NCBI GenBank assembly: GCA_019429125.1
Contig: JAHYJO010000001.1
Span: 84,176 to 148,175 of the forward strand
DNA: 64,000 nucleotides
Direction of reading: 5' to 3'
Source of the DNA: Nanobdellati archaeon
GTDB lineage: Archaea; EX4484-52; GLR71
Shown here: piece by piece, positions 1 to 64,000 of the stretch
Numbering within the stretch: position 1 is the first letter of the stretch
How the letters are laid out: each line of letters begins with the position of its first letter
Notes under the pieces: model-generated
Database searches by the model: none
Told to the model about the DNA's origin: nothing
What the model saw: the letters and a program-made list of their open reading frames with translations, nothing else
Position numbers and translations under genes: made by a program

Positions 1-342
1 TAGCACACTTGTTCCTTTATATATGCGTGTGATTACTTCTGCTGTGTGCGTGCCTATTTCTAGGTCTTTGGTGTCATAGCTATATGTGTATGATTCTGAT
101 TTTTCAGAATAGTACCTTGTGATTTTTGTTTCAAGTCTGCCGTCTATATAGAAACTTAGAGTGACCTTTGATTCGTCTTCTGTTGTTTCAACATCAAAGT
201 CTACTGTAATTTGTGCCATGTCACCTTTGTATATATTTTTTTGGGATATATCAAGGTCTGATATTGATATATCTGTTATTGCATACGCAGTTCCTGATAG
301 TAGTGCTAATAATATAATTGTGCTGAGTATAATATATTTCAT
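1..342 (-). CDS. secreted/surface protein with Ig-like domain, 5' part (runs off the window start)
   Basis: Not in the ORF track. ATG at 342 (minus strand) with a GTGGT RBS upstream; the frame is open to position 1 (MKYIILSTIILLALLSGTAYAITDISISDLDISQKNIYKGD...), i.e. a signal peptide followed by beta-rich sequence. Confidence 0.75.
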   Translation of the reverse strand, partial: MKYIILSTIILLALLSGTAYAITDISISDLDISQKNIYKGDMAQITVDFDVETTEDESKVTLSFYIDGRLETKITRYYSEKSESYTYSYDTKDLEIGTHTAEVITRIYKGTSVL

Positions 343-478
343 AATTTTTACCACTTATTGAAGATATATACATTATTAATTTTATAAAGGTATCGTTAAG
401 TTTTAACTAGCAAGTAGTATAAATATTGAGTTTAACAAACATATAAAATAAAATATAAGAAAAAAAGAGTGTTTTTGA

Positions 479-3400
479 TTATTTTTTAATGACTATTGTG
501 CGTATTTTTTCTCTTTTGAAGTAGACTGCGATTATTATCAACAGTATCAATAGGTAGATAATCAAGTTTGAGCTACCTATTGTTGATAAGATATTGCCAG
601 TTGGCCCGTTAATTACAGTTACATTTGTTTGTTCTTTATCTTCTTTGTAGTCTGTAAGCACATATTGGTATATAAGAACATCTTTTGAGTAAAGTGTTGC
701 TTCACCTTGCTTTATTGCAATGTTGTGTGTTCCTGTAGCAAGGTTTTCAATCTTGTATGTGATTGAAAAACAATCATTTTCATCTAATTCTTGTGTCTTT
801 ACAATTTTATAATCTATTACAAGATCTACAGTATTTGATTTAGGATTTGTTAGACATCCCTTTAAAGTCATTGTCTGGCCTATGTATAGGCTGTCTGAGA
901 GTTCTATTTCAGAAATGTATGTTGTTGCGACGTTTTCGTCTGTTGTTTCTGTATTGGTTTCATTTACAATGATTATTGTTGAACTTCTGCTACTGCCTGA
1001 ACGGCTACTGCTCCCACCACCATTATTAGTTTCAGTTGTTACAGTTATTGTTCCTGATAGATTATTGTTTGATGTGTTCTGATCATATGGTATGTATGCT
1101 GACAGTTTCAATGTATGTGTTCCTTCGGAAGCGGTCCATCCAAATTCAACTCCGGTTGTGTTTCCGCTTGCAAGATTATATGTTTTTGTGGTTATTATGT
1201 GCCCATTTATTGATAATGTGACATTTATTCCGTTCTCGTCGTATAGACCTGCGTTTTCAAGTACGCCTGATATAACTATAGTGTTGCCGGTGTTTGCGCT
1301 TGTAGGTGCATTGAAACTATTAATGCGTACGTCATGGGCATACCTAATATCAAAATTGGTCTTATCTGAAAATTGATGTTCTATTTCTGTAATTGTTATT
1401 TGTGGATTAAATGTGCCTGTAGTTGTTGCATTCAAAGTCCATGTGATTGTTGTTTCTTGATTTATTTCAAGTATGTCAATGTCTATTGTCTGAGTTGTAA
1501 TAAATTCAAGACCGTCTACGCCTGAGAGTTGTGCCTTTGTGTTTATTGAAGCATCAGTACCTATGTTATTTATCTTTGCAGTTATATTAAACGTTGTACC
1601 ATAGAGTATTGTTTTATTAACATCTGATTCTATTGTGATGAATGGTTGCACTGGTTCAGGGAGGTCAAGTATGTTTATCATAACACTTTCTGATGCATTG
1701 TATTCTGGTTCAAAAAGACTTATGATTGTCATATTTATCTGTTTTGGACCTGATGATGTGCTATTAATAATCCATTCTTGTCTTATTGGTGGTATTCCGT
1801 TTACAGTTGGTTCTATGTCTCCAAGCAATACTGGGTTTGTTGATGATGTTTCAAGACCTGTTTCTAAAGCAATCTCTGCTTTTGTTGCAAGTGATGTGCT
1901 ATTTCCAGTATTATAGATTACTGCAGTCACTAAAAATGATCGTCCAAGTGATATGTTGAAAGGCGCTATAGAGCTTACAGAAAGGTCAATGTATAGATGT
2001 GTATTTTTTACTGTTATTGTCTTTTCCTGCGTTATTCCATCAACTGTGATGTATATTGTTCCAGTGCCTGAACTTATGCCTTTAATTTCAAAATCAATCC
2101 ATGATGCGTTCTGCTCGGTTGTGTTTGCATATATGGTTGTTATCTCCTTTGAGGATGAACCTACTATTGCTAAGTTTGATGTTGTTGAGATATTTATTGT
2201 GGCATTATTACCATTTACAATACCTTTGTTGTATATACCTATTGCAACTTGTGTTGTATCATTTTCGACAAGTTCTTCAGGGGATGCAATTCTGAATTCA
2301 TATATTGGTATGGGTGTGGATTGGACATAAATTTTTGAAGTTTTAATTTGATTATTATAATCTGCTTCTATATTTATGACATAGTCTCCCCACCATGTAG
2401 CTTCCAGTTCAAGTTCATAAGTATTATTGTATCCTACAATAATTGATATATTATCAGTTGTGTTTCCCGATATAAGTGTTAACCTTTCAGGGATAGTTAT
2501 TGTTAATATACCTTCTGCAGTTGAGTATCCATAGTTTTCAAGATTTATACTTATATTGAACCTATCTGTCTGGTTAATAGTTATATTGTCTGTAGATATT
2601 TTAATGTATGGTTTTGTGTCTATTGTGAAAGATGTCATGTTTGATTCTTGGTTTGAGTTTCCATAGTTGTCTTGACATCTTGTATAAAATGTGTATGCAC
2701 CGTCTGTAAGAGTTAGTTCTTGCGTATGGATCGTTGTGCCAGTTGTTGTGAATGTGTTTGCCATTGCGCTGTAATCTGTATCTATTGTATCATATTTACA
2801 GGTTGCATTTTCATTGGTTGTAGCTCCAAGATTGAATGTGTTTACATGTTGATCTTCTGTTGGTGTAAATGTAAGTATTTGTGGGGGTGTTGTGTCTCTG
2901 ATTTCAAGTTCAAGATATTTTTCATTGTTTGTTTCATTAGATTCATAAATACTATTTGTAGGGTCTACGATGACTTTAAAGTTGTGTATGCCTAGTTTTC
3001 CTAATGTGTCATAATTAAATATTATTTCTTCAGAACTAATAGTATTTATAGTGATATCTTTTGTTGCAATTAATACTAGATTATCCCATAATTGTATCTG
3101 TGTATTTAGAACTTCATCTCCACCGTTTACAACATGAGCTATAAGATTTATTATTAAGCCTTCACTAACGGGACTAGGTATGTTTGATTCAAATGCAGAT
3201 ATATGAAGGTCTGGTTTGCTTCTTACTTCAAGTGTTATTGCGTCTTTTGCAATATTACCTAAAGTATCATTTGCAATAATCATAATAGTATATTCTGTTG
3301 GTATCTCTGGTGTTGTAAATGTTCCGGTATATATATCACCTGCTTTATTCATAGTGATTGTTCCTGCAATACCATTTATTTTTGTGTATACAGTGTCTAC

Positions 3401-4879
3401 AGCGTTTAAATCTGTAATTGTTGCTGTAACTGTTACAGTATTTCCAAGTCTTACTGGGTTTGGCGAAAGGTTACTATTTGTTATGATTGGTGCTTCAGTA
3501 TCAACATAAAATGACCAACTTGTAACAGTAGGGTTTCCAAAATAGTCTTTTACTCTAATTTCTATGTTATGTGTTTCATCAGAAAGGTTTTCTGAGGGTG
3601 TGTATGAGGCATAATTTCCAGAGGTTATCATAGTTTTTGTTGTACTGTCAAGAGTAAGTTCTAATGTTGACCAATTTATTCCAAAACCTTGATCTGTTAT
3701 TTTTACTTTTATTTCTTGTCTTGGATTTGATATGATTTCATTTATAGTTGGAGTTATTATATCTATATTTGGGGGTGTTGAATCTGCTTCTCTTGAGTCA
3801 ACATAAACCCAATTACTTCCTGATGCAGTATTATTATTTGAATCAGTTGCAGTTATGTTAATATAGTAAGTATTTGTTGAAACAACAGTTCCAGAATTAT
3901 CTGTTCCATCCCATAATTGTACTATTGCATAATCTAAGGATGTACTTGAGAATGTTTGTACAATGTTGCCATATTCATTTTTTTCCCTTATTGTTATAGT
4001 GTATTTAACATCTTGTGTGGATACTGTTGCAGATATTGTTGAGGTGTCTCCCCATGTTGGTATATTTGGATATATTGTTTCTGGATTTGCTGAGACTTCG
4101 TATATTCTGAAACCTTCTGCAGTTTCATAAATGTTAAGATAATTAAATGCTGAGTCTTGAGCGGATTCTATACATGAACAGTCATCTAAAAGACCAATGA
4201 CTTCATATTTATATTTGTCTGCGATAGAGGGTGACCATTCTGTTGTTATTTCTGCAACACCATCTTTAATTATTGTGCCATTACTATCTTTTTTTGTTGG
4301 TATTGTAACTGTTATTTCGCCACTTGTATATGCTAGACTTCCATTACTGTAATATACATTAAAGATTACTGTGTTATCTAGATCATATATGTCAAGAGGT
4401 ACTCCTGGCACGTAATTTTCTGTCCAAGATGTAATCTTATCTGTAAATGTTACGACATTATCTACTATGTAACTTGAGGATTTAACTGTAGGATTTTCAA
4501 CATTTACAGTACATGTTCTTTTTTTGAGATTGATTGTATATTGTGGAGTATAATTTGGATCATTTATTAGGAAATTATTTTTGTAAGTAGGGACATAACA
4601 ACTTCTATACATTATAAGGTCATAATATCCATTGTCTAAATCATCATAGACATAATTATTTATTCCTGTATTTTGATTGAAATAAATATTATTTATGTTA
4701 TTAACTTCAGATCTTATGAATGTTGTTTGGTTTAATGATGCGTTTGTGTAGAAGTCTTTAGCATAATATGTAAATTGTTCAGCTGAAACAAGAGTTATTG
4801 ATGCTGTAAACAGTATAACTAAGATAATTAGCAATATGTTGAATCTGTTTAATAGTTTTATATTATTTAATATTTTCAT
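479..4879 (-). CDS. large membrane-anchored surface glycoprotein (FlgD-Ig-like, Ig-like and CARDB-like repeats)
   Basis: 1466 aa with a signal peptide, 'WDGTDNSG...YYINITATD' (FlgD-Ig-like), 'KVIVDPTNSIYESNETNN' (CARDB-like), many NxS/T sequons, a Gly/Ser linker, and a C-terminal TM helix with a basic tail. Confidence 0.85.
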   Translation of the reverse strand: MKILNNIKLLNRFNILLIILVILFTASITLVSAEQFTYYAKDFYTNASLNQTTFIRSEVNNINNIYFNQNTGINNYVYDDLDNGYYDLIMYRSCYVPTYKNNFLINDPNYTPQYTINLKKRTCTVNVENPTVKSSSYIVDNVVTFTDKITSWTENYVPGVPLDIYDLDNTVIFNVYYSNGSLAYTSGEITVTIPTKKDSNGTIIKDGVAEITTEWSPSIADKYKYEVIGLLDDCSCIESAQDSAFNYLNIYETAEGFRIYEVSANPETIYPNIPTWGDTSTISATVSTQDVKYTITIREKNEYGNIVQTFSSTSLDYAIVQLWDGTDNSGTVVSTNTYYINITATDSNNNTASGSNWVYVDSREADSTPPNIDIITPTINEIISNPRQEIKVKITDQGFGINWSTLELTLDSTTKTMITSGNYASYTPSENLSDETHNIEIRVKDYFGNPTVTSWSFYVDTEAPIITNSNLSPNPVRLGNTVTVTATITDLNAVDTVYTKINGIAGTITMNKAGDIYTGTFTTPEIPTEYTIMIIANDTLGNIAKDAITLEVRSKPDLHISAFESNIPSPVSEGLIINLIAHVVNGGDEVLNTQIQLWDNLVLIATKDITINTISSEEIIFNYDTLGKLGIHNFKVIVDPTNSIYESNETNNEKYLELEIRDTTPPQILTFTPTEDQHVNTFNLGATTNENATCKYDTIDTDYSAMANTFTTTGTTIHTQELTLTDGAYTFYTRCQDNYGNSNQESNMTSFTIDTKPYIKISTDNITINQTDRFNISINLENYGYSTAEGILTITIPERLTLISGNTTDNISIIVGYNNTYELELEATWWGDYVINIEADYNNQIKTSKIYVQSTPIPIYEFRIASPEELVENDTTQVAIGIYNKGIVNGNNATINISTTSNLAIVGSSSKEITTIYANTTEQNASWIDFEIKGISSGTGTIYITVDGITQEKTITVKNTHLYIDLSVSSIAPFNISLGRSFLVTAVIYNTGNSTSLATKAEIALETGLETSSTNPVLLGDIEPTVNGIPPIRQEWIINSTSSGPKQINMTIISLFEPEYNASESVMINILDLPEPVQPFITIESDVNKTILYGTTFNITAKINNIGTDASINTKAQLSGVDGLEFITTQTIDIDILEINQETTITWTLNATTTGTFNPQITITEIEHQFSDKTNFDIRYAHDVRINSFNAPTSANTGNTIVISGVLENAGLYDENGINVTLSINGHIITTKTYNLASGNTTGVEFGWTASEGTHTLKLSAYIPYDQNTSNNNLSGTITVTTETNNGGGSSSRSGSSRSSTIIIVNETNTETTDENVATTYISEIELSDSLYIGQTMTLKGCLTNPKSNTVDLVIDYKIVKTQELDENDCFSITYKIENLATGTHNIAIKQGEATLYSKDVLIYQYVLTDYKEDKEQTNVTVINGPTGNILSTIGSSNLIIYLLILLIIIAVYFKREKIRTIVIKK

Positions 4880-4891
4880 ATAAATACACCT

Positions 4892-6310
4892 CTAAACTTT
4901 TGGTCTGTGGTCGCCGCCACCGTCGCCATCGTCGCCATCATCCTCTCTATCTTTTTTACCATCGGTTAAGGTTCCAGAGGATCCACTTTGTGGAAATAAA
5001 TTTGAATTATCTTTTTCTATTTTGTTTAATTGATCCCATGCGTTTCCTGAATTATATTCACCCTTTACATATCCACATTGATTTTCAATACCTACAAGTA
5101 AGTATGTTGATTCATCCTCTTTACCTTCTAAATTCTTAAATACAACATTATTACGTTTTGTTGTAAAAATTATACCTGGTGGAACTGTGGATTTATCCTT
5201 TCTGAAATAATATTTTTTAAGAATATGCGTTAGTTGATCTTCATCAGTATAACTTTGTTTTATTGCTAAATCTAATTCTTTTGAGCTATCTTTTGTTAAA
5301 TAATTAGTAGTGTCTTCAATTGTATCTTTAGGTACGATTTTTAAGAGCATACCAGTAGGGCCTTTTTTTAGATCTTTATTTTTATAAACAATCTCTGTTA
5401 TATAATCAGAATCCAAAATCAATGAAAAATTGTCATCAATTGAATATGTATTTACAAATGGTATATCTGTTTTTTTATCAGATTCTTCTAAGATTTTCTT
5501 TGTTATTTGAGTGTAATCGTCATAGGGAACTGTATATTTTTTGTCATCCCAATAAATTAGGTTTCCTTTTGGATTAGATAATATTTCTATTATTGCATCT
5601 TTAATTGCATCTGGTATATCTATTTCGCTATCATTTTCAGGAAGATATTGTACTAAATCGTCAATCTCTTCTGTAAGTATTCCTTCTTGTTTTAGGTCTT
5701 CAAAGAAAGAGAGATAAGATCTCCAAAAAGCATTATCAAAGAATGGATTGTGTTCTTGTGTATACTCAGGAAAACTAAATTTTTCTAAGATTTTTTTTAT
5801 ATCGTTTGATGTAGTTTTTAGTTTTTCTCCTACTGTAAGACTACCAAATGTAAGTAGACCTAATGCTATAATACCTGTTCCTATTTTATAGATAAGAGGT
5901 CTTTCTGTTGATGTATCAGAAATTAGAAGTTCATCTGGGATGTAATTAATTGGTGTGGTTGTCTTATTAATCAATGTTTTTTCTGAGTCATTATCAACTT
6001 GTGTGTATTCTGGTTGTGAAGATTTAAGTTGTGTATCTATTGTATATAATGCGTTTATTTGTCCTTTAATAAGATTATCTAAATTTTTCAGTTTTTTTGA
6101 GTTTGTATCATTATTTGGTTCATTTAAAAGTTCTAGAGATGTTTTGATGGTTTCTCTAAGGTATGAGGGACTTAAACTTTTTGGGTTAGTCATATCATAT
6201 GTGTTATCAAGATAATTTGTTAGTGGTGTACCTAAATTATTTAATTCTTCAAGTACTCCATTTAAAAGTTCAATTTTTGTCGTATTATTTTTTAATCCCA
6301 TAATTTTCAA
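4892..6310 (-). CDS. hypothetical single-pass membrane protein
   Basis: 472-aa ORF with one hydrophobic segment (IGTGIIALGLLTFGSL) and an acidic Gly/Asp C-terminal tail. The ATG at 6301 is an alternative start. Confidence 0.7.
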   Translation of the reverse strand: MKIMGLKNNTTKIELLNGVLEELNNLGTPLTNYLDNTYDMTNPKSLSPSYLRETIKTSLELLNEPNNDTNSKKLKNLDNLIKGQINALYTIDTQLKSSQPEYTQVDNDSEKTLINKTTTPINYIPDELLISDTSTERPLIYKIGTGIIALGLLTFGSLTVGEKLKTTSNDIKKILEKFSFPEYTQEHNPFFDNAFWRSYLSFFEDLKQEGILTEEIDDLVQYLPENDSEIDIPDAIKDAIIEILSNPKGNLIYWDDKKYTVPYDDYTQITKKILEESDKKTDIPFVNTYSIDDNFSLILDSDYITEIVYKNKDLKKGPTGMLLKIVPKDTIEDTTNYLTKDSSKELDLAIKQSYTDEDQLTHILKKYYFRKDKSTVPPGIIFTTKRNNVVFKNLEGKEDESTYLLVGIENQCGYVKGEYNSGNAWDQLNKIEKDNSNLFPQSGSSGTLTDGKKDREDDGDDGDGGGDHRPKV

Positions 6311-6613
6311 CCTATGATGATTATATTCTATTTTAATTATTGATGTTTATTTTTATAAACTTTTCTATTACTTTTAGGGGATAACATCTACAATTTATTT
6401 GGGTATGGGTTTGTCTGCTATGTAAATTCCCTTTGTATTAATCCACCCCTGATACAAATTGGTATCTGCATCAATTATACTGACTAGTAATATAATTGTT
6501 TTTAATCTTTATATATTTCAAATTTCTGCCTGTCTGTACAAAATTTATGTTTAAAATGTAGTTTTTAAGTATTATTGAATATAATATAATGTAGGTATTA
6601 GTTGGAGTTAAAT

Positions 6614-7612
6614 ATGAAAAAGGCAATGTTCTTTAAATCAATTGAAGGTTCAAGGGTACAGTGTCAGCTTTGTCCTAATAACTGTATTATTTCTGAAGGG
6701 GGTATTGGTTCGTGTCGTGTGCGAAAAAAGGTTGATGGTATTCTTTATTCTCTTAATTATGGTAAAATTGTATCTTTGGCAGTTGATCCTATCGAGAAGA
6801 AACCGCTGTATCATTTCTATCCTGGTTCTGAGTCTCTGTCTATTGCTACTGTCGGCTGTAATTTTCATTGCAAGTTCTGTCAGAATTGGGAGATTTCGCA
6901 GTCTTCTTTTATATTTGGTGAGGATATGACTCCTCAGGATGTTGTTAATCTTGCTTTGTTGAAAGGGGTGAAATCAATATCTTATACTTATACTGAACCA
7001 ACTATATTTTTTGAGTTTGCATATGATACTGCAAAGCTTGCACATAGTTGTGGCATTCAGAATGTATTTGTTACAAACGGGTTCATTAATTCTCTTCCTT
7101 TTAAGAAGATTGTACCGTATCTTGATGCTGTAAATATTGATTTGAAATCGTTTAATGATATATTTTATCAGAAACTTTGTAGTGTTAGGGGGGTCAGTCC
7201 AGTATTAGATACTATACAGTTGGCTTATGGGTTAGGGATTCATATTGAACTTACAAATCTTCTCATTCCTGGATGGAATACTTCATCTGTTCAGATAAAA
7301 GCGTTGTGTGAGTGGGTTTATGCGTTGGATAAGCGCATACCTCTTCATTTCTCAAGGTATTTTCCTGCATATAAGATGACTGTTGAATCTACACCTGTTG
7401 CGGTTCTTGAGAGCGCATATGGTATTGCAAAAAAGGTAGGGCTTGAATATGTGTATGTTGGTAATGTTGTTAATGGTGTGCAAGAGACATATTGTCCTTC
7501 TTGCGGTGAGCTTTTGGTGGATAGAGGGAGAAGGGTTGAACCATTGCAAAAACTAATTAAGGGTGCATGTCCTAAATGTAAATATAAAGTTTATGGAGTG
7601 GGGTTATTATGA
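6614..7612 (+). CDS. amrS: AmmeMemoRadiSam system radical SAM enzyme
   Basis: N-terminal CxxCPxxC, 'VDPIEKKPLYHFYPG', the radical SAM motif CNFHCKFC followed by QNWEISQ, 'YTYTEP', and a C-terminal zinc ribbon. Confidence 0.92.
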   Translation: MKKAMFFKSIEGSRVQCQLCPNNCIISEGGIGSCRVRKKVDGILYSLNYGKIVSLAVDPIEKKPLYHFYPGSESLSIATVGCNFHCKFCQNWEISQSSFIFGEDMTPQDVVNLALLKGVKSISYTYTEPTIFFEFAYDTAKLAHSCGIQNVFVTNGFINSLPFKKIVPYLDAVNIDLKSFNDIFYQKLCSVRGVSPVLDTIQLAYGLGIHIELTNLLIPGWNTSSVQIKALCEWVYALDKRIPLHFSRYFPAYKMTVESTPVAVLESAYGIAKKVGLEYVYVGNVVNGVQETYCPSCGELLVDRGRRVEPLQKLIKGACPKCKYKVYGVGLL

Positions 7613-8553
7613 AAATGATTAAAAATGTAAATATCTTATTTTGGAGTGTATTTATTTCTATGTTTATTTTTTATCCGTCATTTTCATTTGCTCATGAATC
7701 TGATGTTTTTGAGTCATATTCTATTTTTGTGGATGTAGGTCCTAATTTAATAAAATATAGTTATGACTTTGTATTGGTTTTGGAGGGGGGTAAACATGTC
7801 TATGATTTTGTTTTTGCGCCAGATTCAAAAGATGTGCGTGTGTTGTTAAATAATGTGCCTGTTGATTGTAGTAGTTCTTTTGAGGTAGGTAAGACTATTG
7901 TCTTATGTGATATGTCTAATGCGCTTTCTGGAAAAAATTATGTGTCTGCAGAATATATAAGTTCTTATTCATTGTTTGATTTTGAAAATATGAAGATGTT
8001 TAAGGATTCTTTTGATATTGGTGGTAATGCTATTTATTTTAAGTTATCAGTAAAACTTCCGTTAGGGTATATCCTTCCTGCTCGGTCGGATTATTTTGTG
8101 ACTCCAACACCTGACATTATTTATTCTGATGGACGGCGACATATAATTTCATGGGATTATAATAATGTCTCATCATTTGATGTTTCAGTTATTTTTGAAC
8201 CATCATCTGGTATTGATAGTGGTGTGTCTTATGTATCTTTATTGTTTTATTTATTGTTTGGATTTTTAGTTGTGCGTTATTTCATATATTATCGTGTCAA
8301 TCGAAAAAAAACTGAAATTAAGGAAATTGTATATTCGCATCTTCTTGAAAGTGAGAGTGCAGTTGTGGATGCGCTTCAAGCTAATATGGGTGTTCTTAAA
8401 CAGAAAGAGTTGCAGGATATAACTAGCTTTTCAAAGGCAAAATTGAGTAGGGTTATTACTAATCTTGAATCTCGTGGTATTGTTAAAAAGAAACCTTTCG
8501 GTAACAGTAACAAGATATTTTTGATTGTTGCTGATAAAGTCAAAAAGCAATAA
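7609..8553 (+). CDS. membrane-anchored winged-HTH transcriptional regulator (COG2512-like)
   Basis: Signal peptide, extracytoplasmic beta domain, TM helix, and a C-terminal wHTH ('KQKELQDITSFSKAKLSRVITNLESRGIVKKKPFG'). Confidence 0.8.
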   Translation: MKMIKNVNILFWSVFISMFIFYPSFSFAHESDVFESYSIFVDVGPNLIKYSYDFVLVLEGGKHVYDFVFAPDSKDVRVLLNNVPVDCSSSFEVGKTIVLCDMSNALSGKNYVSAEYISSYSLFDFENMKMFKDSFDIGGNAIYFKLSVKLPLGYILPARSDYFVTPTPDIIYSDGRRHIISWDYNNVSSFDVSVIFEPSSGIDSGVSYVSLLFYLLFGFLVVRYFIYYRVNRKKTEIKEIVYSHLLESESAVVDALQANMGVLKQKELQDITSFSKAKLSRVITNLESRGIVKKKPFGNSNKIFLIVADKVKKQ

Positions 8554-8571
8554 AGTATGCAATAGGGGTTA

Positions 8572-8614
8572 TTGTTTCATCTTGTTCCACATTGTTTCAA
8601 GGAATGTTTATATA
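8572..8614 (+). promoter_or_regulatory. three 10-bp-phased direct repeats TTGTTYCA followed by a TATA box
   Basis: TTGTTTCA at 8572, TTGTTCCA at 8582, TTGTTTCA at 8592, then TTTATATA at 8607-8614, upstream of the 8690 gene. Confidence 0.6.
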
Positions 8615-8689
8615 GGAGTATTATTGATTAGTTCTATGGATTGCTATTAGGTTGGCAATATTTTGTATATTTAAAAATGGTGAAATGAT

Positions 8690-10003
8690 ATGAAACGACA
8701 AAATTTAATGAAATTGTTTGCGCTTCTTGTCGCAGCTATGTATATGGTAGTTCCTGCAGCTTTTGCAGAGGATGCAGTAACTATGTTAACTAATACTGCT
8801 ATAAATACTGCTGTTGGTGATGATGTCGCTGATCTTAATGACATTGCTGTACAAAGTGACGAAGAGGATTCAGCAGAGGCTGGTGTAACTCCTGATTCTC
8901 CGTTATACAGGTTGGATGTTGCGATGGATAATATTGGTCTTATGTTTACATTCAATAAGGCAAAGAAAGCTGAGAAGAAGCTTGAGATTGCTAAGGAAAG
9001 GCTTAAGGAAGCAAAGATGATGGCTATTGCTAATAATTTGGATGCTATGGAAAAAGCAAAAAATCGTCATGATGCGATGCTTCTTTCGGCTGAAGAAGAT
9101 ATTGAAGCAATTAATGGTAATGAGACTAAAGCATTGATGAGCAATATTAGAATTAAGTCTATGTTAAAATTACATAATCAGGAAGTTGCTGATGTTGAAC
9201 AGGAACTTACATTGAGAGTTCGTGGAAATCTTAAGGATAAACAGCAAGAAAAACTTGATTCATTTATTGAAAGTATGAAAGGCAGTTCTAAGTCTATTGA
9301 AGTAAAAGTTCAGAATAAGGAAGAAAAGATGAAAGCAGTGGTTAAGAGGACACGTAATCTGTCTGATGATGATGTTGATGCTGAATTTGAGAAGATTAAT
9401 CGTGAAACCTTACGGGAACATATGAGTGTTAAGGCTCTTGATGTTATAGGTCAGGCTGAAGATGCAATTGGTCGTGCAGAAGATTTGATTGAAAAAAAAT
9501 CTGAAGCAGGTAAGGATGTGACTTATTCAATTGAGCAACTTGACGAAGCTAAAATTATTCTTTTAAAAGCAAAAGAATCTCTTGATAATGATGATGTTGA
9601 GGATTCTATTGAACAGGCTTTTAAGGCTAAAAGGATGGCTGTATATGCTGCAAGCGGGTTTTCTGTTGAGAAACTTATGAATACGCCTATGAAAGATAAT
9701 GTGGAATTTAATGAAATGAAAGAACAGATTCGTGAAAATATGGAAGAACGAGTACAAGTTCGTGAAAATATTCGTGAGCCGAAAGAAGAAATGATGCGGA
9801 ATCGTGAAAATATTCGTGAGCCAATGAAAGATAATAAGGGTGACAAAGATGTTGATTCTGATGATGACTTTGATGATGACTCTGATGATGAGAATAGTAA
9901 TAATTCATCTAATATATCTTTGAATGCATCTGTGTCAGGTACAGATAATAGTATGTCTGGTTCTGTGTCTGGTAATATCGGCAGTAAAAATTCCGGCCAA
10001 TAA
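8690..10003 (+). CDS. secreted DUF5667-like helical protein
   Basis: Signal peptide; 'AGVTPDSPLYRLDVAMDNIGLMFTFNKAKKAEKKLEIAKERLKEA' is the DUF5667-type motif; coiled coils, RENIREP repeats and an acidic/Ser tail follow. Confidence 0.8.
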   Translation: MKRQNLMKLFALLVAAMYMVVPAAFAEDAVTMLTNTAINTAVGDDVADLNDIAVQSDEEDSAEAGVTPDSPLYRLDVAMDNIGLMFTFNKAKKAEKKLEIAKERLKEAKMMAIANNLDAMEKAKNRHDAMLLSAEEDIEAINGNETKALMSNIRIKSMLKLHNQEVADVEQELTLRVRGNLKDKQQEKLDSFIESMKGSSKSIEVKVQNKEEKMKAVVKRTRNLSDDDVDAEFEKINRETLREHMSVKALDVIGQAEDAIGRAEDLIEKKSEAGKDVTYSIEQLDEAKIILLKAKESLDNDDVEDSIEQAFKAKRMAVYAASGFSVEKLMNTPMKDNVEFNEMKEQIRENMEERVQVRENIREPKEEMMRNRENIREPMKDNKGDKDVDSDDDFDDDSDDENSNNSSNISLNASVSGTDNSMSGSVSGNIGSKNSGQ

Positions 10004-10053
10004 TAAATTTTAATTTAAAGGGGTTTTTATAACTCTCCTTTTTTTCTTTTTTC

Positions 10054-10221
10054 GGCACTGTTCAAAAAGTGAGTTATTTTTAATATTTTTAAAATATTGT
10101 TTGTTTATAAACTCCGGCAGAAATCCATTTAATATACACATTTTACGTAGAATTACAAAATAAATGAAGGTATTTAATTAACTACATTTTGTTTGAAATC
10201 ACTCAAAAAATGAACTGTGCC
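10054..10221. mobile_element. MITE copy 1 (168 bp)
   Basis: Ends GGCACTGTTCA...TGAACTGTGCC; 8-bp target duplication CTTTTTTC at 10046-10053 and 10222-10229; homologous to the copies at 25810 and 48846. Confidence 0.92.
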
Positions 10222-10372
10222 CTTTTTTCAAAAGATATATAAACTTGTATTGCTATTATTATGTGTGGAACGGTTTTATTTAAACGTTTCATCGGTTATT
10301 TTATTGTTCAATAAGGTCATTTTGACTTTTTTTTCGATTTATGTTTTTAATTGATAATTATAGGTGATTTAA

Positions 10373-10813
10373 ATTAGTGAATTAAATGTAGACAAGCTTG
10401 TAAGTGAAGGTTGGATTAATGCGTGGCTTGTGTTTGATACTCAGGCTGTTGATAAAACTGTTCTAAAAGGACTTTTATCTGGTCTTTTGAATAAGATGAA
10501 ACTTATTAAAGATGTAAAATTTATTAGTGATTCTCTAACTGAGCCTGAACCAATTGAACCTTCCGAACAGTTTACTAAAAAAGGTATAACTAAAGTCTTC
10601 AGTCAGGTGCTTGAGGTTGAGATTCTTGCAAAAGATTTTGAGACTTTATTGTATTTTGTCATAACATTCGGACCTACAACACTTGATGTTCTTGCTCCGA
10701 AATCTATAAAGTTTGATATGCGCCAGATGCAGAATACGCTTATACTTGTTTCTGAACTGATGCATAGTTATGCGGCGGCCGGTGCTGGTGGCATGGTACT
10801 TACAAAAGTATGA
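10373..10813 (+). CDS. conserved archaeal hypothetical protein
   Basis: The ORF track starts at GTG 10430, but the frame is open from ATT 10373, which lies 5 nt after GGTGA. C-terminal 'FVITFGPTTLDVLAP' motif. Confidence 0.7.
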   Translation: MSELNVDKLVSEGWINAWLVFDTQAVDKTVLKGLLSGLLNKMKLIKDVKFISDSLTEPEPIEPSEQFTKKGITKVFSQVLEVEILAKDFETLLYFVITFGPTTLDVLAPKSIKFDMRQMQNTLILVSELMHSYAAAGAGGMVLTKV

Positions 10814-10822
10814 TTGGTTTAG

Positions 10823-11746
10823 ATGTTTAAAAATAAATATTATGGGATATGTGTATCTTTTCTTTTACTCTTATTAATATCTGTTCCTGTGTCTGCTTCG
10901 CAGATAAGAAATCATGATATTGTTATTGCAATTGATGATTTTGGGGTTGCTAAGACCTCTGTTATTGTGGATTATGAATCTTTGACTACTGACGAGATTT
11001 ATTATTTTGTGTTTGCACAGATTGATTCTTTTGGTGCACGGGATGATTATGGGATGCTGTTGTGTAATACTAATAGGTATTCATATGGGACTCAGATAAC
11101 GTGTAAGCCAAACATTGTTGAAACTGTAAATTATACTGTATATCTTGATTTTAATATGGTCGGGTTGCAGTCTGTTTCTGCTGATGGTTTCTTTTTCTCT
11201 TATGATTATGGTATGAAAATTCCAACAAATAATTTTAGCATATCATTTGTGCTTCCTACTGGTACTGCTATGGTCAAGCAGAATTCAGGTATTGCTCCAT
11301 ATTTTCCTGAAGGCGCAGTTATTGGTAGCACTGATGATGGCAGGCATATTACTGTTACTTGGAGTGTGGATGAACCTGAATTAGGTAGTGATTATTCTTA
11401 TAAGGTTTTTTATGAGAAAGTTGTGGAGATTTATGCAAATCGTTGGTTTTATCCTGTTGTTGCATTTTTGAGTATTTTGCTTGTATTATTGTCGTTTATG
11501 TTGTTTAAGTTTAAGAAAGCAAGAAAGATAAAGACTGTTCTTTCTGTTTTGCATGATAGTGAGCGTAAGGTCATTGAGATTCTTATGGCAAATGAAGGTA
11601 AGTGCGACCAAAGGCAACTTGTTAAAGAAACTGGGTTTTCAAAGGCAAAGATGAGTAGGATGATGCTTGACCTTGAGGAGCGGGGTCTGATTACTAAGAC
11701 TCGCCGTGGCAGGACTAATATTATTGAGCTTGTTGAGAAAAAGTAA
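10823..11746 (+). CDS. membrane-anchored winged-HTH transcriptional regulator (paralog of 7609)
   Basis: Same architecture as 7609: signal peptide, 'DGRHITVTW', TM helix, and wHTH 'DQRQLVKETGFSKAKMSRMMLDLEERGLITKTRRGRTN'. Confidence 0.82.
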   Translation: MFKNKYYGICVSFLLLLLISVPVSASQIRNHDIVIAIDDFGVAKTSVIVDYESLTTDEIYYFVFAQIDSFGARDDYGMLLCNTNRYSYGTQITCKPNIVETVNYTVYLDFNMVGLQSVSADGFFFSYDYGMKIPTNNFSISFVLPTGTAMVKQNSGIAPYFPEGAVIGSTDDGRHITVTWSVDEPELGSDYSYKVFYEKVVEIYANRWFYPVVAFLSILLVLLSFMLFKFKKARKIKTVLSVLHDSERKVIEILMANEGKCDQRQLVKETGFSKAKMSRMMLDLEERGLITKTRRGRTNIIELVEKK

Positions 11747-11866
11747 AGATTGAGTTTTTAAGTTTAGAGTTTTTGGTGGTATTTTTATTTATAATGTCAC
11801 CTTTTGTCACCTTGATTATATAATAGCGTCCTCTTCCTGTTATGGGATCCAGTTGAGTAATTAGAT

Positions 11867-12079
11867 TCATTTTAGTTTTTGGACAAATGCATGTTCTGTC
11901 TTTTGTGGATTGTTTAGGCCTATTGGGTTCTTATTGTCATCAACACCTATGATTATCTTTCCCCCTCTGGAATTATAGAATGAGGTTACTAATTGTGCTA
12001 CTTTTTTTGGGTTTGATAATATCTCTTTGAACTCTATGTCACTGTTTTCTTCTTGATTTAATAGTTGTTTAAAGTCCAT
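11867..12079 (-). pseudogene. N-terminal AlbA_2 (Schlafen-like) domain fragment of an AlbA/HATPase/HTH protein
   Basis: 'ENSDIEFKE...VTSFYNSRGGKIIIGVDD' is the AlbA_2 motif; the ORF stops after 70 aa. Confidence 0.75.
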
Positions 12080-12100
12080 GTGTCTATATTGTTTCTTGTG

Positions 12101-12143
12101 CTTGCATATAATTGGGTTACAACTGGGGTGGTGATTTTAGGGA
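12101..12143. repeat. diverged copy of the ~58-bp accessory repeat
   Basis: CTTGCATATAATTGGGTTACAACTGGGGTGGTGATTTTAGGGA aligns with the repeats at 17541 and 18793. Confidence 0.6.
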
Positions 12144-12177
12144 GTTAGAAAAATATTAGAAAAAGAAAAAAGAGGTT

Positions 12178-12591
12178 TTATTTCTTTTTTACTGCCTTAG
12201 TGACTTTAGGAAGTGCTATGACGGGGGGTATTCCTGCCATTTCTGAAAGCATTAGTGCCTTTAGTCCTGCAGTCTTGAAAAGATGGTTTATGATTTCTAT
12301 GTGTTCTGTCTCTGGCAGTTTTTTGTTCTTTGTCCATTCGTCCATTATTTTTTTGTTGTCTTCGCCTGTGTATATGATTGTACCTTCTATGTCAAGTTTT
12401 GCAACTTCTGGTTCAAATGTACTTTTGAAACTGAACTTTATGTTTAATATGTCGCTTTTTGTGCCAAATGCGTTGATGTTTCCTTCTTTTACATCTTCAA
12501 TCTTTGGTACTGTGTTGATTGAAAGCTTCTGGTTTGTGTTTCCAGTTTTGTTAACATTTAATTTATTGTAGTTTATGCTGATTACACCCAT
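12178..12591 (-). CDS. conserved archaeal hypothetical protein
   Basis: 137-aa ORF with a GGTGA RBS; pattern 'FSFKSTFEPEVAKLDIEGTIIY...EWTKNKKLP...GIPPVIALP'. Confidence 0.8.
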   Translation of the reverse strand: MGVISINYNKLNVNKTGNTNQKLSINTVPKIEDVKEGNINAFGTKSDILNIKFSFKSTFEPEVAKLDIEGTIIYTGEDNKKIMDEWTKNKKLPETEHIEIINHLFKTAGLKALMLSEMAGIPPVIALPKVTKAVKKK

Positions 12592-12755
12592 GTTATATCA
12601 CCTATATTTATTTTTGGGATTAAGATTTATAAGGGTTTTGATTATTATTTTGTCTTTTTTGGGTTTGTTGGTATTAGGATAGCAGGTTGTTTATAAATAG
12701 ACTAGGATTGGAATCCCGAAAGCTTTATAATGTGTGTTTGAAAGTTGTAATCTCT

Positions 12756-12785
12756 ATCGGTAGCTTTTGGCTAAAACCTAACGAT
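12756..12785. promoter_or_regulatory. 30-bp imperfect palindrome (candidate operator) upstream of the ATPase TATA box
   Basis: ATCGGTAGCTTTTGGCTAAAACCTAACGAT has 12 of 15 symmetric pairs; TTTATAT follows at 12797. Confidence 0.45.
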
Positions 12786-12826
12786 GTATCAGAAGGTTTA
12801 TATGGTTTTTGAGTGTATTATTTAGT

Positions 12827-14134
12827 ATGAACTCAATTGAGATACTTGAAATATTGAATGATTGGAACTTTTGGAAAAAGAAGCAATTTGTGGGTGTTCG
12901 GCGGTCAGACGTTTTTGATAAAATAAAAAAACTTATAGAACTTGATGAGATTATCGTGATTAGTGGTGCTCGTCGTACTGGTAAATCAACTGTACTTATG
13001 CAGATTTGTGAGGATTTGATAGTTAATGGTGTTGATTCTTGTGATATTCTTATAATTAATTTTGAGGATCCTCGTTTTAAAAGTATTAATCTTGAATTAC
13101 TTAATAAAATATATGATGTTTATTTAACTGATGTATCTGTTGGTTCTGGAAAACAGTATGTTGTTCTTGATGAGGTTCAAATTGTTTCGGGGTGGGAAAA
13201 ATTTGCTCGTTTTTTGCATGAGAATAAAAAAGTGAAGGTATTTGTTATAGGTTCAAGTTCAAAGCTTTTGAGTTCTGAATATTCAACAGTTCTTTCTGGG
13301 CGTTATGTTGATATTGTTATGTATCCTTTATTTTTTAAGGAGTTTGTTGAATTTAATGGTGTGGATATAAAAAATAATTTGGATCTTGTGTCTAAACGCC
13401 ATGCTGTCAAAAAATTATTTTTACAATATATGGAATCTGGGGGTTTTCCGAAAACTGTACTTATTGATGATGCTGATAATCGAAAAGTCTTGCTTAATTC
13501 TTATTTTCAGAGTATATTGATGAAAGATATTGTTATGAGGTATAATATTAACGATGTTTTTAAACTTGAAGAATTGACTAAGTATTATTTGTCAAATATA
13601 TCCTCTTTGCATTCTTTTAATAAAATTAAAAATATTATTGGTGGGAGTATTGACACTGTTGAACGGTATTCATCATATCTTCGTAATGCTTATATGTTAT
13701 TTTTTGTTCGTAAATTTTCATATACTCTTAAAGATCAAATATTGAATCCTCGAAAGGTATATTGTATTGATATGGGTCTTAGAAATTCAGTATCTTTTTA
13801 TTTTTCAAAGGATTATGGGAAGATTATAGAAAATATAGTGTATCTTAAGTTACTTGAAAATAAAGGTTTTGATATTTATTATTGGAAAGATTCTAAGCAG
13901 CGCGAAGTTGATTTTTTAGTTAAAGAGAAAGATAGGATTTGTCAAGCCATACAGGTGTGTTGGGATGTTAGTAATCCTGTCACTAAAAAAATAGAGGTTG
14001 ATGCACTTTTGTCGGCTCTTTCAACATTTGGTCTTAAAGAAGGTCTTGTTCTTACTGAAGATTATGATGAAGTAGTTGTGATTGATGAGAAAAGAATAAC
14101 ATTTATGTCTGTTTGGAAATGGTTGTTTTTGTGA
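12827..14134 (+). CDS. AAA+ ATPase, AAA_14/DUF4143 (COG1373) family
   Basis: Walker A GARRTGKS, Walker B VVLDEVQ, 'GGFP', 'PRKVYCIDMG', and a C-terminal 'EVDFLV...AIQV'. Confidence 0.9.
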   Translation: MNSIEILEILNDWNFWKKKQFVGVRRSDVFDKIKKLIELDEIIVISGARRTGKSTVLMQICEDLIVNGVDSCDILIINFEDPRFKSINLELLNKIYDVYLTDVSVGSGKQYVVLDEVQIVSGWEKFARFLHENKKVKVFVIGSSSKLLSSEYSTVLSGRYVDIVMYPLFFKEFVEFNGVDIKNNLDLVSKRHAVKKLFLQYMESGGFPKTVLIDDADNRKVLLNSYFQSILMKDIVMRYNINDVFKLEELTKYYLSNISSLHSFNKIKNIIGGSIDTVERYSSYLRNAYMLFFVRKFSYTLKDQILNPRKVYCIDMGLRNSVSFYFSKDYGKIIENIVYLKLLENKGFDIYYWKDSKQREVDFLVKEKDRICQAIQVCWDVSNPVTKKIEVDALLSALSTFGLKEGLVLTEDYDEVVVIDEKRITFMSVWKWLFL

Positions 14135-14468
14135 GGAGTTATAATTTATATTGGTAACTGTAGGTATTTATGTTTTTAGTTGTTAATTTTTGATAAAAAA
14201 GAGCAGTGTTTTTTTAAAGCGTTGTTTTCTATCTTTATTTTAAAAAAAAGGCTAATATAGTTTTTTTGAACAATTATGTGTCCATTTGAATCTTTGTTTT
14301 ATTTTTTAAGGGTGTATTATAGGTGTTATTTAGGTAAGTGGAACTGTTTTCAGACAACCTTATATATACTGGCAGATAATATGTAGTTAATCGGTTCTGT
14401 GAGATGTATCAATATTCTCTATAGGACGTAGGTTTTTTATTGAACAAATAAAAACTTGGTGAATAAAT

Positions 14469-16616
14469 ATGCAATTAAGAAAAATCGGAACAGCACTTGT
14501 TGGTGCTGTATTGACGAGCGCAACTCTAATGGGTGGCGCTTTGGCTGCTGATTTGGGAACTTTCCCTGCACCATTCGCAACTGATAATGGAATTCAATCC
14601 ACTATTGTTGTCGGATCAAGTGGATCAGTACAAGATGTTATAGGCGCAATAAACATTGGCGCAGCTCTAGCACAGGTTGGCGGTACAGTCGCTGGCGGTG
14701 TAGGTGCAACTACAACAGCTACAGGAGTAAAGACAGATGATTTAAAACTTAATGAAGCTGTAAATGTTTTAGGTACAACTCTTAAAGGCAATAAAATCGC
14801 AGGTCTTATTGATACAAAAATAACTTTTGATGATGGAACAAAATCAAGAAATTATGATGTTCATGAAGAGATAGGTCTAACACCAACTCTTAAGGTTCTT
14901 TCCAGTGTTGATGATGCTGATTTTGGAGCAGAGATTGTACTTGCAACTATAAATAAACCAGCTGTAACATACACATATGTTTTTGAAAAGGATTCAAACA
15001 TGGATATTTCTAAAATAACAGCTACAAATCCACTTGAAGTTACAATACTTGGTAAGAGACTTAAAATAACTAACGTTGATAATGCATCTAATTCAATAAC
15101 AGTACAAGAAGGTATGGAAGTTGCAATGGGTATGGATACTAAAGTAGAAATTGATGGCAAAGTGCTTGAAGTTACTGCAATAGGTCAGGGTACTGCTGCA
15201 TTCAAAGTTGGTGTACATACGGCATTTATTAACTATAATTCCGAGTCTCCTGTAACTAAAGAAATTGGAACATCCGGTATTAAAGTAACACTTGATAACC
15301 TTCTTTATACAGATGATGCAGGTTCAAGACAGGTTCTTGTAACTGCTGGAACATCAACAACTGATACAATAACTGATGGTGATCCAATGACTATGTTTGG
15401 TGAAGTTGATGATTCAACTGATGCTGTATGGCTTTGGTCTATAGAGGCTTCAGAGACTCCTGGTGAGGAGCTCAGAATTGGTGCTAAACATAACCAGAAA
15501 TATGATGAACTTGATGAAGATGTAATAACTCTTGGCAACAAACTATCATTCCCTAATGACTATGCTGCTATATCTCTTGATGCATTAACTGTTTCCGATT
15601 TTGGTAGATATGAACTATATTTTGAAACGGTTGACTTTACTGTTGGTCCAGATGAACAATCTATTACTACAATTGAAAATGTAAATGTTATAACTTTGCG
15701 TGCAATTGATGGAAACGATGATGGATTTAAAGTCAGTGTACCAGGTAGTATTGATGAAGATGCAGATATTGTTTATATCGGTTTGAAGGATACTACTAAT
15801 GGTGGTCTTATATATGGGTTTAAAAACTCAAATAATAAGAACCAGATTGCATCATACGGTGAGGAATCTGCTGCTGAGTTTAACTTGACTTTTGAAGATA
15901 CAGTTATGGCTGTTGCAGGTGATAATGAAACAAATCAGGTTACTATTACTGATGCAAACAATGACATAATAGCTCTTAATGTAAGTGCTACATGGAATTC
16001 ATTACAAAAGAAAACTGATGCAGAGGCTGATGATGTTGTTATTGCAACTAAATCTAAGGGTACAGAAGAAAATGATGTAAGAATGACTTACGGAACTCTT
16101 ATTTTGGCACCTAAAGCAAATGCAGAGAAGGATAAAGTAATCTTCGAAGTACCTGCTGAAGTTCTTAAAGTAACTGTAACTGTTAGTGGACCTGGTTCAT
16201 CTGTAACTACTGTTGCTGGTGTTGCTGGTGGATACACTCCTGCTGCACTTCCTGCTACAGGTATTGCAAAGCTTGACAGTGATGCTGAAGCTGCAAAGAC
16301 TGGTAACTTAATCCTAGTTGGTGGTCCTGCTGTAAACAGTATTGTTGCTGAACTTGCTGCTGCTGGTAAGACTCGAACTACTGCTCAGTGGAGAACTGAA
16401 ACTGATGGTGTAAGAGATTATAAAGACAGTGCTCTTATACAGGCAGTTGACAGTGCATTCACAAACGGTAAAACAGCTCTTGTAGTTGCTGGTTATGGTG
16501 CTGATGACACAGGTAACGCTGCATACGTTCTACAGAACTATGCTAAGTTCGCTGATCAGCTTGCTGGTAAGTCTGAAGTAACTGTTACAGGTACAACAAC
16601 TGATGCTGTACAGTAA
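14469..16616 (+). CDS. S-layer protein (split S_layer_N / S_layer_C type)
   Basis: 'KIGTALVGAVL...AADLGTFPAPFA...IVVGS', C-terminal 'NLILVGGPAVN...LVVAGYGADDT'; strong codon bias, and its own TATA box and terminator. Confidence 0.88.
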   Translation: MQLRKIGTALVGAVLTSATLMGGALAADLGTFPAPFATDNGIQSTIVVGSSGSVQDVIGAINIGAALAQVGGTVAGGVGATTTATGVKTDDLKLNEAVNVLGTTLKGNKIAGLIDTKITFDDGTKSRNYDVHEEIGLTPTLKVLSSVDDADFGAEIVLATINKPAVTYTYVFEKDSNMDISKITATNPLEVTILGKRLKITNVDNASNSITVQEGMEVAMGMDTKVEIDGKVLEVTAIGQGTAAFKVGVHTAFINYNSESPVTKEIGTSGIKVTLDNLLYTDDAGSRQVLVTAGTSTTDTITDGDPMTMFGEVDDSTDAVWLWSIEASETPGEELRIGAKHNQKYDELDEDVITLGNKLSFPNDYAAISLDALTVSDFGRYELYFETVDFTVGPDEQSITTIENVNVITLRAIDGNDDGFKVSVPGSIDEDADIVYIGLKDTTNGGLIYGFKNSNNKNQIASYGEESAAEFNLTFEDTVMAVAGDNETNQVTITDANNDIIALNVSATWNSLQKKTDAEADDVVIATKSKGTEENDVRMTYGTLILAPKANAEKDKVIFEVPAEVLKVTVTVSGPGSSVTTVAGVAGGYTPAALPATGIAKLDSDAEAAKTGNLILVGGPAVNSIVAELAAAGKTRTTAQWRTETDGVRDYKDSALIQAVDSAFTNGKTALVVAGYGADDTGNAAYVLQNYAKFADQLAGKSEVTVTGTTTDAVQ

Positions 16617-16627
16617 ATTGTTTGAAT

Positions 16628-16663
16628 GAGGAGCTTTATGCTCCTCTTTTTCTTTTCTTTTTT
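16628..16663 (+). terminator. hairpin plus T-tract terminator of the S-layer gene
   Basis: GAGGAGC-TTTAT-GCTCCTC followed by TTTTTCTTTTCTTTTTT. Confidence 0.7.
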
Positions 16664-16761
16664 AATGTTGATTATTTGTTCTTGAAAATTTTATTTTTTG
16701 TGTGGTATGAGTATTTTTATAAGTATTAGGATTCCTTATTCTCTAAAAAATGTGGATATTT

Positions 16762-17071
16762 ATGATTACATCGACTAAAATATTGATTGCTGAATAAGTA
16801 TCAACAGATTTAGCTTTAAGAAATTCCGCAGATAGATTCTTTGATTTTATTGATTCAATTAAACAAGATAATATAATTATTGATTTTAAAACGGTTGAAT
16901 TTATATCTCAATCGTTTGCACATCAGTATTATTTAAGAAAAAAAGTTCTAAAAAAATAATTAATGAAATAAATATGTCATTAAATATAAAAAAATGTTTA
17001 AAATTGTTTCAGAACAAAAACAAAAAAAGCAAGTAATTACTATGAATGCATCTGATGCGATAAGTATTTGA
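16762..17071 (+). pseudogene. decayed STAS-like (DUF4325-type) gene
   Basis: MITSTKILIAE*VSTDLALRNSADRFFDFI...IIIDFKTVEFISQSFAHQY...; in-frame TAA at 16795 and frameshifts in A-runs. Confidence 0.7.
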
Positions 17072-17150
17072 GAAAGTTAGTTGGTTTTTTAGTGATTGGT
17101 GTTGTAGTAATTAATTATATTATACTTTTGTATATTTTATTTTTCCAATA

Positions 17151-17192
17151 TGTCTGCATATAATTTAATGATTACTTTTTGTGATGTGTCTA
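17151..17192. repeat. degenerate copy of the ~58-bp accessory repeat
   Basis: TGTCTGCATATAATTTAATGATTACTTTTTGTGATGTGTCTA versus TGCCTGTATATAATTTAGTGACCACTTTTGGTGGTGTATTTA; the differences are almost all transitions. Confidence 0.7.
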
Positions 17193-17534
17193 TGATGTTT
17201 TTTCAATAACTTCCCAATGTCCACCTTTATCAGGACCTATGCGTTTAAGCCGACCTTTTTCTTTTAGCTTCTTGATGTTTTCTTTTATCTTTCTTTGAGA
17301 AATATCCATCAATTCAGATAATTCATTTGCTGAAATACCAGCATCTTTAAGTATAAATTTTATAATATTCTTTTGATTTTTGGTTAATTTTTCTCCGACC
17401 TTTTCAGTGACCTTTTCTCCGACCTTACCATTCAATATTGAAAGATTTTTTCGTTTAAAAACAGCCACAAACGTACCAAATACATCTTTAAATTCAGTTT
17501 CGGGCTCTTTGAATGTTTTTGTTTCTAAATACAT
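17190..17534 (-). pseudogene. C-terminal wHTH fragment of an AlbA/HATPase/HTH (RecG-C-like) protein
   Basis: 'KVGEKVTEKVGEKLTKNQ...ISANELSELMDISQRKIKENIKKLKEKGRLKRIGPDKGGHWEV' is the typical C-terminus of this family; the N-terminal domains are absent. Confidence 0.7.
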
Positions 17535-17540
17535 AATTGG

Positions 17541-17598
17541 GTTTGTTCAACTTGCCTGTATATAATTTAGTGACCACTTTTGGTGGTGTATTTAGGGA
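17541..17598. repeat. 58-bp perfect direct repeat, copy A
   Basis: GTTTGTTCAACTTGCCTGTATATAATTTAGTGACCACTTTTGGTGGTGTATTTAGGGA, identical to 18793-18850. Confidence 0.95.
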
Positions 17599-17626
17599 GT
17601 TTTACTTAGTTATGTATTTTTTGAGA

Positions 17627-18142
17627 CTAAATTTTGCTATTAATTATTTCTTTGACTTTTGATACAAACATTACTGTATTGATTCTTAATTGTTCTATCT
17701 CATCATTATCAAATAGTATGTTTGCGGAATATGATGCAAGTTCTCGTTTGTTTTTTGAGTCTACATAGAATAAGATGTCTTTATAATTAAGAAAAAGTGA
17801 GATTAATTCTATATCGTTTCTTGTTAATTCTTTACTGTAAAATTCTTTAATTAGGATACAGAGTGTTGCAAGGTGACTTTTTGAAGAATAGCCTTTACTT
17901 AATATTAATGCCAATGCAGCATGGTAACAGGCATAATAACATCCGGTTATTGCCCAGTCTGGATAATTCAACTGTATTGCATCTTTTATGAAATTGAGAT
18001 TATGTTTGGCTTTTTGGAAATGACCTTTTATTTCTCCTTTTGATGATTCTTTTTTAATTATTTTTTTATGTATAAAATTTTCTATTCTTTTTTCAACTAA
18101 ATGTGGATTATTAAGCATATTATTTAATTCGTAGATATTCAT
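17627..18142 (-). CDS. HEPN domain protein (toxin-like partner of an MNT-HEPN pair)
   Basis: 'HFQKAKHNL...DWAITGCYYACYHAALALILSKGYSSKSH...KRELASY'; overlaps the upstream MNT gene. Confidence 0.88.
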   Translation of the reverse strand: MNIYELNNMLNNPHLVEKRIENFIHKKIIKKESSKGEIKGHFQKAKHNLNFIKDAIQLNYPDWAITGCYYACYHAALALILSKGYSSKSHLATLCILIKEFYSKELTRNDIELISLFLNYKDILFYVDSKNKRELASYSANILFDNDEIEQLRINTVMFVSKVKEIINSKI

Positions 18143-18734
18143 CGTAAATGCACGTATAATAGTATATATGGTTGGTTAACGGATAACCTGTCTCAATTGC
18201 AGATTGAATGACTGGTTCTTCTTTAATTTTAATTTCTTTTTTGAATTTTGGAAGTGTGATCTGAAAATCATTTATTTTCATAGATGTTTGTGTCTCAACA
18301 TAGTTTTTTGCATTTGTTGTATCTATTTTTTTATTTGATATGAGCAAAATATCTATATCGGATTCTTTTGTATAATTATTTTTTGCAGTTGATCCGAAAA
18401 GGAACATGATTATCGGTTTTTCGTCTAAGGTGTCTATAAATATGTTAATTGCGTCTTTTCTGAGAGTATTTAATTGTTGCATTTTTTCTGTGTCAAAACA
18501 GGTAAATAATGCATATGTCTCTTTTGTTTTTTTTATTTTGTATCTTTTCATATTCCCTTCTTTTTCAGAACTTAAGATTCTTGAGAGTTCAAGTTTATTT
18601 AGGAATCTGTATGCACTGTTTTCATTAAGTTCTGTTTTTCTGGCAAGTTCTCTAAGGTGAATACATTGATTCTTATTTTCATAGAAGAATCTAAGGATTC
18701 TTTCAATTCCCGGAGTTATAATATTGTTTAACAT
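18120..18734 (-). CDS. wHTH plus minimal nucleotidyltransferase (MNT, antitoxin-like)
   Basis: N-terminal HTH 'HLRELARKTELN' and the NTase motif FGSTAKNNYTKESDIDI. Confidence 0.9.
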   Translation of the reverse strand: MLNNIITPGIERILRFFYENKNQCIHLRELARKTELNENSAYRFLNKLELSRILSSEKEGNMKRYKIKKTKETYALFTCFDTEKMQQLNTLRKDAINIFIDTLDEKPIIMFLFGSTAKNNYTKESDIDILLISNKKIDTTNAKNYVETQTSMKINDFQITLPKFKKEIKIKEEPVIQSAIETGYPLTNHIYYYTCIYDEYLRIK

Positions 18735-18792
18735 ATTTCAACAATTGTTTAATTGTTTTAAACAGTTATATGTTTGTTGGTTATATCAATAT

Positions 18793-18850
18793 GTTTGTTC
18801 AACTTGCCTGTATATAATTTAGTGACCACTTTTGGTGGTGTATTTAGGGA
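18793..18850. repeat. 58-bp perfect direct repeat, copy B
   Basis: Identical to 17541-17598. Confidence 0.95.
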
Positions 18851-18893
18851 AATGTCTTTTAATATTTAAAATTATACATACCTTATCTATTTT

Positions 18894-20033
18894 ATGGATA
18901 AAATAAAGGCAAAATTGAAGCAGATGCCATCTGATTTTGTTGTGAAAGAGATATTACCTGATAAGCGCATTCTTGATATTAATACCCAATTTGATTATCC
19001 AAATGAGGGAAATACTTTACATTGTATACTTAAAAAAGAGGATTTTGATCAGTTCCGCGCTGTAGGCATCATTGCATCTGAATTGGGAATTGCTTCAAAA
19101 GATGTTGCTATATGTGGAACAAAGGATAAGATAGCGCATACAACACAGAGAGTGTCTATTAAAGGGTGTAAGAGTGTTGATATAGATAAACTTGTGTTGG
19201 GCGACATAAGTATTAAATATCTTGGCAGAGGGCCTGAATTGCGCATTGGTGAGCTTTACGGCAATCACTTTGAGATTGTTTTGAGAGGCATTGATATAGA
19301 TAAAGAGGAACTCTCAAAATATCTTCAAAAAATAAAAGACAATCCTAAATTTCCCAATCATTTCGGTGAGCAGAGGTTTGGGTCTATAAGACCTATATCA
19401 CACATTGTAGGAAAACATGTAATTCTTGGTGATTTTAAGGGTGCTGTGCTTGATTATATCTGTCTTTGCTTTCCTCGGGAGTCTGAAATGATACAAAAAG
19501 CCAGAATTAAGGCAAAGAGTGACATTAAGGCTGCTCTTGAACTGTTTCCTAAGTCTTCATATTATGAGCGGGTGATGATGTCTCATCTGATTGAGAAACC
19601 AGAGGATTATCGTGGTGCCTTTTTTAGGTTGCCACCCAATCTTCAGAAACTTATGGTGCACGCTTATCAGTCATATCTTTTTAATAGGATTTTAGATAAA
19701 GTAATAGCTTCAGGTTTTGGTAATCGTATGCTTGAGATACCTCTGTTCGGGTTTGGGATGAACATACCAAAAGATCCTAAATTAGTTGCTATAATGCGCG
19801 AGGTCCTTAAGGCAGAGAATATTAGTCTTGGTAATTTTAGGGATGATTCTTCAAGACAATTGGGGTCAAAAGGTGGTCGCAGAAAGGCATTTCAGACTGC
19901 AGAACAATTTAAGGTTGTAGAAATCGGTGACGATGAACTTAATTTAGGAAAAATAAAATGTAAAATATCTTTCTCGCTTCGTAAAGGGACATATGCAACT
20001 GTTTTTTTAGGTAATAATTTTGACTTGTCTTGA
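18894..20033 (+). CDS. truD: tRNA pseudouridine(13) synthase
   Basis: 'PSDFVVKE', catalytic 'GTKDKIAHTTQ', 'GNHFEIVLR', 'NHFGEQRFG', 'FSLRKGTYAT'. Confidence 0.93.
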   Translation: MDKIKAKLKQMPSDFVVKEILPDKRILDINTQFDYPNEGNTLHCILKKEDFDQFRAVGIIASELGIASKDVAICGTKDKIAHTTQRVSIKGCKSVDIDKLVLGDISIKYLGRGPELRIGELYGNHFEIVLRGIDIDKEELSKYLQKIKDNPKFPNHFGEQRFGSIRPISHIVGKHVILGDFKGAVLDYICLCFPRESEMIQKARIKAKSDIKAALELFPKSSYYERVMMSHLIEKPEDYRGAFFRLPPNLQKLMVHAYQSYLFNRILDKVIASGFGNRMLEIPLFGFGMNIPKDPKLVAIMREVLKAENISLGNFRDDSSRQLGSKGGRRKAFQTAEQFKVVEIGDDELNLGKIKCKISFSLRKGTYATVFLGNNFDLS

Positions 20034-20036
20034 AAT

Positions 20037-20471
20037 TTATTTGTTTGCTCTAATTATCCATGCTGTATATGTTTCATTGTTGCCTAAATCACAGTCACAT
20101 CTGCAGTGTTTTTCGGTATTTGCATCTATGAACGGGTCAAGGTCAGTCGGTTTTTCTGATGGGTAGCATGAACAGTCATAGTTTAAGTCAGGGTGGTTTT
20201 GTATTGCAAGACATTGTTCTTTTGCAAAACTATTGTTGTAGCTTGTAAACATTATCCAGCCAGTACCAAGTATAAGTATAATAAATATCGTAATGACTAT
20301 GGTTTTTGTAAAGTCTTTTTTTGGTATTTCGTCTTTTTGAGAAGTCTTGTTTTTTGTATCTGTCTCTTTAGTCTCAATTACTTTTTTATTGATATCTTTT
20401 TTTTGAGTATTTTTAAGTTTATTATCATTATCTTCAATTTCTTTTTCGGTGGTATCTTTTTCCCCCATCAT
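20037..20471 (-). CDS. hypothetical single-pass membrane protein with a Cys-rich extracellular tail
   Basis: Lys-rich N-terminus, one TM helix, and six Cys in the C-terminal domain. Confidence 0.7.
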   Translation of the reverse strand: MMGEKDTTEKEIEDNDNKLKNTQKKDINKKVIETKETDTKNKTSQKDEIPKKDFTKTIVITIFIILILGTGWIMFTSYNNSFAKEQCLAIQNHPDLNYDCSCYPSEKPTDLDPFIDANTEKHCRCDCDLGNNETYTAWIIRANK

Positions 20472-20509
20472 GTATCACATAAAATATTGTAAGTATATAA
20501 GTATTTGGT

Positions 20510-21211
20510 TTATTGGTATATATTAAAGATGGTCTCAAGTTCGTCTTTTTCGACAAAACCTTTTCTTATAGTGTCAAAATTGATTATCATTGCTGGTAAA
20601 TTATCTATATCTATATTGTAGCTATTACGTATTGTGCTTATCAATGGGTCTTTATCATATTCACCGTCTATTGATAGAACTACAAGTTTTCCGTGTTTTT
20701 TGTATCCGTTTTCTTGTTTTGTGTCATCATTGTATTTTTTTACAAATTCGTCAAGTATGTATCCTTGTATTTCTGAAGTTTTATCATCTATCTTGTAAAA
20801 ATACAGTATAGGTGTATACTCATCTTTGCATGAATCCTGATAGTTGTGTATATGATTATAAAATTTTATTTCCATCAGGAAATATCTGCGTTTCAGGTAT
20901 TCAAATTCTGTTTTTTTGAAATCAGATGCACTACCGTATCGTTGCAGTTCACGGCCAGTCTCGCCAAGGTCTTTACTTATCATTTCTATTCTAGGGGTTA
21001 GTATCTTACAATCTATGTTTCCTATGTTTTCTAAAAATATCCATTCTATATTATAGCTTTCACTGTTTAGTTCATTGTCTTTTATTATGTTTAATACTTC
21101 ATTAGTCCTGTAATTGTCAAGAACCCAACCTATCATGATACCGCTTGTGAAGATGACTATTGCTGCTATAAGGCTTGTTATAAATATGTGTTTTATGTAT
21201 TGTTCTTTCAT
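20510..21211 (-). CDS. conserved membrane-anchored hypothetical protein (thioredoxin-like C-terminus)
   Basis: N-terminal TM helix, 'LKRRYFLMEIKF', 'ILYFY...SEIQGYILD', 'LPAMIIN'; directly downstream of the GT2 gene. Confidence 0.75.
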   Translation of the reverse strand: MKEQYIKHIFITSLIAAIVIFTSGIMIGWVLDNYRTNEVLNIIKDNELNSESYNIEWIFLENIGNIDCKILTPRIEMISKDLGETGRELQRYGSASDFKKTEFEYLKRRYFLMEIKFYNHIHNYQDSCKDEYTPILYFYKIDDKTSEIQGYILDEFVKKYNDDTKQENGYKKHGKLVVLSIDGEYDKDPLISTIRNSYNIDIDNLPAMIINFDTIRKGFVEKDELETIFNIYQ

Positions 21212-21267
21212 TTAAAGTCCTCTGTTTTTGATTATGATATTAATTTCATCAGATATATTTAAAAATG

Positions 21268-22515
21268 CTACCATACTCGTTTTGATTTGCGTAATTCAAG
21301 AATTAAGGAACATATCCAGCTTAGAGTTACAATCCATGAATATACGGTGAGGAATAGTAAAAATGCTATTATAGATTTAGGGGATAAATCTATTTTATTT
21401 TCTATAAGTTTGTGTGCTTTATACATCATGTATAATCCAATTGCTGTTATTATTAATAGTGGTATTGTTATCTTAAAATTTATGGTCAATAATGTTTGTT
21501 TTATTGTGAGTATATCTATTAGATTAAGTATTGAGGTCTCTGCAATTATTGTTCGTTGATATATGTATTTTAACCAAGTAAATATGCCATTAAAGACAAT
21601 TGTTGTGGTTAAGAATACTATAAATATTCCTAGTATATTAAGGGGTAGCATGAATAGTCCTAAGAGCCCGAATTCTTTGTTTAAATGCATGTGTTTGTAT
21701 TTTCGTGCATTATATATGTAACCTCTAAACCATCTGATTCTTTGACGCATCAATGCTTTAAACGTGTCTGGTGCATTCGTGTGTGTTATGCTTCTAATCT
21801 CAAATGCGATGTGTTTATGTTTGTTGTGGAGGCGTAATGCAATTTCTAGGTCTTCAGTTATGTTGTCAGCTTCATCAAAATAACCTTCAGTTTTGAGGTC
21901 TTCTGTCCTGTATACACTTAAGACACCAGGGGTTACGTACATACAGTTTATGAATGAATATAATGTTCTAAATATTGCTGCATACATGTATTCAAATACT
22001 TGAATTTTTTCAATAATTTTTTTGTGATTTCTAATTAATATACTGCTTGAGCAACCTGATATTTCTTTCTTTCTGAAATGTTGGACAAGGCGTATTACTG
22101 ATTCTTTTTCGATGTATGAATCAGCATCTACACAGGCGAACAATTCTTTTTTTGATCTTTTTAGTGCAACATTTAATGCATGGCCTTTGCCATGATTTTT
22201 TGTGCTTATGACTATTACGCCTTCTTTTTTGTATTTTTTTGCGATTTTTGCAGTGTTGTCTTTTGAGCCGTCATCTATTACAAATATTTCGTATCTGTCT
22301 TTGGGATAGTCTATATTTAATATTGATTCTATTGTTTTTGCTATTGTAGTCTCTTCATTATAGGCTGGGATTGTGAAAGTTATTGAGGGGTAATAGCCTT
22401 TTTTAGGTTTAATACTTTCTTCAATCTCTTTTTTACTTAGAAAAAGTAGATTTATCCAGATGATTGAAATGTATAATCCTATGAATGAAATTATGAGCAT
22501 GACGTATTCAAGCAT
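21268..22515 (-). CDS. processive family 2 glycosyltransferase (PgaC/IcaA/cellulose-synthase-like)
   Basis: PAYNEE, DDGS, DAD, TED and QRIRW motifs; multiple TM helices. Confidence 0.9.
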   Translation of the reverse strand: MLEYVMLIISFIGLYISIIWINLLFLSKKEIEESIKPKKGYYPSITFTIPAYNEETTIAKTIESILNIDYPKDRYEIFVIDDGSKDNTAKIAKKYKKEGVIVISTKNHGKGHALNVALKRSKKELFACVDADSYIEKESVIRLVQHFRKKEISGCSSSILIRNHKKIIEKIQVFEYMYAAIFRTLYSFINCMYVTPGVLSVYRTEDLKTEGYFDEADNITEDLEIALRLHNKHKHIAFEIRSITHTNAPDTFKALMRQRIRWFRGYIYNARKYKHMHLNKEFGLLGLFMLPLNILGIFIVFLTTTIVFNGIFTWLKYIYQRTIIAETSILNLIDILTIKQTLLTINFKITIPLLIITAIGLYMMYKAHKLIENKIDLSPKSIIAFLLFLTVYSWIVTLSWICSLILELRKSKRVW

Positions 22516-22533
22516 ATTGGTTCACTTTTGTTT

Positions 22534-22872
22534 TCAATAAAGTTTTAGATAGCCTGTTATCTTGTCTATCTTTTCATCAGTATCAGGGCCTATGGCAAGT
22601 GCTGTGATTGTTCCTGATGGTACTTCTGTCTTTCCTGCATCGCGTATCAGTGCGGGTTTCATCTTTTCTGCGTTTGCTTTGTTGAATAGGTCTATAATAT
22701 CTTTTTCGCTATCTATTTTTAGGACTACTTTTTTTTGGCCTTGCATTTCCCATATATTTTTGTTTTCTGCTGGTGCTTTCTTGTAGGCTTCAAGGGATGC
22801 GTGGCTCGCTTGGGCTGCCATCTTTCCTTTTCCCATATTCAAATCTTTTCGGATTATGATTGCTTGCTTCAT
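22534..22872 (-). CDS. pth2: peptidyl-tRNA hydrolase Pth2
   Basis: 'RKDLNMGKGKMAAQASHAS', 'GQKKVVLK', 'DAGKTEVPSGTITALAIGP'. Confidence 0.95.
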   Translation of the reverse strand: MKQAIIIRKDLNMGKGKMAAQASHASLEAYKKAPAENKNIWEMQGQKKVVLKIDSEKDIIDLFNKANAEKMKPALIRDAGKTEVPSGTITALAIGPDTDEKIDKITGYLKLY

Positions 22873-22942
22873 AGTATTTATTTTGAAAAACTAACTTTTT
22901 AAATGCTATGTTTATATAGTTATTTTATGTTAATTAATTGGT

Positions 22943-23740
22943 ATGGCTGGTAACTTAAGCAGTTTTATTAATGAGCAGATAGTGTATCCTCTTTTGAATG
23001 ATAATCCTTATTATACACTTGGTGAAACTGTTCTTTATGGGTTGGCATTTCTTTTTTTCGTGTGGTTGGCATCAAAGTTTTTTGAGAAGATGAAGATTGA
23101 TATTGGTCTTAAGTTTTTGGTCGGTTGGTCTGGGTGGATACTTATAATGGCTGGAACACGGGTTTTAAAAGATCAAGGTGTTCTTACCTCTCTTATTTTT
23201 ATTACACCTTTTAATGATGTCTTTTTTGTATCTATTGCATTTTCATTGATGTTTATTCTTAAGATTTTAGAGAAAAAAGGTGTTGTTGACTTTTATTCTG
23301 TTTGGATGCGCTTGCCTTATGTTTTGTTTATTCCAATATTATTCTATCTGTCTTATTCAAATATTATTGGAGGGTTCTATATATTTTTTATATTTTCGGT
23401 GTTTATGAGTTTATTGTATTTGGTGCGCAAGAAGTTTTCATATATATTGTCTTTTGAAAATATGGTTGCGATGGCATCTCATATTCTTGATGCATCTGCT
23501 ACGTTTGTTGCTATGTCTTTTTTTGGTGCTTTTGAGAAACACATAGTGCCTAATATATTTATTGGTACATTTGGCCCTATTGCCATGTTTCCTTTAAAAA
23601 TAATTGTTGTTGGGTTTGTGCTTTATTATATTGATAAAGAAGTTGATAATGATTATGAAAGGCGATTTTTTAAGTTGATGATATTTTCTTTAGGGCTTGG
23701 TCCAGGGCTTCGCGGACTGATACAAGTTATGGGGTACTAA
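22943..23740 (+). CDS. DUF63 family integral membrane protein
   Basis: Multi-TM protein with 'HILDASATF...EKHIVP...LGLGPGLR'. Confidence 0.82.
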   Translation: MAGNLSSFINEQIVYPLLNDNPYYTLGETVLYGLAFLFFVWLASKFFEKMKIDIGLKFLVGWSGWILIMAGTRVLKDQGVLTSLIFITPFNDVFFVSIAFSLMFILKILEKKGVVDFYSVWMRLPYVLFIPILFYLSYSNIIGGFYIFFIFSVFMSLLYLVRKKFSYILSFENMVAMASHILDASATFVAMSFFGAFEKHIVPNIFIGTFGPIAMFPLKIIVVGFVLYYIDKEVDNDYERRFFKLMIFSLGLGPGLRGLIQVMGY

Positions 23741-23742
23741 AT

Positions 23743-23876
23743 ACAGGCTTCAGAATTATGGAACTAAAGTTCCAAGCTTTTAAGTAAGCTGAAAAAGCCC
23801 GGGTATCTTTATGATACGACCTTAACAAAGGTTGACCATGTGAGCGCATTGACTTTCAGTCAACGCACATGTCTGT
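23743..23876. ncRNA. candidate structured non-coding RNA or DNA element
   Basis: Dense nested inverted repeats in a GC-enriched intergenic stretch (see findings); no family recognised. Confidence 0.35.
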
Positions 23877-23929
23877 TTTTTTTGTATGTAATTAGAATAT
23901 GATTTAATTCGTTAAAAATTAAAAAGTAA

Positions 23930-24002
23930 TGGGTCGAGCCAGATTTGAACTGGCGACCTTCGCCTTGTAAGGGCGACGTCATAGCCACTAGACTACCGAC
24001 CC
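23930..24002 (-). tRNA. tRNA-Val(TAC)
   Basis: GGGTCGGTAGTCTAGTGG...TCGCC-CTTACAA-GGCGA...GTTCAAAT...CGACCCA forms a cloverleaf; no intron; CCA is not encoded. Confidence 0.95.
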
Positions 24003-24070
24003 AAAGTAGAAGTGCTAAGTATCTTTTTTTGCGACAACTTTATATGCTTTTATATTTTTGTGGGTAAATT

Positions 24071-24670
24071 ATGGTCATGCTTACTCTTGAACAAGGTGCA
24101 AAGCTTGTAAAATATGCAAGATTGTCGATAAAGGATTATCTGTCTGGCGGTGCGTTAGAAGTTAAAGATTTTTCGTTTGCGCGTGATAAACAGGGTGTAT
24201 TTGTGACTCTCTTGACATATCCCGAAAAGGAGCTTCGCGGGTGTATCGGGTTTCCTGAACCAGTTTTACCCCTATATGACTCTATATCTAAAGCGGCAGT
24301 ATATGCTGCGGTTGATGATCCGCGATTTATTGAATTGTCTTTGGTTGAGTTGGATAAAGTTATTGTTGAAATATCTGTCCTTACGGTTCCTGAAAAGATA
24401 GTGTTGTCTGATACAAAAAGGTATGAGGATAAGATAACAATCGGTAAAGATGGGTTGATAATTCGGCGCGGGAATGTTTCAGGGCTTCTTCTGCCACAGG
24501 TGCCTGTTGAATTTGGCTGGGATAAGAAACAGTTTCTTGCGCAGACTTGTGTCAAGGCAGGGCTTCCTTCTGATTGTTATCTTTTGTCTGGTGTGGGTGT
24601 ATACCGGTTTCAGGCGCAGATATTTTCTGAAGAGAGTCCTTATGGTGTTGTAGTTGAAAAAATACTTTGA
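24071..24670 (+). CDS. amrA: AmmeMemoRadiSam system protein A (AMMECR1 domain)
   Basis: 'GVFVTL...LRGCIG...AAVDDPRF...EISVLT...GLLLPQV...CVKAGL'. Confidence 0.92.
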   Translation: MVMLTLEQGAKLVKYARLSIKDYLSGGALEVKDFSFARDKQGVFVTLLTYPEKELRGCIGFPEPVLPLYDSISKAAVYAAVDDPRFIELSLVELDKVIVEISVLTVPEKIVLSDTKRYEDKITIGKDGLIIRRGNVSGLLLPQVPVEFGWDKKQFLAQTCVKAGLPSDCYLLSGVGVYRFQAQIFSEESPYGVVVEKIL

Positions 24671-24673
24671 TTT

Positions 24674-25809
24674 TTATTGAATTAATACATTATTATAGGG
24701 ATAGTCATAATCACTTCCAGATATATTTATCTTGTTAATCTCATTCAGGTTGTTAAGTCCATTTATCTTTATTAGGCCATCTGATATGGTATATAGAAAA
24801 TCACCAATGTATAATGATCTTTTTATCGAGTATTTTGAGCCATAATAATACCAGTTGTTATTGTCTATATTTTCATCTTCATCTGAGTGGGTGATTCTGT
24901 CTCTTAATTGTATGCCGTTATTTGTGTCAATGTTGAATACGTACGCGCCTTGCCATTTATATTCACCATAAGCCCAACTAGGTATTTCATCTTTATATTG
25001 ACTTTTGTCAATTTCAGCTAAAAGTATTGGTATTACAAGCAGGTTTTTTTCTTTGTCAAACAGGAATGCTTTAGGGTCTTGTAGTGCGTATGAATCTGTG
25101 CCACGGTCACCTATTTCAAATTTAGATATCTCTATTGGGGTATCTATGTATGTCACGTCAAAAAGCGCAATTTTTACTCCTGTATACCATGCAAAGTCGC
25201 CAGTTTTTGATGCTATTGCTTCTTTACCTATTCCGATTATATGATTTTTATCATATGGATGAAGATAGTCTGAGGATCCTGGTATCTTTAATTTTCCTGC
25301 GACTGTCGGTTTTGTTGGGTCTTTAAGGTCTATTACAAATAATGGGTCGACTTTTTTGAATGTGACCATGTATGCTGTGTCACCCATGAACCTTGCTGAG
25401 TATATGCTTTCACCAGGTGCTAAATCTTCTACTTTTCCTATTATATTCATTTTTTCATCAAGGACATATAGGTTGTTTATTGTAGTGGGTAGGGTTGGTC
25501 TTGATTTTACTATCTGTGTCGGTGCTATTTTTTGTGCGATTGCTATTGTTGATTCAGTGTTCGTTTGAGTATCTGTTATTGATGATGTGGATGTCATTTC
25601 TTGTTGACTATTAGATACTACAGTTGCAGTATTTAGAATTGCTGGAACCATTGTTCTTGTCTGTGTTCTAATTCCCATACTCACATTATTTACTCTAACA
25701 GTGGTTCCTATCCTGAAATATTCGTTGTGTTCATCTATCGAAAATTGGTTGAGTGGGGTACCAGGAACTTCTCCCGAATCTTCATAGTTTATATTTCCAT
25801 CCTTTATTC
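24674..25809 (-). pseudogene. 5'-truncated secreted beta-propeller (Beta_propel family) protein
   Basis: The frame stays open past the track start (25684) up to the MITE edge: 'IKDGNINYEDSGEVPGTPLNQFSIDEHNEYFRIGTT', then 'LAPGESIYSARFMGD...VTFKKVDPLFVIDL...GKLKIPGSSDYLHP'. The N-terminal half and signal peptide are missing. Confidence 0.85.
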
Positions 25810-25977
25810 TGCACTGTTCAAAAAGGGAGTGATTTTAAATATTTTTTAAATATTGTTTGTTTATAAACTCTGGCAGAAAACCCTTTAATATATACATTTC
25901 ACGCAGAATTAAAAAAGAAATGAAGGTATTTAATTAACTACATTTTGTTTGAAATCACTCAAAAAATGAACTGTGCC
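25810..25977. mobile_element. MITE copy 2 (no target duplication)
   Basis: (T)GCACTGTTCA...TGAACTGTGCC, homologous to copy 1; the flanks CTTTATTC and GGTTTTGT do not match. Confidence 0.9.
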
Positions 25978-26046
25978 GGTTTTGTTCGGGTGTTATCCCT
26001 AAAGAATTTGGTGATTTTTTGGTTTTTAATTATAAATAAAGGTTAA

Positions 26047-26172
26047 TGCAGGGGAGGGGATTCGAACCCCCGAACTCCTACGAGAGTGGATCTTGAGTCC
26101 ACCGCCTCTTGCCGAATGATACCCCTTAATACATTTAAGGTATGTTCTTTGACCAGGCTGGGCGACCCCTGC
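26047..26172 (-). tRNA. tRNA-Leu(CAA) with a 41-nt intron in the D-loop (about 26108-26148)
   Basis: GCAGGGGTCGCCCAGCCTGGTCAA[intron]AGGCGGTGGACTCAAGATCCAC, long variable arm, GTTCGAATCCCCTCCCCTGCA. Confidence 0.9.
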
Positions 26173-26174
26173 AT

Positions 26175-26864
26175 CTACAAATTTTCAATCTCGGTCTTTA
26201 GTTTTGTAATCTCTGATTGTAAATTGTCAAGGTCTGCGTCAGTTGCTTGGATATTTATGGTTGACGGACTTGAAAATTCTTTTGGAGTTACAAGATTGCT
26301 GTCAATGTTCTCTAGTTTTTCGTCAAATACATTTAACCGTGTTTCTATTTTTTCGACAGCTTCAGATTTAAGCTTTTCGGCTTTGTTTAGAAGAGAAATA
26401 GTTTCAAGCATCTTTTTCATCTCAATACGGGTGTTATGGATATCATCAGTAATCTCTACGTGCCTATCGATTTTTACAAAAAGTGCAGAATTAGCTGCGG
26501 AGGTTGGTGCAGGAGCTCTTTGTGTCGGGACATTTGGTTTCTGTGTCTGTTCAATTGGTTGCTGAGGTCGTGGTTGTTGTGGTATCAGATTTGATTGGGT
26601 TGGGTGAGTATGGTCCATATTCATGTTTTGTGCAAATGCTTGTGGTCTTGGTTGTGGGGGGATGTTTGATTGTGGTAATATAGACTTTGGCTGTATAGGT
26701 GGTATAGTTGTTTGTGCTCTTGGCATTTCTGGTTGTCTTTCCGGATTTTGCATATATTGTGCCTGTCCTGTTGATGTAAGTGGCTGATTTATAGGAGCAT
26801 GACTGTGATCAAAATCTATTCCTATTGCCTTTTTTAGCCTTTCAATATTTTCGTTTGAAACCAT
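26175..26864 (-). CDS. hypothetical protein with a Pro/Gln-rich N-half and coiled-coil C-half
   Basis: 229-aa ORF with a GGTGA RBS; 'LFVKIDRH' precedes the coiled coil. Confidence 0.78.
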   Translation of the reverse strand: MVSNENIERLKKAIGIDFDHSHAPINQPLTSTGQAQYMQNPERQPEMPRAQTTIPPIQPKSILPQSNIPPQPRPQAFAQNMNMDHTHPTQSNLIPQQPRPQQPIEQTQKPNVPTQRAPAPTSAANSALFVKIDRHVEITDDIHNTRIEMKKMLETISLLNKAEKLKSEAVEKIETRLNVFDEKLENIDSNLVTPKEFSSPSTINIQATDADLDNLQSEITKLKTEIENL

Positions 26865-26978
26865 AAGTTCACCTTTTATTATCTTATTTATGTTTTGCTT
26901 ATATATATCTTTAATCTTTGTGCGGTTTTTATGTGCATCTGATTCAACTTATTAATATATCATTGAATAATTAATCAT

Positions 26979-28898
26979 ATGCCAGAATTGTCAAGTTTTG
27001 ATTTTAAGATACTCGCTGAGGAGCTACAGTTTTTATCAGGGGGGAAGATACAGAAGATATATCATGAGGGTAAGCATCTTCATATGTCTATCTTTGTCAA
27101 AAGCGGTGGGACTAACATGCTCATAACAGGAGATGGTAAGTTCTTTACGACACCGCATTCATTGAAACATAAGTTGCGACCGACTGGTTTTTGTATGTTT
27201 TTAAGGAAACGGCTTTCAGGGCAGTGGATTGATAGCATAAAGCAAATTGGTTTTGAACGTATAATTATTATTGAGACACAGGATTATAGGATATATCTTG
27301 AGCTTTTCAGGAATGGTAATACTATAATAACTGACAAAAATGATAAGATTGTGTCTGTCATGTCTGTGCAGATATGGAAAGACAGGGTGCTTAAGGCAAA
27401 TGAGATATATAAGATGCCACCTGTGTCAATTGATATTTTGGGTTTAAATATTGATAGTTTTTCACTTGTATTGTCAAAGTCATCAAAGAATATCATATCG
27501 TTTCTTGCGCGTGATATGAGTCTTGGGGGTAACTATGCAGAGGAAGTGCTTACTGATGCGAAAATGGACAAGGATTTGATTGCAAAAAAGTTAGATGCCA
27601 CACAGACTAAAAAGATATTTAAGGCAATGTCTTCTCTTTTCAAAAGAAAAAAAGAACCTCGTCTTGTCCTTGAAAAAGAGAAGTATTTGGACATGTCATC
27701 TTTTTCTTTGGTTAAATATGTAAATTATGAAACTAAAATGTTTGACACTCTAAATGAGGTAGCAAGTGAGTTTTATGTGTCACAGATGGAACTTGAGGAT
27801 GAGAAAGAGACTACAATAAAAACAGATAAGGTGATGGGGTCTCTTGAACACAGGTTAAAGACACAGGATGATGCTCTTTTGACTGTCAACAAAAATATTG
27901 AGGATTCTACCCGAAAAGCTGAGATGATATATTCTAATTATAATGTACTGGATGAGATGATTAGGCAGGTAAATGAAGCATGCAGTCTGAAAGGCTGGGA
28001 CTTTGTGCAGAAAACTATCAGGTCTGGCAAGATTGACAAGATAAAAAGTATCGATATGAAAAACAAGATAATGGTCGTTGATTTTGGCGAGAAACTGAAT
28101 ATATATCTTGAAAAGCCATTGAACTATAGCGCTGAAGTATATTACCAAAAAGCAAAAAGGTCAAAGCAGAAGATACCAGGCATTCAAAAATCTATGGGTC
28201 TGACTAAAGACAAGATTGAAAAATCTGAAGTAGAGACGGTTAAAAAACATAAACCTAATGTTAAAAGAGTGCTGAAGAAGAAAGAATGGTTTGATAAGTT
28301 CCGGTCTTTTACGTCATCCACTGGTTTTCTTGTGCTCGGTGGGAAAGATGCGACTACAAATGAGATATTGGTCAAGAAACACACAGATGCAGAAGACATA
28401 ATATTTCATGCAGACATTGCGGGGTCATCATTTGTCGTCATAAAATCCGACGGTAAAAAGGTTGATGATACTACAATTTCTGAGGCTGCGCAGTTTGCGG
28501 GGTCATATTCTAAGGCGTGGAAGATGAAGGCAGGGACGGTTGATGTATTCTGGGTTGCGCCTGAGCAGGTGTCTAAACAGGCACCTACTGGTGAATATAT
28601 TCAGAAGGGGTCGTTTATGGTGCGTGGCAAGAAAAACTGGGGGAAACCCGAATTGCGCGTTGCATTTGCGTTGATTGGGGATGAGCTTGTATGTGCACCT
28701 GTCGTTACAGTATCATCAAAAACTAAGAAATATGTTGCTATTGCGCCTGGGTACAAAAAATCAAAAGAGTTGGCGAAAGAGATAAGGACAAAACTATTTT
28801 TAGTCTGTTCAAAGGCTGAGCAGGAAATATTGAGAGAGATATCTGTTGATGATATACAGAAACATATACCTGCCGGAACTGGGGAAATATTGAAATAG
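26979..28898 (+). CDS. rqcH: ribosome quality control protein Rqc2/NEMF (NFACT family)
   Basis: 'FCMFLRKRL...FERII...ELFRNGN' and the NFACT-R domain 'WFDKFRSF...GGKDATTNEILVKKH...FHADIAGS...GSFMVRGKKN'. Confidence 0.9.
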   Translation: MPELSSFDFKILAEELQFLSGGKIQKIYHEGKHLHMSIFVKSGGTNMLITGDGKFFTTPHSLKHKLRPTGFCMFLRKRLSGQWIDSIKQIGFERIIIIETQDYRIYLELFRNGNTIITDKNDKIVSVMSVQIWKDRVLKANEIYKMPPVSIDILGLNIDSFSLVLSKSSKNIISFLARDMSLGGNYAEEVLTDAKMDKDLIAKKLDATQTKKIFKAMSSLFKRKKEPRLVLEKEKYLDMSSFSLVKYVNYETKMFDTLNEVASEFYVSQMELEDEKETTIKTDKVMGSLEHRLKTQDDALLTVNKNIEDSTRKAEMIYSNYNVLDEMIRQVNEACSLKGWDFVQKTIRSGKIDKIKSIDMKNKIMVVDFGEKLNIYLEKPLNYSAEVYYQKAKRSKQKIPGIQKSMGLTKDKIEKSEVETVKKHKPNVKRVLKKKEWFDKFRSFTSSTGFLVLGGKDATTNEILVKKHTDAEDIIFHADIAGSSFVVIKSDGKKVDDTTISEAAQFAGSYSKAWKMKAGTVDVFWVAPEQVSKQAPTGEYIQKGSFMVRGKKNWGKPELRVAFALIGDELVCAPVVTVSSKTKKYVAIAPGYKKSKELAKEIRTKLFLVCSKAEQEILREISVDDIQKHIPAGTGEILK

Positions 28899-28903
28899 TC
28901 GGT

Positions 28904-29470
28904 TTGATAGGTATTTCAAAGGCTATTTATTTAAAGTTTTCATTCTATAGTGGTAGTATGTCTTTGCTTGAAAACTATTATCTTTCAAAAGATGAAATTG
29001 TGATTAATGAGGTGAAAGGAGGTAGTAGTTATCATTTTTTATTTCCTGTATTGCCTGAATTTTTACCTTTTGAAGTTGCACTTTATGGTGCTTTAGACAG
29101 AAATCTCTATATTTCTGATGATGATTTTTATGTTGATCTTAATTCTGATGCGATTTTTGAGTTTTTTGGTAATGGTTTTCTGAAGAACCTATATCTTAAA
29201 AAGGATTGTGGTGTGATATTTTCATCATATAATTCTAATTGTTGTCTTTATAGTAAGAATAATTTTAATATGTCTGAAGAAAAATTTAATCTGTTTTTTA
29301 GGGATATGCAACATATTGGTGAGGTGGTTATCGGTAAAGGGTCTGTATTTGAGACTAAGAATGTTTCTGATTATGGGACTGCGTGTATTTTGCGCGATTA
29401 TTTGTGTCAGTTACATAATAAGGCAGTTAATCTTATTTTTGAGTCTTATCTTTCCCAAGACGTTCTTTGA
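28904..29470 (+). CDS. hypothetical protein
   Basis: 188-aa ORF with no recognised motif; the ATG at 28958 is an alternative start. Confidence 0.6.
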   Translation: MIGISKAIYLKFSFYSGSMSLLENYYLSKDEIVINEVKGGSSYHFLFPVLPEFLPFEVALYGALDRNLYISDDDFYVDLNSDAIFEFFGNGFLKNLYLKKDCGVIFSSYNSNCCLYSKNNFNMSEEKFNLFFRDMQHIGEVVIGKGSVFETKNVSDYGTACILRDYLCQLHNKAVNLIFESYLSQDVL

Positions 29471-30395
29471 TTGCTGCGCTCAATAATGGTAGTGCTATTG
29501 TTGCATCACAGGTCACATTAACATATTTCGCTTTCTTGTCAAGTTTTCCCCAGGATATTCCTTCTCGTAGTTCTGCACCTGATGAACCGCCTGATTCTGG
29601 TCTGTCAGTTGTTATCTGGATTGCATATGATGCGGCTGTTGGTGCAAATTGAAGCGCTTGCTGGATATAATTTTTTGGTACACCTCCGCCTATGTATAAT
29701 ACACCGTTTGTCTCTGAAGTCCAGGTTATGTCTATCATGTCTTTTAGGTCATCAAATGCGGAAACGTCAATCTTATTGTCTTGCATGTAACCCCATACTT
29801 GAAGACCTATACCTGAATCGCTTAGTGCGGGGCAGAAGATAGGAATTTTTTTGTCTGCGCAAACTTTCAGTATTGAATTTTCGTAAGGTACTTCTTTTCC
29901 TAGGAGCCAAAGGAACTCTTTTATGTTCATTTTCTCTTTTGGCATCTTGGCGAATGTTTTTTTGCAGAATTTTTCAAGGCCTTCATAGACTTCATCAGGC
30001 ATGAATGCGTCATAGATTCTGTCTACTCGTATCTTGTTTAGTTCTTCGTCGCTTATCATGTGTGTGCCTTGATAATGATGGTATCCTAGAGCTTCTACAA
30101 GGTCATGGGTTAGGTTTGCGCCTGTCGTTACGATGACATCTACCCAACCGTCTTTTAGCATGTCTATGATTATCTGTTTCTGGCCACCGGGTACCATTGC
30201 ACCTGCTAGACCCAAAAATACTGTGCATTTCTTGTTTTTTATCATAATTTCCATTATGTTTGCAGCTTTGGCTATTGTGCCTGCGCCCATGACACCTGAT
30301 TTATCCATCTGGTCTACAAGCTCGTTGCAGGTCATGTTTTTTTTTGTTTGTATCTGATGAACTTTCTCAAGGTCTTTGTGCATATTCTTGTGCAT
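29433..30395 (-). CDS. dys: deoxyhypusine synthase
   Basis: 'LAGAMVPGG', 'TTGANLTHD', 'IGGGVPKNY', 'GGSSGAELREGISWGK', 'DATIALPL'. Confidence 0.93.
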   Translation of the reverse strand: MHKNMHKDLEKVHQIQTKKNMTCNELVDQMDKSGVMGAGTIAKAANIMEIMIKNKKCTVFLGLAGAMVPGGQKQIIIDMLKDGWVDVIVTTGANLTHDLVEALGYHHYQGTHMISDEELNKIRVDRIYDAFMPDEVYEGLEKFCKKTFAKMPKEKMNIKEFLWLLGKEVPYENSILKVCADKKIPIFCPALSDSGIGLQVWGYMQDNKIDVSAFDDLKDMIDITWTSETNGVLYIGGGVPKNYIQQALQFAPTAASYAIQITTDRPESGGSSGAELREGISWGKLDKKAKYVNVTCDATIALPLLSAAIKERLGKDKTQK

Positions 30396-30480
30396 ATATA
30401 TCACTTGAAACAATATCTATAAGTATTATAGATGTTCTATATGTATATAAATGTTAAAAATATTATAAAGGTAATATGTT

Positions 30481-31083
30481 ATGTCAATTCTTAATAATCT
30501 CAGCAAAAGGTATCGTGAACAGAAAAATCTTATAGATGAGGGTAAATCTAGAAATCCTGAATATGTCCTTAAAAATATTGAGGCTGTGCTTGAGAATGCA
30601 AGGTCTTTTCGAAATCTAAACAGGCCACAGGCGATAAAACTCTCAAATAAGGCGATAGATGATTGTGATGTGGCACTTGTGCTGTATAGGCAAAAAGACA
30701 ATATTGATATGATATTTGAGATAAATGCTCTCAAAAGTGAGATACAGGCATTTTTGACTAATTTTTCTGTTGAGGAGATAGACCGGGCACTGCATAAGTC
30801 TGATGGTGATAATTATCTTGATGAGGCACGGCAGAAGTTTATCCTTGCACAAAAGATGAAGAATATCAGACGTGTTGAGTCAATAACTTATGCGCTTGGG
30901 TCTATTTCTCGGTATGATGATGCGCTTATTTTTTTCAAACAGGAAAGTATCCCACGCAAGGATATTGCTGAGGCTGAAAAAAACGGAGTTCTTGAATTCT
31001 TGCAATTGTTTACGGAGGATGAGATTGCCGATGCAAAAAAGCTTGTGCTTAAGAATAAGGATTCTGATTTGTCTGATTTTTAG
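30481..31083 (+). CDS. hypothetical all-helical protein with an internal two-fold repeat
   Basis: 200-aa ORF whose halves align (see findings). Confidence 0.7.
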   Translation: MSILNNLSKRYREQKNLIDEGKSRNPEYVLKNIEAVLENARSFRNLNRPQAIKLSNKAIDDCDVALVLYRQKDNIDMIFEINALKSEIQAFLTNFSVEEIDRALHKSDGDNYLDEARQKFILAQKMKNIRRVESITYALGSISRYDDALIFFKQESIPRKDIAEAEKNGVLEFLQLFTEDEIADAKKLVLKNKDSDLSDF

Positions 31084-31086
31084 GGA

Positions 31087-31168
31087 TTACGGGACTCCGT
31101 AAGGTTTTGTATTATTTTCTTACGGAAAAGCGTAAGGTTTTTGAATCAAAGTTTACGGAAAAGCGTAA
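31087..31168. repeat. three TTACG-N6-CGTAA palindromes at a 33-bp period
   Basis: Units start at 31087, 31120 and 31153; TTATATAT follows at 31181. Confidence 0.8.
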
Positions 31169-31225
31169 AGTTTAGGATTTTTATATATATAGATTGTGCA
31201 TAAATAAATTATATTGGTAATTATT

Positions 31226-32044
31226 ATGAATAAAAAGATGATGCTTCTATTTTCGTTATTTGTTCTATCTTTTGTCTTTATTTCTGGGACAGTTTATGCT
31301 TTTAGTTTTGGTGATGTGTATTCTGTCTTATTCGGGTCAGTCTTGTCAGTTTTTGATACTTCTGATACTGTTCCTGTCATAAATGCTGCATATCTTGATA
31401 AGCAGAAGTATATGCCCGGTGAGCAGATGATTGTGACTGCGTCAGTTTCAGGTGCAAAATATGTCAAGGCATATATTGAGACTGATGTCGGTGTTGATGA
31501 GGTTGACATGGTTTTAGTTACAGGTACAAAAGAAGATGGTACCTGGCAGGTTGCGTGGACGTTGCATGATACTGTTACTAAAGAATATTTTACAAAGATT
31601 GTGGCTGTTTCAAAAGATGATATTGAGGATGAAAAAGTTCTTATTTGGGCTGATCCTACAGTGAGTCATTCATGGGATGAAACTGTATGTGATAATAATT
31701 TATGTGTGGATACAATTAATAATCGTATTGGGATTGGGATTACTACACCTATTGAAACATTAGATGTTGTTGGAAATATTAAAATCAAAGATGGTACTCA
31801 GGCGGATGGAAAAGTTTTAACTTCTGATGCTGATGGATTGGCTAGTTGGCAAGAGGTGAGTGGGGGGGTAATTCCTTCTATGATTGTTGCTTTAGCAAAT
31901 GTGACTTGTGATACACGATGTGCAAATGTTGGAAAAACTTGTTGGGGTGCATTTGAGACAAATGGTATTCCTCAGACGTACCCAATTTCTTGTTCATATT
32001 CTATGAATCCAACAAGCTTTATTCTATCTTGTTTTTGTTATTAA
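31226..32044 (+). CDS. secreted protein with Ig-like domain, fibre-like segment and small Cys-rich tip
   Basis: Signal peptide; 'NRIGIGITTPIETLDVVGNIKIKDGTQADGKVLTSDADGLASWQ'; C-terminal 'TCDTRCANVGKTC...SC...SCFCY'. Confidence 0.8.
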   Translation: MNKKMMLLFSLFVLSFVFISGTVYAFSFGDVYSVLFGSVLSVFDTSDTVPVINAAYLDKQKYMPGEQMIVTASVSGAKYVKAYIETDVGVDEVDMVLVTGTKEDGTWQVAWTLHDTVTKEYFTKIVAVSKDDIEDEKVLIWADPTVSHSWDETVCDNNLCVDTINNRIGIGITTPIETLDVVGNIKIKDGTQADGKVLTSDADGLASWQEVSGGVIPSMIVALANVTCDTRCANVGKTCWGAFETNGIPQTYPISCSYSMNPTSFILSCFCY

Positions 32045-32285
32045 AATATATTAATTTTCATAAGAACCAAACCAATTTGTTATTTTGTCTATTATCTATC
32101 GCAATGGAAAAATTATATTGGTTTTTTGTTTGTTGTAGTAGGTATTTAACAGGCAATAAATTTATTGTGTATCGAACCGGGTTGAAATAGGTTCCTTTTA
32201 ATTGTATACTTATTTTGGGTTTTATTCAGTTCGAATATTTGATTTTGGGCAATATCTTTTATTTTTAATCTGTTAAATCTTGTCT

Positions 32286-34628
32286 ATGCAACTTGATGAA
32301 ATCTCGTCTAAATATCCAGTTCTTGAACCAGTCATTAAGATAATAAAAGAAAAGGAAGGTATTACATCTCTTTTTCCGCCACAGGCTGATGCGGTTCGTG
32401 CAGGATATCTTGACGGGAAAAATATGCTTCTTGCAATTCCTACTAGTGCGGGCAAGACTTTAGTTTCTGAGCTTGCAGCGCTTAAAGTAGTTCTTGAAAC
32501 GCGCAAGAAAGTGCTTTATCTGGTGCCACTTAAGGCGCTAGCTATGGAGAAATATCATGATTTCAAAGAAAAATATGAGTCAATCTGTGTCAAGACGGCG
32601 GTTAGTATCGGCAATTTTGATGGACGTGACCAATGGCTCTCTGAGTTTGATATAATTGTGACTTCAGTTGAAAAGGCGGATAGTCTCTTACGGCACAAGG
32701 CGGAATGGTTTTCTGATATTGGTCTTGTGATAGCTGATGAGGTGCATCTTTTGGATGATCCGTCTCGTGGTCCGACATTAGAGATTGTGCTTACGCGAAT
32801 TAATGAGATTGCGTCTGCGCAGGTGATAGCGCTTTCGGCTACTATAAACAATCGTCGTGAGCTTGCAGATTGGCTCAATGCTATTCTTGTTGAATCGGAT
32901 TTCAGGCCGACTGTGCTTCATGAGGGGTATGTTTCAGAGGGTAAGGTTGTTTTTTCAGGTAATACAAGACCGTCTTTTTCATTGCCTAAAGTCTCAGACA
33001 CACTTGATGCAGTCATTTCTAAAGTTGCAGAGGACAATAAGCAAGGGATTATTTTTGTGTCATCTAAAAAGAGTGCGGAAAAAGTTTCTGAAGATATTGC
33101 TAAGATAATTGTTAAAGTTTTGTCTGCGACTGAAAAGATTAAGCTTTTGGAACTTTCAGAATCAATATTGCGTTGTGTGTCAAGTCCGACAACTCAATGC
33201 AGGCGGCTTGCGCGTGTGGTTAAAAGTGGTTCTGCATTTCATCATAGTGGTCTTATTCATAGCCAGAAAGCGCTTGTTGAAGATGCGTTTAGGTCGGGCA
33301 TATTGAAATTTGTGTCTGCGACAACTACGCTGGCTTATGGTATGAATCTTCCTTGTGATTATGTCATTATGCGCGATGTCAAGAGATTTTATGGAACTCG
33401 TGGGTATGATTACATACCTGTGTTGGAATATAAGCAGTGTGTAGGTCGTGCGGGTCGTGCCAAGTATTCAAAAGAGGGTAGTTCGGTCATTATTACAAAA
33501 AATTCTGATGATGCCCGCGAGTTTGAAAAGATATTTATTAATGGGCTTCCTGAAAATATTTATTCTAAATTGTCTCTTGAGCCTGTTCTTCGTATTCATC
33601 TATTAAGCCTTATCGCAACAGGGCATGTGAAGATGGTGTCTGATCTTGAGGCGTTTATCTCAAAGACGTTTTATGCGCATCAGTTTAAGGATCTTCGCGA
33701 GCTTTTCTTAAAGATTGAGGCTATGATGGATATGCTTTCTGAGTTTGGTATGGTTAAATCTTTTGATGGTAAACTTATCGCTACACCTTTCGGGCTTCGT
33801 GTTGCTGAGCTTTATATTGATCCTTTGACTGCGGATATGTTTGCGCGAGCTATAAAGCAGTCATTTGTGATTGCTGATAATATGGATTCGTTAGGTACGG
33901 TATCTAAAGATAAAGTTGTTGATAAGGTGGATGTATTGGGTTTTGTATCAGGGGCAAAGATTCTTGAAGAGAAGTCAAAAGTTCTTAATAATTTTAGCAT
34001 ATTTAATCTTCTGTCGCAGGCGCTTGAGTTAAGACCTGCGGTTCGCGCTAAAAAGGCTGATGTTGAAATGCTGGAAGAAGTTGTCAGTTCCTGTTCAAAA
34101 AATATATTGGTTAATGTGCCATCGCAATGGGACTGGGAACGGAAGGCATTTTTGGATTCTGTTAAGACTGCGCTTCTTTTTGATGCGTGGATAAAAGAGA
34201 ATACTGAAGATTTCATCTGCAAGCATTATTATGTTACTCCTGGTGAATTTAAGATTAAGCTTGATAATGCTGACTGGTTGCTTTATTCAATTTGTGAATT
34301 TTCTAAGCTTTTTGAGTTGAAAGATGTTTTTAGGGTTGTCAGTCGTCTTCGGGTGCAGCTTAAAAATGGTGTGTCTTCTGAGTTATTGAAACTTGTTGTT
34401 GTGAAAGGGATTGGTAGGGTTCGGGCTCGCGCTCTTTATGATAAGGGTTTCAGGTCGGCGTCAGATGTTCGTGGTGGAGATGTTTCTGTTCTTGAGAAGA
34501 TTGTAGGCAAGAAGACTGCGATGAAGCTGAAAGGGTTGAATGTTGATGGGGTTGGTGATGATGAACAAAAGGTTGTGTTAAAGTCTGCTAAAAATAAAGG
34601 TTTGCAAAAAAGTCTTTCTGATTTTTGA
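32286..34628 (+). CDS. hel308: Ski2-like DNA helicase Hel308/Hjm
   Basis: PTSAGKT, DEVH, LSAT, 'AFHHSGL', 'ATTTLAYGMNLP', 'GRAGR', and the C-terminal HhH 'KGIGRVRARALY'. Confidence 0.93.
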   Translation: MQLDEISSKYPVLEPVIKIIKEKEGITSLFPPQADAVRAGYLDGKNMLLAIPTSAGKTLVSELAALKVVLETRKKVLYLVPLKALAMEKYHDFKEKYESICVKTAVSIGNFDGRDQWLSEFDIIVTSVEKADSLLRHKAEWFSDIGLVIADEVHLLDDPSRGPTLEIVLTRINEIASAQVIALSATINNRRELADWLNAILVESDFRPTVLHEGYVSEGKVVFSGNTRPSFSLPKVSDTLDAVISKVAEDNKQGIIFVSSKKSAEKVSEDIAKIIVKVLSATEKIKLLELSESILRCVSSPTTQCRRLARVVKSGSAFHHSGLIHSQKALVEDAFRSGILKFVSATTTLAYGMNLPCDYVIMRDVKRFYGTRGYDYIPVLEYKQCVGRAGRAKYSKEGSSVIITKNSDDAREFEKIFINGLPENIYSKLSLEPVLRIHLLSLIATGHVKMVSDLEAFISKTFYAHQFKDLRELFLKIEAMMDMLSEFGMVKSFDGKLIATPFGLRVAELYIDPLTADMFARAIKQSFVIADNMDSLGTVSKDKVVDKVDVLGFVSGAKILEEKSKVLNNFSIFNLLSQALELRPAVRAKKADVEMLEEVVSSCSKNILVNVPSQWDWERKAFLDSVKTALLFDAWIKENTEDFICKHYYVTPGEFKIKLDNADWLLYSICEFSKLFELKDVFRVVSRLRVQLKNGVSSELLKLVVVKGIGRVRARALYDKGFRSASDVRGGDVSVLEKIVGKKTAMKLKGLNVDGVGDDEQKVVLKSAKNKGLQKSLSDF

Positions 34629-34693
34629 GCGTTTTTATTCTGTTTGAAATGAAATATATATATCAATTCGAATTAAATGTATAATAGAGAATT

Positions 34694-37600
34694 ATGTATT
34701 TTCAAAAATCGGGTTGCATTATTGTCTTAATTTTATCTATCTTAATTATGTCTGTCAGTGTATTTGCAGTCGATGGTATTTTGATTTGGACAGCAGATAA
34801 TGATTGGGATGGTGGAATATACATCAATATGTTCTCCAATTCTGGCAATTTAGTACTTTCTGGTTTTTTTAATGAGTATAGTGATTGGTTATATCAAAAT
34901 AAGATTATAGTTAATAATACAGGGAATGTTGAGGATATTACTGATTATCAAGTTCTTGTAAATCTTAGTTCATCTGATTTTGATTTTTCAGCAACAACAT
35001 CTAATGGTGATGATATAAGATTTACTTGGTTAAATGAAACTTCAGATGTAGAACAGAAAATATATTTTTGGATAGAGTCATGGGACTCAACTGCTGAAGA
35101 AGCATTAATCTGGGTAAAAGTGCCCTATGTTGCATCAAGTACAAATGGGTCTATTTATATTTATTATGGGAATCAGTCTGCAAGTTCTGAAAGTAATTTT
35201 TCTTCAATTACTGAAAATTTCTGGTTAAATCTGACAAGTTACAGTGCAACACCATCTATACAGACACCTTATTCCTTTACTGTTGAATCTGACCGGAATA
35301 GTTGGGGTGGTGGTACATGGAGCACCGGATATAATGGAATTCGGTTCAATTATACAAATACACAGGACATTTTTGTTATGAATTTTACAACGAAATTTAC
35401 ATTATTCAATAATCCCGGTTCATATTTGGATCGTTCTGTTTATTTTCTTGATGTTTATACTATAGACAATAATATGATTTTTTCAATGTTTCGATATGGT
35501 AATACAATGTATATTTATGACGGTGTACAACCCTGGACTTTTAGTACTATAAGAAATACCGCATACAGTAAAAATATAGGTGCTATGAATACTGGGACTG
35601 AATATGATATAGGTCTAATTTTTGATGGAACTATCTGGTCTGTATATGTAGACAGTGTATTGAAAAGAACAATTACACAGTCGACATTTAAGAATAGTCC
35701 TGCCGGATGGCTGAGTATAACTGGAAGACCAACTACAAATTTTAATGGCGCTTCAGATACTGAAAATCAGATAACAATAAAGTCAGATACTTTTTATCAG
35801 AATCAATACACATTAACCGAACCAAATACAATAATTTATTCACAAGAAATTCCTCTGATAATAGGTCAGTATACCTCAAACACTATAGACACGCTTAACA
35901 TCATTTCAAGACTCAAGGCGACATGGAACACATCAGACAGCTGGGCATACAAGAAAGAGATAAATATCTCAAACACTGGTGCAGAACTCACAGACTATCA
36001 GTTTAAGATAATTATTGATAAAGAGATTAGCATGAATGCAGACTATTCTGATCTGCGATTCACAGATAATAACAATTATCAATTGAATTACTGGGTTGAA
36101 GAGAATAACATAGTCCATGCTATCGTCTGGGTAAAAGTAAATCTTTCTGCGTTTACTAATACAACAATTAATGTGTATTATGGTAATCCTTATGCGACAA
36201 GTAAAAGTAATGAGAGTAATATATTTTTATTTTACGATGATTTCTCTAGCAGTTCTTTCATAAGTTATGAGAATGACTGTAAGCCGGATTCTATGAGCAC
36301 GTCAACAACTCAATCCGGCACATATTATACCGCCCCTTATGGGGCGTTTATTGATACTGGGTATAATGGTTTTTGTGGTGATGCTGGGCTTGTGAAAGAG
36401 ATAACACTTCCGGATATTTCTGGAAATATTTCTATTGCATTTGCGATAAAAGGTTGGGGTGCGTTTTGGTCAGGTTCAAGAGGGATTATTATTGAGCGTG
36501 ATGGTTATGATTATGGCCCCAAAGCCTGCGATTTAGGTCAGACATATTTTTGGCTTGCGTGTGCAACACGACGCGGAAATAGTTGTGGTAGCCTAACACA
36601 TCCTGAGACAGGACTTTTATATACTCCGCCAATAATTACTGGGAGTTGGCAAGAATTTACTCGAGATATAACTCCTTTTTCTGGAAAGACTTTTAGGTTA
36701 AGGATATTGACACATGATTATTCTAATATTTATTGTAATTTTGGTGATCATGCTCAAGACTTATGGGTTGATGATATAAAAATAAAAAAAGATACAGAAA
36801 TTAAACCAACTATCTCAACTGTAAGTCCACCTATGTCAGGTGATATCTCCGTCGAATTCAGTGCAGACGGAACTAATTGGCTTGAAATATCAAATAACAC
36901 AAATTACACAATAGGTGGTGGTATCGGTTCAGGCACAGAAATCCGGTACCGCATAAACATGTTGACATTGAATGCTCGCCAATCACCAAAAGTTCATGAT
37001 ATAACTTTAGAATATGATTCTGGTTTTAATTCTTGTGGCAGTTTATCTGATGAAAATAGACAGTATCTGTTAAATAATGATGTGTCTGCATCAGGAACTT
37101 GTTTTACGATTGATGCGGACAATATAACTCTTGATTGTCAAGGATATATTATTAATTATTCACAAAGCGGGGTTGGTTACGGGGTTGAGGTAAATAGTGG
37201 TTATGATAATATTACTGTTAAAAATTGTAATATTGTGCAAGGGAGTGAAACAGATAATTCATATGCTGTTGATTTATCTTCAAGTTGGGATAGTGTGTTA
37301 TTAAATAATACAATTACAACTGTCGGTGATAATAGTTATGGTATTTATTTTTCAAATTCTAAAAATAATACAGTGTATAATACTTATTTTTCTGTTGTTG
37401 ATGATGTTGATATCTATGTGCGCGGAACTGGAAACTATAAAAATGTTATAATTAATTCAACTTTTGATGTTGATGAGATTTATTTTGAATCTGATAATTC
37501 TGGCAGTATTGAAGTCTTATTTTATTTTAATCTATATGTGAACGATTCAAATGGAAGTTCTATAGAGGGTGTAAATGTGACTGTTTGGCAGATTGATGGC

Positions 37601-38791
37601 ACTTTTGAATTTAGTATGCTTACGGATGTTTCTGGAAATATAGAGACACAAATCTTGTCAGATTTTATGCAGAATTATACTGCTAAATATATTAGTGATT
37701 ATGTTATGAATATTACTAAATCTGGTTATGTGCCGATTTCGATGCCTGTTACATCGAGTTTTAAATCCATTAATGTTACACTTTTGGTTAATAATCCACC
37801 ACAAATAACTATTGATTCACCATTGAACAGTCTATATAATCATCAAGCAATCTGGTTTAATATTAGTGTGACTGATGATTGGAATTTAATTGATTGGTGT
37901 GGTTATAGTCTTAATGGTTCAGAGAATGTAACTATGTATGAAGATTCTCTTGATCATTTTTCGTTATTAAATGATACTGTATTTGTTGGATCTTATGACC
38001 TTGTATTTTATTGCAATGATACTTATGGTCTTTATAATAGTACTGATATGATTTATTTTGAAGTATTATATGATTGTATGAGTGATTCGGATTGTTCTCT
38101 TGTGGGGGATATTTGTATACAGAATGGTTGTGTTGATATAGGTTGTACTGAGTTTTGTACTTATAATGTTGATACTTTGTGTCATTCGGATTGTCATAAG
38201 GTAAATGGTTGTGATTTTTATGATAGTGTCGCTGAAACAGTTTGTAATAATAAACCTTATGGTCAATGGGTTGTTTATGATGCTACTCAGGTCATAAATT
38301 GCTGTGAAGGTATACCTAAAACATCATATGAACCTGATGTGACTTATGCAGGGCTTAATCCGTTAACGGTTTATCTGGGGGATGTGGCTGATGTTGTTGT
38401 GTCTATCAGGAATAGGAATGATTTTGAAGATACTTTTACTGTTTCTCTTGAGAGTGCATCAACTCTTAAATATTGGTCATGGTTTGCAACACATAAAAAT
38501 GATGAGAAAAGAATGAGTATGGATATGTCTTTTAAGCCATATGAGCAGAAGTTTGTAAGTCTTAAGGTGTTAGGTGCAACGGACGGTTGCTTTAAAGGCG
38601 GTTCTTCTTTAGGTATTAATGTGATTACTTCGTTTGGTAAGTCTGATAAAGAATATATTGAAGTATGTATGTTACCATCTAAAACATCTAAGTCATTTAG
38701 TCGGAATGTTTCTGGGCTGAACTATATTGGTTTTATTATCTTGATTCTTATGTCTCTTGTAATCTATAATTTTAGAGCTAATAAAGTTTGA
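34694..38791 (+). CDS. large surface protein with two DUF2341 domains, a beta-helix and a Cys-rich region
   Basis: Signal peptide; two copies of 'D.RFT...YW.E...WVKV...YYGN..A.S.SN'; 'CFTIDADNITLDCQG' beta-helix cap; C-terminal TM helix. Confidence 0.85.
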   Translation: MYFQKSGCIIVLILSILIMSVSVFAVDGILIWTADNDWDGGIYINMFSNSGNLVLSGFFNEYSDWLYQNKIIVNNTGNVEDITDYQVLVNLSSSDFDFSATTSNGDDIRFTWLNETSDVEQKIYFWIESWDSTAEEALIWVKVPYVASSTNGSIYIYYGNQSASSESNFSSITENFWLNLTSYSATPSIQTPYSFTVESDRNSWGGGTWSTGYNGIRFNYTNTQDIFVMNFTTKFTLFNNPGSYLDRSVYFLDVYTIDNNMIFSMFRYGNTMYIYDGVQPWTFSTIRNTAYSKNIGAMNTGTEYDIGLIFDGTIWSVYVDSVLKRTITQSTFKNSPAGWLSITGRPTTNFNGASDTENQITIKSDTFYQNQYTLTEPNTIIYSQEIPLIIGQYTSNTIDTLNIISRLKATWNTSDSWAYKKEINISNTGAELTDYQFKIIIDKEISMNADYSDLRFTDNNNYQLNYWVEENNIVHAIVWVKVNLSAFTNTTINVYYGNPYATSKSNESNIFLFYDDFSSSSFISYENDCKPDSMSTSTTQSGTYYTAPYGAFIDTGYNGFCGDAGLVKEITLPDISGNISIAFAIKGWGAFWSGSRGIIIERDGYDYGPKACDLGQTYFWLACATRRGNSCGSLTHPETGLLYTPPIITGSWQEFTRDITPFSGKTFRLRILTHDYSNIYCNFGDHAQDLWVDDIKIKKDTEIKPTISTVSPPMSGDISVEFSADGTNWLEISNNTNYTIGGGIGSGTEIRYRINMLTLNARQSPKVHDITLEYDSGFNSCGSLSDENRQYLLNNDVSASGTCFTIDADNITLDCQGYIINYSQSGVGYGVEVNSGYDNITVKNCNIVQGSETDNSYAVDLSSSWDSVLLNNTITTVGDNSYGIYFSNSKNNTVYNTYFSVVDDVDIYVRGTGNYKNVIINSTFDVDEIYFESDNSGSIEVLFYFNLYVNDSNGSSIEGVNVTVWQIDGTFEFSMLTDVSGNIETQILSDFMQNYTAKYISDYVMNITKSGYVPISMPVTSSFKSINVTLLVNNPPQITIDSPLNSLYNHQAIWFNISVTDDWNLIDWCGYSLNGSENVTMYEDSLDHFSLLNDTVFVGSYDLVFYCNDTYGLYNSTDMIYFEVLYDCMSDSDCSLVGDICIQNGCVDIGCTEFCTYNVDTLCHSDCHKVNGCDFYDSVAETVCNNKPYGQWVVYDATQVINCCEGIPKTSYEPDVTYAGLNPLTVYLGDVADVVVSIRNRNDFEDTFTVSLESASTLKYWSWFATHKNDEKRMSMDMSFKPYEQKFVSLKVLGATDGCFKGGSSLGINVITSFGKSDKEYIEVCMLPSKTSKSFSRNVSGLNYIGFIILILMSLVIYNFRANKV

Positions 38792-38845
38792 ATTTTAATT
38801 GATAATTTTTGAATTTAGTTAGTGAGAAATTAAAAAAATAGAAGA

Positions 38846-38972
38846 TGGGCTCGAAGGGGTTTGAACCCTCGACTTCCGGCTCTCCAAGACCAATACTTAG
38901 GAAAGCAAGTTCCGAATTTATGAAACGTGGCCATATAAGACCGGCGCTCCAACCAGACTGAGCTACGAGCCC
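38846..38972 (-). tRNA. tRNA-Ile(TAT) with a 52-nt intron at 37/38 (38882-38933)
   Basis: GGGCTCGTAGCTCAGTCTGGTTGGAGCG-CCGGT-CTTATA[intron]A-GCCGG-AAGTCGAGGGTTCAAACCCCTTCGAGCCCA, with BHB-like pairing at the junctions. Confidence 0.88.
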
Positions 38973-39062
38973 TTCTATTAAAAGTTATTGCAAAACCAAT
39001 ATAAAGTTTAGCAACATTTATCTGATTTAATAGACAATTTTATATATATTGTGGCGTTTGGC

Positions 39063-39965
39063 ATGCAAAACTCGGTAATTGAATACATAAAAAAAGGATT
39101 AATTGGAAGGGATTTTGAGCTTATTCAGTTCGAGCGCTATTGTTTTGATATCGCGGCTAAAAAGAAAGATGCATTTATCCTTATAAAAATTCTTTCAAAT
39201 GTGGATAGTTTTTCGAGTGCGCAGGCAGATGACCTTAAAAATATGGGTTCGGCAATAGGGGCTTCACCTGTAATCTGTGGTATTCGTGGTCGTAATTTTA
39301 AGATTTCTGAGAATTATGTATATGAACGTTTCGGTATATATGTAGTACATCCTGAAACATTTTTGAATTCTTTAGATCTTGTTCTTCCTTTTATATTATC
39401 TCGGAAAGGAAAAAATACAGTTTCAATTGATACTGAGCGCCTTCATGACATAAGGATCCATCTTGATCTATCTTTTCAGAAGATGTCTGGTACAATTGGC
39501 GTATCTAAAAAGACACTTTATCTTGCTGAGAAAACTGGGCGTACCAGTGATTATGTTGTAGAAGCTATTGAGGAATTGATTAATGAAGTGATACGGCGCC
39601 CCGTGGATATATTTTCATCAGAGATGCATTTTAGGCAGCGCGAAAAGACTATGTTGGAAAAGAAACTTACACAGATGACTTCTAAGTTTGGTTATTCTGA
39701 TTTTGTGTTTCATACTGCACCCGTAAAAATAGTACTTAAAGCTGATGATGATTCGTGCATGTGTGATGCAGAGTCTAAATTTATTAATGAACAGAAGATG
39801 TCAGATCTTAAGAAATTGAGTGAATTTTGTGATTTTTTACCGGTTGTTATTGTTGAGAACACATCCTCTGAATCATCTTGCGGGATTGCATTCGTTGATA
39901 TCAAAGAGATTCGGAAGATTCATTCTAAGAAAGAATTGATTGAACTTATATATGGTAGGATTTGA
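39063..39965 (+). CDS. archaeal HTH transcriptional regulator (COG1395-like)
   Basis: 'CFDIAAKK...IKILSNVDS...VYERFGI', central Cro-like HTH 'GVSKKTLYLAEK'. Confidence 0.82.
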   Translation: MQNSVIEYIKKGLIGRDFELIQFERYCFDIAAKKKDAFILIKILSNVDSFSSAQADDLKNMGSAIGASPVICGIRGRNFKISENYVYERFGIYVVHPETFLNSLDLVLPFILSRKGKNTVSIDTERLHDIRIHLDLSFQKMSGTIGVSKKTLYLAEKTGRTSDYVVEAIEELINEVIRRPVDIFSSEMHFRQREKTMLEKKLTQMTSKFGYSDFVFHTAPVKIVLKADDDSCMCDAESKFINEQKMSDLKKLSEFCDFLPVVIVENTSSESSCGIAFVDIKEIRKIHSKKELIELIYGRI

Positions 39966-40070
39966 ATATTTAAGGGATGTTTGTTTAGTATTTAGTGTGT
40001 TCAGGTGAAATCTAATTTGTAAGATTTATGATGAATATTTTTTTATATTTTTGATGGATAATATATAGTT

Positions 40071-40255
40071 ATGTTAGAAAATGCGGAACGCTTTTTTAAG
40101 GTCTATTCAGGTATTCCAATTGACGAAAGAAGTAAGCCTATAGTAATTATTGATGAGGAACTATAAACTGGAAGTTAATTCATGAAGAGATAAGTAATGA
40201 AACTGAAAGGGTAAAGGCAATTTTGAAAATGTTAATTGAGTTGGAAATAATATGA
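40071..40255 (+). pseudogene. small hypothetical protein 1 of the protease-associated triad (frameshifted)
   Basis: MLENAERFFKVYSGIPIDERSKPIVIIDEE / INWKLIHEEISNETERVKAILKMLIELEII*; one base is missing near 40161. Confidence 0.65.
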
Positions 40256-40465
40256 GTAACGAAAAAGAGATTTTAATAAAAAGGATAGTAATAGAACGTA
40301 TTAAAACTATGGCTCCAAATGTTAAGATTGTATTAGGGGTCTAATGGTGGATTTTTAGATAGGAATGGGTTACTTTTAGAAATTAATAATAATACTGATA
40401 TAAGAAATAAAATTATTGAAATTCAATTAAAATATATGCGTGCGTTGAAGGAAGTTTTAGTATAA
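40252..40465 (+). pseudogene. small hypothetical protein 2 of the protease-associated triad (frameshifted)
   Basis: ATGA overlap with the previous gene; MSNEKEILIKRIVIERIKTMAPNVKIVLG / SNGGFLDRNGLLLEINNNTDIRNKIIEIQLKYMRALKEVLV*; extra G at about 40339. Confidence 0.65.
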
Positions 40466-40467
40466 AT

Positions 40468-41107
40468 ATGAAAACTATATTTTTTGTTAGACCTTGTCAT
40501 GATTCTGTTACTTCTTATTTGCATTATTATAGTAAACAATTGTTAAACGAATCAGAGGATAGAGGTTTAAAAACAATAAATAAAGACAAAGAGGATGCAA
40601 ATAGGGAGGTAGTAAAGAAGGTTATTAATAAAATAAATCCTGATTTTATTATGTTTAATGGGTATGGTAATCCTACAATGATTTGTGAACATAATAATGA
40701 CGTGATTATTGAAAAGGATGATAATCATGATTTATTTAAAGACAGGATAATTTATTCTTTATCGTGTAGTTCTGCATTAGAATTAGATAAAACTGTGGGG
40801 GGGTAGCAGTACTACTTTTATTGGTTATGTTGATGATTTTGCATTGAGGACGGATAATAATTGTCAAGCTACAATTCATAGAGATAATAGGGCAAATTTA
40901 TTCCTTGAACCTTCAAATTTATTGGTTGAATCTATTTTAAAAGGAAATTCTGCAAAAGAAGCAGTTCTAAAGGCAAAAACGTTGATGAGAAGAAATATTT
41001 CAATATTGAAAACAGATCAGTTTCCCGATGTAAAGGATTATCTCCCTTATCTTTTTAATAATTATTTGATTTTGGATATTATAGGTAATGAATCTGCACG
41101 TTTGTGA
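40468..41107 (+). pseudogene. clan CD (gingipain/caspase-like) cysteine protease, frameshifted
   Basis: 'FIMFNGYG' (His-Gly motif read as Tyr), 'IIYSLSCSSA' and 'FIGY'. ORFs 40468-40806 and 40844-41107 join through a frameshift in the G7 run at 40797-40803. Confidence 0.7.
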
Positions 41108-41115
41108 GTTTCCCT

Positions 41116-42060
41116 TCATTCTAAAACCTTAATACTATCAACTTTACCATCACCATCAATGTCAAGACCTTCAACTACACAGGCCCAGTTGTCTTCGCCG
41201 TTGTATTTTTCAAGGATTGTTTCTGTGAATCTTGTGAGCGCTAATACGGCAGCTTTTGTTCCGTTTGCTCTGTTTCCTGCAAAGATTAGTATACTTTTGG
41301 TTGTGTTTATTGGGTTTACTATTTTTGCGATGACCCCTATGTTGTCTTCATTATAAGTTTTTCCAGTCTTTTTGGATATTATGCCTCTGAATGGAAACGT
41401 GTCTATTTTGAATTTGACTTGTAGGTAATTGTTTACATCACTTGTTATTAGATTTGTGAGCGGACCGCCTACGATTATCAGATTGGTGTCTATTGTGTCT
41501 TTGGATTTTATGTCAATGTCAAGCGCTGTTGTGAACTTTTCAGGCATAGATACAATCTGTCCTAGAAATAATGCTACGTCTATTGCGTAATGACCGTCTC
41601 TTGCGCGCACTTGATGGGGTCCGTGAGGGTCGGGTGAGCCTACAACTATATGGGCGTTTAATTGTCCGTTGTTTATGAAGGGATAAAGGAATGATTTTTG
41701 CTTTTCAGATTCATTTCTCATCGGAAAATCTGCAAGTTTCATGTCGCCGGATGGCAGTTCAAGTGCAAATGCGTTGTTTGTTACTGTATAATATTTCGCG
41801 AGAGTACCACCTTGTTCTTTTTTGCTTTTTACTTCAATGAGACCGTTTGCTTCAAGCTGTTTTATGTGGTAGTAAACTTTTTGCTCGTGAATATGAAGAT
41901 ATTTTGCGATGTCTGCAGGGTATCTCGGTCGCTCTGCAAGAAGTTTTAGGATTTCCCATCGCGTATTGTTTAGAAGACCTTTTAGTTTTTCAGGTTCATC
42001 TACAAGAATTGCATCTTTTGAGAAGAATTTGCCGTTAATCTCTTTTATTATCTGTGCCAT
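41116..42060 (-). CDS. ArsR-type HTH regulator fused to an S-layer-like domain
   Basis: HTH 'RWEILKLLAERPRYPADIAKYLHIHEQKVYYHIKQLEANGLI'; C-domain 'IVVGSPDPHGP...NLIIVGGPLTN...LIFAGNRANGTKAA'. Confidence 0.85.
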   Translation of the reverse strand: MAQIIKEINGKFFSKDAILVDEPEKLKGLLNNTRWEILKLLAERPRYPADIAKYLHIHEQKVYYHIKQLEANGLIEVKSKKEQGGTLAKYYTVTNNAFALELPSGDMKLADFPMRNESEKQKSFLYPFINNGQLNAHIVVGSPDPHGPHQVRARDGHYAIDVALFLGQIVSMPEKFTTALDIDIKSKDTIDTNLIIVGGPLTNLITSDVNNYLQVKFKIDTFPFRGIISKKTGKTYNEDNIGVIAKIVNPINTTKSILIFAGNRANGTKAAVLALTRFTETILEKYNGEDNWACVVEGLDIDGDGKVDSIKVLE

Positions 42061-42370
42061 ATTAATCTAATCCTATTTTATTATTTATTTTGTGTATTTT
42101 TTTAATATTTTTGTGTATTTTTTTCTGTGTTATAATTTATGTGAATATACGTGATTTTATGTAAATATTAGTTATGATTTGTTTTTTAGTATTATTATAA
42201 GTTTGATTATAATAGTCTTCATTATTTGTATATTTGTCGTCTTTTTCTTTATAAATGTTTGGTTTAGTATATAAACCCCATTATAAAACCAGTTGTAATA
42301 CCCTTAATCACTTTTGAAAAACCTTTTTATAGCTCGTTTTATTATTATATTTTGTTATTTGGTAAATTAT

Positions 42371-44152
42371 ATGTGTGGGATAGTCGGCTATAAAGGAAAA
42401 AGAGAGGCTTACAAGATTATACTTGACAGCCTTAAGACTCTTGAATATAGAGGTTATGATTCTTGGGGTGTTGCTGTTATCGGTAATCCTTCAATTTCTG
42501 TTGTGAAAGAAGTAGGCATGATAAGTGATGCTGATTCTTTGATAAATAATACTAAAATTACTAAGGGTACAACGGGTGTTGGGCATACTCGATGGGCGAC
42601 ACATGGTAATGTTACAGAAGCTAATTCTCATCCGCACTTGTCAACTGATGGCAAGATTGCTGTGGTTCATAATGGTATAATTGAAAATTATCAGTCTCTT
42701 AGGGGCGAACTTAAGAAAAAAGGATATGTGTTCAAGTCTGATACAGATAGTGAGGTAATCCCATATCTTATTGAAGATTTTTTGAAAAGTGAAACCGGTA
42801 TTTCTTTTGAGGATGCTTTCCGTAAGACATTATATCTTCTTGAAGGTACATATGCAATTGTTGCGATAGATAAAGATTCAGAGACTATGTTGTGTGTACG
42901 TAAAGATTCACCTATTGTTATAGGTGTGGGTGATGGTGAATATTTTATCGCGAGCGATGCTCCTGCATTTATTGAACATACAAAAAATGTTATATTTTTA
43001 GAAAATGATGAGCTTGTAGCATTTAATGGTGATATGAAAATTATAGATCTAGTTACTGGTAAAAAATTATCTAAAAAACCACAAGTCATTGATTGGGATG
43101 TTGAGCAGGCAAAGAAAGGTGAATTCAAACATTACATGCTTAAAGAGATTTCAGAACAGAAAGAGACAATAAATAAGGCGATACATCAGGATAATAAAGT
43201 AATTCAAGATATAGCCGATGCAATAAATGAGTCTTACGGTACATTTTTTATAGCTTCAGGATCGTCTTACCATGCTGCGCTTTCAGCATCATATACATTT
43301 TCTAGGATTGCAAAAAAACATATCAATGTTGTTGATGCATCTGAATTTCCTAATTATGAGCATTTCTTGACTCCGCAGACGCTAATGATTACTGTGTCAC
43401 AATCAGGTGAGACAGCAGATGTACTTGATGCGGTCAAGGTTGCCAAAAAGAAAGGGGTCAAGATAATCTCCATTGTCAATGTCATGGGTTCTTCTCTTAT
43501 GAGAAATTCTAATTATTCGCTTCTTATGAATGTAGGTCCAGAAATCTGTGTCCTTTCAACTAAAAGTTATACGTCGCAACTGTCAATCCTTACACTTTTA
43601 GCTTATGCATCTGTTGGTAAGCTTGATGAAGGTAAAGCACTCTTGAAATGTGTTGCCAATCATGTGGGTGAACTTACAGACCCTAAAGTGCTCCTTGATA
43701 CTGTTGAGGTTGCTTCATATCTTAAAGATAAGGAACATCTGTATGTGATTGGTCGTGGGCAGAGCTATCCGACTGCACTTGAGGCAGCACTTAAAATTAA
43801 AGAGGTGTCATACATCCATGCAGAAGGGTTTGCGGGTGGGAGTCTTAAACATGGTCCTATTGCCCTAATTGAGAAAGGTACACCTTGCATTGTCTTTGCA
43901 CCAAATGACGAGACTAAAAAAGAGGTTTTGAGTAATGCTATGGAAATAAAATCTCGTGGGGGGTACATAATAGGTGTATCTGATATGGATAATGAAATAT
44001 TTGATTATTTTATCAAGGTTCCTGATGTGGGGCATGCGTCGCCAATCTGTGACATCATCCCTATTCAGGTGCTGTCATATTATCTTGCTATACTTCGTGG
44101 GTGCAATCCTGATAGGCCACGAAATCTTGCAAAGAGCGTGACTGTCAAATGA
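42371..44152 (+). CDS. glmS: glutamine--fructose-6-phosphate transaminase (isomerizing)
   Basis: Starts MCGIVG (Ntn catalytic Cys); 'LEYRGYDS', 'HTRWATHG', 'SQSGETAD', 'PRNLAKSVTVK'. Confidence 0.96.
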   Translation: MCGIVGYKGKREAYKIILDSLKTLEYRGYDSWGVAVIGNPSISVVKEVGMISDADSLINNTKITKGTTGVGHTRWATHGNVTEANSHPHLSTDGKIAVVHNGIIENYQSLRGELKKKGYVFKSDTDSEVIPYLIEDFLKSETGISFEDAFRKTLYLLEGTYAIVAIDKDSETMLCVRKDSPIVIGVGDGEYFIASDAPAFIEHTKNVIFLENDELVAFNGDMKIIDLVTGKKLSKKPQVIDWDVEQAKKGEFKHYMLKEISEQKETINKAIHQDNKVIQDIADAINESYGTFFIASGSSYHAALSASYTFSRIAKKHINVVDASEFPNYEHFLTPQTLMITVSQSGETADVLDAVKVAKKKGVKIISIVNVMGSSLMRNSNYSLLMNVGPEICVLSTKSYTSQLSILTLLAYASVGKLDEGKALLKCVANHVGELTDPKVLLDTVEVASYLKDKEHLYVIGRGQSYPTALEAALKIKEVSYIHAEGFAGGSLKHGPIALIEKGTPCIVFAPNDETKKEVLSNAMEIKSRGGYIIGVSDMDNEIFDYFIKVPDVGHASPICDIIPIQVLSYYLAILRGCNPDRPRNLAKSVTVK

Positions 44153-44216
44153 AAAATGTATAAACTATTTATGTGACTGTTGAATAATCTGTTATATTGA
44201 AAGTTTTGGTGAAAAT

Positions 44217-45590
44217 ATGGATATGTCAATTTTTAGGGCCTACGATGTCCGTGGTGTGTATGGTAAATCTTTGACTGACGAAGTTATGGAAAAAATTGGT
44301 CTTGCGCTTTCCATGCTCATGAAATCAAAGGATATGGGTTCTGAAATTTTGGTAGGGGCTGATATAAGGTCATCTAGTCCTGCTCTTCTGGATGCGTTTG
44401 TTCGTGGGGCTACTCGCGGTGGGCTTGATGTGGTCAATTGTGGCATAACATCATTTGGGGTTGCTCTTTTTTCTGGCTGGAAACTTAAGAAAGATGTTAC
44501 TGCATTTATTACTGCATCTCACAATCCTTCTGAATGGAACGGTATTAAGTTTTATGATAAGGAGTGCATTGGTTTTTTTGAGGATGTGAATCGCGAGCTT
44601 GGTGAGATTGTGGCTCACGGTGTTTTTGTACAACCTGATTCTGTTGGTAAGGTGTTATCAGTTGATATGTGCGATGATTATGTTAAATATTTGTCTGATG
44701 CATTTTCTATTGATAAAAATGTAAAGGTTGTGGTTGATTGCGGTAACGGGAGTACTTCTCTTTCTGCACCTAATGTTTTTGCAGTAGTTGATAATATTGA
44801 TTCGACTGTTATCTTTGATAATGTGGATCCTAATTTTTCAGATAGGGGTTCTGATGTTGAGGCTGAAAATCTTCAAAAGCTTAAAAGTAAGGTCTTGGAG
44901 ACGGGGGCTGCTTTTGGTGTGGGTTTTGATGGCGATGGTGACAGGGCGGGCATTGTTGATGATACTGGGCAGATACTTAATTCAGATCAGGTGACTTATG
45001 CGCTTGCGAAGTATATGTTTTCCGGTAATAATGATGTTTTAATAATCAATGTTGAGTGTTCAATGGCAACTGAAAAGCAGGTTGAAAAAATGGGTGGGCG
45101 TGTCGTGAGGATTCCTGTAGGTCATACATACATGATGCAGTCTGCAAAGGAGGAGAATGCAATACTTGGTGAAGAGACTGCATTTCATTTTGTGATTCCT
45201 CAATATTTCCCGTTTGATGATGCAATTTTAGTGCCATTGAAGCTTGCTGAAATCCTTTCAAAGACTGACATGAAACTTTCAGAGATTGTATCTGAATTTC
45301 CGTTGTATCCTAAACGAAGGGTTGCTCTTGATTGTCCGGATGATATCAAGTTTGATGTAGTCTCTAATCTTAAGGACAATTTTATTGAGCAGTATGGGAA
45401 TGAAAAAGTCAATACTCTTGATGGTGTCCGTGTGGATTTCTCTGATGGGTGGGTTCTTATCAGGGTGTCTAATACTGCACCCATACTTCGTGTGACCAGT
45501 GAGGCAATTTCGGAGCAGAGGATGAATGAGATACTTGAAAATTATTCTTTGATTGTTAAGGATGTGATTGAAACGTTGAGGGGTGTGTGA
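44217..45590 (+). CDS. glmM: phosphohexomutase (phosphoglucosamine mutase / PMM-PGM family)
   Basis: 'IFRAYDVRG', 'TASHNP', 'FDGDGDR', 'LIRVSNTAP'; lies between glmS and glmU. Substrate is inferred from context. Confidence 0.8.
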   Translation: MDMSIFRAYDVRGVYGKSLTDEVMEKIGLALSMLMKSKDMGSEILVGADIRSSSPALLDAFVRGATRGGLDVVNCGITSFGVALFSGWKLKKDVTAFITASHNPSEWNGIKFYDKECIGFFEDVNRELGEIVAHGVFVQPDSVGKVLSVDMCDDYVKYLSDAFSIDKNVKVVVDCGNGSTSLSAPNVFAVVDNIDSTVIFDNVDPNFSDRGSDVEAENLQKLKSKVLETGAAFGVGFDGDGDRAGIVDDTGQILNSDQVTYALAKYMFSGNNDVLIINVECSMATEKQVEKMGGRVVRIPVGHTYMMQSAKEENAILGEETAFHFVIPQYFPFDDAILVPLKLAEILSKTDMKLSEIVSEFPLYPKRRVALDCPDDIKFDVVSNLKDNFIEQYGNEKVNTLDGVRVDFSDGWVLIRVSNTAPILRVTSEAISEQRMNEILENYSLIVKDVIETLRGV

Positions 45591-45594
45591 TTTT

Positions 45595-46938
45595 ATGCAG
45601 GCACTTATTCTTGCGGCTGGAAAAGGTACAAGGATTATGCCTTTTACTTGTACGCGCCCAAAACCTATGATATCTGTTGCTAATAAATCAATACTTGAGC
45701 ATAATCTTATTCAACTTTTAGGGCTTGTGGACGAAGTCATAATTGTTGTGGGATATCGTTCTGATATAATAAAAAATCATTTCGGTGATTCTTTTAAAGG
45801 GGTGCGAATTAGGTATATATCTCAGAAAGATCAGCTTGGAACAGGGCACGCGGTTCTTCAGGCAGAAACGATGATTAAAGGAAAATTTATAATCCTTTAT
45901 GGAGATGATCTTTATCATAGGGACGATATCAAAAGATGTATTGGGCATGATTTCAGTGTTTTGGCAAAAGAAGTATTTGATCCAAAACGGTTCGGTGTTT
46001 TTACAGTCAAGGGTAATAAAGTTGTCGATCTTGTTGAAAAACCTGAAAAACCTAAATCTAATCTTGTAAATACTGGCGTGTATGTCCTTGATGATAATAT
46101 ATTTTCCATACTAAAAAAGATTGATAAATCTAAACGTGGAGAATATGAATTCACTGATGCAGTGCTTGAAATTTCAAAGTCAAATGATGTATTCTGCGAG
46201 GTTGTGAAAAAATATTGGATTCCTGTGGGGTATCCTTATGATATTCTTCTTGCTAATGAAATAAAGGTTGCTGAAGTGTTTGAGAAATCTAAAGATTCCA
46301 GTAAATTAATTGATAAAGGTGCTATTATTGAAGATGGCGTAGTCCTTAAAGGTGATGTTGCTGTCGGGTGTGGTACTGTCATAAAGAGTGGTACTTATAT
46401 TGAAGGTCCGTGTGTCATAGGTAATGATTCAAAGATTGGTCCAAATGCATATATACGCGCAAGGACTGCAATTGGTAATAATTGTCACATCGGTGCATTT
46501 GTTGAACTCAAGAACACTATTGTTATGAATAATTCTAATGTTCCGCATCTGTGTTATATCGGTGATTCAGTCATTGGTGAGCATGTCAATCTTGGTGCGG
46601 GTACAATAGGTGCTAATTTGCGCCATGATGGAACTAATGTCAAACTAATGTGTAATGGCGGTGTGCTGATAGATAGTGGTCGCAGAAAGCTTGGATGTTT
46701 TATTGCAGACTATTCTAAGACGGGGGTAAAAACAGTTTTGTCTCCAGGAATTATGATTGGTCCGTTTTCTTGGACTAGTTCTGCTGAAGAGGTTAACAGG
46801 AACCTGAAACCGTTTGAGATTCTTTCGAGAGGTAAGGTATCGGCTATTAATGTATCGCGATTTGATAAACTACTTAAGACAAAACATGACCGTAAGGTTA
46901 TGGAATCTCTTTATTCTTATGTCAAGGTAAAGTATTGA
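45595..46938 (+). CDS. glmU: bifunctional sugar-1-phosphate nucleotidylyltransferase/acetyltransferase
   Basis: 'ILAAGKGTR...RPKPM' followed by hexapeptide repeats 'IGPNAYIR...HLCYIGDSVIG...NLGAGT..ANLRHD'. Confidence 0.9.
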   Translation: MQALILAAGKGTRIMPFTCTRPKPMISVANKSILEHNLIQLLGLVDEVIIVVGYRSDIIKNHFGDSFKGVRIRYISQKDQLGTGHAVLQAETMIKGKFIILYGDDLYHRDDIKRCIGHDFSVLAKEVFDPKRFGVFTVKGNKVVDLVEKPEKPKSNLVNTGVYVLDDNIFSILKKIDKSKRGEYEFTDAVLEISKSNDVFCEVVKKYWIPVGYPYDILLANEIKVAEVFEKSKDSSKLIDKGAIIEDGVVLKGDVAVGCGTVIKSGTYIEGPCVIGNDSKIGPNAYIRARTAIGNNCHIGAFVELKNTIVMNNSNVPHLCYIGDSVIGEHVNLGAGTIGANLRHDGTNVKLMCNGGVLIDSGRRKLGCFIADYSKTGVKTVLSPGIMIGPFSWTSSAEEVNRNLKPFEILSRGKVSAINVSRFDKLLKTKHDRKVMESLYSYVKVKY

Positions 46939-47085
46939 GGGTTTTTAAGTTGGTTTTGATATTTTTATATTTTATTATTTGTTTTCGTATACGCACATAA
47001 TCATAAAGATTTATAAAACTTGGTTACGAATGAATCATTACTTTTTACAGAATTAGATTATACAGTTTCTTAGAAAATATGGAGG

Positions 47086-48732
47086 ATGGAAGATATGAAT
47101 GGACAGATTGGTGGACAACCTATAATTGTGGTATCTGAAGGTACTTTTAGAGAAAGCGGAAGGAATGCGCAGATGGCAAATATTGCTGCTGCAAGAGTTG
47201 TGGCTGATGCAGTCAGGACAACGCTTGGTCCAAAAGGGATGGATAAGATGCTTACTGATTCTCTTGGTGAAGTTGTAATCACAAATGATGGCGTGACTAT
47301 TCTTGAAGAGATGGAAATATTGCATCCGGCTGCAAAGATGGTTGTTGAAGTTGCAAGAGCACAAGACGAAGAAGTTGGTGATGGTACAACTACTGCTGCA
47401 ATTCTTATGGGTGAGCTCTTAAAGCAGGCTGAAGGTCTATTAGAGCAGAAGATACATCCTACAAGCATTGCTCAGGGTTACAGGCTTGCAAGAGAAAAGA
47501 GTCTTGAGATTCTTGCTAAGATTGCTATAGATGTTGATATAAAGGATAAAGATATGCTTACAAAGATTGCACTTACTTCAATGACTGGTAAATCCAGCGA
47601 GTCTGCAAAAGAGTTTTTGGCAAAGATTGCAGTTGAGTCTGTAATTCAGGTAGCAGTTGAAGTTGATGGAAAGACTGTTGTTGATCTTGAACAGATTAAG
47701 CTTGAGAAGAAAGCAGGTGGGTCTACAGATGATACAACTCTTATTAGTGGGCTTATAATTGATAAAGAAATAGTACATTCAGGCATGCCTAAAAAGATTG
47801 AAAATGCAAAGATTGCGCTTATCAACAGTGCGATTGAAGTGAAAGAATTAGAGAGTGATGCGCAGATAAGAATTACTGATCCGTCTCAGATGAATGCATT
47901 TTTAGAACAGGAAGAAAAGATGCTTAAGGGGATGGTCGAAAAGATAGTAGTTTCAAAGGCAAATGTTGTTTTCTGTCAGAAAGGTGTTGATGATATGGCA
48001 CAGCATTATCTTGCAAAAGCGGGAATTATGGTAATGCGAAGAGTCAAGAAGTCGGACATGGATGCACTTTCAAAAGCTACAGGTGGAAGTATCATATCAA
48101 ATCTAGATGAGATGACTGAAAAAGATTTAGGTTTGGCAGGCATTGTTGAAGAGAAGAAGATTTCAGGCAGTGAGATGATTTTTGTAAGAAAGTGCAAAGA
48201 TCCAAAATCAGTGTCAATACTCGTCCGGGGTGGTACTGACCATGTTGTGGATGAAATCGAGAGGGCTATGAAAGATGCTCTTGGTGGTGTTTCTGCATCT
48301 ATTGAAATGGGTAAGATTGTTGCTGGTGGCGGTGCTCCTGAAGCTGAGATTGCAAAAGAGCTTAGGAAATATTGTGAATCTGTGGGGGGACGTGAACAGC
48401 TTGCAATTGCTGCTTTTGCTAATGCTATTGAGATAATACCTAAGACTCTTGCTGAGAATGCGGGAATTGACCCTATTAATATACTTGTTGAACTTCGTTC
48501 GGCTCATGATAAAGGTAATCTTTGGGCAGGCATTGATGTGTTTACAAATAATACTCAAGATATGCTTAAACAAGGTGTTGTAGAACCTGTAAAAATTAAG
48601 ACTCAAGCAATAAAATCCGCGTCAGAGGCTGCTGAGATGATACTTAGGATTGATGATGTCATTTCTGCATCAAAGCTTGGTGGTGGCGGTGGAATGCCTC
48701 CTATGGGTGGTGGAATGCCCCCTATGATGTAG
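47086..48732 (+). CDS. ths: thermosome subunit (group II chaperonin)
   Basis: '[12 protein letters not shown]', 'ITNDGVTIL', 'GDGTTT' and a GGM-rich tail. Confidence 0.96.
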
Positions 48733-48845
48733 GAGTTAGCATCTTTTCTTTTTTTTATTTCATTTTTTAGTTTTTTAGTTCTGATTGATTTTAAAAATAG
48801 TTTAATCTTTTTGTATTTATTGTTATTAGGGGGAAGATGATAACC

Positions 48846-49014
48846 GGCACTGTTCATTTTTCGAGTGATTTCAAACAGAATGTAGTTAAATTAAAGACCT
48901 TTATTTCTTTTGTAATTCAACGTGAAATGTGTATATTAAATGGATCTCTGCAGGTGTTTATAAACAAACAATATCTAAAAAATATTCAAAATCACTCACT
49001 TTTTGAACAGTGCC
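48846..49014. mobile_element. MITE copy 3 (inverted relative to copies 1 and 2)
   Basis: GGCACTGTTCA...TGAACAGTGCC; 8-bp target duplication TGATAACC at 48838-48845 and 49015-49022. Confidence 0.92.
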
Positions 49015-49128
49015 TGATAACCATTATCTATATATACTCAGTAATGTCAATATATAAAATAGGTAGTTTTTGAGGTATTAATATTTTTGTATTAACCTCA
49101 TTATCAAAGTAATATTGTTGGTGAAATA

Positions 49129-49692
49129 ATGGTTAAAAAAGAAGATTATGAGCAGATATCTGATGATGAAGATTATGAGGTAGTACCTTTAACTCCTCTC
49201 AGACGGCTTGAAAAAAGAATAACCAGTATGGAATCTTCTAAGTCATTTTCAAATATGGAAAGGATGATGGATAAAATATTAGATATGGTTGAGCTTAATC
49301 AGAGAATTGTTGATGAGATGGTAAAAGCTAATACGTCTCTTCGCGGTGATCTTGCAACACTTATTGGTAAGATTGATTCGCTTCAGGGAAAACTTACAAA
49401 TTTTATTGATATAGTTGAGGACGCAGGTAAAGAAGATGTTGATGAGTCTGAGGCCGTATCTGCACTTCGTGGCATGGTTGTTCCTCTAGTAAAAAGCATA
49501 ACTGATGCTAATGAGAAATTGTTAAAGAGTAATGAGGTGATTGCTGAGAACCTGTCTATAATAGATAAACGACTTAAACGTTCAGGTGGTGTTGTACCAT
49601 CTATAGGTGGTCAGATTTCACAAAATCCGTCTCCATATCAGATGCAACAGCAAGCTGTACCTCAACAGAATAATCCTTATGGTGGTGTTTAA
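49129..49692 (+). CDS. coiled-coil hypothetical protein at the head of the pilus locus
   Basis: GGTGA RBS; 'YEVVPLTPLRRLEKRI'; Gln-rich tail. Confidence 0.8.
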   Translation: MVKKEDYEQISDDEDYEVVPLTPLRRLEKRITSMESSKSFSNMERMMDKILDMVELNQRIVDEMVKANTSLRGDLATLIGKIDSLQGKLTNFIDIVEDAGKEDVDESEAVSALRGMVVPLVKSITDANEKLLKSNEVIAENLSIIDKRLKRSGGVVPSIGGQISQNPSPYQMQQQAVPQQNNPYGGV

Positions 49693-49695
49693 TTT

Positions 49696-49911
49696 ATGAA
49701 ACTTGGACCTGAGATGCTTGAAAATTTTTTAATTGTATGTATAATGCTGATGACAGTATCTGCCTTTTTGATTTTAGGTGGTGGAATGCTTAGTTCAGAG
49801 TATTTAGCAGTAAGCATAACTAATATGTTGCTTTTGCTTGTAGTTGGGGCAATGTATTTCAATGCAATGATACTTTTAAGGATTTATAAAACAATGATTA
49901 CTAAGAAATGA
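49696..49911 (+). CDS. small two-TM membrane protein
   Basis: 71 aa with two hydrophobic helices; operonic spacing. Confidence 0.7.
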   Translation: MKLGPEMLENFLIVCIMLMTVSAFLILGGGMLSSEYLAVSITNMLLLLVVGAMYFNAMILLRIYKTMITKK

Positions 49912-49948
49912 TATGGAACAATGAGTATTAAAAAAATGAGTGATAATT

Positions 49949-50449
49949 ATGTCAAAAGAAAATGTAAATCGAAAGGGAATTACTCCCATAATCGCAATAG
50001 TTCTTCTTCTTATGATGACTGTTGCAGCAGCAGGTCTTGCTTATGAGTTCATAATGAATATGAGTGACAAGCAGACATCAGCTATTGATGATCAAGTGAA
50101 TGCACAGTCTGATAAGATGCGGACTGATTTGAGGATATTACAGGTTCAAAAGAATAGTGGCAATCTTAATTTTATTATCAAGAATATGGGTTCAGTTGTG
50201 ATTGCAGGGATTAATGACACTACTACGGATTATATAGTAGATGGTAAAATTAATGCAATAACACCTAGTTTTAGTGGTGATTGTAATACTAAGCCAACTA
50301 TTGAAATTTCAGAGACTTGTACTTTAACTGTTACTGGTGAAACCCTTCCTATGGTGGGGACTACAAAGACTTTTGAATTTATACTTAAGAATGGTTATAA
50401 ATTATCATATGGGTGTAATGTTGCGTCTAGTACAGATGATTTCTGTTAA
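49949..50449 (+). CDS. archaeal type IV pilin (probable major pilin)
   Basis: Class III signal RKG|ITPIIAIVLLLMMTVAAAGLAY; a long T-rich terminator region follows. Confidence 0.9.
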   Translation: MSKENVNRKGITPIIAIVLLLMMTVAAAGLAYEFIMNMSDKQTSAIDDQVNAQSDKMRTDLRILQVQKNSGNLNFIIKNMGSVVIAGINDTTTDYIVDGKINAITPSFSGDCNTKPTIEISETCTLTVTGETLPMVGTTKTFEFILKNGYKLSYGCNVASSTDDFC

Positions 50450-50648
50450 GTATTTTATTTTCTGATTTTTTTCATTTTTTCATTTATTTTTCTTTTAATT
50501 TTTTTTTATTTTTATAATTTTATCTTATTATTTTGTTTTTTGGTATTTTTTCTTAAAAACTATATATTCTATTAAAACGAATTATAAATAACTAATTTAC
50601 TAAATAAAGTTAATCATCAAATTCATCAATATAATAAGGGTAGTTTTT

Positions 50649-51593
50649 ATGAAATCAGTAATTGTTCGGAAAAAGGCGCAGGTACAGATAATATCTATGA
50701 TATTGCTTACTGGAATTAGTATTGCTGCAGTTTCAGGTGCACTTTGGTGGGGGCTTCCAATGCTTGACAAAAGTAAGACTAATTCAGAAGTAACTCAAGC
50801 ATTTTCACTTATGCAAGATATAAAATCAGCAATTGGTGAAGTATCATCATCTGGTGGCTCACGTGTAATTAATCTGAATCTTGCTGGTGAGATGAGGATT
50901 GAAGGTGGTAGTTTAGAAAAAATGCCCGATGGAACTGTCAAGGCAAATTTACCTTCAGATAGGGTTAATTCTATAACTTATACTATATTTACAAAAGGAG
51001 TCACTTCAGCTGTAGGGCAATGGGTGTCTCTTGATGGGTTTAGTCCTATTTCTCAGTCGTTATATACTGGAAATGATAGTGATAATGTGATTTTATCTGA
51101 AACTAATGAATGCAATTTTTCAAATTTGTGTTCTACAAATGATGTTGATGTTGATTGTACTGATAATACGATGGATTCTATAGGAGCAGTTTCTGGAACA
51201 TACTTAGGTACAGAAGGTTATAGAGTAGAATATATTGATTGTGTTAACAATTTTGTTACAATATCTGGGCCAGAGAAAGTAATTACTGGATTTTCAGGTG
51301 TGAATAGTGCAGGTGTAATCGTTGTCAAGACAATTCCTAATGGTGGGGGTGATGGATATAAGACAATGTTTAAGTTAGTATATCGCGAATTAGATGATAT
51401 CAATGATGAAAATGGGAAAGGGTATCTGACATTGATTACTAAGAAGGGAAGTAATATTATTGGTTCAACAGATTCATCTTCAAAAGTGTCATTGATAATA
51501 TCTTCTCTTGATGATTTTGTTTTGGAGGAACGTGCAGATAAGACTGGAGGACCTCTTACTGTGACACCTGTTACAGTATCTTTTGGTAATTAG
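50649..51593 (+). CDS. pilin-like protein (class III signal peptide)
   Basis: RKKA|QVQIISMILLTGISIAAVSGALWWGLP. Confidence 0.8.
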   Translation: MKSVIVRKKAQVQIISMILLTGISIAAVSGALWWGLPMLDKSKTNSEVTQAFSLMQDIKSAIGEVSSSGGSRVINLNLAGEMRIEGGSLEKMPDGTVKANLPSDRVNSITYTIFTKGVTSAVGQWVSLDGFSPISQSLYTGNDSDNVILSETNECNFSNLCSTNDVDVDCTDNTMDSIGAVSGTYLGTEGYRVEYIDCVNNFVTISGPEKVITGFSGVNSAGVIVVKTIPNGGGDGYKTMFKLVYRELDDINDENGKGYLTLITKKGSNIIGSTDSSSKVSLIISSLDDFVLEERADKTGGPLTVTPVTVSFGN

Positions 51594-51599
51594 TGAGAT

Positions 51600-52023
51600 A
51601 TGATGTGGTATTTTTCAAGAAAGCGTAAAGGACAAAACTTGGTTCTTGAAGAGATATTGTTTATCGCTCTCTCAATAGTTGTAATTATAGGTATATCTTC
51701 AACTTTTAATACAATTAATAATCGTGTTTCAGATGATATTGAAGATCAAAGTGCATTACAAATTTCAAATTTCATAATATCTGCGATAGATAAGCTTGTA
51801 CTTGCAAATGCAACCTCTGGATTTGTAGTAATTGATATCCCGCAGACTATAAGTCGTGAGACATATATAATTTCAGGTTTTACTCCTGTTAGAAAAGAAT
51901 TCATGATTAAAATGGGTGACAGTAAACAAATTGTAGATGTTTCAGTTAATGTAAGTGGTATAGTATCAAGCTCAGGTAAGGTTTTGAAAGTGGAATATGA
52001 TGGTGTTTCTGTGTTTTTGAGAG

Positions 52024-52037
<14 letters not shown>
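51600..52037 (+). CDS. pilin-like protein (class III signal peptide)
   Basis: KRKG|QNLVLEEILFIALSIVVII. Confidence 0.8.
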
Positions 52038-54226
<2,189 letters not shown>

Positions 54227-54246
<20 letters not shown>

Positions 54247-55150
54247 TGCTGTAGAAAAAGAACAAGGTCTTAGCGGTTTTAATTATGTTAAATTTGCGTC
54301 AGATTTTTTTAGGCCTTATATTCAATCATATCTGGTTAATTTTAGTGAACTTAAAGTTGCAATGAAAAAAGGCGATATAAATATGTCGCTTGAAGAATAT
54401 ATTTCAGTTGCGATACTTACTTCAATTGTTGTATTTTTTTGTATGTCATTATCTTTATCAGTAATTATTCTCATAATAACTAGCAATATTTTTATGTCTA
54501 TTTTTTTATCAATTTTAGGTGCTATATTTTTTTCAGCTCTTATTTTTGGTTTTTTTTATATTTATCCTGGCATACGCAGGGATGACAGAAAGAAAAAGAT
54601 AGATGGGCTTGTACCTTATGCCACACTTTATCTTACGACTATTTCTGGTGGTGGTACACCACCTATTGCTATGTTTCGTGCACTTGCGAAATTTAATGAG
54701 TATGGTGAAATATCAAAAGAGGCAAATAAGATTGTGGAAGAGGTTGATGTACTGGGTATAGATATTCTTAATGCTTTAAAAAATGCAGCCGAGAGAACAC
54801 CATCTCAGCAATTGATGGAACTTTTGTGGGGGATGAGGACTGTTGAAATTTCAGGTGGTGATCTTCGTTTTTATCTTAGGGAAAAAGCGAAGACTGCAAT
54901 TTCGCAGTATCAGATGATGCTTAAGGTATTACAGCATAAACTTTCAATGATTGTTGAGATATACCTTACAGTTGTTATGATTGGTTCAATATTGTATATG
55001 GTATTAACTGCTATAATGGGGTCTATGGGTGGTGCAGATATGGCTGGGTTTATTGTAGGGTCACAGATGGTGGTCGTGTTTTTGGCTATCCCTGTAGTAT
55101 CTGCAGGTGTCATATTATTAATAAAGGGTATAACTCCGGAGACGAATTAG
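54227..55150 (+). CDS. type IV pilus platform protein (T2SSF/TadC-like)
   Basis: Multi-TM; 'YGEISKEANKIVEEVDVLGIDILNALKNAAERTPS'. Confidence 0.88.
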
Positions 55151-56089
55151 ATGGTTTTTGATATAAATACACTTTTTGCACATGAAAATGAGAAATTAAT
55201 TAAACAGGGTTCTCTTATAATAGGTGTGGTTTTGGTAATCATAGGTTTGATTTTGGCATTTTTTTCAAAATTTCAGTCATTAGGTATTATTATCTTGTTT
55301 ATTGGGGCTATTATGTCTGTAGTACCTTCTATGATTTATGCATATGTTAATTTTTCTAAATATAGTCGGATGGAAGATCAATTTCCTAGATTTTTGAGAG
55401 ATTTTGCTGAAGCCAAAAAAAGTGGTATGACATTTCAGGATGCATTGCTCAGTCGTATGAATACTGATTATGGAGAACTTAATTCTGAAATTGCAAAATC
55501 TGTGCATCAACTTTCGTGGGGTATGCCTTTTGTTCAAGTTATGGCAGCTATGGCTGAAAGGCTTAAATATAGTAGTGTTATGAGACGGTCATTTACTATT
55601 ATTTTGGAAGCATTTAATGCAGGGGGTGATGTAACTGAGGTTATGGATGATCTTTCAACAGATATAAAAAAGATAAAAGAACTCCATGATGAAAGAAAAG
55701 CAGATATGTCTCAACAAGTTGTTATGATGTATTTCATTTCATTTCTTTTCCTTGTCATAGCTCTTATGATGTATAATATTATGATGCCTTTAGTATCTTC
55801 TGGTCTTATGGATATAAATCTTTTTGGAGCGTCAGATAGTTCTTCAAGTGTTCAAGATATAGATTATTGTTCTATGGTACCTTTTGTCTGTGCAATATGT
55901 GTTCCATTTAATTTTGGTGAAGGACAATTATGTTATTTTGAAGCAATATTTTTTATGATGGCTCTTATTCAGGCAATAACGAGTGGTCTTATGTGTGGAG
56001 AAATAAGTGAAGGTTCGGCTGCATCAGGTTTCAAACATGCATTGTTTTTATCAGCTGTAGCATTTATTGTATTTATTGTATTTGGGTAA
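55151..56089 (+). CDS. type IV pilus platform protein (T2SSF/TadC-like), second copy
   Basis: 'FPRFLRDFAEAKKSGMT...YGELNSEI...LSWGMPF...AGGDV', 'GEISEGSAASGFKH'. Confidence 0.88.
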   Translation: MVFDINTLFAHENEKLIKQGSLIIGVVLVIIGLILAFFSKFQSLGIIILFIGAIMSVVPSMIYAYVNFSKYSRMEDQFPRFLRDFAEAKKSGMTFQDALLSRMNTDYGELNSEIAKSVHQLSWGMPFVQVMAAMAERLKYSSVMRRSFTIILEAFNAGGDVTEVMDDLSTDIKKIKELHDERKADMSQQVVMMYFISFLFLVIALMMYNIMMPLVSSGLMDINLFGASDSSSSVQDIDYCSMVPFVCAICVPFNFGEGQLCYFEAIFFMMALIQAITSGLMCGEISEGSAASGFKHALFLSAVAFIVFIVFG

Positions 56090-56095
56090 GTTCTT

Positions 56096-56794
56096 ATGGT
56101 GTATAAATTGTTTTATTTATCTGTAAATTATAGACATAAAGGGCAAGTGAATATTGACTATATATTTGCGTTTTTAGTTCTGACACTATCTATAATTTAT
56201 GCTGCAAATATTGCTATAGGGTCAATAAATCCGTTTTATGAAACTTTGGATACTAATAATCTTCATGCTGAAGCATGGCTTTTCTCTGAGATATTTTTAA
56301 GGGATATAGAAATTGAAGATAATGTAATTAATGAATCATTAATTTCTGTTTATGCTGATAATCGGACGAAGCTTCGTGATTCAATTGTTGAGAAATATTG
56401 GTATCATCAAAAGATAGTAATTGAGCAGTATCCTATTATAATTACAGACAATGTTTCAGGGTATAATCATTCGGGTAATACTATATTCAACAAAGAATAT
56501 GGTGTTTTAAAAATTGTAGATTTCATTGTTAGAAATAGTAGTAGTATATCTGGTTATGATGTTGTAGATATTGATGCTGATGTATTTTATTATGGTCTGA
56601 ATAAAAATGATATCATATTGATATCAGGTATTAATTACACAATATCTAATATTGATTCTAAAGGGAATTTTATAGCACTTGAAAGAACAGTATTATCTTA
56701 TGGTTGGGGGAGTATGGATATTGATATGGTTTCTGTGAACAGATATTCAACAATTGATGGATTTATGGCTAGAATAAATATTTTATATTTTTGA
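56096..56794 (+). CDS. pilin-like protein (class III signal peptide)
   Basis: RHKG|QVNIDYIFAFLVLTLSII. Confidence 0.75.
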   Translation: MVYKLFYLSVNYRHKGQVNIDYIFAFLVLTLSIIYAANIAIGSINPFYETLDTNNLHAEAWLFSEIFLRDIEIEDNVINESLISVYADNRTKLRDSIVEKYWYHQKIVIEQYPIIITDNVSGYNHSGNTIFNKEYGVLKIVDFIVRNSSSISGYDVVDIDADVFYYGLNKNDIILISGINYTISNIDSKGNFIALERTVLSYGWGSMDIDMVSVNRYSTIDGFMARINILYF

Positions 56795-56819
56795 GTGATT
56801 ATGGGAGTAATGAAGTATT

Positions 56820-58397
56820 ATGTGGATTAGGAAATGTAAACGTCGTATTGGTTTTATGCATAGTCTTGAAGCTGTTATTGCAGTCATGATTCTTCTTAGT
56901 TATTCAAGTAATGTTATGGATGTAGTTTCAGAATATGATGGTTGGCGTATTGCAAGATTGTCACAGGAATCACGAGAAATTGCAGGGGTTATGAATTACA
57001 TTGGTTATATGGAACTTCTTTCGGGAAATAGTTCTGATACATTTTCTAGAGTTGCATCATATCTTGCTGGTCGTGAAAAAATGGGTGTTGCAATAACTGT
57101 TGATAATTTGATAAAACCTGTGGTGCGTGTGGGTGTTATTACTAATAATACTGAGACTTATAAGAGTTATAGTGAAAATTTATTACAAAATGCTCTAGGT
57201 GAAGATAGAGTTATTGTTATAAATGGTAAAAAAACTTTACTTGAGGTGCGAAATACTACGTTTGTTTCTGATTGGAAAATGTTTGATGTATTAGTTATTC
57301 CTATTGAAGGAAATGATATTGATATGATAGGTAATATTAGTTTGATTAATGGTACATATAATTCAAAATTATTAAACTTCCTTAGGCAGGGAAAAGGAGT
57401 GATTCAGGTTTCAAATCTGAGTGATAAATCTTTTGTTGATTTTGAGGTTCAGAGAAACGTTTTTGGTCTTTTGTGGAATGATACCAGTTTACCTTCTGTT
57501 ATTTTTAATTCTTCTTTTTCAGATTTGAATCCGTCTGATGCAGGGTATGTTTTGCATAAATATTTTTATGTTAATCCTTTTGTGGTGAATACTGAAGTAT
57601 CTTTTAGTCGTAATATGTCTAATCCTGCGTGGTGGAATATGACTACGGGTATTGTTGATGTGTATGTAGGTGATACTAATCATACTATCGGTTCTGCTAA
57701 CTGTACTGTTAATGTTGGTACTCCTTGTGTTGGTGATACTCAGAATGATCTTGATTTTTCAAATACAATCAATTCAACAAATGGAATCTATAAATTTGAT
57801 ATGATGTCTTTGAGTCATAAGGATTATGGCGTATTAATCATTAATTCTACTGGTTTTGGATATGATTTGATATACATCGATGAGAATCAAGACCGTAATT
57901 TTACAAATGATGGTTATTTTTCAGGACTTGTTCAGGGAGATAGAATTGAGATTGATGGTAATAGTTATATAATTAATGAAATTGATATTAGTGGGAATTA
58001 TATTGAGTTATTTATTGAAGAACCTCATAATTTCTATGATATGAATAGAGATAATGAATTAGAATCTAGTCATGGTTTTGTTTTTGGATTAAATAAATCT
58101 CAATTTGTTTTGGTTGAATCTGGATATGTGATGGATTCTGGAGGCAAAATGCCGATTGCTATTGCTAATTATGGTGGATTTACAGGACGGACTGTGTGGA
58201 TTACAGATAATATTGTATCTTATGATGAATGGCATCTTTTACGCAGTATGATTTTATGGGTATCTCCTAAAACAGTCATTATATCTACAGTACAGGATAA
58301 TGTAAATGATGTTGTGTCAAGTGATTTTGTGCTTCTTGCAAATGAGGATATGTCTCAACCTTATGTTATGACTTGGAAAGCGTGGTATTATGATTGA
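56820..58397 (+). CDS. large pilin-like/adhesin protein
   Basis: KRRIG|FMHSLEAVIAVMILL followed by a large extracellular domain. Confidence 0.75.
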   Translation: MWIRKCKRRIGFMHSLEAVIAVMILLSYSSNVMDVVSEYDGWRIARLSQESREIAGVMNYIGYMELLSGNSSDTFSRVASYLAGREKMGVAITVDNLIKPVVRVGVITNNTETYKSYSENLLQNALGEDRVIVINGKKTLLEVRNTTFVSDWKMFDVLVIPIEGNDIDMIGNISLINGTYNSKLLNFLRQGKGVIQVSNLSDKSFVDFEVQRNVFGLLWNDTSLPSVIFNSSFSDLNPSDAGYVLHKYFYVNPFVVNTEVSFSRNMSNPAWWNMTTGIVDVYVGDTNHTIGSANCTVNVGTPCVGDTQNDLDFSNTINSTNGIYKFDMMSLSHKDYGVLIINSTGFGYDLIYIDENQDRNFTNDGYFSGLVQGDRIEIDGNSYIINEIDISGNYIELFIEEPHNFYDMNRDNELESSHGFVFGLNKSQFVLVESGYVMDSGGKMPIAIANYGGFTGRTVWITDNIVSYDEWHLLRSMILWVSPKTVIISTVQDNVNDVVSSDFVLLANEDMSQPYVMTWKAWYYD

Positions 58398-58899
58398 TAG
58401 GTATAAAGTATCTAGGGTAAAAAAACGCAAAGGCCAGTTTTTTGTGATAAGCATAATAGTTATTCTTTTCGCTCTAACTACATTAAATGGTATTCTTACA
58501 CAAAATCGTAATATTGACTTATCTTATATGCAATATGATAGGACTTATTTTGTGATTAATCAGATGGAATCGGATATTTTTAATATTATTTCTGTTGTAG
58601 GTCATAAATCTATAATAGATGATATTGAAGAATATATGGTTCATGAACGGAAAGTTCTTGGGAAAACGGGGTATTCTCTTGAATTTGAAAAAGATGTATC
58701 ATATATTGGTGATTATCCAAATAATATATCTATAAATTATACAATCAAATCATCAAATGTTAATATACGGCGGGAGTTAAATACAAATGCGTGGTGTGTT
58801 CGTTATGAATATAATGATTTATGTAGTTTTCTTAGTCTTTCAACAAATAATATTGTGACAGATGTGAGTTGCTGTTCTGATTTTAATTTATGTTGTTGA
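58390..58899 (+). CDS. pilin-like protein with a C-terminal six-Cys module
   Basis: KRKG|QFFVISIIVILFAL; ends C-x8-C-x15-CC-x5-CC. Confidence 0.78.
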   Translation: MIDRYKVSRVKKRKGQFFVISIIVILFALTTLNGILTQNRNIDLSYMQYDRTYFVINQMESDIFNIISVVGHKSIIDDIEEYMVHERKVLGKTGYSLEFEKDVSYIGDYPNNISINYTIKSSNVNIRRELNTNAWCVRYEYNDLCSFLSLSTNNIVTDVSCCSDFNLCC

Positions 58900-58965
58900 T
58901 TTATAGTTTGAGGGGTTATGTTTTTATATACTATTTTTGATAAATATAGTTGTAGTGATATAATT

Positions 58966-59586
58966 ATGAAATATTTGTATATTGTCTTTTTTTGTGTTCT
59001 TATTCTTTTTGTGTCTGGGGTGTATGTAGTAAATTTGGATGTTGATGCTGGTGTTCTTCCGGGTGAGGTATTTTATGCTTTTGATTTGTTTTTTGAAAGG
59101 ATTCATCTTTTATTTACTTTTGGTTCTAAAAATAAGGCGGAGGTTCTGTTATCATTTGCAAAAGAGAGAGAATCTGAATTAGATGCTCTTGATTCTGATA
59201 AGATTGATAGATTTGCAGAGAGTCTTATAAGTAAACGAGATAATTATATTATGATGGCTAGAAATAAATTAGAAACATCTGATATTGATAGTGTTTCTCG
59301 ACAAAATATTTTGTGGGAGATTGATAAAATAGTTGGTTCGAAAATATTTGACAGTGATGAAGTTATAGTAGTTGATGACAATGTTGTATTGGTTGATGAA
59401 AATAATAGTGTTTTTGTTGAACAAGAAGAAGAACAAGAAATGGTTAAATCTATAATCATGCTTTCAGAGTTGCAGGAGACTGCATGTTATGCTGCTGAAA
59501 CTGGTAATACTTGTGATACAAGATTAGTTGATCTTGGTCTTGTGACAAAAGATAACTGTTGTATAGTTTTGGGTGTATGTTGTTAA
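58966..59586 (+). CDS. secreted DUF5667-like protein with a C-terminal six-Cys module
   Basis: 'AGVLPGEVFYAFDLFFERIHLLFTFGSKNKAEVLLSFAKERESE'; ends C-x8-C-x14-CC-x5-CC. Confidence 0.78.
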   Translation: MKYLYIVFFCVLILFVSGVYVVNLDVDAGVLPGEVFYAFDLFFERIHLLFTFGSKNKAEVLLSFAKERESELDALDSDKIDRFAESLISKRDNYIMMARNKLETSDIDSVSRQNILWEIDKIVGSKIFDSDEVIVVDDNVVLVDENNSVFVEQEEEQEMVKSIIMLSELQETACYAAETGNTCDTRLVDLGLVTKDNCCIVLGVCC

Positions 59587-59617
59587 TTTGGTGAGATTAT
59601 AAGATTATTGTGTGTGT

Positions 59618-60622
59618 ATGAAATTTAAAAATTTGTTTATGATATCATTAGCATTTTCATTTCTTTTAGTCATGACTCCAGCTTTTTCGGAACTTAATTG
59701 TACTGTATCAAATACTCAAAGTTTTAGTACTTTGGTATATAAGATGTCAAGTCTTTCTAATGCGCATGCAGAATTGTATACTGGTTCAAATTATTTGTAT
59801 AATGTTTCTTGTCAGGATGTGACTAGTGATGGTGTACTGACTGGTATTAACTTAAACAATAACTGTGATGATGCGCATTTCCTTAATATTTCGTCAGTGA
59901 CTAATGCTCATGTGGAAAATAGTACGGTGGGTAATTATCCAGAAGGCATTTGTCTTTCTTCAACTTCTGCAGATATAATATACAGTTATGAAACACAACC
60001 TTGTTCGGTTGCAGGGTATCAGACGTGTCTTGGAACATTTAGTTCTGATACTAATGCACATATCGCAGATTGTGTGACAGCACCTTATAGTAATTATATT
60101 TGCGCTAATTTGACTTATGATTTTACTTGTAATTATGGTGTGTCAGATTTGGACGGTAATTGCAGTCTTGCGTGTGGTGCTGATACTCAGTGTGATGGTA
60201 GGGCTCCGGGGTATAAAACGGATAGCTGTAATGGGGTAGGGGAGACTTATTTTATTGATATTTGTAATAGCACTTGTCAGTTTGTGGATGATTCTGCTAA
60301 AGTCTGTAACAGTACGGGTTCTGGCTGTAATGGTGGTAGTTTAGCTTGTGATGGTTATTCTGCAGGGCAATGTCTACCGAGTGGAACTGAATATTGTGAT
60401 AATTCGTGTACTAATGAAACTGCAGTAGGTATGTGTATAACTAATCAGGCTATGCGGAAGGCACTTGTACAGTATACGGTGGACCCTTATAATAGAAAAC
60501 TTGATATGGTTGCTATGAAATGTCTTATAAATATGTATCTCGGTGCAACTTGCAGTGATCCTAAATCACAAGATTATATAGATATTGCTAATGCAATTTC
60601 AGATTCAATTTTACCTAATTGA
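59618..60622 (+). CDS. secreted Cys-rich protein with three SSxxNAH repeats
   Basis: Signal peptide; SSLSNAH, SSVTNAH and SSDTNAH; many Cys residues. Confidence 0.8.
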   Translation: MKFKNLFMISLAFSFLLVMTPAFSELNCTVSNTQSFSTLVYKMSSLSNAHAELYTGSNYLYNVSCQDVTSDGVLTGINLNNNCDDAHFLNISSVTNAHVENSTVGNYPEGICLSSTSADIIYSYETQPCSVAGYQTCLGTFSSDTNAHIADCVTAPYSNYICANLTYDFTCNYGVSDLDGNCSLACGADTQCDGRAPGYKTDSCNGVGETYFIDICNSTCQFVDDSAKVCNSTGSGCNGGSLACDGYSAGQCLPSGTEYCDNSCTNETAVGMCITNQAMRKALVQYTVDPYNRKLDMVAMKCLINMYLGATCSDPKSQDYIDIANAISDSILPN

Positions 60623-60652
60623 TTTTTATTTCTTTTTGCATATATTTTAATC

Positions 60653-61411
60653 ATGATTCTTAAAGTTGCATATGTAGGCAAGGATTTTTGTGGGTCACAG
60701 ATACAGGTTAAAGGAAGGACTGTTGAAGGTGAAGTAATATCTGCTCTTGAACGGCTTGATTTTATTGATGAGGATGCACCAAGGTTTAGGATTATTAGCC
60801 GGACTGATAAAGGTGTTTCGGCATGCTGCAATCTTGCAAGACTTGAATCTAAAAAAAATATTGATATTGAACGGTTGAATCATGAATTACCAACAGATGT
60901 CTTTATTCTTGGTAAGAGTGAAGGCATGTTACATTTACCTGTCAAGAAACATTATGTATATATTGTTGATGCTTCAACTGCAAAGAAGATTGAGGTCAGT
61001 AAACTTAGCTATGTTGCAACTATTTTTTCTGGTAAACATGATTTTTCTAATTTTGCGAGGATTGAAAAAGACAATGGAAAAACAACATTTAGAGAGATTG
61101 AGGTTACAGTTGAAGCTTTTGGGAATTTGGTATTGATTCACTTTTATGGTACTGGTTTTTTATGGCAGATGATACGGCGTATTGTAAGATGTATGTATGA
61201 TTTTTCATTTGGTAAAATAAATGATTCATATATTTTAGGACTTTTGGATTGTAACATATCTAAAAATTATTCTGCAGCAGATGCTTGCAATCTTATCCTT
61301 GTTGATATTGATTGTGGACTAAAGTTTGACTCTGAATCTTATGTAAGGAAATATATAGATCAAAAAATGGGCTTGCTGGAGAGAGAGATGTTCTTTTTTA
61401 GTCAACTATAA
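60653..61411 (+). CDS. truA: tRNA pseudouridine(38-40) synthase
   Basis: 'LKVAYVG..FCGSQIQ...TVEG', 'SRTDKGVSA', 'GKHDFSNF', 'FLWQMIRRIV'. Confidence 0.92.
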   Translation: MILKVAYVGKDFCGSQIQVKGRTVEGEVISALERLDFIDEDAPRFRIISRTDKGVSACCNLARLESKKNIDIERLNHELPTDVFILGKSEGMLHLPVKKHYVYIVDASTAKKIEVSKLSYVATIFSGKHDFSNFARIEKDNGKTTFREIEVTVEAFGNLVLIHFYGTGFLWQMIRRIVRCMYDFSFGKINDSYILGLLDCNISKNYSAADACNLILVDIDCGLKFDSESYVRKYIDQKMGLLEREMFFFSQL

Positions 61412-64000
61412 ATCTCTCTTTCTCCAGCTTTTTTGCGAGGTATGCTACCTCATTATGAGCTACTTCTTTGATATCTTGCGATATCCTTTGTTCTGTTTTA
61501 TTTATTGTATCTAAGACTTGTTTGGGCAAAGTCGTTAGTACTTTTTCTGCTTGTTCAAAGTTGTACATTGTGTTTGCTTGTGCTATATAGGGGGGGTTCA
61601 TAGGGTTAGTTGTTTCAATCGGTTTGAAACTATAATTTCTGGATGATTGTCTAGTTTTTGTTTTTACAAAAATTCCAGCAACTATAGTTAGAGCTGCAAG
61701 AATCATTAGCCACCAGTAATCCAGTATGCTTTTTTTTGTTGTTATTTCAGTCGTATTGTCAGATTGTGCTTTATTTTTGTATATGATATCTGTTGCGAAT
61801 ATTTTTGGTTTTGAAAAATATATGATATCTTTTGGATTTATGTATCTGTCTGTTTTATATTCTGTGCGTATGTATGTATTAGGTTCTAATCTTGGATAGA
61901 TTATAAGATATGAATTTGTAGTTTTATCAATTATTATTTTTGCTGAAGTGTCTGTAAATAAAATATTGTCAGTTGTTATAATTTCAGTCGGTAATGTTTC
62001 ATAAATTGCAAAATTGCTCAATACCTCATTTCCTGTGTAATGTGTGTTTATTCCAATAATCTCATTTCCGTTTTCATTAAGTGTTATGTCTCTTGTAATT
62101 TCTATGTATTTACCTATTTTTTCTGTATCTTGTGATATACTTAAAATGTCTGTTTCTGATAATTTTCCGAAGTATTTTTCAAGAAGACTATATATATTTA
62201 AATTATTATTTATTATTTTTTTAATTTCTATGTTATTGTCATTATAAGTATAAGTTATGTCTGTAATATCTTTAAGATAATTATCATTTGAGTCAGTATC
62301 TGTAGTATTGTATGTATTGTTTTTTGTAGGTGTTATTGTGGTTGGTGCACTAAAACCTGCCGACGGTGAATCTCTTGAACTGCTACTACTACAAGTTGTG
62401 CAGAGGGGTGTAAGTGAGATTTGTGTTATGTTATTGTAGGTTTCACCTACTGTTATATTGAATTCTATTGTGGTTGTTGTAATAAAACCTGTTTTTGAGA
62501 TAATAAGATGTAATGTTTCATTGTATGCTGTTGCGTTGACTTGCAACATTACACGGCCTTGTGCATCTGTGATACTGTTTGTAAGCAGAGTTGTTGCGTT
62601 CCAATAAAGTGTTGTTTGTGCGCCAGATATTGGTGTTGTTTCCGATAATATTGTGATATTTATGTATGCCATGTCATTTTGCTTTAGGTATATGTCTTGT
62701 TCTGTATTGAAATCGGTTGCAGTTGTATTGAAAGTGGTTTCATTGTCTGAAGTATAGTTAATGCTACTTGCGTTGATTCTGTATATACTATCATAGAGGT
62801 CTGTGAAATTAGCGATACTATTTGTTGTGATTATTGTGTTTGGATCTCCAGTTTTGTTTAATGTTAATCCTGTGTTATTTGTAAGGCTTACAGTTATTGT
62901 GTTGTTTGTAATTTGTGTTTTTGAAGTATTGTATATATCTTTTAAGTCGTAAGCGTTTACAGTTATATTTATTATTCTCTCAATTGCCGTGACTTCAATA
63001 TATGTTGTGTTTCCTATTGTTTGTGTGATTGTGATTTTTTGTGGTATAAAGTAGTTGTTGTCTGTGAATTCTGTAGTGTTTGTGAAAGTTATATTGTAAT
63101 TTCCTTTAAGTATCTGTGTCTTGTTAAACCATCCGTTTGTGTCTGTCTGTCCAGTGAATGATGTTGGTCCATTGACTGTTATGCTTATATTTTCAAGGTT
63201 GTCTCCAGTCTGGTTTATTACTCTAATTGAAATCCTGCTTTCGTTAAGTGTTACAGGTGTCTGTATTGTTGTTCCTGCGTTTATGTCATCAATATCTATA
63301 TTTATTGGAGACCCTATGAAATAATCACTTTCAAATGTGATTATGTAATTGCCTGAAATAATTTTGCTGAAGGTTGCAGTATCATTTTCAATCGATATTG
63401 AACTTGGTGTATTTCCTGTCAATGTTACAGTTGTGTTGTGTACTGAGTTTCCTAGATTGCTTGTAAGACTTAGATTTATTTTGGTTGTTTTTATTGTAAG
63501 TGTTATAGGGTTATATCCTGCAGTAATTATTATGTTTTCATTTATGTTACCATAACCTAATGTTGTTCCATCTGCAATGATTTTATAGGCACCAATCTTT
63601 GTGGTATTTCCATCTATGAAAAAATTAACTCGTCCATTTTCATTTGTGTAGTCTTCTATAATATCTCCAAATGCAATTGATTCTATTGTGATTGCTGCAG
63701 TTTCAATCTCTGCGTTGTAATCATCAAGTATATACATATTTAAAATGGCTTGGTGTGTTCCTAAAAGATAATAATCTTCGTTTAGGTGTGGTTCTGTATA
63801 AGCTTGAGTTTCATTATACAATATGTTTGATTCATTATCTGAAAAGGATAATATGTATGGTTTATAGTGTGGATTGACTTTAAAACTATATATTCCATTT
63901 TCATCTGTGGTGGTCCTATATATTTCATCTCGTGAATTATCTAAATATATCACAAGAATATTACTTGAGATGATTCCTCCATCAAAATTAAATATAGTTC
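61398..64000 (-). CDS. large membrane-anchored surface glycoprotein, 3' part (5' end beyond the window)
   Basis: The frame is open to the window end; repeated carboxypeptidase-regulatory-like beta units (TTTDENG, QTDTNG, ITDAQG), a Ser linker, and a TM helix 'WWLMILAALTIVAGIFV'. Confidence 0.85.
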   Translation of the reverse strand, partial: TIFNFDGGIISSNILVIYLDNSRDEIYRTTTDENGIYSFKVNPHYKPYILSFSDNESNILYNETQAYTEPHLNEDYYLLGTHQAILNMYILDDYNAEIETAAITIESIAFGDIIEDYTNENGRVNFFIDGNTTKIGAYKIIADGTTLGYGNINENIIITAGYNPITLTIKTTKINLSLTSNLGNSVHNTTVTLTGNTPSSISIENDTATFSKIISGNYIITFESDYFIGSPINIDIDDINAGTTIQTPVTLNESRISIRVINQTGDNLENISITVNGPTSFTGQTDTNGWFNKTQILKGNYNITFTNTTEFTDNNYFIPQKITITQTIGNTTYIEVTAIERIINITVNAYDLKDIYNTSKTQITNNTITVSLTNNTGLTLNKTGDPNTIITTNSIANFTDLYDSIYRINASSINYTSDNETTFNTTATDFNTEQDIYLKQNDMAYINITILSETTPISGAQTTLYWNATTLLTNSITDAQGRVMLQVNATAYNETLHLIISKTGFITTTTIEFNITVGETYNNITQISLTPLCTTCSSSSSRDSPSAGFSAPTTITPTKNNTYNTTDTDSNDNYLKDITDITYTYNDNNIEIKKIINNNLNIYSLLEKYFGKLSETDILSISQDTEKIGKYIEITRDITLNENGNEIIGINTHYTGNEVLSNFAIYETLPTEIITTDNILFTDTSAKIIIDKTTNSYLIIYPRLEPNTYIRTEYKTDRYINPKDIIYFSKPKIFATDIIYKNKAQSDNTTEITTKKSILDYWWLMILAALTIVAGIFVKTKTRQSSRNYSFKPIETTNPMNPPYIAQANTMYNFEQAEKVLTTLPKQVLDTINKTEQRISQDIKEVAHNEVAYLAKKLEKERFIVD

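What the first reader, a model, noticed from the sequence alone, without database searches (positions are those of the whole stretch)
16762..18850. Repeat-delimited gene-cassette array with a polar decay gradient (candidate gene-capture system)
Seen: two identical 58-bp direct repeats (17541, 18793) enclose exactly one intact MNT-HEPN module, a 1252-bp unit. A third, degenerate copy (17151) closes the next unit, a truncated wHTH gene, and overlaps its stop codon. Beyond that lies a STAS-like pseudogene with a stop and frameshifts. Repeat identity and cargo integrity therefore both decline away from the truD end. On the minus strand the repeat holds an ACCAC-N5-GTGGT palindrome, a TATA-like TTATATAC, and GTTGAAC near its end (fits the GTTRRRY integron core), but it lacks the overall attC palindrome. 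Inference: cassettes are added at one end with duplication of a site that may also supply a promoter, analogous to integron or CRISPR polarity but with an unrecognised site. No recombinase is present in the window.
Basis: partly seen in the sequence, partly recalled or inferred. Interest (0 to 1): 0.78.

Follow-up and report, generated by a model that had tools for sequence, protein, structure and literature searches.

The report
Duplicated promoter brackets inserted toxin-antitoxin module
In a tiny DPANN archaeon, a 58-base promoter from a lineage-specific family that heads mobile-type accessory genes occurs as two exact copies on either side of a toxin-antitoxin gene pair inserted beside truD, so the "cassette array" is a promoter-marked insertion hot spot and not an integron.

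Summary
There are two identical 58-bp direct repeats (17541-17598 and 18793-18850), a degenerate third copy (17139-17196) and a STAS-like pseudogene.

On the minus strand the repeat is an archaeal promoter: an ACCAC-N5-GTGGT dyad next to a BRE/TATA element, ending just before the wHTH start codon. I call it a "P-box". It belongs to a family with about 10-20 copies per genome in this family of genomes. None was found in 32 other genomes of the order.

P-boxes head AlbA_2-wHTH, DUF1016, ORF6N/KilA-N/Bro-N, HTH-MNT/HEPN and a few unknown genes.

The S-layer-truD interval varies between species. It is empty in two, holds one AlbA_2 gene behind a single orthologous P-box in one, and an ATPase+STAS pair in another. 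Compared with the single-copy state, this genome has exactly 1194 bp (MNT-HEPN) plus a second copy of the 58 bp.

Two more sharp-edged, near-perfect P-box pairs each flank one module (48/48 and 67/68).

No attC-like fold or integron integrase was found. The "truncated" wHTH is a conserved short gene (dN/dS about 0.23).

Best reading: recombination at a shared promoter created the duplication. A dedicated capture system remains possible but unsupported. No reads could be examined.

The parts
18793..18850 (-). P-box copy B: 58-bp promoter block (dyad ACCAC-N5-GTGGT, BRE/TATA), next to truD and upstream of HTH-MNT
   Evidence: Identical to copy A. R1 family model 55.1 bits. Its upstream flank is orthologous to the truD-side spacer of G003.
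18735..18792 (-). 58-nt leader of the MNT-HEPN insert. It has its own TATA-like TTTAAAAC starting 28 nt before the ATG, plus a palindrome and TTAAACAAT repeats (likely autoregulatory operator; inference).
   Evidence: Sequence. Palindrome I2. Genome-wide TATA peak at -32..-27.
18120..18734 (-). HTH-MNT nucleotidyltransferase (204 aa), antitoxin-type partner
   Evidence: Pfam NTP_transf_2 1.5e-8, Polbeta 1.6e-8, HTH_IclR 3.7e-4. MntA_antitoxin below cut-off. GS..DxD motif read.
17627..18142 (-). HEPN-domain protein (171 aa), overlapping the MNT gene by 23 nt
   Evidence: Pfam HEPN 5.8e-6, above cut-off.
17541..17598 (-). P-box copy A: the same 58 bp. It ends 6 nt before the wHTH ATG. TTATATAC starts at -31, so a leaderless mRNA is predicted.
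   Evidence: (54.8 bits). Orthologous to the single P-box of G003 (79% over 57 nt).
17190..17534 (-). Short wHTH gene (114 aa): AlbA_2-type N-terminal stub fused to the C-terminal winged helix; a conserved short form
   Evidence: HTH_24 3.8e-9. 61% identical to an 89-aa gene of G001, sharing the same junction. 36% identical to the C-terminus of the G003 AlbA_2 protein. dN/dS about 0.23 over 102 codons.
17139..17196 (-). P-box copy C: degenerate older copy with no gene behind it, fused to a ~14-nt relic of a wHTH gene 3' end
   Evidence: 41/58 matches, tied best in the genome. 72% to A and B. 11.3 bits. Relic TTTTCCAAT aligns with the wHTH 3' remnant of G006.
16762..17071 (+). STAS-like (DUF4325-type) pseudogene: stop at codon 12 and two 1-nt deletions (near 16937 and 16991)
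   Evidence: Alignment with the intact 103-aa gene of G006. Pfam DUF4325 5.7e-4 for the G006 protein.
16711..16761 (+). Last ~50 nt of the ATPase-like gene that precedes the STAS gene in G006; the rest is deleted here
   Evidence: alignment starts here.
14469..16616 (+). S-layer protein gene: core gene bounding the variable interval, followed by a hairpin and T-run
   Evidence: S_layer_C 8.6e-12. Conserved neighbour in G002, G003 and G007.
18894..20033 (+). truD: core gene bounding the interval, with its own TATA-like box at -29
   Evidence: TruD 1.3e-94. Orthologues at 82-84% identity in G003, G006 and G007.
12086..12143 (-). P-box copy D, heading a 70-aa AlbA_2 fragment (11870-12079)
   Evidence: 39.2 bits. 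SLFN_AlbA_2 1.3e-12.

Best explanation
The 58-bp repeat is a promoter, not a dedicated recombination site. Read on the minus strand it holds a dyad (ACCAC-N5-GTGGT) directly next to a BRE/TATA element. The dyad is probably the binding site of a dimeric winged-helix regulator. The block ends about 4 nt before the predicted transcription start, so copy A would give a leaderless wHTH mRNA.

It belongs to a lineage-specific promoter family ('P-box') that heads a fixed set of mobile- or defence-type accessory genes in this DPANN family: AlbA_2-HATPase_c_4-wHTH, DUF1016/YhcG nuclease, ORF6N/KilA-N/Bro-N, HTH-MNT/HEPN, Fic, and a few unknown families.

The interval between the S-layer gene and truD is an insertion hot spot. 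Its original occupant was an AlbA_2-type gene behind one P-box. A 1194-bp MNT-HEPN module, which carries its own TATA box, then entered exactly at that P-box, leaving the 58 bp on both sides.

The most likely route (inferred, not shown) is homologous 'ends-in' or Campbell-type recombination between the resident P-box and P-box sequence flanking the incoming module. Gap repair from the resident copy would give two identical, sharp-edged copies. Copy C is the relic of an earlier round.

Shown: the anatomy, the family, the synteny, and that the copies at this locus are each other's closest relatives. Inferred: promoter activity, the regulator, and the recombination route.
For: Promoter:
- In 18 of 67 P-box copies examined, the first ORF starts 7-10 nt after the model end, across unrelated gene families.
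- The genome has a peak of TATA-like 8-mers starting at -32..-27 from ATGs (59 of 322). Copy A's box starts at -31.
- The conserved columns are the two half-sites and the TATA region.

Family:
- The R1 model finds 13-15 copies in G000 and 1-20 in the nine other genomes of the family.
- It hits 8 of 9 family genomes and 0 of 32 genomes in seven other families of the order at E<=1e-3.
- An exact 25-nt pattern hits only 3 records among 185,579 species genomes, all DPANN MAGs, and 0 viral contigs.

Cargo of the 67 copies (part assigned by Pfam, part by eye):
- AlbA_2-type: 17
- DUF1016: 11
- ORF6N/KilA-N/Bro-N: 9
- HTH-MNT: 5
- Unknown families: 14
- TctA: 1
- None or unclear: 10

Hot spot:
- G007 and G002 have S-layer and truD adjacent, with no P-box.
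- G003 has one AlbA_2 gene behind one orthologous P-box.
- G006 has ATPase+STAS plus a wHTH relic.

Exact insertion: the flanks of B and A match the two sides of G003's single P-box.

Local origin: the five most similar of 120 P-box pairs in G000 are all neighbours, including A-C and B-C.

Recurrence:
- G002:C13 has 48/48 identical bases around MNT-HEPN.
- G000:C32 has 67/68 around DUF1016.
- No flank similarity was found in any of the three pairs.
Against: - There are no transcript data. No sequencing run was listed, so neither promoter use nor the assembly of the repeat could be checked.
- The MNT gene has its own TATA-like box, so copy B may be idle. This removes a selective reason for the duplication and leaves the mechanism as the only explanation.
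- Homologous recombination needs a donor carrying nearly the same 58 bp. No such donor was found: the nearest MNT homologue in the family is 32% identical.
- A 58-bp target duplication with no flank homology is also what a site-specific or staggered-cut mechanism would leave.
- The regulator is a guess.
- Copy C is weak by the family model.
- Only three sharp pairs and ten genomes were available, and kin are not independent.
Confidence: 0.6

Rival explanations
1. Dedicated cassette capture. The P-box is the attachment site of a lineage-specific site-specific recombination system. Modules excise as circles carrying one P-box and integrate at a resident P-box, duplicating it. New units enter next to truD.
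For: - One module plus one site is added exactly, relative to G003.
- There are three sharp-edged pairs with no flank homology: 58/58, 48/48 and 67/68.
- Orphan copies have no gene behind them: copy C, and G002:C13 copy 2.
- At a second site (orfX/DedA-like), cargo between P-boxes differs: MNT-HEPN in G002 and three ORF6N genes in G001.
- The dyad could be a recombinase binding site.
Against: - No recombinase is tied to the motif. There are only two XerA-type proteins on another contig, below the integron-integrase cut-off. There is no serine recombinase and no Cas1 above cut-off.
- Tyrosine recombinase counts do not follow the motif across 42 genomes.
- The edges of the three pairs fall at different places relative to the dyad and TATA, unlike a fixed cross-over point.
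- The fixed spacing to start codons and the conserved TATA are explained by promoter function.
- Many P-box genes are tandem paralogues whose promoters simply duplicated with them (G006:C54, G007:C146).
- Most MNT-HEPN modules lack a P-box.
Confidence: 0.12
2. Gene conversion. MNT-HEPN arrived with its own, diverged P-box. The two neighbouring promoters were later homogenised by intrachromosomal conversion over 58 bp (concerted evolution).
For: - Neighbouring copies are the most alike genome-wide.
- In G002:C13 the second copy sits on a flank orthologous to G001's distinct P2 promoter, yet is identical to the first copy over 48 bp. This looks like conversion of P2 by P1.
- MNT-HEPN modules in relatives do sit behind P-boxes.
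Against: - The identical block extends 5 nt upstream and 14 nt downstream of the roughly 40-nt region that family members share. Both of its ends coincide with the ends of the native G003-type block. A conversion tract should end inside pre-existing homology.
- No residual diverged homology is found in the flanks.
Confidence: 0.18
3. Assembly artefact. The chromosome has a single P-box. A separate 1252-bp circle, a tandem array or a strain variant sharing the 58 bp was threaded in as a loop by the assembler of this metagenome-derived genome.
For: - The genome is a 32-contig draft.
- A repeat flanking a short unit is the graph shape that a loop would give.
- 58 equals k-1 for k=59, a k used by some assemblers (recalled, not checked).
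- No reads could be examined.
Against: - Analogous pairs of other lengths (48 bp and 68 bp, the latter with one mismatch) occur in another contig and in another species' assembly.
- Both junctions (trailer-to-P-box and P-box-to-leader) must exist in real molecules in any case.
- Copy C shows that the locus has duplicated this site before.
Confidence: 0.06

Closest known systems
Putative mobile promoters / promoter reuse in prokaryotes (Nijveen, Matus-Garcia and van Passel 2012, PMC3575422; whole text read)
   Same: Highly similar promoter sequence (at least 80% over at least 50 nt) upstream of unrelated genes within one genome, with the mechanism of spread unknown. The A/B pair (58/58, MNT versus wHTH) meets that operational definition.
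   Different: - This is an archaeal BRE/TATA promoter with an upstream dyad.
- It forms a family of 10-20 diverged copies tied to one functional class of genes.
- The near-perfect pairs are always neighbours that bracket one module. That survey did not describe this pattern (by my reading of the commentary; the full NAR paper was not read).
Integrons, including archaeal integrons (Ghaly et al. 2022, PMC9668308; passages read)
   Same: Same-orientation units separated by a repeated site. Accessory and toxin-antitoxin cargo. Content differs between relatives. The newest unit lies at one end.
   Different: - No IntI.
- The site is not an attC: there is no single-strand hairpin beyond a 5-bp stem (z about -1).
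- The site lies 5' of each gene and carries a promoter, whereas integron cassettes are mostly promoterless and read from Pc.
- The 7-bp core is not conserved.
Hot spots or islets of horizontal transfer between conserved core genes, and defence islands (recalled from general knowledge; no paper read here)
   Same: A fixed interval between two core genes (S-layer gene and truD) that is empty in some species and filled with different defence- or mobile-type genes in others, with frequent pseudogenes.
   Different: The occupants here share one promoter family, and the promoter itself is duplicated at the insertion point.
Campbell-type / ends-in homologous integration with gap repair (recalled from general genetics)
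   Same: It yields an insert bracketed by two identical direct copies of the shared homology, with edges where the homology stops.
   Different: The homology here would be only about 58 bp and is a promoter. No donor or circle has been seen.
Shared regulatory sequences upstream of early or anti-defence genes of archaeal viruses (PMC11065993; search listing and start of abstract only)
   Same: One conserved regulatory sequence heads many unrelated small accessory genes of mobile origin in archaea.
   Different: Those are viral genomes of Sulfolobales-type hosts. Here the copies are chromosomal in a DPANN lineage, and the motif was not found in viral contigs.

Membership tests
Integron | Integron integrase (a tyrosine recombinase with the IntI-specific extra domain) next to the array | tested here: not met
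   None in the window. The genome has two tyrosine recombinases on contig C25. Both pass the archaeal XerA model (226.8 and 277.5 bits, cut-off 220). Both fall below the integron-integrase model TIGR02249 (213 and 175 bits, cut-off 265).
Integron | attC sites: imperfect palindromes that fold as single strands | tested here: not met
   Both strands of the 58-mer fold only into the 5-bp stem, at -3.9 kcal/mol with z about -1. No Rfam family matched 16000-19500 at E<=10 apart from three chance-level hits. That Rfam holds an attC model is recalled, not checked. IntegronFinder could not be run.
Integron | Conserved GTTRRRY core at cassette boundaries | tested here: not met
   GTTGAAC is present in A and B (GTTGAAT in G003), but that segment varies across the family alignment. 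It is absent from the 48-bp and 68-bp pairs (read by eye).
Integron | Mostly promoterless cassettes read from a common promoter | tested here: not met
   Each unit is preceded by its own TATA-bearing P-box, and MNT has a further TATA-like box at -28. Transcription itself was not measured.
Putative mobile promoter (PMP) | At least 80% identity over at least 50 nt upstream of genes whose coding sequences are not homologous | tested here: met
   58/58 identical, upstream of HTH-MNT and of the wHTH gene, with no flank similarity. Definition taken from PMC3575422.
Archaeal BRE/TATA promoter | An A/T-rich TATA box about 25-30 nt upstream of the transcription start, with a purine-rich BRE just upstream | tested here: inconclusive
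   TTATATAC starts at -31 from the wHTH ATG. This lies inside the genome-wide peak at -32..-27 (59 of 322 ORFs). The spacing is kept in 18 of 67 copies. No transcription-start data exist.
HEPN-MNT (type VII) toxin-antitoxin module | MNT nucleotidyltransferase with a GS...DxD motif paired with a HEPN protein in one operon | tested here: met
   NTP_transf_2 1.5e-8 and HEPN 5.8e-6. The genes overlap by 23 nt. FGS..DID was read in the translation.
HEPN-MNT (type VII) toxin-antitoxin module | Catalytic R-x4-6-H motif in the HEPN protein | tested here: inconclusive
   By eye there is only an N-terminal RIENFIH (residues 19-25), and none at the usual C-terminal position (translation). No alignment was made.

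The most novel reading that the evidence does not exclude
The P-box is both a promoter and the attachment site of an undescribed, integrase-independent or unknown-recombinase cassette exchange system of DPANN archaea. Modules such as MNT-HEPN, DUF1016 or ORF6N genes excise as small circles carrying one P-box. They re-insert at any resident P-box and arrive with a ready promoter. This would make P-box arrays an archaeal functional analogue of integrons, built on a promoter instead of an attC.
Probability: 0.12. Interest if true: 0.85.

Novelty: new variant of a known kind. Interest (0 to 1): 0.5.

Why it matters
DPANN archaea have tiny genomes, yet they keep islands of mobile-type and defence-type genes whose regulation and turnover are unknown. 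This finding matters in three ways.

1. A single lineage-specific promoter/operator heads nearly all of these genes. That points to one regulon, perhaps autoregulated by the AlbA_2-type winged helix, and gives a simple handle for finding further accessory genes. Three unknown protein families already turn up this way.

2. Exact duplicates of this promoter repeatedly bracket single modules. This suggests that shared promoters also serve as landing pads for gene exchange. That would be a concrete mechanism for "promoter reuse", whose routes are still unknown.

3. If a dedicated enzyme were involved, it would be a new kind of gene-capture system.

Tried and rejected
- Metagenome contigs searched with the MNT protein: none encodes a relative.
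- Metagenome contigs searched with the motif pattern: one chance hit inside a coding region of a high-GC bacterial contig.
- Viral contigs searched with an 18-nt motif: 0 hits.
- Sequencing runs for 16600-19400: none was listed. Circle junctions, empty alleles, expression and assembly could therefore not be checked, and read laying was not used.
- Homodimer prediction for the 114-aa wHTH protein: no verdict. It counts neither for nor against.
- Rfam search: only three chance-level hits.
- tRNA genes as possible att sites at the locus in G000, G002, G003, G006 and G007: none.
- Flank similarity around the three near-perfect pairs: none above shuffles. My by-eye impression of extended upstream similarity in G002:C13 was not significant.
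- An extra tyrosine recombinase as a lineage marker for the motif: rejected.
- A close donor for the MNT-HEPN module within the family: none found, best 32% identity.
- The idea that the wHTH gene is a recent local deletion of the syntenic AlbA_2 gene: rejected in favour of an older, conserved short form.
- (fuzzy regex scan) timed out and was replaced by BLAST and an ungapped scan.
- IntegronFinder is not available here.
Full report
**1. Observation**

The window holds two identical 58-bp direct repeats at 17541-17598 (A) and 18793-18850 (B), 1252 bp apart. The identity stops abruptly on both sides. They are the only perfect copies in the 1,158,795-bp, 32-contig, 34% G+C genome.

All genes between the S-layer gene and truD that relate to the repeat lie on the minus strand:
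- HTH-MNT: 18734..18120, 204 aa (NTP_transf_2 1.5e-8).
- HEPN: 18142..17627, 171 aa (HEPN 5.8e-6).
- A wHTH gene: 17534..17190, 114 aa (HTH_24 3.8e-9).

A third copy, C (17139-17196), matches 41 of 58 positions. That ties for the best non-self score among 2,313,942 positions. C is also the closest relative of A and B among 16 family copies: 72% against a median of 52% over 120 pairs. A family model built without it gives only 11.3 bits (E 0.045 in 138.6 kb).

The STAS-like pseudogene (16762-17071) is real but lies on the plus strand. Against an intact 103-aa orthologue in sister genome G006 it has a stop at codon 12 and two 1-nt deletions. Only the last ~50 nt of the upstream ATPase-like gene survive.

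**2. What the repeat is**

On the minus strand the repeat reads TCCCTAAATACACCACCAAAAGTGGTCACTAAATTATATACAGGCAAGTTGAACAAAC. This is a 5-bp dyad with a 5-nt spacer that directly abuts a BRE/TATA-like element.

Copy A ends 6 nt before the wHTH ATG. Its TTATATAC starts at -31. Genome-wide, TATA-like 8-mers peak at -32..-27 from ATGs (59 of 322 ORFs with such a box). This is the signature of leaderless transcription.

Diverged copies of the same block occur upstream of other genes in the genome and in relatives. I aligned 14 of them (A1). The conserved columns are the two half-sites and the TATA region. I then built a sequence-only model, R1.

R1 results:
- All 10 genomes of the family have hits. 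G000 has 15, and the nine others have 1-20, at E<=0.1.
- At E<=1e-3 it hits 8 of 9 family genomes and 0 of 32 genomes in seven other families of the order.
- An exact 25-nt pattern hit only three records among the species genomes, all titled as DPANN ("Candidatus Nanohaloarchaea archaeon" or "archaeon") MAGs.
- It hit no viral contig, and one chance site in a high-GC bacterial metagenome contig.

**3. What the P-box heads**

I examined the first ORF behind 67 copies: 39 and 28. Pfam was run on 45 products. The rest were assigned by eye from the translations.

| First ORF | Copies |
|---|---|
| AlbA_2-type (SLFN_AlbA_2 + HATPase_c_4 + wHTH, fragments, or the short wHTH form) | 17 |
| DUF1016/YhcG nuclease | 11 |
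| ORF6N, KilA-N or Bro-N | 9 |
| HTH-MNT (with HEPN) | 5 |
| Families without a Pfam match (two small proteins, one ~500-590-aa exported protein, others) | 14 |
| TctA (weak motif) | 1 |
| None or unclear | 10 |

In 18 of the 67, the ORF starts 7-10 nt after the model end. No clearly housekeeping gene heads the list. The P-box is therefore a promoter/operator specific to mobile- or defence-type accessory genes. That the AlbA_2-type winged helix binds the dyad is my inference. A homodimer prediction for the short wHTH protein gave no verdict.

**4. The locus in relatives**

truD orthologues (82-84% identity in G003, G006 and G007) allow a synteny comparison:
- G007 and G002: the S-layer gene and truD are adjacent, with only a terminator hairpin and the truD promoter between them, and no P-box.
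- G003: one intact 442-aa AlbA_2-HATPase_c_4-wHTH gene lies on the minus strand behind a single P-box. That P-box is 79% identical to the 58-mer. Its two flanks match the truD side of B and the gene side of A.
- G006: an ATPase-like gene plus the intact STAS-like gene on the plus strand, then a short 3' relic of a wHTH gene.

Compared with G003, G000 has gained exactly 1194 bp (leader, MNT, HEPN and a 28-nt trailer) plus a second copy of the 58 bp. The insert has its own TATA-like TTTAAAAC at -28 and a palindrome with TTAAACAAT repeats over the start. Copy B is therefore not obviously needed to express it.

**5. The wHTH gene is not a wreck**

- Its first 17 codons and promoter are orthologous to the start of G003's AlbA_2 gene.
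- The rest is only 36% identical to that protein's C-terminus.
- It is 61% identical to an 89-aa stand-alone wHTH gene at another locus in G001. That gene shares the same junction (KEPETEFKDVFG.FVAVFKRKN) and also sits behind a P-box.
- Between the two, dN/dS is about 0.23 with dS near 1, over 102 codons (two sequences, so this is rough).

It is a conserved short form, so the "decay gradient" reduces to the degenerate copy C and the STAS pseudogene. Copy C is followed by TTTTCCAAT. This aligns with the wHTH 3' relic of G006, so C looks like an old promoter fused to the last bases of a lost gene.

**6. Recurrence**

A self-comparison of G000 found one more motif-bearing near-perfect local pair. 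It lies at C32:3375-3442 and 4556-4623 (67/68 identical, 1181 bp apart). It brackets a DUF1016 gene, with an AlbA_2 gene following.

In G002:C13, two copies share 48/48 bp, 1166 bp apart, around an MNT-HEPN pair. The second copy has no gene behind it, but its flank matches the leader of G001's short wHTH gene. None of the three pairs has significant flank similarity.

Other same-orientation neighbours are older or are plain tandem paralogues:
- G003:C72: a 72%-identical promoter plus a DUF1016 5' fragment precedes MNT-HEPN, and an intact DUF1016 gene follows.
- G006:C54 and G007:C146: tandem ORF6N genes.

At the orfX/DedA-like site the cargo differs between genomes: MNT-HEPN in G009 and G002, and three ORF6N genes, then wHTH and Fic, in G001.

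**7. Mechanism**

An integron is excluded on every testable criterion (see the membership rows).

The edges of the three pairs fall at different places relative to the dyad and TATA. This argues against one fixed cross-over point.

The 58-bp block runs 5 nt upstream and 14 nt downstream of the region that family members share, and it coincides with the native G003-type block. This speaks against simple gene conversion between two older promoters.

I therefore favour integration by homologous recombination at the P-box, either ends-in or Campbell-type with gap repair. That route duplicates the resident sequence exactly. However, no donor was found: the best MNT relative in the family is 32% identical. 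No reads could be examined either. A dedicated mechanism, gene conversion and an assembly loop all remain open, and I rate them at 0.12, 0.18 and 0.06.

**8. Comparison with the literature, and verdict**

The closest described concept is "putative mobile promoters" (PMC3575422, whole text read). The A/B pair meets that operational definition.

Archaeal integrons (PMC9668308, passages read) share the array look but not the parts.

Searches for DPANN promoter motifs, defence islands and promoter duplication listed nothing that describes this motif. That is a statement about those two searches only.

Earlier notes of this scan call the genome a DPANN archaeon and do not touch this locus.

Verdict: the feature is real. 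The main new element is a lineage-specific promoter family that marks, and perhaps mediates, accessory-gene turnover.

Noticed in passing
window 11870-12143 (minus): P-box copy D (39.2 bits) heads a 70-aa AlbA_2 fragment. It shares the CTCCCTAAA upstream stretch with copies A and B. It lies next to an AAA_14/DUF4143 ATPase gene (12809-14134).
   Followed up: partly
G000:C32:3375-4623 (L073 1876-3124): A second near-perfect P-box pair in this genome (67/68, 1181 bp apart). It brackets a DUF1016/YhcG gene and is followed by an AlbA_2 gene.
   Followed up: partly
L029:1721-1960, L072:1646-1882, L074:85-315, L059:997-1233; L030:1857-2195, L035:622-957, L084, L096; L027:208-1980, L050, L087, L089: Three protein families with no Pfam match recur behind P-boxes. 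One is ~80 aa (starts MKMVEFVTVKEDEVKFGDNNFF). One is ~112 aa (starts MSK[VI][KN]HIFDTLKIG). One is a ~500-590-aa exported protein (starts MDRKIKM).
   Followed up: no
G000 contigs, e.g. C27:43273-43879, C13:66452-67057, C12:1-1175, C13:54536-54702: The genome has many multi-copy repeats (2739 non-self BLAST pairs). These include IS-like elements with transposase-like ORFs and non-coding families of about 170-500 bp that look like MITEs. One 273-bp repeat ends 2 bp from P-box copy E (C14:31630-31901).
   Followed up: no
window 18718-18771: A palindrome and TTAAACAAT repeats span the MNT start codon and its own TATA-like box. This is a likely autoregulatory operator of the HTH-MNT protein.
   Followed up: no
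G000:C25:2830-3312 and 21152-21634 (L077, L078): Two XerA-type tyrosine recombinase paralogues lie 18 kb apart on one contig. The role of the second is unknown.
   Followed up: partly
P-box hits in G001-G009: About 19 of ~65 P-box hits lie within ~600 bp of a contig end in these fragmented assemblies. This is more than the ~13% expected for 9-kb contigs, and suggests that P-box islands break assemblies (repeats or strain variation).
   Followed up: no
L016 840-915 (G006, between the wHTH relic and truD): About 70 nt of G+C-richer sequence with a CTGTTGC..GCAACAG palindrome replaces the P-box region. ARAGORN finds no tRNA there.
   Followed up: partly
window 16617-16660: A hairpin (GAGGAGC TTTAT GCTCCTC) followed by a T-run lies right after the S-layer gene. 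It is conserved in G003 and G007 and is a likely terminator.
   Followed up: no
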